DNA from: Escherichia coli | Lineage (GTDB): Bacteria; Pseudomonadota; Gammaproteobacteria; Enterobacterales; Enterobacteriaceae | DNA length: 1,427 nucleotides | NCBI RefSeq assembly: GCF_003334335.1 | Contig: NZ_QOWQ01000107.1 | Reading direction: 5' to 3' (one strand) | Shown: piece by piece, positions 1-1,427 of the stretch | How the letters are laid out: every line of letters begins with the position of its first letter | Numbering within the stretch: position 1 is the first letter of the stretch | Translations under genes and position numbers: made by a program | The notes under the pieces: generated by a model | Seen by the model: the letters and a program-made list of their open reading frames with translations, nothing else | The model's database searches: none | What the model was told of the DNA's origin: nothing

Positions 1-131
1 TCTGCGCGAGTGTGCGGGGATAATCAAAAACGATACACACCGGGGTTTACCGCGTTAACGGAGCGTGGCGTTGTCCCCTCATGGTCGCTCGTCCGGTGCG
101 ATGGTGGAAGAAACTGGATTTTGTTGCAACT

Positions 132-144
132 GATAATCATTATC
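132..144. repeat. Perfect 6-bp-arm palindrome GATAAT-C-ATTATC just upstream of cosQ
   Basis: Seen in sequence: gataatcattatc reads as an inverted repeat around a central C. I recall the same motif at the equivalent place near the lambda right end. Its function is unknown to me. Confidence 0.4.
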
Positions 145-152
145 ATTTTCTC

Positions 153-159
153 GGGTCCT
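153..159 (+). other. cosQ-like element (GGGTCCT), needed in lambda to terminate packaging at the downstream cos
   Basis: Seen in sequence: GGGTCCT lies exactly 30 nt upstream of the predicted top-strand nick (182/183). Established knowledge (from memory): this is the same heptamer and spacing as lambda cosQ. Confidence 0.6.
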
Positions 160-182
160 TTCCGGCGATCCGGGCCGTTACG

Positions 183-194
183 GGGCGGCGACCT
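183..194 (+). other. cosN cohesive-end sequence GGGCGGCGACCT; predicted nicks between 182/183 (top strand) and 194/195 (bottom strand), giving 12-nt 5' overhangs
   Basis: Seen in sequence: exact 12-mer GGGCGGCGACCT, preceded by CCGTTACG and followed by CGCGG. Established knowledge: this is the lambda cohesive end, with the flanks as I recall them for the lambda right and left termini. Confidence 0.85.
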
Positions 195-231
195 CGCGGA
201 TTTTCACTATTTATGAAAATTTTCCGGGATC

Positions 232-243
232 CATGTCCGGTTT
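232..243 (-). repeat. R3-like putative small-subunit binding element (AAACCGGACATG on the minus strand)
   Basis: Seen in sequence: catgtccggttt is the exact reverse complement of the 12-mer at 319-330. It sits at offset 50-61 from the left end, close to lambda R3 as I recall it. Confidence 0.5.
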
Positions 244-252
244 CTCTGCAAG

Positions 253-285
253 TTAACCATATGAAAAATATAAAAACATGCTTTC
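253..285. promoter_or_regulatory. AT-rich, A-tract-containing spacer; candidate IHF-binding/bending site analogous to lambda I1
   Basis: Seen in sequence: ttaaccatatgaaaaatataaaaacatgctttc lies between the first and second repeat copies. The minus strand reads CATGTTTTTATATTTTTCAT, reminiscent of the lambda I1 segment as I recall it. I could not find a clean match to the IHF consensus WATCAANNNNTTR. Confidence 0.3.
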
Positions 286-288
286 CAT

Positions 289-300
289 GAACCGGACATG
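289..300 (+). repeat. R2-like putative small-subunit binding element (GAACCGGACATG, 11/12 match)
   Basis: Seen in sequence: the 11-mer AACCGGACATG (290-300) is identical to 320-330. Offset from the left end is 107-118. Confidence 0.5.
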
Positions 301-318
301 CGCAAAAAATAGACACTA

Positions 319-330
319 AAACCGGACATG
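319..330 (+). repeat. R1-like putative small-subunit binding element (AAACCGGACATG), with an adjacent partial inverted copy (ACCGGTTTTG, 331-340)
   Basis: Seen in sequence: aaaccggacatg, immediately followed by accggttttg, so AAAACCGG (318-325) and CCGGTTTT (332-339) form an 8-bp inverted repeat around ACATGA. Confidence 0.5.
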
Positions 331-368
331 ACCGGTTTTGTTGTGATTGTGAGGTGAGAGTTTTTGCG

Positions 369-377
369 AGGTGAGGA
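369..377 (+). promoter_or_regulatory. Shine-Dalgarno region for the small terminase gene (GAGGTGAGGA)
   Basis: Seen in sequence: purine-rich GAGG at 369-372, 5 nt upstream of the GTG at 378. An in-frame TGA at 372-374 closes the frame upstream, so GTG 378 is the first possible start. Confidence 0.55.
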
Positions 378-887
378 GTGGCTACGCAGACTGAAGTTGC
401 CAGGCATTTAAGTCTGACCGATCGCCAGCTTCGCAGATTGCAGAAATTGCCGGGTGCCCCGATATCGAATAAGCGAGGGCAACTGGATCTGGATGCCTGG
501 CGCGATTTTTACATATCGTATCTGAGAAGAAGTAAAAACGATGTGCCTGATGGCGATAGCGAAGACGACTATGAGGAGAAATTGCTTATTGCCAGATGGG
601 AACTGACAGCAGAACAGGCTGTTACACAGCAGTTAAAAAATGAGGTGTCAAAAGGAAAACTTATTGACACCGGGTTCTGTATTTTTGCCCTCAGCAAGCT
701 GGCAATGGCGTTATCCAGTACGCTTGATTCCATCCCTTTATCCATGCAGCGACAGTTTCCTGATTTAACACCGCGCCATCTTGACCATCTGAAAACCCTT
801 ATTGCGAAGGGGGCAAATCAGTGTGCGCGGGCGGGGGATAAATTACCGGATTTACTCGATGAATATATCAGAGCAACAACTGAATAA
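378..887 (+). CDS. nu1: Terminase small subunit (lambda Nu1 family), 169 aa, GTG start; N-terminal winged-HTH DNA-binding domain divergent from lambda, C-terminal large-subunit-interaction region conserved
   Basis: Complete ORF in the supplied track. Its C-terminal half (GFCIFALSKLAMALSSTLDSIPLSMQRQFPDLTPRHLDHLK...LPDLLDEYI) aligns by eye to lambda Nu1 as I recall it (AFCTFVLSRIAGEIASILDGLPLSVQRRFPELENRHVDFLK...IPGLLSEYI). It lies directly after cos and overlaps the gpA-like gene as in lambda. The N-terminus (EVARHLSLTDRQLRRL) fits an HTH pattern but differs in sequence from lambda. Confidence 0.9.
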   Translation: MATQTEVARHLSLTDRQLRRLQKLPGAPISNKRGQLDLDAWRDFYISYLRRSKNDVPDGDSEDDYEEKLLIARWELTAEQAVTQQLKNEVSKGKLIDTGFCIFALSKLAMALSSTLDSIPLSMQRQFPDLTPRHLDHLKTLIAKGANQCARAGDKLPDLLDEYIRATTE

Positions 888-1427
888 TATGATGAGTGCT
901 GTCACAACAGCATTACAGCCCCTGATAAGGGCATTGCCGGTGACGCCAGTTGAATGGGCTGATCAAAATTATTATCTGCCTAAAGAATCTTCATATGGTG
1001 AGGGAGAATGGAAAACGCTGCCGTTCCAGATCGCCATCATGAACAGCATGGGGAATGATCAGATCCGGACTGTTAATCTGATTAAATCTGCCCGTGTTGG
1101 CTATACAAAGATGTTGCTAGGAGTCGCCGGGTATTTTATTGAGCATAAATCCCGAAACAGTCTGCTTTTTCAGCCCACGGATTCTGCCGCTGAAGATTTT
1201 ATGAAGTCTCACGTGGAGGCGACGATTCGGGACGTGCCATGCCTGAAAGATCTTTCCCCGTGGCTGGGACGTAAACATCGTGACAATACTCTCACGCTGA
1301 AACGCTTTTCATCGGGGGTGGGCTTCTGGTGCCTGGGTGGTGCGGCAGCAAAAAACTACCGTGAAAAATCCGTGGACGTGGTCTGCTATGACGAACTTTC
1401 CTCGTTCGAGCCGGATGTCGAAAAAGA
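859..1427 (+). CDS. A: Terminase large subunit (lambda gpA family), N-terminal 189 codons; 3' end lies beyond the window
   Basis: My translation from ATG 859 (frame +2 relative to the small subunit gene) gives MNISEQQLNNMMSAVTTALQPLIRALPVTPVEWADQNYYLPKESSYGEGEWKTLPFQIAIMNSMGNDQIRTVNLIKSARVGYTKMLLGV..., open to the window end. This matches lambda gpA as I recall it (MNISNSQ...VEWADANYYLPKESAYQEGRWETLPFQRAIMNAMGSDYIREVNVVKSARVGYSKMLLGV), including Y46, K76 and K84 of the KSARVGY(S/T)K ATP-binding segment (nt 1084-1110). The ORF is absent from the supplied track, presumably because it has no stop codon in the window. Confidence 0.92.
   Translation, partial: MNISEQQLNNMMSAVTTALQPLIRALPVTPVEWADQNYYLPKESSYGEGEWKTLPFQIAIMNSMGNDQIRTVNLIKSARVGYTKMLLGVAGYFIEHKSRNSLLFQPTDSAAEDFMKSHVEATIRDVPCLKDLSPWLGRKHRDNTLTLKRFSSGVGFWCLGGAAAKNYREKSVDVVCYDELSSFEPDVEK

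Follow-up and report, generated by a model that had tools for sequence, protein, structure and literature searches.

The closest described counterparts of the element reported here are the Fur sites of nohA and nohB in Escherichia coli K-12, and reviews still count nohB among the Fur targets. Stojiljkovic et al. reportedly recovered the DLP12 nohB fragment in 1994, in a Fur titration assay with a multicopy plasmid. Chen et al. 2007 (PMC2189734, coordinates of U00096.2) list strong Fur clusters at 1634624 (nohA), with 22.3 bits, and at 579824 (nohB), with 25.3 bits and third place in their Table 4. The overlapping Fur sites of nohA are 6 bp apart, and a nohA oligonucleotide is gel-shifted by 150 nM purified Fur (PMC2189734). 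The same paper cites Vassinova and Kozyrev 2000 for the in vivo selection of a nohA Sau3A fragment that binds Fur. In addition, Fur binding has been mapped by ChIP-exo in nine strains (Gao et al. 2023, PMC10164565). The role of cosQ in packaging termination of lambda-like phages has been described independently (PMC4669245). The words lambda and prophage are absent from the text of Chen et al. (PMC2189734), and the palindrome treated below is unmentioned in the packaging literature on cosQ that was covered, namely Feiss papers such as PMC4669245. The Fur papers speak of nohA and nohB without lambda or cos, the packaging papers speak of cosQ without the palindrome, and in the papers covered the two literatures are unjoined. 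No statement was found in these papers that the nohA/nohB-type Fur box is lambda 48452-48466, or that a Fur box abuts cosQ or bounds the cos module on its left.

The window, that is, the whole stretch of DNA analysed, comprises 1427 bases from the cos region of a lambdoid prophage. Positions 100-235 have 100% identity to a prophage of E. coli 2015C-3121 (NZ_CP027340.1), and Escherichia phage PhiR12_1 has 98.7% identity to the window overall. The 2015C-3121 prophage has the order holin, lysozyme, lysis protein, a small hypothetical gene, a non-coding stretch of about 450 bp, terS, terL, head-tail joining protein, and portal, and all of these genes lie on one strand, save one small hypothetical gene within the lysis cassette. 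The genes upstream of the box in this prophage (lysis protein, hypothetical protein) are all on the plus strand and are followed by the non-coding DNA. The features of the window are listed below.

126-144, plus strand: second, overlapping match to the 19-bp Fur consensus GATAATGATAATCATTATC, 16/19
131-145, no strand: putative Fur box core TGATAATcATTATCA, perfect 7-1-7 inverted repeat
132-150, minus strand: best match to the 19-bp Fur consensus GATAATGATAATCATTATC, 17/19
146-152, plus strand: T-rich spacer TTTTCTC, from the Fur box to cosQ
153-159, plus strand: cosQ heptamer GGGTCCT, packaging termination signal
183-194, plus strand: cosN cohesive-end sequence GGGCGGCGACCT, equal to the 12-nt sticky end of lambda
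208-225, plus strand: TATTTATGAAAATTTTCC, equal to the lambda segment between cosN and cosB
232-330, plus strand: cosB-like region with three copies of CCGGACATG, inverted at 232-240 and direct at 292-300 and 322-330
378-887, plus strand: terS, terminase small subunit, 169 aa, GTG start
859-1427, plus strand: 5' part of terL, terminase large subunit, continuing beyond the window

The terS gene is labelled terminase small subunit by RefSeq in the 2015C-3121 prophage and Nu1 in PhiR12_1, and the DNA of the terL fragment shows 81.6% identity to gene 2 of phage 21. TerS and the TerL fragment had no match in NCBIfam, and their identity is taken from the RefSeq and GenBank annotation and the similarity to phage 21 gene 2. 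The records of phages 434 and 21 annotate cosQ at the equivalent relative position, and the right ends of lambda, 434, and 21 finish with GTTACG directly before the cohesive-end sequence GGGCGGCGACCT. By position only, the TATTTATGAAAATTTTCC segment at 208-225 corresponds to I2. This lambda-identical segment also contains a perfect 10-bp palindrome, GAAAATTTTC (215-224), whose half-sites resemble Fur hexamers at 5/6 positions in an arrangement unfit for a Fur box. The CCGGACATG repeats are presumed to be the TerS binding repeats for the packaging specificity of the prophage, by analogy with R3, R2, and R1 of lambda cosB (PMC4669245), and this specificity presumably differs from those of lambda, 21, and N15. 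The first repeat is inverted in the window, whereas the middle one is inverted in lambda. The last CCGGACATG copy sits in an inverted repeat with a 9-bp stem, forming a hairpin at 317-340. A search of the whole window for an IHF site gave zero matches to the strict consensus WATCARNNNNTTR.

The original prediction drew attention to a palindrome, GATAATcATTATC, and positions 132-144 do read GATAATCATTATC, a perfect 6-1-6 inverted repeat. One further pair matches, which extends it to the perfect 7-1-7 element TGATAATcATTATCA at 131-145, and pairs 9, 10, and 12 from the centre also match, giving 10-nt arms at 90%. Its placement upstream of cosQ was correctly given, but the distance, put at about 9 bp, measures 8 nt from the 6-1-6 repeat; the 7-1-7 element lies 7 nt 5' of cosQ and 37 nt 5' of the cohesive-end sequence. 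Perfect 6-1-6 palindromes occur 0.39 times per dinucleotide shuffle of the window, and perfect 7-1-7 palindromes 0.11 times, at least one of the latter being present in 10% of shuffles. Since 31% of shuffles hold at least one 6-1-6 palindrome, palindromy per se was ruled out as evidence. Matches to TGATAATnATTATCA with at most two mismatches are expected only 0.01 times per window. The element is notable through its specific sequence and its conservation, and the size of the palindrome is not rare. As a candidate RNA hairpin or terminator it was rejected: the minimum free energy is -2.2 kcal/mol for both strands, a value equalled or bettered by 157 and 107 of 200 shuffles. A terminator scan of the window did not report the palindrome, and an Rfam search returned no match for it.

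The 15-mer is an exact Fur-box core, matching at 15/15 positions the 7-1-7 sequence TGATAATnATTATCA, which contains the 6-1-6 sequence GATAATnATTATC, and it fits the ChIP-exo motif TGAnAATnATTcTCA of PMC10164565. The overlapping consensus matches at 132-150 and 126-144 would form the arrangement typical of Fur site clusters. E. coli K-12 has two copies of the element, in Qin and DLP12, each 6 nt from cosQ; the Qin copy is the identical 15-mer, and the DLP12 copy differs at the centre base only (T). The published cluster positions were converted to version 3 of the genome by adding 1976 for nohA, as derived from the coordinates of that gene, and 777, a known shift, for the region of DLP12. The converted positions, 1636600 for nohA and 580601 for nohB, are the exact centre bases of the Qin and DLP12 palindromes, and the predicted-site coordinate of the gel-shifted nohA oligonucleotide is the centre of the Qin 15-mer that is identical to the one in the window. 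The palindrome of the window is very probably a Fur-binding site. It is predicted to be a high-affinity operator for host Fur, the copy in the window by its identity to the published ones, an interpretation drawn from the sequence evidence and the published experiments on identical or equivalent copies. The suggestion in the original prediction that a protein-binding site, rather than chance, underlies the palindrome is supported, with host Fur as the protein on account of the consensus match and the published binding at nohA. Its remark that no role had been assigned proved wrong, because the identical K-12 sequence is already known as the published nohA/nohB Fur box (PMC2189734).

The conservation with the lambda right end that the original prediction mentioned was borne out by an identical 15-mer at lambda 48452-48466. 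The elements of five phages are as follows.

lambda, right end: element TGATAATCATTATCA, 6 nt before GGGTCCT
434, right end: element TGATAATTATTATCA, 6 nt before GGGTCCT
phi80: element TGATAATTATTATCA, 5 nt before GGGTCCT
21, right end: element TGATAATTATTCTCG, 5 nt before GGGTCCT
N15: element CGATAACTATTATCG, 5 nt before GGGTCCT

Left of the element, these phage groups have unrelated sequences. For a wider comparison, IMG/VR was scanned with the cosN string GTTACGGGGCGGCG, chosen because it avoids selecting on the element itself, and only sites with cosQ were kept. The scan gave 54 distinct cos left sides, and the element is present in 33 of them. Of these copies, 17 are perfect, and 6, 5, 4, and 1 have one, two, three, and four mismatches, respectively. 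The gap to cosQ is 4-7 nt in all 33, and the spacer among relatives is T-rich without exception. The element is found in at least 12 unrelated left-flank families. The information content is about 0.05-0.6 bits over most of the left flank, with values up to 1.4 bits for the five flank bases nearest the element, and 1.0-2.0 bits over the 15 columns of the element itself; high conservation is also seen in the cosQ-cosN spacer of these left sides. Among the complete E. coli genomes, 911 of 5426 have a match to window 100-235, and many of the E. coli prophage matches begin precisely where the element does, at window 131. The element is the left edge of a conserved cos module and travels with that module. 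The check across lambdoid right ends that had been proposed thus found the element in all five phages and in more than half of the cos left sides. Symmetric double changes were considered as evidence of structure and discarded, as only two occur among 23 variants.

In 1.13 Mb of phage contigs chosen by cosN only, 42 perfect copies adjoin cosQ and 2 lie elsewhere, with 0.003 expected from composition. The 2 others are likewise at cos sites, ones whose cosQ is a variant. Two IMG/VR loci, L053 and L102, combine a perfect Fur box with CGGTCCT and GGGTCAT, respectively, in the place of cosQ, and these variants could be sequencing errors, defective prophages, or tolerated variants. The Stx1 prophage Sp15 of strain Sakai (L131 1600-1680, minus strand) shares the left flank of the window, the Fur box with one mismatch, and cosQ. 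It diverges directly 3' of cosQ, to CCTGGTGGGGTGGGCCTGAACACGGGGCGGGCGGGCGCGG, which shows that the pair of Fur box and cosQ was kept where the cosN region was exchanged.

The element is missing from 21/54 cos left sides, and its association with the lambda-type cos is therefore strong but not obligatory. Two element-less types lie on contigs with two inverted cos sites around a TerS-like gene, and six are singletons. Downstream of two singletons, L105 and L095, lie TerS homologues, accompanied in L095 by a TerL homologue, and a third, L016, shows a weak partial match to TerS. One double arrangement is seen in IMG/VR L062 9700-10720, where two convergent lambda-type sites with cosQ and cosN surround a 180-aa gene; L042, L054, L058, L063, L064, L077, L084, L108, and L119 are likewise double-cos contigs. 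The convergent pairs are 530-890 bp apart, and the 180-aa product has 45-52% identity to residues 59-168 of the window TerS and is possibly an Rpp-like satellite protein. A strong GC hairpin with a T run abuts cosQ of one cos in these contigs, and the other cos appears to have a phage-21-like cosB. With such an arrangement, helpers of two different specificities might be able to package the DNA.

Published ChIP-exo peaks place Fur in vivo on a cosQ-adjacent box in one strain, CFT073, and probably in a second, Sakai. In strain CFT073, the iron-replete peak P53 (1424699-1424711) lies on TGATAATTATTCTCG at 1424694-1424708 (PMC10164565 data). This box, of the phage-21 type, precedes the gene for the terminase small subunit at a distance of 5 nt from cosQ, and it is bound by Fur in vivo in CFT073 despite its two mismatches. 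In Sakai, peak P90 (2918933-2918945 of NC_002695.1) falls in Stx1 prophage Sp15, between the lysis and terminase genes. The coordinates of the paper refer to NC_002695.1 and the sequence compared was NC_002695.2, so the shift was calibrated on known Fur sites. In version.2, TGATAACcATTATCA is followed by ttttgc and GGGTCCT, and the element occupies 2919057-2919071, which is +124 from P90. A shift of +119 to +125 brings P91 onto the stx1 operator, a classical one; at cirA, the peak meets the sole Fur motif of its intergenic region with +137, exbB needs about +105, hybO and Sp4 about 0, and fbaB is odd. Because these calibration points disagree, the assignment of P90 to the palindrome TGATAACcATTATCA is only probable.

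The MG1655 Fur ChIP-exo list contains no peak on the DLP12 or Qin boxes, and the BL21(DE3) list contains none on the lambda DE3 box at 768425-768439 (PMC10164565). Among the W3110 peaks with gene assignments, none is assigned to the genes flanking the DLP12 and Qin boxes (PMC10164565). Around the box, DLP12 and Qin differ at roughly every tenth base pair, and the loss of multi-mapping 31-nt reads is thus not obviously the cause of the missing peaks. As a separate observation on phage 21 (41842-42168; L004 112-438) and CFT073 (C_RS07335; L129 455-781), the late region has a gene for a TonB C-terminal-domain protein, which precedes the Fur box by 0.7-0.8 kb and is a second link of this phage region to iron uptake.

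Expression data of the same study were compared for the loss of Fur. In the CFT073 delta-fur strain, the genes of the terminase operon rise by +1.3 to +2.1 log2, and those of a separate transcription unit at the P53 peak by +2.3 to +2.9 log2; in Sakai delta-fur, ECs2962 rises by +1.6 log2 (PMC10164565 data). The CFT073 terminase-operon genes and Sakai ECs2962 are classed as members of the Fur regulon (PMC10164565). These increases are compatible with a local Fur effect and, equally, with general prophage derepression, and the ECs2962 increase could also be read-through from the derepressed, Fur-controlled stx1 promoter. In MG1655 delta-fur, nohA and nohD are unchanged (PMC10164565 data). Just left of the cos sites of DLP12 and Qin, W3110 delta-fur shows lower expression of ybcV (-3.7), ybcW (-5.3), ydfO (-2.0), and ynfO (-5.1 log2; Dataset 3), and borD drops about 2-fold in MG1655 and W3110 alike when Fur is lost. 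Fur acting positively or against silencing could account for these decreases, as could an indirect effect. A scan of window 1-420 found no sigma-70-like promoter on either strand, and a manual look for -35 and -10 candidates around the box found none that was convincing, so that classical promoter occlusion is inapplicable here. In the K-12 context, and there only, the positions tabulated by Grainger et al. (PMC1802558) imply a transcription start of nohA within the box.

The reading that we prefer is an iron-dependent brake on transcription into cos and terS-terL. Fur-Fe2+ would bind the box, probably as overlapping dimers whose footprint would reach cosQ, and the bound Fur would act as a brake or insulator on transcription that runs from the lysis region over cos into terS-terL. 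Leaky transcription in lysogens would be affected most; the brake would be lifted under iron starvation or when Fur is lost, and Q-modified late transcription would be expected to pass the box. The proposal builds on the location of the box in the gap of about 450 bp between lysis and terminase genes of the same strand, with no overlapping promoter. The step beyond binding is one that we infer with low confidence, and the proposal as a whole is best called possible and short of probable. Against it stand the boxes of DLP12, Qin, and lambda DE3 with no called peak, the unchanged nohA and nohD, and the lowered genes left of cos in W3110. We know of no demonstration of Fur as an elongation roadblock at a cosQ-adjacent box, and the tight adjacency to cosQ is left unexplained by a purely transcriptional role.

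An alternative that we consider unlikely is that Fur binding is real and serves no selected phage function, the box being a passenger in the cos module that would persist through its linkage to cosQ and cosN and through frequent recombination among lambdoid prophages. The absence of the box from 21 of the 54 left sides, including the L105 and L095 loci with TerS/TerL homologues, fits a passenger, and so does the high conservation of the neighbouring spacer between cosQ and cosN. Substitutions in that spacer reportedly caused no major packaging defect, according to the abstract of Wieczorek and Feiss from 2001. The K-12 copies, moreover, are without ChIP signal or expression effect, and the Keio screen for lambda host factors did not return fur as a hit. 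On the other hand, the box matches the host operator consensus perfectly and ranks among the strongest K-12 Fur clusters (PMC2189734), it recurs beside no fewer than 12 unrelated left flanks, conservation climbs sharply at its left edge, and even the degenerate phage-21-type box is bound in vivo, all of which speaks against a mere passenger.

It is quite unlikely, in our estimate, that the box is an accessory subsite of cos, at which Fur or the AT-rich sequence slows or positions the terminase motor for recognition of cosQ and cosN, in parallel with host IHF at I1 in packaging initiation. The constant partner of the box is cosQ, always at 4-7 nt and on the side where the motor arrives, while the left neighbours vary (a minus-strand DUF3950 gene, a plus-strand gp59, lysis genes), and the box forms the left border of cos homology. 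Judged from the typical size of Fur footprints, bound Fur would reach cosQ. Wieczorek, Didion and Feiss are said to have found in 2002 that portal mutations suppress cosQ mutations, and such suppression suggests that translocation speed matters at cosQ. However, the variable spacing leaves the helical phase unfixed, phage-type cos sites with terminase genes and without the box exist, and satellite-like cos sites without it carry the GC hairpin and T run in the same place. Saturation mutagenesis reportedly limits cosQ to 7 bp only. A subsite would be expected at every cos with the same cosQ and cosN, and more than a third of the left sides lack the box. The packaging-termination role implied by the original prediction found no support, given the terminase-linked lambda-like cos sites and the satellite-like ones that lack the element and the silence of the packaging papers covered. 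The variable spacing, the natural cos sites without a box, and the absence of fur from the Keio hits argue against an essential packaging role. A related reading, which we hold to be very doubtful, makes Fur a conserved accessory component of the lambda-type cos, much as IHF is at cosB, that couples virion production, or the protection of prophage cos from terminase, to the iron status of the cell; Fur just ahead of cosQ would then influence packaging termination or access to cos.

A further possibility is a Fur sponge, in which the clusters of at least a hundred replicating genomes would titrate Fur and derepress host iron uptake, in support of iron-dependent dNTP synthesis and in the manner of multicopy boxes in the Fur titration assay. 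Such an effect would need no local promoter, and nohB was reportedly recovered by Fur titration. With one cluster per genome and several thousand Fur molecules per cell, only partial titration would result, and a sponge would have no need to adjoin cosQ. The idea is highly unlikely, even with a site as unusually strong as 22-25 bits (PMC2189734). Hardly credible is an incidental likeness to a Fur box in a site for a phage protein, a DNA cruciform, an RNA hairpin, or a weak terminator: an inverted repeat is followed by a T run, satellite-like cos sites have a true GC hairpin with a T run there, and two symmetric double changes keep the palindrome (N15 positions 1 and 15, L085 positions 7 and 9), but conservation is at the sequence level with almost no covariation (position 15 varies between A and G with T kept at position 1), and the perfect Fur consensus together with the published Fur binding makes coincidence unlikely.

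The link between Fur box and cosQ spans lambda, 434, phi80, 21, N15, Stx1 phages, and many prophages, and the palindrome beside the lambda termination signal is among the strongest Fur operators catalogued in E. coli (PMC2189734). If Fur affects terminase expression or cos recognition, iron would tune the output of lambda-like phages, including Stx1 phages. If the box is without effect, it would be a clear case of a strong and conserved transcription-factor site lacking a regulatory target.

The box can be set beside several known systems. Like the window, nohA (Qin) and nohB/nohD (DLP12) have the box upstream of cosQ, cosN, cosB, and a Nu1-type gene. In contrast, the TerS protein and the cosB repeats of the window differ from those of the nohA and nohB loci, and the left flanks are unrelated, with a divergent DUF3950 gene (ylcI/ynfO) in K-12 and lambda and the end of a same-strand lysis cassette in the window. 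Lambda (48364-48377), 434, DLP12, and Qin (L003 1063-1076, also L002, L127, and L128) have TTGATgcagATCAA, a perfect FNR site that the window lacks, some 90 bp left of the box. FNR ChIP-chip peaks and a gel shift with little promoter activity were reported at that site by Grainger et al. (PMC1802558), and the lambda right end, with the FNR site and the Fur box, thus has strong sites for two host global regulators.

The classical Fur operators of Sakai Sp15 stx1, cirA, and exbB have the same consensus and the same architecture of overlapping hexamers as the box, and iron-replete ChIP-exo occupancy, seen at such operators, is also seen at the equivalent copy of the box in CFT073 and probably at that in Sakai. 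They overlap and repress the -35 and -10 elements of promoters, whereas the box of the window overlaps no promoter-like site. The IHF site I1 of lambda cosB is, like the box, a site for a host DNA-binding protein within cos, and it has been demonstrated to bend DNA for TerS binding to R3 and R2 at initiation (PMC4669245). The Fur box differs from I1 in lying on the opposite side of cosN, in being missing from some cos sites, and in that any packaging role is putative. Finally, cosQ, once called the R4 region, adjoins the palindrome and is co-conserved with it, and the GenBank record of phi80 has a 55-bp feature, 'cosQ; aka R4 region', that includes the palindrome. The cosQ proper is the asymmetric GGGTCCT that is needed for termination (PMC4669245), whereas the palindrome lies outside cosQ and is not universal.

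Follow-up and report, generated by a model that had tools for sequence, protein, structure and literature searches.

The stretch of Escherichia coli DNA analysed here (the window, 1,427 nucleotides) raises the question of how a cos region with cohesive ends like those of phage lambda came to stand next to a cosB and a small-terminase N-terminus that do not align with lambda. Lambda-like phages in Feiss's sense have 12-base 5' cohesive ends related to those of lambda. A shared cos core combined with an exchangeable cosB and TerS DNA-binding domain, as in lambda versus 21, is textbook lambdoid biology, and the cos site and gp1 of phage 21 are the classic case in which cosN is compatible with lambda but cosB is not. 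A preliminary description of the window had proposed the modular exchange of a specificity cassette at this boundary. Our analysis favours this reading, with a probability of about 0.8: cosB and the N-terminal domain of TerS appear to have recombined as a unit while the cos core was kept, which would be ordinary lambdoid mosaicism.

The window most probably comes from a lambda-like prophage of E. coli and covers its cos site and the first part of its terminase operon (Table 1). The induced Escherichia phages PhiR12_1 to PhiR12_5 (PV340549-PV340554) match it at 98.7% identity over its full length, and the prophage of E. coli 2015C-3121 (NZ_CP027340.1) is 100% identical to it over positions 195-600. 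At this level of identity the PhiR12 phages, the 2015C-3121 prophage and the window are the same element, the sole difference being a patch in terL (1201-1350) with 84-92% identity relative to PhiR12_1. The head module downstream follows the lambda order, Nu1-A-W-B-C-D-E. The database records of the PhiR12 phages have their first base elsewhere than at cos, and literature searches for the PhiR12 phages and for ECOR/PhiR phages found no description of them. In PICIs, cosN is lambda-like and cosB foreign (PMC9026076); a PICI cos as the identity of the window was ruled out by the presence of terS, terL and the full lambda-order head module downstream.

The small-subunit gene is annotated in PhiR12_1 as 'terminase subunit Nu1'. 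The Pfam profile PF07471 (Phage_Nu1) matches TerS residues 49-150 (E 1.4e-18) and phrog_57 matches the full length, residues 1-169 (E 1.7e-55). A Phage_Nu1 small subunit is characterized by a profile match that covers the region of oligomerisation and TerL binding, together with an overlapping GpA-type terL directly downstream, and both were found. The N-terminal 189 residues of TerL are 66% identical to lambda gpA, and amino acid identity reaches 80% to the TerL of a 21-like phage and 92-93% to those of the prophages L006 and L007.

Table 1. Features of the window (positions in nucleotides of the window unless given as codons; bp values count from the mature left end)
Feature	Position	Strand	Remarks
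cosQ GGGTCCT, packaging-termination signal	153..159	+	-30 to -24 from the first cohesive-end base, the same offset as in lambda
cosN cohesive end GGGCGGCGACCT	183..194	+	12/12 bases match lambda, 21-like phage, Stx1 and PhiR5_1
I2 spacer (cosN-cosB), CGCGGATTTTCACTATTTATGAAAATTTTCCGG	195..227	+	2 mismatches to lambda (31/33 bases identical)
Left joint of the putative specificity cassette	228..229		maximum chi-square: 229 versus PhiR5_1, 227 versus lambda
R3-equivalent putative TerS site, exact AACCGGACATG	232..242	-	bp 50-60; TCCGGTT core invariant here in 9 loci
Candidate IHF site I1, TAACCATATGAAA	254..266	+	bp 72-84; reverse complement of WATCAANNNNTTR with 2 mismatches; A/T-rich tract follows, to ~278
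R2-equivalent putative TerS site, exact AACCGGACATG	290..300	+	bp 108-118, inverted versus R3; AACCGGA core invariant here in 9 loci
R1-equivalent, exact AACCGGACATG	320..330	+	bp 138-148; overlaps inverted 1-mismatch copy 327..337 (-), together bp 138-155
terS (Nu1 homologue)	378..887	+	GTG start, 169 aa; Shine-Dalgarno GAGGTGAGGA at 368-377
Predicted HTH DNA-binding domain of TerS	codons 1-55, 378-542	+	putative recognition helix residues 15-22 (420-443)
Acidic linker of TerS	codons 56-65		
Right-hand joint zone of the putative cassette	578..674		TerS codons ~67-99; breakpoints 582 (Klebsiella L007), 578 (E. coli L016), 674 (E. coli N15-type L006)
Shared oligomerisation and TerL-binding part of TerS	from ~codon 66		
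terL 5' part (gpA homologue)	859..1427	+	29-nt overlap with terS; runs off the window; annotated in PhiR12_1

Left of the boundary, the window carries all parts of a lambda-type cos core. Its cosQ, the packaging-termination signal of these phages (PMC4669245), has the same sequence as that of lambda, a 7-bp element at the lambda distance upstream of cosN, and was invariant in nine of nine aligned loci of the lineage to which the window belongs (type A). The cohesive end is flanked by ACG and CG, giving both the 12-base end and the conserved CG dinucleotides of the lambda type, and the nicks would accordingly be expected at 182/183 on the top strand and 194/195 on the bottom strand. Variation of cosN among the relatives falls mainly in bases 6-12, the same pattern as in lambda-like phages (PMC4669245). 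The core of the I2 spacer, TTATGAAAATTT, was invariant in nine type-A loci and was also found in 21-like and N15-type loci. Over 131-227 (cosQ, cosN and I2) the window is 87-91% identical to lambda; in a global alignment seven mismatches fell within 152-227 (at 166, 173-176, 200 and 206), only two of them within 177-227. The preliminary description had called the sequence from about 150 to 230 nearly lambda-like. This held, cosQ and the 12-mer being identical, although the likeness begins further left, at ~131, with 78% identity in 126-152; the lambda string that it had quoted, CGCGGGTTTTCGCTATTTATGAAAATTTTCCGG, is real lambda sequence in KT232076.

The identity of the cos core to the 21-like phage (88%), PhiR5_1 (91%), a Klebsiella prophage (88%) and a Citrobacter prophage (87%) is on a par with that to lambda, and the core is about equally like its lambda, 21-like, Stx1, Klebsiella and Citrobacter relatives. 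All lambda-like cos phages are moreover known to share conserved cosQ and cosN (PMC4669245), so that a comparison with lambda alone is evidence of constraint and not of exchange. As presumed substrates of TerL, cosQ, cosN and I2 would be held near-constant in every phage with lambda-type cohesive ends, and this would be why the core looks 'lambda-identical'. The comparisons support constraint by TerL, not kinship with lambda, as the source of this look.

Breakpoints were mapped with a simple maximum chi-square scan of forced alignments made pair by pair. Against lambda, the edges of the similar island were placed at 130 and 227, the identity being 87-90% within the island, 42% on its left and 57% on its right. 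At 228/229 the identity falls to ~50%; the values of 52% for 228-377 and 61% for 378-580 are close to the forced-alignment background, and further downstream, in the region of the TerS C-half and TerL, the identity is still only 60-68%. The real recombination joints are to be taken from closer relatives (PhiR5_1, L006, L007 and L016), because these show them and lambda does not. PhiR5_1 is 95% identical to the window left of 229 and 57% to the right (chi2 101); by segment, the identity is 98% in the non-coding part 1-125, 91-93% in 126-227 and 53% in cosB. At the other end, the E. coli prophage L006, which has an N15-type N-terminus, is 57% identical up to ~674 and 88% identical thereafter, and in the proteins the motif (D)YEEKLLIARW marks the point where the three TerS N-terminal types come together. 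These joints argue strongly for a cassette that spans ~228 to 580-674 and comprises a complex cosB and the N-terminal HTH domain of TerS. A scan of IMG/VR with the N-domain alignment yielded 80 loci, all 97-99% identical and hence of no use for covariation, but informative on the left flank: in these 80 contigs the cassette is linked to the cos core and terminase throughout, and the sequence left of ~126-152 is replaced in most.

The two halves of TerS have different relatives. Identity to lambda gpNu1 is 21% over the N-terminal 66 residues and 44% over the C-half. The TerS proteins of the window and P0056 share 14% of the N-domain and 88% of the C-half, P0022 and P0063 share 26% and 94%, and the window and P0021 share 67% and 70%. 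Three N-terminal types (that of the window, N15-type and lambda/21-type) are found attached to C-halves that are nearly identical, and the three occur on one C-half within one species. The cosB repeats upstream differ from type to type; the N15-type N-terminus, 64.5% identical to N15 gp1, is accompanied by GGTTGTTGTT repeats, the R3 motif of N15 (the N15-type proteins were verified against N15 itself). The locus thus combines abrupt identity shifts against close relatives with incongruent adjacent segments, as expected of a lambdoid mosaic. Uniform divergence from lambda and congruent TerS halves had been named beforehand as patterns that would speak against exchange; the divergence is not uniform, and pairwise identities of the halves (14% versus 88%; 26% versus 94%) are incongruent. 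The return of similarity downstream was also borne out, by the Phage_Nu1 match at 49-150 and by the identity to lambda of the TerS C-half (44%) and TerL (66% at the amino acid level). As for the exchange itself, the joints with PhiR5_1, L006, L007 and L016 and the TerS halves agree with the earlier proposal, but the 'lambda-identical' cosQ, cosN and I2 are not a lambda-derived module.

The AF2 model of the TerS N-domain (pLDDT ~85) has the arrangement b-H(4-10)-H(15-22)-wing-H(38-54). In Foldseek searches against the PDB with the full-length and N-domain models, the top matches were RacA, RdfS, MerR-family proteins, 7lw0/7lwr and 6hn7_B, with TM 0.5-0.6 and non-significant E-values (0.33 or worse). 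These top matches all belonged to one fold class, being MerR-type winged HTH, TerS DBD or Rpp entries. Sequence searches of solved structures, with the single protein and with the type-A N-domain profile, gave no meaningful match. In a profile-profile comparison with the lambda/21 TerS, the HTH was aligned in register, but weakly (E 0.009, probability 4.5%), and sequence homology of the N-domain to gpNu1 is marginal. The statement that the sequence is unrelated to lambda from about 231 through some 60 codons was therefore slightly too strong with respect to the HTH, although the DNA is indeed unalignable from 228 and the N-domain is only 21% identical. A match of the N-terminal 67 residues to phrog_57 (E 9e-11) was dropped as proof of gpNu1 homology, as this PHROG may contain type-A members.

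Within cosB, the 11-mer AACCGGACATG is present in three exact copies and one copy with a single mismatch. Copies with up to two mismatches number four, versus 0.43 expected, and none of 200 shuffles reached four. A complex cosB has three repeats beyond cosN, R3 lying at about bp 48-65 and R2 facing the other way from R3, and this arrangement was found in the window; R3 occupies bp 50-65 in lambda and bp 48-60 in N15 (PMC9026076), and the centre-to-centre distance between R3 and R2 is 58 bp in the window versus ~57 bp in lambda. In a phylogenetic footprint over nine loci from five genera, the invariant elements were limited to cosQ, the left half of cosN, I2 and the R3, I1 and R2 cores. The R1-equivalent is present in some relatives only (L011, L007) and missing from the short cosB of L009, L017, L018 and L019; this patchy occurrence fits an accessory role, as for the R1 of lambda. 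Together with its inverted copy it forms an imperfect palindrome (313-344). In lambda-type complex cosBs, R1 is oriented like R3 and opposite to R2 (PMC4669245), whereas in the window R1 lies on the + strand like R2 and only the copy at 327-337 has the R3 orientation, so the higher-order complex may differ from that of lambda.

A scan of cosB for the IHF consensus with at most one mismatch gave no match. At two mismatches, 13 matches were found versus 15 expected, which is the chance level, and the site at 254-266 is no better than chance. The I1 of lambda at the corresponding position, read by eye, has two mismatches as well. In the same alignment column of the relatives, the consensus is perfect in L007, L016, L017 and L019 and has one mismatch in L009. 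We regard I1 as a candidate, assigned only from its position and the better matches in relatives.

Across eleven loci, base 8 of the R site tracks residue 20 of the TerS helix. Residue 20 is Arg in the loci with AACCGGACATG (the window, L009, L011 and L014) and Asp or Asn in those with AACCGGAA(A/G)T(G/C) (L007, L016, L017, L018 and L019). In the Aeromonas phage phiARM81ld, Asn20 goes together with CATTTCCGGTT, which lies at bp 52-62 counted from the physical left end; an inverted AACCGGAAATG is found inside terS at 251-261, and this parallels the R3 and rR2 of N15. The Pseudomonas phage LPPA33 has Asn20 with TTTCCGGTTCCGGTT directly upstream of the terS start; no cosN was located in its record. 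Because the loci are related, the association may reflect as few as one or two evolutionary events. With one helix residue tracking one base pair, these loci provide a clean set of natural variants for studying the recognition code of lambda-type small terminases.

The boundary could have arisen with no exchange at all, if the locus descended vertically from a lambda ancestor, with a core kept fixed by TerL and with cosB and the DNA-binding domain of TerS co-evolving in place so fast that their origin is no longer recognisable. Such a history accounts for the lambda comparison taken alone: the core is about equally like all lambda-type phages, as constraint predicts (PMC4669245), and the faint in-register HTH resemblance to lambda/21 would be its residue. 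It fails, however, on PhiR5_1, where 98% identity in 1-125 and 91-93% in 126-227 give way to 53% in cosB, on TerS pairs with 14% N-terminal versus 88% C-terminal (26% versus 94%) identity, and on the occurrence of three N-terminal types with one C-half in one species, and we consider it unlikely. A recent direct transfer of the cosQ-cosN segment from lambda, making 150-227 a lambda-derived patch, would leave an island of 87-91% identity between flanks unalignable with lambda, as is seen. Yet the island is equally like the 21-like phage (88%), PhiR5_1 (91%), Klebsiella (88%) and Citrobacter (87%) sequences, it differs from lambda at seven positions in 76 bp, clustered between cosQ and cosN, and its closest matches are E. 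coli prophages, not lambda; this makes the patch hardly credible, the least probable of the histories considered here.

The AACCGGACATG copies could in principle have nothing to do with terminase: they might act as operators for a different regulator or as late-operon promoter or terminator elements, with TerS reading something else. The palindrome of R1 and its inverted copy (313-344) could indeed serve a dimeric regulator or form a hairpin. But the repeats stand at fixed distances from cosN in five genera, at positions matching R3 and R2 of lambda and N15; their sequence changes with the TerS N-terminal type and, within a type, tracks helix residue 20; and in phiARM81ld the motif lies at the physical end of the genome (bp 52-62), and terS contains an rR2-like copy. 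A function apart from terminase is thus very unlikely, and we return to the exchanged recognition cassette as the preferred reading.

In this cassette model, two forces would produce the sharp boundary at 228/229: constraint by TerL to the left and an exchangeable recognition cassette to the right. The order of cosB, with an inverted R3, a candidate IHF bend site, R2 and R1, would be read by the N-terminal HTH of TerS. If the mechanism is copied from lambda, IHF would bend the DNA between R3 and R2, the bend would present the inverted R3/R2 pair to a dimer of TerS DNA-binding domains, and the bound TerS would position TerL to nick cosN 50 bp away. The cassette would have been placed as a unit onto a TerS C-half and TerL for which N15-type and lambda/21-type cassettes are also found as partners.

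The window was compared with the three experimentally defined specificities. Like lambda, which has a complex cosB of the order R3-I1-R2-R1 (PMC4669245, PMC9026076), it has R3, a candidate IHF site and R2 at the same positions; terS starts at bp 196 (bp 191 in lambda) and overlaps terL in both. However, the R repeats of lambda are of the CGTTTCC type, unrelated to AACCGGACATG, R1 of the window is oriented like R2 and has an overlapping inverted copy, and the window TerS is 12 aa shorter and without the EIENEKLRREVEELRQ segment of lambda. Neither lambda-type R sites nor a gpNu1-type helix were found (cosB 52%, N-domain 21%, hhalign probability 4.5%). Phage 21 resembles the window in combining the common cosQ and cosN with a private cosB and a private recognition helix, and the window TerL is nearer to that of 21 (80%) than to that of lambda (66%). 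The DNA-binding domain of 21 is nevertheless of the lambda type (56% identical to lambda), whereas that of the window forms a type of its own, with only 20% identity to the 21-like protein; cosB is 58% identical, and the R sites differ. In the N15/Monarch specificity, cosB is simple or complex and its R sites are of the GGTTGTTGTT kind (PMC4669245). This specificity shares with the window a separate kind of DNA-binding domain recombining onto the same TerS C-half (P0056, P0069), and the type-A lineage itself occurs in two forms, complex in the window and simple, N15-like, with a remote inverted site in terS, in phiARM81ld. In contrast to N15/Monarch, the N-domain of the window is only 14-17% identical, its R motif is different, and an 11-mer search found no rR2-like copy inside its terS; the R3 type GAGGTTGTTGTT, which with an N15 gp1-type N-domain defines that specificity, is absent from the window.

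By its repeats and its N-domain, the cassette lineage is distinct from lambda, 21 and N15/Monarch, and thus probably constitutes a fourth packaging specificity, not a new mechanism. Cross-packaging with lambda, 21 or N15 would not be expected, although different-looking cosB sites are no guarantee of exclusive specificity. The more far-reaching proposal, which we hold to have about an even chance, is that AACCGGA(C/A)ATG cosB sites and the 'MATQxEVAxHL' TerS form a functionally exclusive fourth specificity with at least two sub-specificities, Arg20 versus Asp/Asn20 reading C versus A at repeat position 8, and that it partitions prophage mobilisation. If true, the cassette would partition the mutual mobilisation of resident prophages, defective prophages and cos-bearing islands, often with two copies per genome, in about one-fifth of complete E. 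coli genomes.

Literature searches for the repeat sequence, for cosB with O157 prophages and for cosB with mosaic or lambdoid phages found no description of the cassette. Its commonness bears on which EHEC prophages can package each other's DNA. The cassette is a widespread lineage, not an oddity: it was found in 1156 of 5426 complete E. coli genomes (21%), O157:H7 included, at a median of two places per genome. It is also present in Salmonella, Klebsiella, Citrobacter and Enterobacter, and phages of Aeromonas and Pseudomonas carry more distantly related forms.

Identity between the window and phage lambda is far from uniform, as the preliminary description had proposed: it is 42% over positions 1-125, 78% over 126-152, 91% over 153-227, 52% over 228-377, 61% over 378-580, 59-60% over 581-887 and 64-68% in terL. 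By maximum chi-square analysis, the lambda-similar island is bounded by 130 and 227 (42% identity to the left, 87-90% inside, 57% to the right), and in a global alignment 152-227 differs from lambda at 7 positions, just 2 of them within 177-227. The lambda string given in that description for the termini agreed with the lambda sequence itself, and the near-identity claimed for about 150 to 230 holds, but the stretch starts nearer 131 than 150. The word 'unrelated', used for everything from about 231 through the TerS N-terminus, suits the DNA but is slightly strong for the protein, in which the HTH aligns in register, though weakly. Similarity at the protein level does return where it was expected: TerS is 21% identical to gpNu1 in its N-terminal 66 residues and 44% in its C-terminal 94, the Pfam Phage_Nu1 match is confined to residues 49-150, and TerL and gpA share 66% identity in the N-terminal part.

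A recent acquisition of the 'lambda-identical' stretch from lambda is very unlikely, since 153-227 matches other relatives about as well: a 21-like phage (88%), phage PhiR5_1 (91%) and prophages of Klebsiella (88%) and Citrobacter (87%). When nine loci of the window's TerS type, drawn from five genera, were aligned as a footprint, three blocks to the left of cosB proved invariant: cosQ, the left portion of cosN and the spacer core TTATGAAAATTT, in agreement with published knowledge. The comparable similarity to non-lambda relatives, together with these blocks, therefore indicates that 153-227 is a TerL substrate under purifying selection and not a recent piece of lambda. Left of cosQ, the lambda similarity as far as about 131 is accounted for by a Fur-box-like element. 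Directly 5' of cosQ, 132-150 on the minus strand matches 17/19 bases of the E. coli Fur-box consensus GATAATGATAATCATTATC; any match with at most 3 mismatches occurred in 0/200 shuffles. Segments 128-137 and 139-148 within it form an inverted repeat, and the element (126-150) recurs in lambda (GATGATAATCATTATCAC), in Stx1 phages and in PhiR5_1; other cos loci have it in part. No paper was found in the literature linking 'Fur box' with cosQ.

The actual recombination joints appear to be those displayed by closer relatives. PhiR5_1, whose cosB and TerS N-terminus are 21-like, is 98% identical to the window over 1-125, 93% over 126-152 and 91% over 153-227, then 53% over 228-377; its best breakpoint is 229 (95% left versus 57% right, maximum chi-square 101). 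The E. coli prophage locus L006 encodes a different TerS N-terminus (protein P0056); its identity to the window is 53-56% as far as about 585 and about 88-90% from about 674. For Klebsiella L007 the switch falls at 582 and for E. coli L016 at 578; both carry sub-variants of the window's type. In 80 IMG/VR contigs whose cassette is 97-99% identical, the cos core remains linked to cosB, terS and terL, and most of them have unrelated replacement sequence left of about 126-152; this replacement of 1-125 therefore points to a further mosaic joint at about 126-152. Window 1-125, 3' of the lysis genes, gives no alignment to lambda and is 94-100% identical to PhiR5_1 and many Stx1-, Stx2c- and other Stx-converting phages. 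Phage PhiR12_1 is 98-100% identical to the window throughout except for 84-92% at 1201-1350 in terL, where PhiR5_1 and 21-like identity is also lower before returning to 94-100% at 1326-1427; this looks like a small secondary mosaic patch.

An alignment of about 100 TerS relatives from a protein search revealed three N-terminal types fused to closely similar C-halves at the motif (D)YEEKLLIARW: type A, that of the window (MATQxEVAxHL...), type B (MAFLLNKSDMASSIG..., 64.5% identical to N15 gp1) and type C, the lambda/21 type. The window protein and P0056 (type B) share 14% identity in the N-domain and 88% in the C-half; the corresponding values are 26% and 94% for P0022 (type A) and P0063 (type C), and, within type A, 61% and 95% for the window and P0010 and 67% and 70% for the window and P0021. 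The two halves are thus incongruent, which supports the modular exchange of a specificity cassette put forward in the preliminary description, with the proviso that constraint, not descent from lambda, explains the lambda-like core. At the cosN position the E. coli loci L016 (type A, 2285-2345) and L006 (N15-type, 2243-2305) share a quite different sequence (…CACCGGGGGACGGCAGACGCGCAAAAAC…), but they retain cosQ and a TATTTATGA(A/G)A(A/T)TTTTC spacer; therefore the cohesive end, too, can apparently be exchanged independently of cosB. In O157:H7 FRIK2455, ISEc8 (IS66-family) has inserted into a terS copy (L100 2684-5406) after codon 90 or so, and the two resulting fragments are annotated as pseudogenes; such a split probably explains the separate PHROGs families phrog_7289 (N-terminal piece, 'unknown function') and phrog_1790 (C-terminal piece).

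The interval from 228 to the start of terS contains AACCGGACATG in three exact copies. With at most 2 mismatches allowed, 4 copies were found versus 0.43 expected, a count reached in 0/200 shuffles. Relative to the first base of the cohesive end, the terS start is at bp 196, compared with bp 191 for Nu1 in lambda; R3 lies at bp 50-65 in lambda and at bp 48-60 in N15 (PMC9026076). The putative R3-R2 pair is inverted with a centre spacing of 58 bp (about 57 bp in the lambda sequence). In the nine-locus footprint TCCGGTT (R3) and AACCGGA (R2) are invariant at fixed positions, and R1 is found in only some loci. The column of the candidate IHF site holds a perfect consensus in L007, L016, L017 and L019 and one mismatch in Salmonella L009; by eye, the validated I1 of lambda has two consensus mismatches as well.

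Features of the cos region and terminase genes in the window (bp, counted from the first cohesive-end base)
Feature	Position	Strand	Remarks
cosQ GGGTCCT	153-159		offset as in lambda
cosN cohesive-end 12-mer GGGCGGCGACCT	183-194		same in lambda, PhiR63_2 (21-like), an Stx1 phage and PhiR5_1
R3-equivalent (putative)	232-242	-	exact AACCGGACATG; bp 50-60
Candidate IHF site TAACCATATGAAA	254-266		between R3 and R2; reverse complement of consensus, two mismatches; not above chance in window
R2-equivalent (putative)	290-300	+	exact AACCGGACATG; bp 108-118
R1-equivalent (putative)	320-330	+	exact AACCGGACATG; within bp 138-155
Fourth AACCGGACATG copy	327-337	-	1 mismatch; overlaps 320-330 copy
terS	378-887	+	GTG-initiated ORF, 169 aa
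terL, 5' part	from 859	+	29-nt overlap with terS; continues past window end

Each TerS N-terminal type is accompanied by its own cosB repeats. Type B loci L006 and L015 carry the R3 motif of N15, as GGTTGTTGTT, ACAACAACC and GGTTGTTGT in the positions of R3, R2 and R1, and in type C loci the repeats resemble those of lambda or 21. Among type A members, changes in the predicted second helix (residues 15-22) are accompanied by changes in the repeat: helix ...RQLRRLQK occurs with AACCGGACATG (window, Salmonella L009, Enterobacter L011, Citrobacter L014), and ...R(R/W)(L/V)RDLQK or ...RQ(L/F)RNLQK with AACCGGAA(A/G)T(G/C) (L007, L016, L017, L018, L019). Repeat position 8 is thus C with Arg20 and A with Asp/Asn20, a pattern that may rest on few independent events. 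The record of phiARM81ld (L102), an Aeromonas phage and N15-like linear-plasmid prophage, begins at the cohesive end GGGCGTTAGACC and has CATTTCCGGTTCCGGTT at bp 52-68 (R3 at bp 52-62); its terS, starting at bp 79, encodes Asn at the corresponding helix position and contains AACCGGAAATG, an exact copy in inverted orientation, at bp 251-261. Its cosB is a simple form of the window's type; the geometry closely resembles that of N15, with R3 (bp 48-59) and rR2 (bp 249-260), but the recognition sequence differs. Pseudomonas phage LPPA33 has TTTCCGGTTCCGGTT just 5' of a type-A terS. Both phages are distant and add independent support for the site-helix link.

The N-domain likely adopts a gpNu1-like winged HTH fold. 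AlphaFold models (pLDDT about 85) predict helices at 4-10, 15-22 and 38-54, with a strand before the first and a beta wing between the last two, and then an acidic linker that is disordered. The best Foldseek matches in the PDB, with TM 0.5-0.6 and none with E below 0.3, were MerR-type winged HTH proteins (RacA, RdfS, MerR-family regulators), packaging-motor DNA-binding domains (7lw0, 7lwr) and Rpp/TerS (6hlk, 6hn7). In profile-profile comparison the HTH of type A aligned in register but weakly with lambda/21 N-domains (E 0.009, probability 4.5%), and the match to the N15-type N-domain (E 1e-4) came partly from the shared junction motif. The observed sequence anatomy, spacing, conservation and site-helix association can be read by analogy with the packaging scheme established for lambda (PMC4669245; PMC9026076), from which we infer binding, bending, nicking and specificity of the cassette. 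IHF would bend the DNA between R3 and R2, so that a dimer of TerS DNA-binding domains could engage the inverted pair; TerL, held by the TerS C-terminus, would nick cosN 50 bp away, and R1 with its inverted copy may add affinity.

A common cos core with an exchangeable cosB and DNA-binding domain is a known phenomenon, and the finding is ordinary in kind, but it is well defined and yields a testable recognition-code hypothesis. The cassette differs from the lambda, phage 21 and N15/Monarch types, and is probably a fourth cosB specificity. No description of it was found in the searchable literature, which is weak evidence given incomplete coverage. Of the E. coli phages in the phage collection, the PhiR12 phages alone have it, and it is common as a prophage element: window 195-600 is present at ≥80% coverage in 1156/5426 complete E. 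coli genomes, O157:H7 included, at a median of two places per genome, and full-length relatives also occur in Salmonella, Klebsiella, Citrobacter and Enterobacter.

The Escherichia phages PhiR12_1 to PhiR12_5 match all 1427 bases of the window at 98.7% identity, and their records annotate non-coding sequence after Rz, then 'terminase subunit Nu1' and 'terminase DNA packaging protein A'. A prophage of E. coli 2015C-3121, 100% identical to window 195-600, continues in the lambda head-gene order (terS, terL, W, portal, S49 protease, decoration protein, major capsid protein). The PhiR12_1 record also holds a minus-strand 40-aa 'hypothetical protein' (L001 3207-3329, window 207-329) covering I2, R3, I1, R2 and R1; because the cosB anatomy is conserved, this ORF is probably spurious, as probably are the mechanically called window ORFs 143-316 and 207-407. 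Just 5' of the terS GTG, a direct repeat (TTGTGAGGTGAG / TTGCGAGGTGAG, 347-358 and 364-375) doubles the Shine-Dalgarno-like GAGGTGAG.

Follow-up and report, generated by a model that had tools for sequence, protein, structure and literature searches.

We find that the window, by which we mean the whole 1,427-nucleotide stretch of Escherichia coli DNA analyzed here (assembly GCF_003334335.1, contig NZ_QOWQ01000107.1), very probably represents the junction between the lysis and the terminase genes of a lambdoid prophage, almost certainly chromosomal in E. coli, with positions 128-337 constituting a complete and uncut cos site. A cos junction as such is textbook lambda biology. The evidence comprises the register of the cos subsites relative to known virion ends, the arrangement of the cosB elements and the terminase genes next to them, the genomic surroundings of near-identical sequences in other strains, and the covariation between the DNA-binding helix of the small terminase subunit and its putative target sites.

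The cos junction and its register with virion ends

The 12-mer GGGCGGCGACCT is present once in the window, on the plus strand at 183-194, and matches the lambda-type cohesive end in 12 of 12 positions, as compared to 0.01 matches expected by chance (the average of dinucleotide-preserving shuffles). Immediately upstream lies CCGTTACG at 175-182 (in longer form GGGCCGTTACG, ending at 182), while CGCGG (CGCGGATTTTCACTATTTATGAAAATTTTCCGG) follows downstream. The CG dinucleotides at 181-182 and 195-196 flank both predicted nicks, a feature by which lambda-like cos sites have been defined (PMC4669245; PMC9026076). With cosN understood as the 12 bp plus two flanking base pairs of the CG type on each side (PMC9026076), the element occupies 181-196 of the window and is unstranded, an assignment drawing on the unique 12-of-12 match and on the starting points of virion records.

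To place the junction relative to packaged genomes, the last 182 and the first 400 nucleotides of lambda (NC_001416) and of phage 21 (OL657228) were joined and aligned to the window. The right ends of both phages, terminating in GGTTACG, align with 176-182 and their left ends, GGGCGGCGACCTCGCGG, with 183-199, leaving no ambiguity across the junction. Virion-derived records of lambda (J02459), phi80, O276, Perceval, DN1, lambda imm21, lambda imm434 and others start at the very base that is aligned to position 183. Across 131-228, the window is identical to lambda in 87 of 98 positions and to 21 in 84 of 98, and right of 228 it diverges from both. By homology, the nicks are thus predicted at 182/183 on the top strand and 194/195 on the bottom strand, which would generate 12-nucleotide 5' overhangs.

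The packaging-termination subsite cosQ, a 7-bp element that precedes the top-strand nick by some 30 bp, is found as GGGTCCT at 153-159 on the plus strand, -30 to -24 from the predicted right end. The same heptamer is annotated as cosQ in the phage 21 record OL657228, also at -30 to -24 from the right end, and the assignment is congruent with this annotation, with the register and with the conservation of the element, which is invariant in 79 close relatives. Most of the distant relatives also possess cosQ, likewise 23 nucleotides from their 12-mer. To the left, the flank at 128-152 (plus strand) contains an inverted repeat, AACTGATAAT and ATTATCATTT at 128-137 and 139-148, and marks the place where, coming from the left, the conserved cos block begins, at approximately 128-131; the conservation with lambda and 21 starts at about 131, and among 45 unique relatives it collapses left of approximately 125-131. 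Between cosQ and cosN, the spacer at 160-182 (plus strand) equates to the last 23 nucleotides of the virion right end, closing with CCGTTACG, and aligns to the right ends of lambda and 21; among the relatives 167-175 is variable and the terminal TTACG conserved. On the other side, the spacer separating cosN from R3 (195-231, plus strand), equivalent to the lambda I2 region, is nearly identical to those of lambda and 21. Of 79 relatives, 78 carry the 12-mer unchanged. In one metagenomic relative, IMGVR_UViG_3300008491_000088, the cohesive end reads GGGCGTCGACCT, with T in place of G at position 6, the remainder of cos being intact and R3 the same.

A preliminary description of this DNA had proposed an uncut cos junction at 153-194, with the virion ends at 182/183 and 194/195. 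The unique 12-mer, the cosQ in register and the base-for-base alignment to the lambda and 21 virion ends establish that the junction is real, and the starts of the virion records at the base equivalent to 183 agree with the proposed ends, which are right as far as homology can tell.

cosB elements and terminase genes

Downstream of cosN, the element CATGTCCGGTT is present at 232-242 on the plus strand and at 290-300 and 320-330 on the minus strand, together with a copy with one mismatch at 327-337 on the plus strand. These four elements compare to an expectation of 0.41, a number as high as four being seen in none of 200 shuffles. Relative to the left cohesive end, they are situated at +50-60 (R3), +108-118 (R2) and +138-155 (R1). 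R3 (232-242, plus strand) occupies the position of R3 in lambda and 21 and is invariant in 45 unique relatives, and is the putative primary TerS site; in lambda, R3 occupies bp 50-65 and is contacted by TerS at 55-63 (PMC9026076). R2 (290-300, minus strand) is inverted relative to R3. R1 (320-337) extends over both strands as a near-palindrome, in which the perfect CATGTCCGGTT on the minus strand at 320-330 overlaps with CATGACCGGTT on the plus strand at 327-337. As the minus-strand copy is perfect and the plus-strand copy has a single mismatch, the orientation of R1 is ambiguous. In the palindrome, AAACCGGACATGACCGGTTT, the R core is present in both directions, with a CATG common to the two copies, whereas R1 of lambda and 21 is a single oriented copy; the perfect copy of the window is oriented like R2, unlike in lambda and 21.

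Between R3 and R2 we place a candidate IHF site, I1, TTTCATATGGTTA at 254-266 on the minus strand, with an A/T-rich tract at 267-283. It has two mismatches to the IHF consensus WATCAANNNNTTR (a 7-of-9 match) and aligns with TAACTTAATG of lambda. A scan of the window with the IHF consensus returned 13 matches as compared to 14.5 expected, and the I1 match is not significant alone; what makes it a candidate is its position and orientation, which are those of I1 in phage 21 (+72 to +84, as compared to 74-86 in 21). Collectively, the region displays the tripartite R3-I1-R2-R1 layout, I1 being a candidate; R3 falls within the interval of about bp 50-65, and R2 runs opposite to R3 and, save for the ambiguous orientation, to R1. 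In phage 21, R3, R2 and R1 are located at 50-65, 107-122 and 150-166, nearly the coordinates of the window, and R2 is annotated (107-122) as inverted.

The terminase genes lie directly to the right of cosB, a Nu1-type terS followed by a gpA-type terL. TerS, a Nu1 homologue of 169 residues, is encoded at 378-887 on the plus strand from a GTG start and is annotated as terminase small subunit in RefSeq. The lambda protein has 181 residues. TerS of the window is composed of a predicted N-terminal helix-turn-helix (HTH) and a Nu1-like C-terminal part; the Pfam family Phage_Nu1 is recovered over residues 49-150 (E=1.4e-18), and the C-terminal identities amount to 46% with lambda Nu1, 40% with gp1 of 21 and 43% with gp1 of N15. 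The N-terminal approximately 50 residues gave no BLASTP alignment to lambda, 21 or N15, and in a multiple alignment they fall in register as an HTH. Searches of TerS against PDB sequences and NCBIfam gave no match. TerL, the gpA homologue, begins at 859 (plus strand), the same start as in RefSeq, and leaves the window at 1427, so that only the N-terminal 189 residues are covered, which share 67% identity with the corresponding part of lambda gpA. Just upstream of the terS GTG we also noted a direct repeat, TTGTGAGGTGAG at 347-358 and TTGCGAGGTGAG at 364-375, the second copy of which supplies a Shine-Dalgarno-like GAGG.

An AlphaFold2 model of TerS (mean pLDDT 82.5, and 81-89 for residues 1-50) places helices at residues 4-10, 15-22 and 38-54 and a loop at 23-37, with the second helix, alpha2, being DRQLRRLQ (15-22). 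This layout matches that described for gpNu1, with a recognition helix at 17-24 and a wing at 31-39. The top Foldseek matches of the N-terminal domain were winged HTH (wHTH) domains of the MerR type, the terminase DNA-binding domains 7lw0 and 7lwr, and 6hlk (phi80 TerS-Rpp), all of them non-significant with E>0.4.

From these features the following course of events can be envisaged, in which the nick positions, the use of IHF, the direction of packaging and the activity of this copy are taken over from lambda and 21 by homology. Following induction and rolling-circle replication, the terminase of the prophage itself, made up of TerS (378-887) and TerL (from 859), would come together on cosB. 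Winged-HTH dimers of TerS would bind R3 and R2 across an IHF bend near 254-283, with R1 as a third site, and TerS on cosB would thereby anchor TerL on cosN. TerL would then nick the top strand at 182/183 and the bottom strand at 194/195, with strand separation yielding the 12-nucleotide 5' ends GGGCGGCGACCT. Packaging would proceed rightwards, the terminase genes entering first, and end at the next cos, where cosQ would be needed for the terminal cut.

The open reading frames over this region deserve comment. The preliminary description had three of them crossing the cleavage site; this is correct for those at 10-216 and 81-290, both on the plus strand, while the third, at 207-407, is located on the minus strand wholly to the right of both nicks, overlapping cosB and not cosN. 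A further frame it had left out, 143-316 on the minus strand, does cross the cut site. RefSeq annotates no gene at 1-377, and the frames over this interval are most likely spurious. In the phage record PhiR12_1 (PV340549), a 'hypothetical protein' is annotated at 24792-24914, across R3-I1-R2-R1 and corresponding to 207-329 of the window on the minus strand. With RefSeq blank over 1-377 and a hypothetical gene placed over cosB in one phage record, the genome terminus of a very common prophage type is missing from the records. The importance of the cos junction lies chiefly in annotation, and frames spanning the site are to be ignored.

Prophage context and alternative readings

As the cos-type sequence is continuous, the window cannot be a virion end. 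That it stems from a prophage, circular or concatemeric form, as the preliminary description had it, is supported by the continuous sequence and by the cos subsites all being in register, although a wording hedged in this manner is close to a tautology, being nearly self-evident once cos has been recognized. The best reading of the sequence is an integrated E. coli prophage as the most likely form, with the integrase and the host flanks seen in relatives.

Among 5426 complete E. coli genomes, 2313 match the window in part and 1134 at a coverage of at least 80%, and 7442 of the 7462 matching places are chromosomal. Near-identical DNA is located between lysis and terminase genes in more than 1100 complete E. 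coli chromosomes. The cosB type, for its part, was recovered in 1175 of the 5426 genomes (approximately one fifth), with 1883 of 1887 places chromosomal and one to four copies per genome (median two). The 98-bp cos core as denominator retrieved only 497 genomes by megablast, fewer than the 1175 found with the cosB query, a sensitivity artefact for which reason no ratio is given. Plasmids seldom carry this DNA (12 of 72,556 records), and those that do are mostly replicons of several hundred kb. In all 79 IMG/VR relatives with upstream sequence, the DNA is continuous across cos.

The best match is to the chromosome of E. coli NCTC9112 (99.8%), with another chromosomal match at 99.5%. In NCTC9112, the window is preceded by lysis genes (holin, lysozyme, Rz-like) and followed by TerS, TerL, W, portal and onwards to J, and the genes further upstream are N, a cI-like repressor, a cro-like gene, cII, O, P and Q, equivalent to the order of the lambda prophage. 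The element is bounded by an Arm-type integrase (1283822-1285000) adjoining ypjA, and by ssrA/smpB on the other side.

The alternative that survives best, unlikely in our view and still to be reckoned with, is a defective or cryptic prophage with an intact site. Its own terminase would then never cut this site, and the most that could happen is its use in trans by a co-resident phage with matching specificity. An IS21-family element, ISEc12, splits a tail assembly gene in the closest relative (1324428-1326730 of NCTC9112), and several pseudogenes are also present in that prophage, so that the NCTC9112 copy is probably defective; given this insertion, other individual copies may be so too. The copy number of the cosB type, with a median of two and up to four per genome, points in the same direction, as defective copies commonly persist in this manner. 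Against it, the TerS frame of the window is full-length, the N-terminus of TerL intact and the cos subsites complete, and the PhiR12 phages, which are identical in cosN, cosB and the start of terS, list propagation hosts. The window is located in the middle of these five records (PhiR12_1, _2, _2_star, _4 and _5; PV340549-PV340554) with 98.7% identity overall and 100% over 183-400, and the laboratory hosts listed are MG1655 and E. coli C, which implies that this cos type supports a plaque-forming phage. The PhiR12 phages share the gene order of the window, and differ in that their records are opened away from cos and leave cos unannotated. In the searchable literature we found no paper describing the PhiR12 phages (PMC12315714 is unrelated).

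The same records bear on a less probable alternative, which we consider improbable, namely that the window derives from a virion or induced-lysate phage record deposited permuted or in prophage order, with the continuity being a convention of the deposit. In addition to the five PhiR12 records with the window mid-record, the series includes lambda itself opened at att (PV340536), its cos being found at 20,784, equal to the distance from attP to the right end. As these records are opened at att, position in a record is uninformative on the physical form, and a continuous database sequence may, taken alone, also stem from virion DNA whose assembly was deposited permuted. However, the best matches of the window are chromosomal, at 99.8% and 99.5% as compared to 98.7% for the phage records, and there are more than a hundred times as many chromosomal occurrences as phage records.

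We also searched for physical ends in sequences with this cosB type. No terminus was present at the nick in 46 metagenome contigs (those matched by a 61-mer query encompassing the left end and R3), 80 IMG/VR loci and five phage records. The closest metagenome contig ends are 6, 9 and 31 bp outside the nick, and several contigs end 6-155 bp away, probably reflecting assembly breaks at the cos core common to co-resident lambdoid prophages. The same 61-mer had no match among species-representative genomes.

A satellite (an island of the PICI kind) or a cosmid-like element borrowing a helper terminase is highly improbable. Gram-negative PICIs join lambda-type cosQ and cosN to a different cosB, but PICIs are described as being without terminase genes (PMC9026076), whereas TerS and TerL follow directly here; in all relatives examined the site is preceded by lysis genes, and the plasmid occurrences are as few as those given above. 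A chance 12-mer in ordinary intergenic DNA can be dismissed, considering the expectation of 0.01, the 98-bp block with 86-89% identity to the cos of lambda and 21, and the subsites in register. The lysis-to-terminase junction of an integrated lambdoid prophage hence remains our preferred interpretation.

Packaging specificity of the cosB-TerS pair

The documented packaging specificities of lambda-like phages are those of lambda (with 434 and phi80), 21 and N15 (probably also Monarch) (PMC4669245), and we compared the window to each of them. With lambda, it shares cosQ, the 12-nucleotide cohesive sequence, the flanking CGs and the distances from cosQ to the nick and from cosN to R3, as well as the tripartite plan R3-I1-R2-R1 and, next to it, terS followed by terL. 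The R elements, on the other hand, are CGTTTCC(G/T)TTCT in lambda as opposed to CATGTCCGGTT in the window, the helix SIRTIQNWQE of the lambda group is absent, and the sequences part right of 228; membership of the lambda, 434 and phi80 group is thereby rejected. Phage 21 agrees with the window in cosQ and cosN, and its R core CATGTCGG resembles the window core CATGTCCGG, with that of the window being one base pair longer, whereas the recognition helices, PRTIERWQS in 21 and DRQLRRLQK in the window, are unrelated. Neither the core CATGTCGG nor the 21 helix (with E20 and S24) is present in the window, which excludes it from the 21 group. As the R cores are alike apart from the one extra base pair, judged by sequence the 21 terminase may nevertheless cross-recognize the cosB of the window. 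N15 differs in R3 (GAGGTTGTTGTT, bp 48-59) and in its helix (VQAFDKWGV), both of which are missing from the window, and the N15/Monarch group was rejected as well; moreover, the N15 cohesive end deviates from that of lambda at bp 9 and 12, while that of the window is identical to lambda's. Genetic work has identified two TerS positions that tell lambda and 21 apart (PMC4669245; PMC9026076); there the window has R19 and K23, as compared to Q20 and E24 in lambda and E20 and S24 in 21.

We then asked how TerS helices and R elements are associated in other phages. A tblastn search with the N-terminal 75 residues of TerS identified, besides PhiR12, the Aeromonas phages phiARM81ld and PhAER, E. coli vB_EcoM-705R4 and the Pseudomonas phages LPPA33 and Y8, at 49-58% identity. 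The record of phiARM81ld opens with a lambda-like 12-mer, GGGCGTTAGACC, and has CATTTCCGGTTCCGGTT at +52; in two other phage relatives compared with it, TTTCCGGTTCCGGT lies just ahead of terS. From IMG/VR, a profile-guided scan yielded 80 loci with 28 distinct TerS N-termini. All 25 variants with a helix of the pattern ...HL.L[ST][DE]R[QR].R.L possess TCCGGTT within 260 bp upstream of terS, with 44 matches in 6907 bp as compared to approximately 0.8 expected. Conversely, TCCGGTT is found in none of the three variants with a lambda/21-like helix, ERTIRNW, which instead harbor a lambda-R-like element, TTTTCCGTTTCCGCTTTCT (TTTCCGTTTCC). These counts include related sequences and do not represent independent events. 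Anchored at cosQ, the loci display the order cosQ, 23 nucleotides, a 12-nucleotide cosN-like sequence, about 40 nucleotides, the R element and terS, with the R element at approximately +52-66 (about +50-60 from the predicted nick), equivalent to the R3 position. The two-way association of helix and R element, combined with the fixed register, marks the CATGTCCGGTT elements as the leading candidates for cognate sites of TerS.

The relatives differ in the architecture of cosB. Most of them have a single-site, 'simple' cosB, whereas the type of the window is the tripartite, 'complex' one. In 11 simple-cosB variants from several genera, an inverted AACCGGA is located inside terS, at +173 to +191 from the start codon and approximately 200 bp downstream of the R3-like TTCCGGTTCCGGTT. 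A simple and a complex cosB sharing one specificity have been described for N15 and Monarch (Feiss et al. 2015, PMC4669245). By analogy, the window is Monarch-like with its complex cosB, and phiARM81ld, 705R4 and the Pseudomonas types are N15-like (R3 plus rR2), with a simple cosB and the inverted copy in terS; the N15 layout with an accessory rR2 thus recurs here in an unrelated recognition type.

Two observations concern the modularity of this region. The same N-terminal DNA-binding domain of TerS is joined to two different C-terminal modules, one Nu1-like (in the window and Pseudomonas-type loci) and one of the form ...YAPIELISVAV...DFSDYDVSDIERD (in 705R4 and phiARM81ld), and the DNA-binding domain therefore seems to move independently of the part that interacts with TerL. 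Separately, the Stx1a-converting phage LC645428 (locus 1420-1800) matches 1-227 of the window at 93.8% and then continues with lambda cosB and lambda Nu1. From its sequence, the switch at 227/228 looks like a recombination breakpoint placed exactly between the cosN spacer and R3, such that the unit from R3 to the TerS DNA-binding domain behaves as an exchangeable module.

The searchable literature gave no description of this cosB type, which is not proof of its absence, and in terms of sequence the site is of a known kind with a very common, apparently uncharacterized recognition variant. We propose, with our confidence evenly divided for and against, that this cosB and TerS may constitute a fourth lambda-like specificity, with the R core (CATG)TCCGGTT and the helix DRQLRRLQK, insulated from those of lambda, 21 and N15 and belonging to a cross-genus TerS family (Escherichia, Aeromonas and Pseudomonas) that would have split independently into complex cosB and simple cosB with rR2.

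Whether a terminase can mobilize a given co-resident prophage, satellite or chromosomal segment depends on packaging specificity. As E. coli often harbors two to four copies of this type beside lambda-type and 21-type prophages, a separate class, if true, would help to predict cross-packaging and transduction in pathogenic E. coli. Moreover, the covariation of the helix and the R site over three genera represents a natural data set on how TerS reads DNA.

Follow-up and report, generated by a model that had tools for sequence, protein, structure and literature searches.

A divergent small terminase DNA-binding domain and its lambda-type cosB repeats define a candidate packaging-specificity class in Escherichia coli prophages

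Results

Organization of the cos region and terminase genes

The 1,427-nucleotide stretch of E. coli DNA analyzed here (the window) contains a cos region followed by terminase genes. The cohesive-end sequence of cosN, GGGCGGCGACCT (183–194, plus strand), is identical to the left end in lambda as well as in phage 21, and all cos positions are numbered from its first base (bp 1 = window 183). The cosQ-region box CGGGTCCTTTCC (152–163, plus strand; bp −31 to −20) has the same letters as an element that record M81255, of phage 21, annotates as "R4 (R box) recognition for terminal cos cleavage", and GGGTCCTT(T)C is retained by all relatives, those in Pseudomonas and Azospirillum included. The cosQ box, like cosN, is the same in lambda and 21, and the DNA directly right of the 12-nt cosN occupies the place of a lambda-type cosB. 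An I2-like block, TATGAAAATTTTCCG (212–226, plus strand; bp 30–44), is the counterpart of TATGAAAATTTTTCA, which is annotated in phage 21 as an IHF site, I2.

The gene for the small terminase subunit (TerS; 378–887, plus strand) encodes 169 amino acids from a GTG start, with a Shine-Dalgarno sequence, GAGGTGAGGAG, at 367–377. It shares 29 nt with the gene for the large terminase subunit, of which the window holds the 5′ part (859–1427, plus strand); the translation of this part (MNISEQQLNN...VEWADQNYYLPKES...) is open through the window end. At the equal offset, relatives carry a gene called as GpA_ATPase/GpA_nuclease, and from 941 onward the large-subunit DNA and phage 21 gene 2 are 81.6% identical. 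No sigma-70-like promoter site was found in 1–500, and searches against Rfam and with PADLOC returned no RNA family and no defense system match, respectively.

Four copies of a 12-bp repeat, two of which flank an IHF-like site

A motif scan of the window located the 12-bp repeat AAACCGGACATG (reverse complement CATGTCCGGTTT) at 232–243 (copy 1, minus strand of AAACCGGACATG, exact), 289–300 (copy 2, GAACCGGACATG, plus strand, one mismatch) and 319–330 (copy 3, plus strand, exact). The original prediction had reported these three copies, the first of them inverted, at roughly 50, 107 and 137 bp from the left cohesive end in a lambda-like layout. With that end at 183–194, they lie at bp 50–61, 107–118 and 137–148, and copies 1 and 2 indeed fall where a lambda-type cosB has R3 and R2. 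What had been overlooked is an additional copy at 327–338 (copy 4, AAACCGGTCATG, minus strand of AAACCGGACATG, one mismatch; bp 145–156), as well as the IHF-like site described below.

Copy 1, read on the plus strand as CATGTCCGGTTT, lies inside the lambda R3 span and is the predicted R3-equivalent TerS site. Copy 2, the predicted R2 equivalent, is inverted relative to R3 and reads CATGTCCGGTTC on the minus strand. Copy 3, a putative accessory third site, is likewise on the minus strand when read as CATGTCCGGTTT and is oriented as R2, while copy 4 (CATGACCGGTTT, plus strand) has the R3 orientation. Copies 3 and 4 overlap in CATG and together form the palindrome AAACCGGACATGACCGGTTT, which has a 9-bp stem (317–340).

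Copies 1 and 2, inverted to each other and 57 bp apart, have between them an I1-equivalent IHF-like site, TAACCATATGAAA (254–266, plus strand; bp 72–84). It departs from the reversed IHF consensus, YAANNNNTTGATW, at two positions, as does lambda I1 (TAACTTAATGTTT, bp 74–86); the I1 annotation of phage 21 spans bp 72–86. An IHF-like site lies at bp 72/73 in 9 of the 12 lineages introduced below, with a perfect match in L105 and L107.

When the R boxes of the window (CATGTCCGGTTTC), phage 21 (CGTGTCGGTACTTC / CATGTCGG), PhiR5_1 (GCATGTCAGTTCTTC) and lambda (CGTTTCCGTTCTTC) are set side by side, they make up one recognizable series, and boxes still nearer to lambda R3 are found in the sister clade (CATTTCCGGTTC) and in Pseudomonas relatives (GCGTTTCCGGTTCCGG). 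Judged from this series, the window R box is a variant of the lambda/21 R box with a 5′ half that matches phage 21 CATGTC, and the earlier claim that the repeats are unrelated to the lambda R consensus was wrong.

A Nu1-like TerS with a divergent DNA-binding domain

By profile comparison, the full-length TerS is homologous to lambda Nu1. Its whole length matches PHROG 57 ("terminase small subunit") with E 1.7e-55, and its register in this profile is that of the lambda, 21 and N15 proteins; hhalign of the full protein against lambda Nu1 yields 99.7% probability over residues 5–166, with helices in register. Pfam Phage_Nu1 (PF07471), however, matches residues 49–150 only (E 1.4e-18), and the DNA-binding domain falls outside the model, which bears out the proposal that this domain differs from that of lambda. 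Taken alone, the domain shows weak homology: compared with the lambda/21 group, it has an hhalign probability of 19% and an identity of 11%. Neither TerS nor its N-terminal 66 residues matched NCBIfam, and searches of PDB sequences, by TerS protein or by domain profile, returned nothing relevant.

AlphaFold models predict a winged helix-turn-helix (wHTH) DNA-binding domain in residues 1–54, consisting of helix 4–10, helix 15–22, a loop or wing, and helix 38–54 (pLDDT ~85; DSSP did not resolve the wing strands). The predicted recognition helix is residues 15–22 (nt 420–443), in which Arg20 is encoded at 435–437. In Foldseek searches with whole-protein and domain models, the top matches were all MerR-type wHTH, with E-values >0.2, and the best TM-score of the domain model was 0.68, to the N terminus of lambda TerS (6hn7_B; Foldseek E >0.2). 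Since the Foldseek E-values were never significant, a wHTH fold is consistent with the models rather than proven. Most likely, the domain is homologous to that of lambda Nu1 but has diverged very far from it.

Copies 1 and 2 are conserved in sequence and position

Viral contigs provided only ~99% identical copies, which were usable for polymorphism and not for co-variation; diverse relatives were obtained via a genome scan and ten exact-protein look-ups. Among 24 haplotypes of close variants, copy 1 is without variation and substitutions concentrate in the spacers. The lineage set consists of 12 lineages: seven in group A, with TerS 60–100% identical, and five in group B, a sister clade. Across the seven group A lineages, 10 of 12 columns are invariant in R3 and 11 of 12 in R2, as compared with 0/10, 2/22 and 0/18 in the spacers and 2/12 in cosN. 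R3 is fixed at bp 50/51 and R2 at bp 106/107 in all 12 lineages, as repeated and mutually inverted elements. In the I2-like block, ATGAAAATTT shows no variation in group A, and within group B only L105 deviates (ACGAAAATTT). Distant relatives in Pseudomonas and Azospirillum that have the same TerS N-terminal domain carry TTCCGGTTCCG(G) at ~bp 51–66.

The other two copies behave differently. Copy 3 has no invariant columns (0/12) across the seven lineages; it is present in the window, L116 and L115, and also in L105 at ~bp 149, and is absent or degenerate in L110, L114, L117, L109, L112 and L113, a distribution that marks it as lineage-restricted. Since the CCGG core of copy 4 is broken in L116, L115 and L067 and missing from the PICI islands, this copy is probably dispensable.

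The array is also carried by 14 terminase-less PICI-type islands, which have R3, I1, R2 and copy 3 beside cosN. The islands retain copy 3, and their homology to the window stops directly after it. Because these islands lack terminase genes, the array must act in cis, with terminase supplied in trans. No rpp or TerS ORF was found downstream of the array in this island subset, and the TerS-like protein of the Nissle 1917 island, tested as a candidate for the published Rpp, had no PDB match.

TerS residue 20 co-varies with position 4 of the motif

The seven lineages with the helix ...RQLRRLQK all have xATGTCCGG at R3 and R2 alike, whereas the five with ...LR(D/N)LQK all have CA(T/C)TTCCGG at both sites. 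TerS residue 20 and motif position 4 (window 235, bp 53, in R3) are therefore paired in 12/12 lineages, Arg with G and Asp/Asn with T, and in group B the G to T change in R2 occurs together with the same change in R3. In these alignments, the family comprises two sub-types, ATGTCCGG with Arg20 (the window) and AYTTCCGG (ATTTCCGG sites) with Asp/Asn20, and their co-variation suggests that residue 20 reads position 4. When R-box cores are aligned, position 4 coincides with bp 56, which determines specificity in lambda and 21, even though it is bp 53 in the window.

In an unbiased DNA-pattern scan, for which cos sites were chosen by ATGAAAATTT-N13-TCCGGTT alone, all 97 sites with a recognizable downstream TerS had the window-type N-terminal domain, with the same pairing of residue 20 and motif, and none had a lambda/21-type domain. 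As originally proposed, site and protein have diverged together, and a specificity distinct from that of lambda is therefore likely.

Given that the co-variation involves essentially two clades, and thus one or two evolutionary events, shared ancestry alone could yield the pattern; the stronger part of the argument is the concerted change at two separate sites. Genetic studies of lambda assigned bp 56 to residue 24, not 21 (PMC4669245). As both sub-types have Lys where the alignment places lambda residue 24, an Arg20–G contact would be without precedent in that work. In a scan of lambda/21 cos sites, G at the bp 56 equivalent was always paired with a 21-type helix, but this is just the known difference between two clades, and bp 56 is not attributable to a single residue.

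Discussion

We consider it very probable that 232–330 contains the docking sites of a lambda-type cosB that is paired with a divergent TerS wHTH domain, and that the resulting specificity is most likely distinct from those of lambda, 21 and N15. This reading draws on what the analysis shows: the sequence of the repeats, where they lie, how they are conserved, how they co-vary with TerS, and that they occur in islands packaged in trans. By analogy with lambda, we infer TerS binding, IHF bending and packaging specificity. The two copies of CATGTCCGGTT(T/C), which lie in opposite orientation at bp 50–61 (R3) and 107–118 (R2), would flank an IHF-type bending site at bp 72–84, and bending by IHF would bring the R3 and R2 equivalents face to face. 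The winged-HTH domains of a dimer of TerS (the 378–887 product, with its helix at residues 15–22) could then dock in the major grooves and anchor the large subunit, which would nick cosN at 183–194 and start packaging. Copy 3 (319–330) may be an accessory site, with a role comparable to that of lambda R1 even though it is oriented like R2. Together, site and protein form a candidate for a fourth packaging-specificity class, built on the well-known lambda plan.

Could the same architecture exist with no new specificity? In that case, TerS would read 21-type R boxes via CATGTC, and the window would belong to the 21 class or overlap it asymmetrically. The 5′ half CATGTC is common to both R boxes, such that cross-recognition may occur, and window CATGTCCGG differs from R2/R1 of phage 21 (CATGTCGG) by one inserted base. 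Moreover, R2 is at bp 107–118 in the window and is annotated at bp 107–122 in phage 21, the spacing between R3 and R2 centers is alike (~57–58 bp), Arg occupies the aligned helix position in both proteins (Arg20 in the window, Arg21 in 21), and G at the bp 56 equivalent always accompanies a 21-type helix. Lambda DNA is packaged by N15 terminase even though the recognition elements are divergent (PMC4669245), which is a precedent for asymmetric cross-recognition. Nevertheless, we regard this possibility as unlikely. The DNA-binding domains are unrelated by BLAST, Pfam and HMM searches; that of phage 21 gp1 is 55% identical to lambda's, whereas the window domain belongs to another sequence family. 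The helices read TDRQLRRLQK in the window and DPRTIERWQSQ in 21, and the 3′ halves of the boxes read CGGTTT and GG(T/A/G)(A/C)C, respectively. While the 21 class is characterized by C(G/A)TGTCGG at bp 53–60 and the helix PRTIERWQS on a lambda-like domain, the window box has an extra C and occupies bp 50–58, with the R3 core shifted 3 bp toward cosN. A search sensitive to ~65–70% identity detected no DNA similarity between the window and phage 21 over cosB or the TerS gene. In the unbiased scan, TCCGGTT-type cos sites were never followed by a 21-type TerS; 21-type R3 sites were never followed by a window-type TerS, and neither cos scan (TCCGGTT-type or lambda/21) contained a mixed site/TerS pair. 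The extra base, the shifted core and the distance of the domain from the lambda/21 group all speak against the suggestion, made in the original prediction, that the window might resemble the phage 21 class.

It is very unlikely that the repeats, or at least copies 3 and 4, serve the terminase genes as a hairpin or intrinsic terminator or as the operator of a regulator. The 317–340 segment is terminator-like, with its 9-bp stem, a 6-nt loop and a T-rich tail, and its RNA fold has a predicted energy of −13.7 kcal/mol (z = −2.9). However, the second hairpin arm is broken in L116, L115 and L067 and absent in L105 and the PICI islands, while the copy 3 core, CCGGACAT, is kept, and we reject the hairpin on this lack of conservation. 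The conserved copies are 1 and 2, which lie 57 bp apart, and 1–500 lacks a promoter-like site. An operator would also leave the co-variation with the TerS helix, the fixed distance to cosN and the occurrence in terminase-less islands unexplained. Finally, the idea that the repeats are chance matches or neutral, functionless duplications in a fast-evolving intergenic region is highly implausible: although with 3 mismatches allowed, a threshold without power, the 4 matches compare with 1.59 expected and 18/200 shuffles reach 4, at ≤1 mismatch the 4 matches in the window compare with 0.01 expected and none of 200 dinucleotide-preserving shuffles has 4, and since, across genera, conservation of copies 1 and 2 exceeds that of cosN and their position is fixed in 12 lineages, chance is refuted for these two and possible for copy 4.

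Returning to a lambda-type cosB with a divergent TerS, what would it mean for packaging? The module is present in ~21% of complete E. coli genomes, often at 2–3 copies per genome; O157:H7 and O26 strains are among the carriers, and the site-and-protein pair is very common among prophages of E. coli. Within the phage collection, only the PhiR12 series (PV340549–PV340554) has it. Full-text searches of the open literature found neither a description of a window-type cosB/TerS class nor any publication dealing with the PhiR12 phages; in this literature, the class appears undescribed. Only three packaging specificities, those of lambda, 21 and N15, are on record for lambda-like phages, and diverse specificities are expected to be advantageous when several prophages inhabit one cell (PMC4669245). 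Membership in a cosB class should predict which prophages and islands can package each other's DNA, which prophages mobilize PICIs, and where mutual interference arises in poly-lysogenic pathogens. In addition, the natural dimorphism of Arg/G and Asp-Asn/T is a ready-made and directly testable system for the recognition code of a small terminase.

It is also possible, although we put this forward tentatively and hold it to be somewhat doubtful as a whole, that the family contains two natural specificities (ATGTCCGG/Arg20 and AYTTCCGG/Asp-Asn20) and that a subset of PICIs uses the complete helper cosB, pairing cosB classes on two cos sites. If so, a switch of a single amino acid and base pair would part the two specificities, at the R-box position aligned with bp 56 of lambda and 21. 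The EcCICFT073-type PICI subset would carry the helper cosB outright, with no redirection of TerS by Rpp, and islands with two cosB classes on their inverted cos sites would gain a wider helper range.

Comparison with known packaging systems

The closest parallel is lambda itself. Its cosQ and cosN are identical to those of the window, bp 1–45 differ at 2 positions, and divergence sets in from ~bp 46. Lambda R3 spans bp 50–65 (PMC9026076) and the R3 equivalent of the window bp 50–61, and in the window, too, an IHF-like sequence separates two sites of opposite orientation. The TerS start is at bp 191 in lambda and bp 196 in the window, the core and C terminus of the protein are homologous (46% identity over residues 73–164), and the TerS and large-subunit genes overlap in the same way. 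The R boxes differ, however (CGTTTCCGTTCT in lambda, CATGTCCGGTTT in the window), and the window core lies 3 bp nearer cosN. Since 3-bp shifts of the R3 core are deleterious in lambda and 21 (PMC9026076), the docking geometry may differ from theirs. In the hhalign alignment, the wing of lambda TerS is ~5 residues longer. No conserved R1 equivalent at ~bp 150–165 in the R3 orientation was found, copy 4 (bp 145–156), which has that orientation, not being conserved; the well-supported third copy, at bp 137–148, is oriented like R2 and is 14 bp closer than lambda R1, which is oriented like R3 and is non-essential (PMC4669245). The original prediction that the orientation pattern departs from lambda's is thus correct for the third copy only, as R3 and R2 are mutually inverted exactly as in lambda and 21. 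Membership in the lambda packaging class can be rejected: that class combines the R box CGTTTCC, in which bp 56 is T and bp 59 is C, with the helix IRTIQNWQE, where the window has CATGTCCGG and DRQLRRLQK.

The N15/Monarch class was also rejected, since the window contains neither its R3, GAGGTTGTTGTT, nor its TerS helix, ...GISVQAFDKWGV. N15, unlike the window, has a single R site and no IHF site, and its TerS starts at bp 89 (PMC4669245). Nonetheless, N15/Monarch is a further instance of R3 being exchanged jointly with a divergent TerS domain on a lambda-type cos. The cassette of TerS domain and R3 swaps as a unit: E. coli RM9131 has both in N15-type form, followed by a C-terminal half with 92% DNA identity to that of the window.

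Lastly, the EcCICFT073-family PICIs are terminase-less, resemble lambda in cosQ and cosN, and have two cos sites in inverted orientation. The published members are described with a simple cosB, with R3 only, that is read by an Rpp-TerS heterodimer (Fillol-Salom 2018, 2019; Murialdo and Feiss 2022). The island subset described here has exactly the window cosB, carrying the full phage-type array of R3, I1, R2 and copy 3 instead of R3 only.

Repeat array and cos architecture

Within the window, terminase genes follow a lambda-type cos region. A cosQ-region box (CGGGTCCTTTCC, 152–163) and the cohesive-end sequence (cosN; GGGCGGCGACCT, 183–194, with window 183 as bp 1) lie upstream of the TerS gene (378–887; 169 codons, GTG start), which the large-subunit gene, starting at 859, overlaps by 29 nt. 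The window differs from lambda at two positions within bp 1–45, likeness to both lambda and phage 21 stops at ~bp 46, and phage 21 gene 2 is matched again, at 81.6% DNA identity, from position 941 on. Since similarity is lost near bp 46 and regained from 941, the divergent block comprises cosB and the TerS gene. Just 5′ of the TerS start is a direct repeat (TTGTGAGGTGAG and TTGCGAGGTGAG, 347–358 and 364–375) whose second copy contains a Shine-Dalgarno sequence; the relatives L110 and L117 are among those with a single copy.

The original prediction placed copies of a 12-bp motif at 232–243, 289–300 and 319–330, and a motif search of the window recovered all three. Copy 1 of AAACCGGACATG (232–243, bp 50–61, minus strand) and copy 3 (319–330, bp 137–148, plus) are exact, while copy 2 (289–300, bp 107–118, plus) and a further copy 4 that overlaps copy 3 (327–338, bp 145–156, minus) each have one mismatch. 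In one orientation, copies 1–4 read CATGTCCGGTTT, CATGTCCGGTTC, CATGTCCGGTTT and CATGACCGGTTT. Four matches at ≤1 mismatch compare with an expectation of 0.01, and no shuffle out of 200 contained as many.

Lambda R3 spans bp 50–65, with TerS contacting bp 55–63, and in the lambda arrangement R3-I1-R2-R1 the inverted element is R2 (PMC9026076); the annotation of phage 21 (M81255) gives R3 at bp 50–65, I1 (an IHF-type site) at 72–86, R2 at 107–122 and R1 at 150–165. Set against these elements, copy 1 therefore falls at the position of R3 and copy 2 at that of R2, and the two are mutually inverted, as R3 and R2 are in lambda and 21. Between them lies an IHF-like site (TAACCATATGAAA, 254–266, bp 72–84) that fits the reversed IHF consensus as well as lambda I1 does; at the same position, relatives carry perfect matches to this reversed consensus (TAACCAATTGATT). 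Judged from sequence, the array is very probably a cosB of lambda architecture (R3, I1, R2 and an accessory third site) in which the repeats serve as R elements bound by TerS.

Conservation of the sites

Viral contigs supplied 24 distinct haplotypes of the window cosB; copy 1 does not vary among them, copies 2 and 3 keep a nearly invariant CCGGACATG core, and substitutions concentrate in the spacers. Over seven lineages with TerS 60–100% identical (E. coli, Salmonella, Citrobacter, Enterobacter and Leclercia), invariant columns number 10/12 in R3 and 11/12 in R2, against 0/10, 2/22 and 0/18 in the spacers; cosN, at 2/12, has fewer than either R element. Copy 3 has 0/12, being present in some lineages and missing or degenerate in others, and the CCGG core of copy 4 is lost in three relatives (L116, L115 and L067). 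The cohesive ends of L116, L107, L110, L117, L115, L109, L112 and L113, taken as bp 1–12 by anchor, diverge widely from GGGCGGCGACCT, those of L116 and L107 being GGTCGTAGGACG-like; despite this divergence, the flanking CGCTATTTATGAAAATTT block is conserved in relatives.

A divergent predicted DNA-binding domain in TerS

Alongside the probable R elements, the window encodes a divergent predicted DNA-binding domain at the TerS N-terminus. Full-length TerS is covered by PHROG 57 ("terminase small subunit") in a register shared with lambda Nu1, 21 gp1 and N15 gp1, the Pfam Phage_Nu1 match is limited to residues 49–150, and an NCBIfam search of TerS gave no match. By tblastn against phages, lambda, 21, N15, phi80 and Gifsy-1 align only from about residue 57–73 onward. 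Comparison with lambda Nu1 by hhalign gave 99.7% probability over residues 5–166, pairing window R16, Q22, G26 and P28 with lambda R17, Q23, G26 and P28, and residue 20 with lambda N21 and 21 R21; with the N-terminal domain alone the probability was just 19%, the register unchanged. AlphaFold models (pLDDT ~85) place helices at 4–10, 15–22 and, after a loop, 38–54. The leading Foldseek matches were all MerR-type winged-HTH domains, with E-values that were not significant, and the best TM-score, likewise without a significant E-value, was to the lambda TerS N-terminal domain (6hn7_B; TMq 0.68, 2.6 Å over 59 columns). We take the TerS N-terminal domain to be homologous to the DNA-binding domain of Nu1 but highly divergent, or at least structurally analogous to it.

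Co-variation of R-box and predicted recognition helix

The family divides in two. In the seven group A lineages, of which the window is one, the helix T(D/E)RQLRRLQK accompanies xATGTCCGGTT at both R3 and R2 positions; in the five lineages of group B, ...R(R/W/Q)(L/F/V)R(D/N)LQK accompanies CA(T/C)TTCCGGTT at both. Given these pairings, residue 20 tracks motif position 4 (Arg with G, Asp/Asn with T) in 12/12 lineages, a sample of essentially two clades plus an outgroup with few independent switches. The G/T change occurs jointly at both sites, which lie 57 bp from each other. In a protein-independent scan, cos sites in viral contigs were chosen by ATGAAAATTT-N13-TCCGGTT, a pattern that puts no constraint on the variable base (at least 120 loci). 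Among the matches listed, a downstream TerS is recognisable at 97 loci, all of which encode the window-type N-terminal domain and 0/97 a lambda/21-type N-terminus; the Arg/G and Asp/T pairing holds without exception.

Distant same-domain relatives from Pseudomonas, a gammaproteobacterial MAG and Azospirillum (TerS 33–45% identical) share a short cos in which (C)TTCCGGTTCCG(G) lies at ~bp 51–66, and their residue 20 is not Arg. The cos is compact in Pseudomonas, Azospirillum and other non-enteric relatives (L090–L092, L099 and L101–L103), with a cosQ-like box of the form GGGTCC(T)T(T)C, a cohesive end of different sequence (e.g., GGGTAATTCGAG), a single tandem TTCCGGTTCCG(G) element at the R3 position and a TerS start only ~80–90 bp from the cohesive end, as in N15. 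A TTTTCCGG block adjoining R3 in the window (219–227, bp 37–45) resembles the group-B R-box; it is kept in some lineages, reads TTTTCAG(G/A/C)G in others and TTTTTCAGG in phage 21, and its lambda counterpart (bp 37–48) reads ATTTTCCGGTTT.

Modularity and satellite islands

E. coli RM9131 (L119; NZ_CP028429.1, 420–1188) encodes a chimeric TerS that changes at about residue 70 from an N15-type N-terminus to a C-terminal half sharing 92% DNA identity with the window; its R3 is also N15-type (GAGTTGTTGTTT), and therefore domain and cosB move as one cassette. Of 5426 complete E. coli genomes, 1141 contain the window cosB-TerS block at ≥80% coverage (median 2 places per genome), O157:H7 and O26:H11 included; in a set of 50,697 phage records the block is confined to the five PhiR12 phages.

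The array also occurs in islands. In E. coli strain 135 (NZ_CP080260.1), an ~11-kb island at tRNA-Pro (L118 1457–1660; L120 7133–17900) ends in cosQ, cosN, R3, I1, R2 and copy 3, a stretch 90% identical to window 195–329. It contains no terminase gene; its integrase, AlpA-like regulator, replication genes, PerC, "major capsid" and "head decoration" match the gene content of the EcCICFT073 family of phage-inducible chromosomal islands (PICIs; PMC6092414). Fourteen such terminase-less loci occur among the 120 matches listed from the pattern-selected viral contigs (L122, L123, L139, L143, L145, L148, L150, L170, L175, L183, L194, L198, L222 and L225). Because these islands are packageable only by a terminase acting in trans, the array would have to act as a cis signal. 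In all 14, homology to the window ends directly after copy 3, which suggests that about window 330 is the limit of the functional unit. The EcCICFT073-type islands have the full window-type cosB beside a lambda-like cosN, and neither an rpp nor a TerS ORF was found downstream of it, suggesting that they directly mimic the helper's cosB instead of relying on Rpp-mediated redirection.

Two islands carry two inverted cos sites of unlike cosB class. In that of E. coli Nissle 1917 (L241, ~2359–3290), one cos has an R3 of N15/Monarch-like type with an N15-like TerS-like gene after it, and the inverted cos bears R boxes resembling those of phage 21; the strain 135 island (L118, ~1760–2050) combines a window-type cos with an inverted N15-type cos. 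Two classes in one island may widen helper range.

Relation to known packaging specificities

By sequence alignment, the R3 boxes of lambda (GCGTTTCCG-TTCTTC), phage 21 (TCGTGTCGG-TACTTC), PhiR5_1 (GCATGTCAG-TTCTTC), the window (CCATGTCCGGTTTCTC), group B (CCATTTCCGGTTCC) and Pseudomonas relatives (GCGTTTCCGGTTCCGG) make up one series. Since they line up in this way, the window box is not unrelated to lambda's, contrary to the original prediction, which had called the repeat unrelated to the lambda R consensus. The window R3 core differs in sitting 3 bp nearer cosN than those of lambda and 21. In this alignment the G/T dimorphic position corresponds to lambda/21 bp 56, a specificity determinant that published genetics assigns to residue 24, not 21 (PMC4669245). 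In our scan of lambda/21-type phages, G56 always occurs with an E20/R21/S24 helix and T56 with a Q20/N21/E24 helix, a pairing that restates the known two-clade difference. The same scan included L242, L263 and ~30 further loci in which a lambda-type R3 is preceded by TGCC (TGCCGTTTCCGTTCTTC) and the lambda/21 N-terminus pattern recognised no TerS; these may have another TerS type or be islands.

Our search of the open-access literature found no description of the window cosB/TerS class; the packaging-specificity classes documented there are lambda, 21 and N15 only (PMC4669245). On comparative grounds, the window cosB and TerS domain together make a strong candidate fourth class of this kind, with two sub-types.

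Follow-up and report, generated by a model that had tools for sequence, protein, structure and literature searches.

A lambda-like small terminase subunit with a predicted winged helix-turn-helix domain exchanged together with its cosB

The cos region and its genes

The DNA analysed here, 1,427 nt long and referred to as the window, is a cos region from a phage or prophage of the lambdoid group. Escherichia phages PhiR12_1 to PhiR12_5 share 98.7% identity with it, and their annotation of the two genes is 'terminase subunit Nu1' for the first and 'terminase DNA packaging protein A' for the second. The cosN cohesive-end sequence, GGGCGGCGACCT, is on the plus strand at 183 to 194 and is the same as in lambda and phage 21; in this cosN region, lambda bp 1-45 have a 96% match to the window. 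The gene for the small terminase subunit (TerS, Nu1-like, 169 aa) is at 378 to 887 on the plus strand and is recognised as an ORF and by Pfam, PHROG, and RefSeq/GenBank. Its end is overlapped by 29 nt by the start of the large terminase subunit gene (TerL, gpA-like; 859 to 1427, plus strand), which runs off the window and which in relatives has a downstream counterpart matching PF05876 and PF20454. The order of cosN, TerS, and an overlapping gpA-type TerL is also kept in the relatives.

The oligomerisation and TerL-binding part of TerS matches Pfam Phage_Nu1 (PF07471), with aa 49-150 (522 to 827, plus strand) aligned to model positions 62-163 at E = 1.4e-18. When database relatives are aligned, three N-terminal classes are seen on a similar Nu1 C-terminal half. 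The lambda/21 class has a GGGKG wing, which is SKGSKG in phage 21. The N15 class reads LLNKSDMA…PVE(K/R)RGREV. The class to which the window TerS belongs reads MATQxEVAxHL…LPGAPxxx(K/R)RGxxDxDAW and is referred to here as the MATQ class.

Predicted TerS binding sites in cosB

Four matches to AACCGGACATG, one of them with one mismatch, are present in the window, against 0.01 expected by chance. An R3-like predicted TerS site without mismatches is on the minus strand at 232 to 242 (cos bp 50-60), which is the R3 position of lambda and 21. An R2-like predicted site, inverted relative to R3, was found by the site scan on the plus strand at 290 to 300 (cos bp 108-118). Counted from cosN, the positions of both are those annotated for phage 21, and in lambda R3 and R2 are mutually inverted, as they are in the window (PMC9026076). 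The same scan identified an R1-like site at 320 to 337, composed of AACCGGACATG (320 to 330, plus strand) overlapping an inverted copy with one mismatch, AACCGGTCATG (327 to 337, minus strand). Over 319 to 339, the site at the R1 position reads as the near-palindrome AAACCGG-A-CATG-A-CCGGTTT and is thereby present in both orientations, unlike lambda R1, which has a single orientation that is the same as that of R3. At two related loci, L093 and L098, the inverted copy is instead at -26 from the start codon.

These sites differ from those of the known systems. The lambda R site is CGTTTCC(T/G)TTCT, and the R sites of phage 21, whose gp1 is of the lambda sequence class, are unrelated to AACCGGA. 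The cosB of N15 is simple, with a single site (PMC4669245), compared with three or four sites in the window. A full-text literature search for the site sequence returned unrelated primer matches only, and no description of AACCGGA-type TerS sites was found in the literature searched.

Between R3 and R2, at the I1 position, there is a possible IHF site on the minus strand at 254 to 266, with two mismatches to WATCAANNNNTTR, a match that is not above chance in the consensus scan. At the homologous place in L086 and L087 the IHF consensus is perfect, as judged by eye.

The AACCGGA core is upstream of the TerS gene in at least 33 of the 37 MATQ-type loci examined and was not found in a few of the most distant of them. 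Distant members with glycine-rich wings, such as L100 and L139-L147, have GAACCGGAAGCGG at -27. These IMG/VR metagenome loci have one or two AACCGGA sites within 260 nt upstream, 21-27 nt before the TerS start, which suggests an arrangement that is cosB-like or pac-like and simpler than the three-site layout of lambda.

In GenBank PV340549, a 'hypothetical protein' of 40 aa is annotated over the repeats of cosB, on the minus strand (window 207-329, locus L001 3207-3329). As this ORF covers the predicted TerS binding sites, it is probably a spurious call.

Predicted fold of the N-terminal domain

The first 55 residues of TerS are predicted to be a MerR-like winged helix-turn-helix (HTH), with a helix at residues 4-10, a recognition helix at 15 to 22 or 23, a wing at about 28-37, and a helix at 38-54. 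In the AlphaFold2 (AF2) model of these residues, which was made with 14 relatives in the alignment and has a pLDDT of 87, the first and last helices have these limits, the second is at 15-22, and residues 2 and 36 are joined by a beta bridge. The predicted topology of strand, helix-turn-helix, beta-hairpin wing, and helix superposes on solved members of the MerR and Nu1 DNA-binding domain type. The fold is thus predicted to be the same as that of the lambda Nu1 DNA-binding domain, residues 1-68 (PDB 1J9I, 6HN7 chain B, 7LW0), and the highest TM-score in a Foldseek search of the PDB, 0.75, is to 6hn7_B, which is lambda Nu1 residues 1-98. Because the domain is so small, the 55-residue model gave no significant Foldseek E-value against the PDB and the search is usable for TM-scores only. 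Chain A of 6HN7 is the PICI protein RppC, a satellite protein that redirects TerS, a context other than that of the window protein.

The predicted recognition helix (420 to 446, plus strand) comprises residues 15-23, DRQLRRLQK, and includes R20; it was placed from the AF2 helix, covariation with the site, and hhalign, which pairs it with the lambda alpha2 helix, residues 17-24. In lambda Nu1 these residues are the recognition helix, residues 31-39 are the wing, and K35 has been proposed to make a minor-groove contact (PMC9026076). The predicted wing, P28 to D39 (PISNKRGQLDLD), is at 459 to 494 on the plus strand, based on alignment and the AF2 model. Taken together, the hhalign alignment of the HTH and the predicted fold place PISNKRGQLD at the wing.

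A first-pass annotation had pointed to a glycine-rich GGGKG stretch after the HTH of lambda Nu1 and had matched it to PISNKRGQ in the window protein, with the basic residues kept and the glycine-rich loop absent. This agrees with what was found. Residues 27-41 of lambda Nu1 read MPVLRGGGKGNEVLY, and the codons at nt 459-482 confirm that residues 28-35 are PISNKRGQ, with K32 and R33. That this segment occupies the wing position is supported, by profile-profile alignment and the predicted fold, to within a residue or so, the register relative to lambda being uncertain by about one residue as two hhalign alignments differ. The only glycines in residues 1-70 are G26, G34, and G59, so there is no GGGKG-like loop hidden elsewhere in the N-terminus.

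Glycine content of the wing

The lambda Nu1 wing, VLRGGGKGNEVLY, has four glycines and that of the window, PISNKRGQLD, has one. When anchored from proline to aspartate (P28; the invariant Asp is D39 here and D42 in lambda), the window wing falls short of that of lambda by about 3 residues. The suggestion that the wing is built differently therefore stands with regard to its length, its glycines, and the retention of a basic tip. It does not stand as a local change to a loop, since the comparisons presented below point to exchange of the whole domain.

The glycine content of the wing is labile across the family. Among 138 representatives, the commonest residues at positions 31-35 are K-G-R-G-G. 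When glycines are counted at positions 32, 34, and 35 in 135 representatives, there is one in 36%, two in 27%, and three in 35%. The PGAP/W41 subclade, though small, has members with one, two, and three glycines. In close relatives G34 is invariant and R33 is present in at least 90%, with I29, S30, N31, and K32 variable. 'NKRG' was therefore rejected as the marker of a subfamily, a possibility that the first-pass annotation had raised for checking. Nor is the wing linked to the repeat type, a question also raised there, because the AACCGGA core is common to glycine-rich and glycine-poor wings and the variable base of the site follows residue 20.

The GGGKG loop (lambda residues 32-36), which was formerly regarded as a putative nucleotide-binding loop, does not define the TerS family, since its place is taken by SKGSKG in phage 21 and by EKRGRE in N15. 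With two glycines, the phage 21 gp1 wing indicates that these residues vary even within the lambda class. N15 gp1 (168 aa, compared with 169 aa for the window protein) is also a lambda-like TerS without GGGKG. Its wing, PVEKRGREVFFD (P-V-E-K-R-G-R-E-V-F-F-D), has the same proline-to-aspartate length and the same KRG motif as P-I-S-N-K-R-G-Q-L-D-L-D in the window, although its HTH family is different (LLNKSDMAxSxGIS...), with hhalign giving no more than 24% against the MATQ class.

It could be argued that loss of the glycine-rich loop is a real functional change, affecting ATP-dependent regulation or the geometry of DNA bending, and that the wing marks a functionally distinct subfamily. The reduction to one glycine and the shortening of the wing are in keeping with this. 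Older literature also ties the gpNu1 domain to ATP, in that ATP stabilises binding by the DNA-binding domain according to the part of PMC2366019 that cites de Beer 2002. However, wing glycines vary freely among relatives that have the same AACCGGA core, and the whole range from one to three is spanned by PGAP/W41 alone. The N15 TerS, with its similar KRG wing, packages lambda DNA efficiently, and swaps of the wing between lambda and 21, as well as K35R, have no phenotype in lambda (PMC9026076). A P-loop-like motif is also absent from the window protein. A functional change of this kind is thus considered unlikely. A separate reading of the NKRGQ segment as a P-loop was rejected on the absence of GxxxxGK[ST].

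A separate and widespread sequence family

PHROG 57 (terminase small subunit) spans aa 1-169 of the window TerS; the first 55 aa alone match it at E = 8e-10, and there is also a match to phrog_1790. An NCBIfam search of TerS gave no match. The window protein itself has no significant match to the Pfam HTH families, including the MerR and HTH_17 (excisionase-type) winged HTH proteins, which are transcription factors. Among 41 diverse MATQ-type relatives, HTH_17 is matched in 12 (E <= 0.001) and Phage_Nu1 in 16. A profile of aa 1-55 found 504 representatives, clustered at 50% identity (E <= 1e-3), and in nearly all of these the MATQ domain begins at residue 1 of a protein of 150-200 aa. Together with the Phage_Nu1 and HTH_17 matches, the 504 clusters identify the MATQ domain as a widespread small-terminase DNA-binding domain. 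Residues 1-55, as judged from these searches, are a distinct family that is remotely related to the lambda domain and is not a one-off.

Relationship to the lambda domain is not apparent at the level of simple sequence matches. Positions 1-61 of the Phage_Nu1 model, which represent the lambda DNA-binding domain, do not align with TerS aa 1-48, and the window domain is about 13 residues shorter than that of lambda. Searches of PDB sequences by phmmer with the whole TerS and with a 14-sequence profile of aa 1-55 gave chance-level matches only, and no solved structure of the MATQ domain class was found by PDB sequence or profile search. When hhalign was run with this shallow profile, the probability was 21% against the lambda class and 1% against the N15 class. 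These observations would suit a non-homologous replacement, in which the N-terminal domain would consist of a plain HTH and an unstructured linker, and PISNKRGQ would not be equivalent to the lambda wing. Against the lambda-type profile, a deep MATQ-class profile gives a probability of 89% with E = 2e-6 over the HTH, and a replacement of that sort is very unlikely. The remote homology of the MATQ domain to that of lambda is seen only in profile-profile comparison and in the broader PHROG 57.

The start codon

The TerS ORF starts with GTG at 378-380. The codon at 372-374, in frame upstream, is TGA, so the ORF could not extend upstream and the GTG is the first possible start. This TGA, which ends the upstream frame, forms the last three bases of a Shine-Dalgarno-like GAGGTGA on the plus strand at 368 to 374, and GAGGTGA is likewise found ahead of the GTG start codons of L088, L090, and L091. 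At the shared MATQ position the start codon is ATG in L086, L087, L089, L092, and many more distant loci, and it is GTG in L088, L090, L091, L093, and L113-L118. The residues M1, A2, T3, and Q4 are invariant among relatives down to 33% identity. RefSeq (WP_000235436.1, E. coli O104:H4) and GenBank annotate the identical start.

The GTG at 378, which had been noted in the first-pass annotation, can on this evidence be taken as the genuine start codon, unlike the ATG of lambda Nu1, but it is unremarkable. The view that the true start is a TTG further downstream (codon 21 at 438 or codon 24 at 447), or that the gene is a decaying prophage remnant, can draw on GTG being a minority start codon and on the many database entries of this protein that are truncated fragments, but it is hardly credible, given that either TTG start would remove the helix-turn-helix, that MATQ is conserved from the same codon, and that the gene is intact in PhiR12_1 to PhiR12_5, which are inducible and form plaques.

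Exchange and distribution of the module

Comparison with PhiR5_1, which has a GGGKG-type TerS, identified the limits of the exchanged module. There is 95% identity to PhiR5_1 over window positions 1-229 and 75% over 663-1427, with no DNA similarity at 230-662. Similarity resumes at 663, which is inside the TerS gene at approximately residue 96. The break between 229 and 663 indicates that cosB and TerS residues 1-95 (230 to 662, plus strand) are one swapped unit, as would be expected of a packaging-specificity cassette. Stx1a-converting phages, whose Nu1 is of the lambda type and identical to that of lambda, match the window at 1-227 only, at 94-95%. The mosaic boundary at about 227/229 is sharp and is directly after the cosN-proximal segment.

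The module is present in 1186 of 5426 complete E. coli genomes (22%), including O104:H4 strains, with a median of two copies per positive genome. In IMG/VR there are 446 related loci. The first scan of viral contigs yielded 80 loci, all 99% identical, and the divergent loci were drawn from further scans. Among isolated-phage records, only 13 have the MATQ domain. Isolated phages with this domain class include the Aeromonas phage phiARM81ld and its relatives and the Pseudomonas phages LPPA33 and Y8. With Aeromonas and Pseudomonas phages among its carriers, the family extends well beyond the Enterobacteriaceae.

Residue 20 of the recognition helix and the base that follows the core

The base after the AACCGGA core is C for every protein with Arg20, these being the window protein and those of L088, L090, L091, L115, and L101. 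The last of these is an independent Arg20 lineage with a glycine-rich wing. With Asp, Asn, Lys, Ser, or Thr as residue 20, the base is A. The site form that accompanies Arg20 is ACCGGACAT, and among loci L086-L147 the A-type site forms are ACCGGAAAT, ACCGGAAGT, and ACCGGAAGC. Since AACCGGA is shared across wing types and the next base covaries with residue 20, we infer from these few independent lineages that the repeat type follows the recognition helix and not the wing.

Proposed mechanism and significance

It is likely that 378 to 500 encodes the MerR-like winged-HTH domain of a lambda-like TerS, beginning at a GTG start, belonging to a distinct family, and swapped together with its cognate cosB. 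Such a domain would have a helix that reads AACCGGACATG and a short KRG wing in which the loss of glycines is neutral or a matter of fine-tuning. A dimer of the TerS winged HTH would dock on R3 and R2 in their inverted arrangement and would probably span an IHF bend; the IHF site for such a bend matches the consensus perfectly in L086 and L087 and is degenerate in the window. Once docked, TerS would anchor the large subunit at cosN.

At the sites themselves, the recognition helix is expected to read AACCGGA(C), with Arg20 contacting the C:G pair after AACCGGA, as the covariation in a small number of independent lineages suggests. PISNKRGQLD would form a short beta-hairpin wing in which the invariant G34 provides the turn. 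K32 and R33, at the tip of the wing, may take the minor-groove role proposed for K35 of lambda, and the loss of the other wing glycines would be neutral, or would fine-tune a loop that is labile in any case.

Exchange of the DNA-binding domain with its cosB is the standard route to new packaging specificity in lambda-like phages. Phage 21 gp1 is the classic case in which the TerS domain and cosB covary, giving a separate packaging specificity. Here, the exchanged module is flanked on the left by a cosN identical to that of lambda and on the right by the Nu1-type C-terminal half of TerS and a gpA-type large subunit. The missing glycine loop is a by-product of this modular exchange of the DNA-binding domain and its cosB. 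Like the GTG start, it is real but ordinary, a glycine-poor KRG wing being already known from N15.

The absence of the loop is therefore no peculiarity of one terminase, and the domain class is very common in enterobacterial prophages. A more far-reaching proposal, which is tentative and somewhat short of an even chance, is that the MATQ domain represents an uncharacterised lambda-like packaging specificity with a predictable code. According to this proposal, the HTH reads AACCGGA, residue 20 sets the next base (Arg for C:G; Asp, Asn, and others for A:T), and the short basic wing makes a sequence-independent minor-groove contact. Studies of its structure or binding would place a new specificity class beside those of lambda, 21, and N15, and would put the rule that associates Arg20 with C to the test. 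If the residue 20 code is true, cross-packaging between cos prophages and satellites would be predictable in approximately one fifth of E. coli genomes.

Follow-up and report, generated by a model that had tools for sequence, protein, structure and literature searches.

The junction analysed here is best explained as a lambda-like boundary between the genes for the small (TerS) and large (TerL) terminase subunits, in which an ancestral out-of-frame overlap is kept, TerL starts at the ATG in position 859 and its initiation is proposed to depend on a weak Shine-Dalgarno (SD) sequence; we put the probability of this reading as a whole at roughly 80%. The arrangement is already known, being the conserved one annotated in lambda and its relatives. 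The window, i.e., the whole analysed stretch of 1427 nt, comes from a lambda-like E. coli prophage and takes in its cos site together with the first part of the head-gene operon. The junction itself is made up of the following features:

378..887, plus strand: gene for TerS, Nu1 family, with GTG start and TAA stop at 885-887
859..1427, plus strand: 5′ part of the gene for TerL, gpA family, with ATG start; the gene extends beyond the window end
859..887, plus strand: dual-coding overlap, encoding the TerS C-terminus (D)EYIRATTE* and the TerL N-terminus MNISEQQLN
848..850, plus strand: weak SD-like GGA, 8 nt before ATG 859, within the TerS codons for Pro-Asp

The Terminase Genes and Their Overlap

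The earlier note had taken the two reading frames for a small and a large terminase subunit, and domain searches bear this out, placing both in the lambda type. The TerS product matches Pfam Phage_Nu1 over residues 49-150 (E 1.4e-18) as well as PHROG 57 and 1790, both described as terminase small subunit, the N-terminal ~50 residues showing no match to the Pfam Nu1 model; its gene is preceded by an SD of its own, GAGGU at 368-372, with pairing energy of −7.2 kcal/mol. The frame opened by ATG 859 runs uninterrupted to the window end over 189 codons, and in the near-identical (99.8%) prophage L001 the full-length TerL amounts to 642 aa and contains both GpA_ATPase (E 1.8e-54) and GpA_nuclease (E 7.6e-71) domains. 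Over residues 1-189 the protein is 66-67% identical to lambda gpA, the alignment beginning at residue 1. Solved structures of gpA-type TerL, looked for by sequence, were not found.

The 29-nt out-of-frame overlap described earlier proved to be real: it occupies 859..887 and holds nine sense codons plus the stop, ATG 859 being in the +1 frame with respect to TerS (378 mod 3 = 0; 859 mod 3 = 1). The TerS frame ends with ...LLDEYIRATTE and the TAA at 885-887, while ATG 859-861 consists of bases 2-3 of the Asp codon 858-860 and base 1 of the Glu codon 861-863, so that the TerL start is assembled from the Asp-Glu codons of a conserved TerS motif, LP-x-(L/M)-L-(D/S)-E-Y-(I/L). The same coordinates, 378..887 and 859 onward, are given by PGAP (NZ_LR134079) and by the records of PhiR12 phages. 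The earlier note had also likened the MNIS beginning of TerL to that of lambda gpA; this holds for the protein, which begins (M)NIS in lambda too, but not for the codon, as the lambda start is GTG 711 and not ATG.

Origin and Mosaic Structure of the Window

The window is 99.8% identical to E. coli NCTC9112 and 98.7% identical to PhiR12 phages, and at least 80% of its length is found in 1134 of 5426 complete E. coli genomes. Directly 5′ of the small-subunit gene it contains cosN and a set of repeats, as a cos terminase operon does:

183-194: cosN, GGGCGGCGACCT, the same letters as lambda bases 1-12 (cohesive end)
232-243: cosB-like repeat CATGTCCGGTTT
290-300 and 319/320-330: cosB-like repeat AACCGGACATG, in opposite orientation
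327-338: cosB-like repeat CATGACCGGTTT

Inverted and direct repeats of AACCGGACATG are thus located at 232-338 in the position of cosB, the last two of them making a near-perfect palindrome at 313-344. These repeats are unlike the R sites of lambda and are probably the binding sites of the TerS type encoded in the window. In the records of PhiR12 phages a 40-aa hypothetical protein is annotated on the minus strand within cosB (window 207-329, corresponding to 3207-3329 in L002). This open reading frame spans the putative TerS-binding repeats and has no counterpart among the PGAP calls; the annotation is probably spurious.

Comparison with other phages revealed a mosaic of three parts. Bases 1-227, including the cosQ/cosN part, are 94% identical to Stx1a-converting phages, and bases 941-1427, in which TerL continues from codon ~28, match phage 21 at 81.6% identity, while the middle stretch (228-~905), made up of cosB, TerS and the first ~16-27 codons of TerL, constitutes a separate module that is specific to the TerS type. 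Within a single TerL cluster formed at 90% identity (7535 members), at least four unrelated N-terminal modules of ~27 residues were encountered, namely, MNISEQQ..., MNTSEKQ..., MISDAQK... and (MGYQICLQTTLESQI)HKFVFPF.... Module types other than that of the window are sometimes called from upstream starts in this cluster.

Conservation of the TerL Start

The position of the start codon was compared in 171 fetched loci, which were anchored on the invariant Trp33 of TerL and gave 64 distinct junctions; the set extends as far as Pseudomonas phages (55-59% identity) and one Ralstonia phage (44%), and counts obtained for the family are inflated by phylogenetic non-independence of the relatives. In 62 of the 64 distinct junctions ATG or GTG is located exactly 32 codons 5′ of Trp33, a frequency for which chance does not account. 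The overlap measures 29 nt in 45 junctions and 26 nt in 17, the latter including one exception (L145), where TTG stands one codon earlier. Ralstonia phage YO041_1 possesses an ATG at the homologous position with a computed overlap of ~59 nt. For Vibrio phage ST2-1pr, a 44-nt overlap with TTG start is annotated at 958-1001. Since the overlaps in these two phages are longer or different, the 26/29-nt design is confined to the branch formed by enterobacterial and Pseudomonas phages.

Several other properties of the junctions converge on the same codon. In lambda-type relatives the TerL frame is interrupted by a stop 3 nt ahead of the start codon, and several junctions contain no other start codon before Trp33, so that the position of the start is forced there. 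The N-terminal part of TerL is of equal length in seven of the eight aligned relatives, and the TG of the start codon is invariant throughout 47 distinct protein classes. The preference given earlier to 859 over the downstream ATGs at 889 and 892 is therefore upheld by the homologous start present in 62 of 64 junctions and by the lack of conservation of the latter two, and ATG 859 is, by this comparative evidence, the best-supported and indeed a well supported start of TerL. An exact-sequence look-up in a collection of 15 billion proteins retrieved the TerL of L001 in the 859 form only, a result that mirrors the practice of gene callers and not experiment.

The overlap bears the marks of a segment read in two frames. 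Wobble positions of the TerS frame have an entropy of 1.04 bits within the overlap vs 1.68 in the single-coding flank, and for the TerL frame the corresponding values are 1.09 and 1.75 bits, which shows that dual coding constrains the third codon positions of either frame. The relative L097 (95% identity) differs from the window at four sites of the overlap, each of them synonymous for TerL. Relatives with at least 98% identity have zero variants in 858-896, but as no more than ~1.5 would be expected there, this agreement carries no information on dual coding. Comparison across the relatives indicates that the out-of-frame overlap is ancestral to the Nu1/gpA terminase family.

Shine-Dalgarno Sequence of TerL

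According to the earlier note, no strong SD precedes 859, and for the window this is correct: the best anti-SD pairing 5′ of 859 is provided by GGA at 848-850 and amounts to −3.3 kcal/mol, a background-like value, vs −7.2 kcal/mol for TerS's own site. Pairing of this strength was matched or beaten at 26-34% of control positions, taken either from all the window or from within the TerS gene. The family as a whole looks different, with GGAG, GGGG or GGTGG at the homologous site, 8-11 nt upstream, in most relatives and with a mean SD energy of −5.2 kcal/mol vs −2.1 kcal/mol at control positions within TerS. The TerS wobble bases concerned are G at −11 in 38 of the 47 classes and G at −8 in 35 of them. 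Codon preference of E. coli favours GAA and GGC/GGT, and G at −8 runs against it. Thus, the family appears, from these alignments, to maintain a moderate SD embedded in the TerS coding region, and since most relatives have it, direct initiation seems to account for at least part of TerL synthesis in this family. The clade of the window belongs to the seven of 47 classes having T at −8 and to the weakest versions of the site, although L097 from the same clade has GGAG with −6.1 kcal/mol, and Glu in place of the TerS Asp. With an SD that does not rise above background, the clade might initiate TerL very poorly if unaided, and coupling to TerS translation would then carry more weight than we assign to it below.

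Alternative Starts and Translational Coupling

Two further in-frame positions and the relation between TerL initiation and TerS termination have to be weighed against direct use of ATG 859:

823..825, plus strand: in-frame GTG, 12 codons 5′ of ATG 859, judged not functional
889..894, plus strand: in-frame ATG 889 and ATG 892 (TerL codons 11 and 12), alternative start candidates

If TerL started at 889 or 892, the genes would not overlap and the large subunit would be produced by classical short-distance reinitiation. The sequence TAA-T-ATG-ATG does place the first ATG 1 nt past the TerS stop, a stop-start spacing ideal for reinitiation, and several other lineages also have an in-frame ATG as codon 11; nevertheless, codons 1-10 (MNIS..Q..N) are kept as protein back to Pseudomonas phages and accumulate substitutions that leave the TerL residues unchanged, there is no ATG at this place in lambda, phage 21 or PhiR5_1, codon 11 specifies simply a variable hydrophobic residue (L, M, F, A, V or I), and individual relatives have CTG at 889 (L105) or GTG at 892 (L100 and L104). 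An SD before these ATGs is absent (−1.9 to −2.1 and +0.4 kcal/mol), and the exact 632-aa form is missing from the same collection of 15 billion proteins, all of which makes such a start very improbable. Equally hard to credit is initiation at GTG 823, which would add 12 residues to the N-terminus and extend the overlap to 65 nt. This codon, overlooked in the earlier note, follows the only strong SD of the region, AAGGGGG at 807-813 (−10.8 kcal/mol vs −3.3 for ATG 859), with 9-nt spacing, in frame and without a stop before 859, so that a start-finder weighting the SD could miscall TerL at this point. Yet the extension varies non-synonymously in close relatives (VRGRGINYRIYS, VRGQGINYRIYL, ...ICW, ...CRSYS) over a TerS sequence that does not change, some of the close-relative haplotypes have a weaker SD, the frame in lambda-type relatives is closed by the stop 3 nt before the TerL start, and a search of the 15 billion sequences for the L001 protein with exactly this extension gave nothing. 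The TerL peptide associated with the GTG 823 start is RGRGINYRIYSMNIS. Both GTG 823 and ATG 889 could give rise to minor products, and we regard it as doubtful that the clade makes a set of N-terminal isoforms, i.e., the full-length 859 form, the 889/892 form shorter by 10 residues and possibly the 823 form longer by 12; if it does, the isoforms would differ in TerS binding, because TerS specificity resides in the first ~27 residues of TerL, and could tune the share of TerL in the holoenzyme. Fusion of the two subunits by a programmed +1 frameshift in the overlap was rejected as next to impossible. The TerL frame is indeed +1 to that of TerS and open for 66 nt before 859 in the clade, and the rare codon AGA occurs at 870-872, but 859-887 shows no known slippery sequence or +1 shift motif, the would-be site is not conserved among relatives, the frame is closed just before the start in lambda-type phages, and the conserved start codon argues for separate initiation.

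Strict coupling deserves more attention, though we consider it unlikely. It implies that TerL lacks a ribosome binding site of its own and is made only by ribosomes which have finished TerS at 885-887 and moved back 26-29 nt to 859, the two products being held at a fixed ratio. Such a scheme accords with the weak SD before 859, with conservation of the overlap across the family and with the frequent finding that the products of an overlapping gene pair are subunits of one heteromeric complex (PMC10666635); in phage fr, ribosomes are known to reinitiate backward over −38 nt at the coat-lysis pair (PMC12548453). Termination-reinitiation in E. coli, however, drops steeply with the distance between stop and start and has its natural peak at −4/−1 (PMC10666635; PMC12548453), these spacings being dominant and the efficiency reportedly collapsing within ~20 nt of added distance (PMC10666635). 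The spacing of the window is −29 nt to ATG 859, and a short one (+1) exists only for the non-conserved ATG 889. Moreover, the scanning model derived from the fr coat-lysis pair holds that the start nearest to the stop is used (PMC12548453), a rule that in the window favours ATG 889, 1 nt past TAA, so that coupling of the scanning type and a start at 859 fit together poorly. Coupling by RNA unfolding would call for a stable structure sequestering the ribosome binding site or start, and none was found in the fold of 810-930, whose energy of −30 kcal/mol compares with a shuffle mean of −26.2 (z = −1.2), the mean probability of being unpaired around the ATG 859 start being 0.50; with no significant fold, this model has no support. 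At the junction, the search in Rfam gave only a chance sub-threshold match to a snoRNA, and no promoter-like site was found. Most relatives, furthermore, retain a moderate SD at −11 to −8 in spite of the codon preference, which speaks against strict coupling. The protomer of lambda terminase consists of one TerL and two TerS molecules (PMC7229814), so output at 1:1 is not what is needed; this stoichiometry, 1:2 and not 1:1, also counts against coupling at a fixed ratio. Published experiments on translational coupling between lambda Nu1 and A or on the N-terminus of gpA were not found in the accessible literature.

Direct, inefficient initiation at ATG 859, modulated by translation of TerS, appears to accommodate these observations better. 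In the mechanism that we propose, 30S subunits would initiate TerL with low efficiency at the embedded site by means of its weak SD, represented here by GGA. Ribosomes finishing TerS would pass over this site, stop 26 nt downstream and probably modulate TerL initiation, be it by clearing structure, by local supply of subunits or by transient occlusion of the site. TerS would then be synthesized in excess over TerL, as suits the 1:2 protomer, and TerL might even depend strictly on translation of TerS.

What the Overlap Encodes

Apart from its effect on translation, the overlap may matter for what it specifies. The C-terminal part of TerS is known to bind TerL, and the N-terminus of TerL to bind TerS (PMC6739421, PMC3224144, PMC4669245). 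The 29 shared bases correspond to the extreme TerS C-terminus and the extreme TerL N-terminus; by analogy with lambda, the overlap is taken to encode the ends of the two mutually interacting protein parts. Such superposition would prevent the two interacting specificity segments from being separated in the DNA, within a mosaic cassette composed of cosB, TerS and the TerL N-terminus, and this physical linkage of interacting ends is a plausible reason for conservation of the overlap, independent of translation. Linked ends would help to account for the joint movement of cosB, TerS and the first ~27 TerL codons as a single mosaic cassette.

The practical value of the analysis lies in keeping ATG 859 as the TerL start in a prophage module that is very common in E. 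coli. Conservation of the Nu1/A overlap extends from phages of enterobacteria to those of Pseudomonas and Ralstonia. Beyond correct annotation its importance is small, and the role of the overlap in setting the subunit ratio is an old and minor question.

Comparison with Known Systems

Overlaps to which that of the window may be compared range from unrelated gene pairs to direct homologues. The coat-lysis overlaps of phages fr and MS2 (−38 and −50 nt, respectively) likewise have an out-of-frame start located tens of nucleotides before the stop and provide the best precedent for coupling over such a distance (PMC12548453); they differ in that coupling has been experimentally shown and that MS2 needs a defined inhibitory hairpin, whereas the window has no significant predicted structure. 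Genes 1 and 2 of SPP1, together with other terminase pairs joined by AUGA (−4), have a downstream ribosome binding site that is unrecognisable, and coupling was proposed for them (PMC6316719), but their overlap is the 4-nt one of standard coupling and the terminase families are unrelated.

Genes 1 and 2 of phage 21 (OL657228: 189..737, 709..2637) share with the window both the 29-nt overlap and the ATG start, in addition to the 81.6% DNA identity from 941 onward. They belong to another specificity type, with WIDDFRRAEGS at the TerS C-terminus and MISDAQKAAN... within the first ~16 residues of TerL, and the SD there is annotated and stronger (−6.8 kcal/mol). In lambda, nu1 and A (NC_001416: nu1 191..736, A 711..2636) are homologous genes located directly 3′ of an identical cosN, TerL starts at the equivalent codon of the TerS motif LL(S/D)EYI in the +1 frame, as here, and the segments that bind each other and set partner specificity are the C-terminus of TerS and the N-terminus of TerL. 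Lambda deviates from the window in its GTG start, 26-nt overlap and the TGA immediately upstream in frame, in the better SD (GGGG, −5.7 kcal/mol) and in the lack of an in-frame ATG past the stop; the N-terminal DNA-binding part of TerS and the cosB repeats differ as well. The window nevertheless has the arrangement that characterizes the lambda-type operon, with a +1-frame TerL start placed 26-29 nt ahead of the TerS stop, the distance being 29 nt here.
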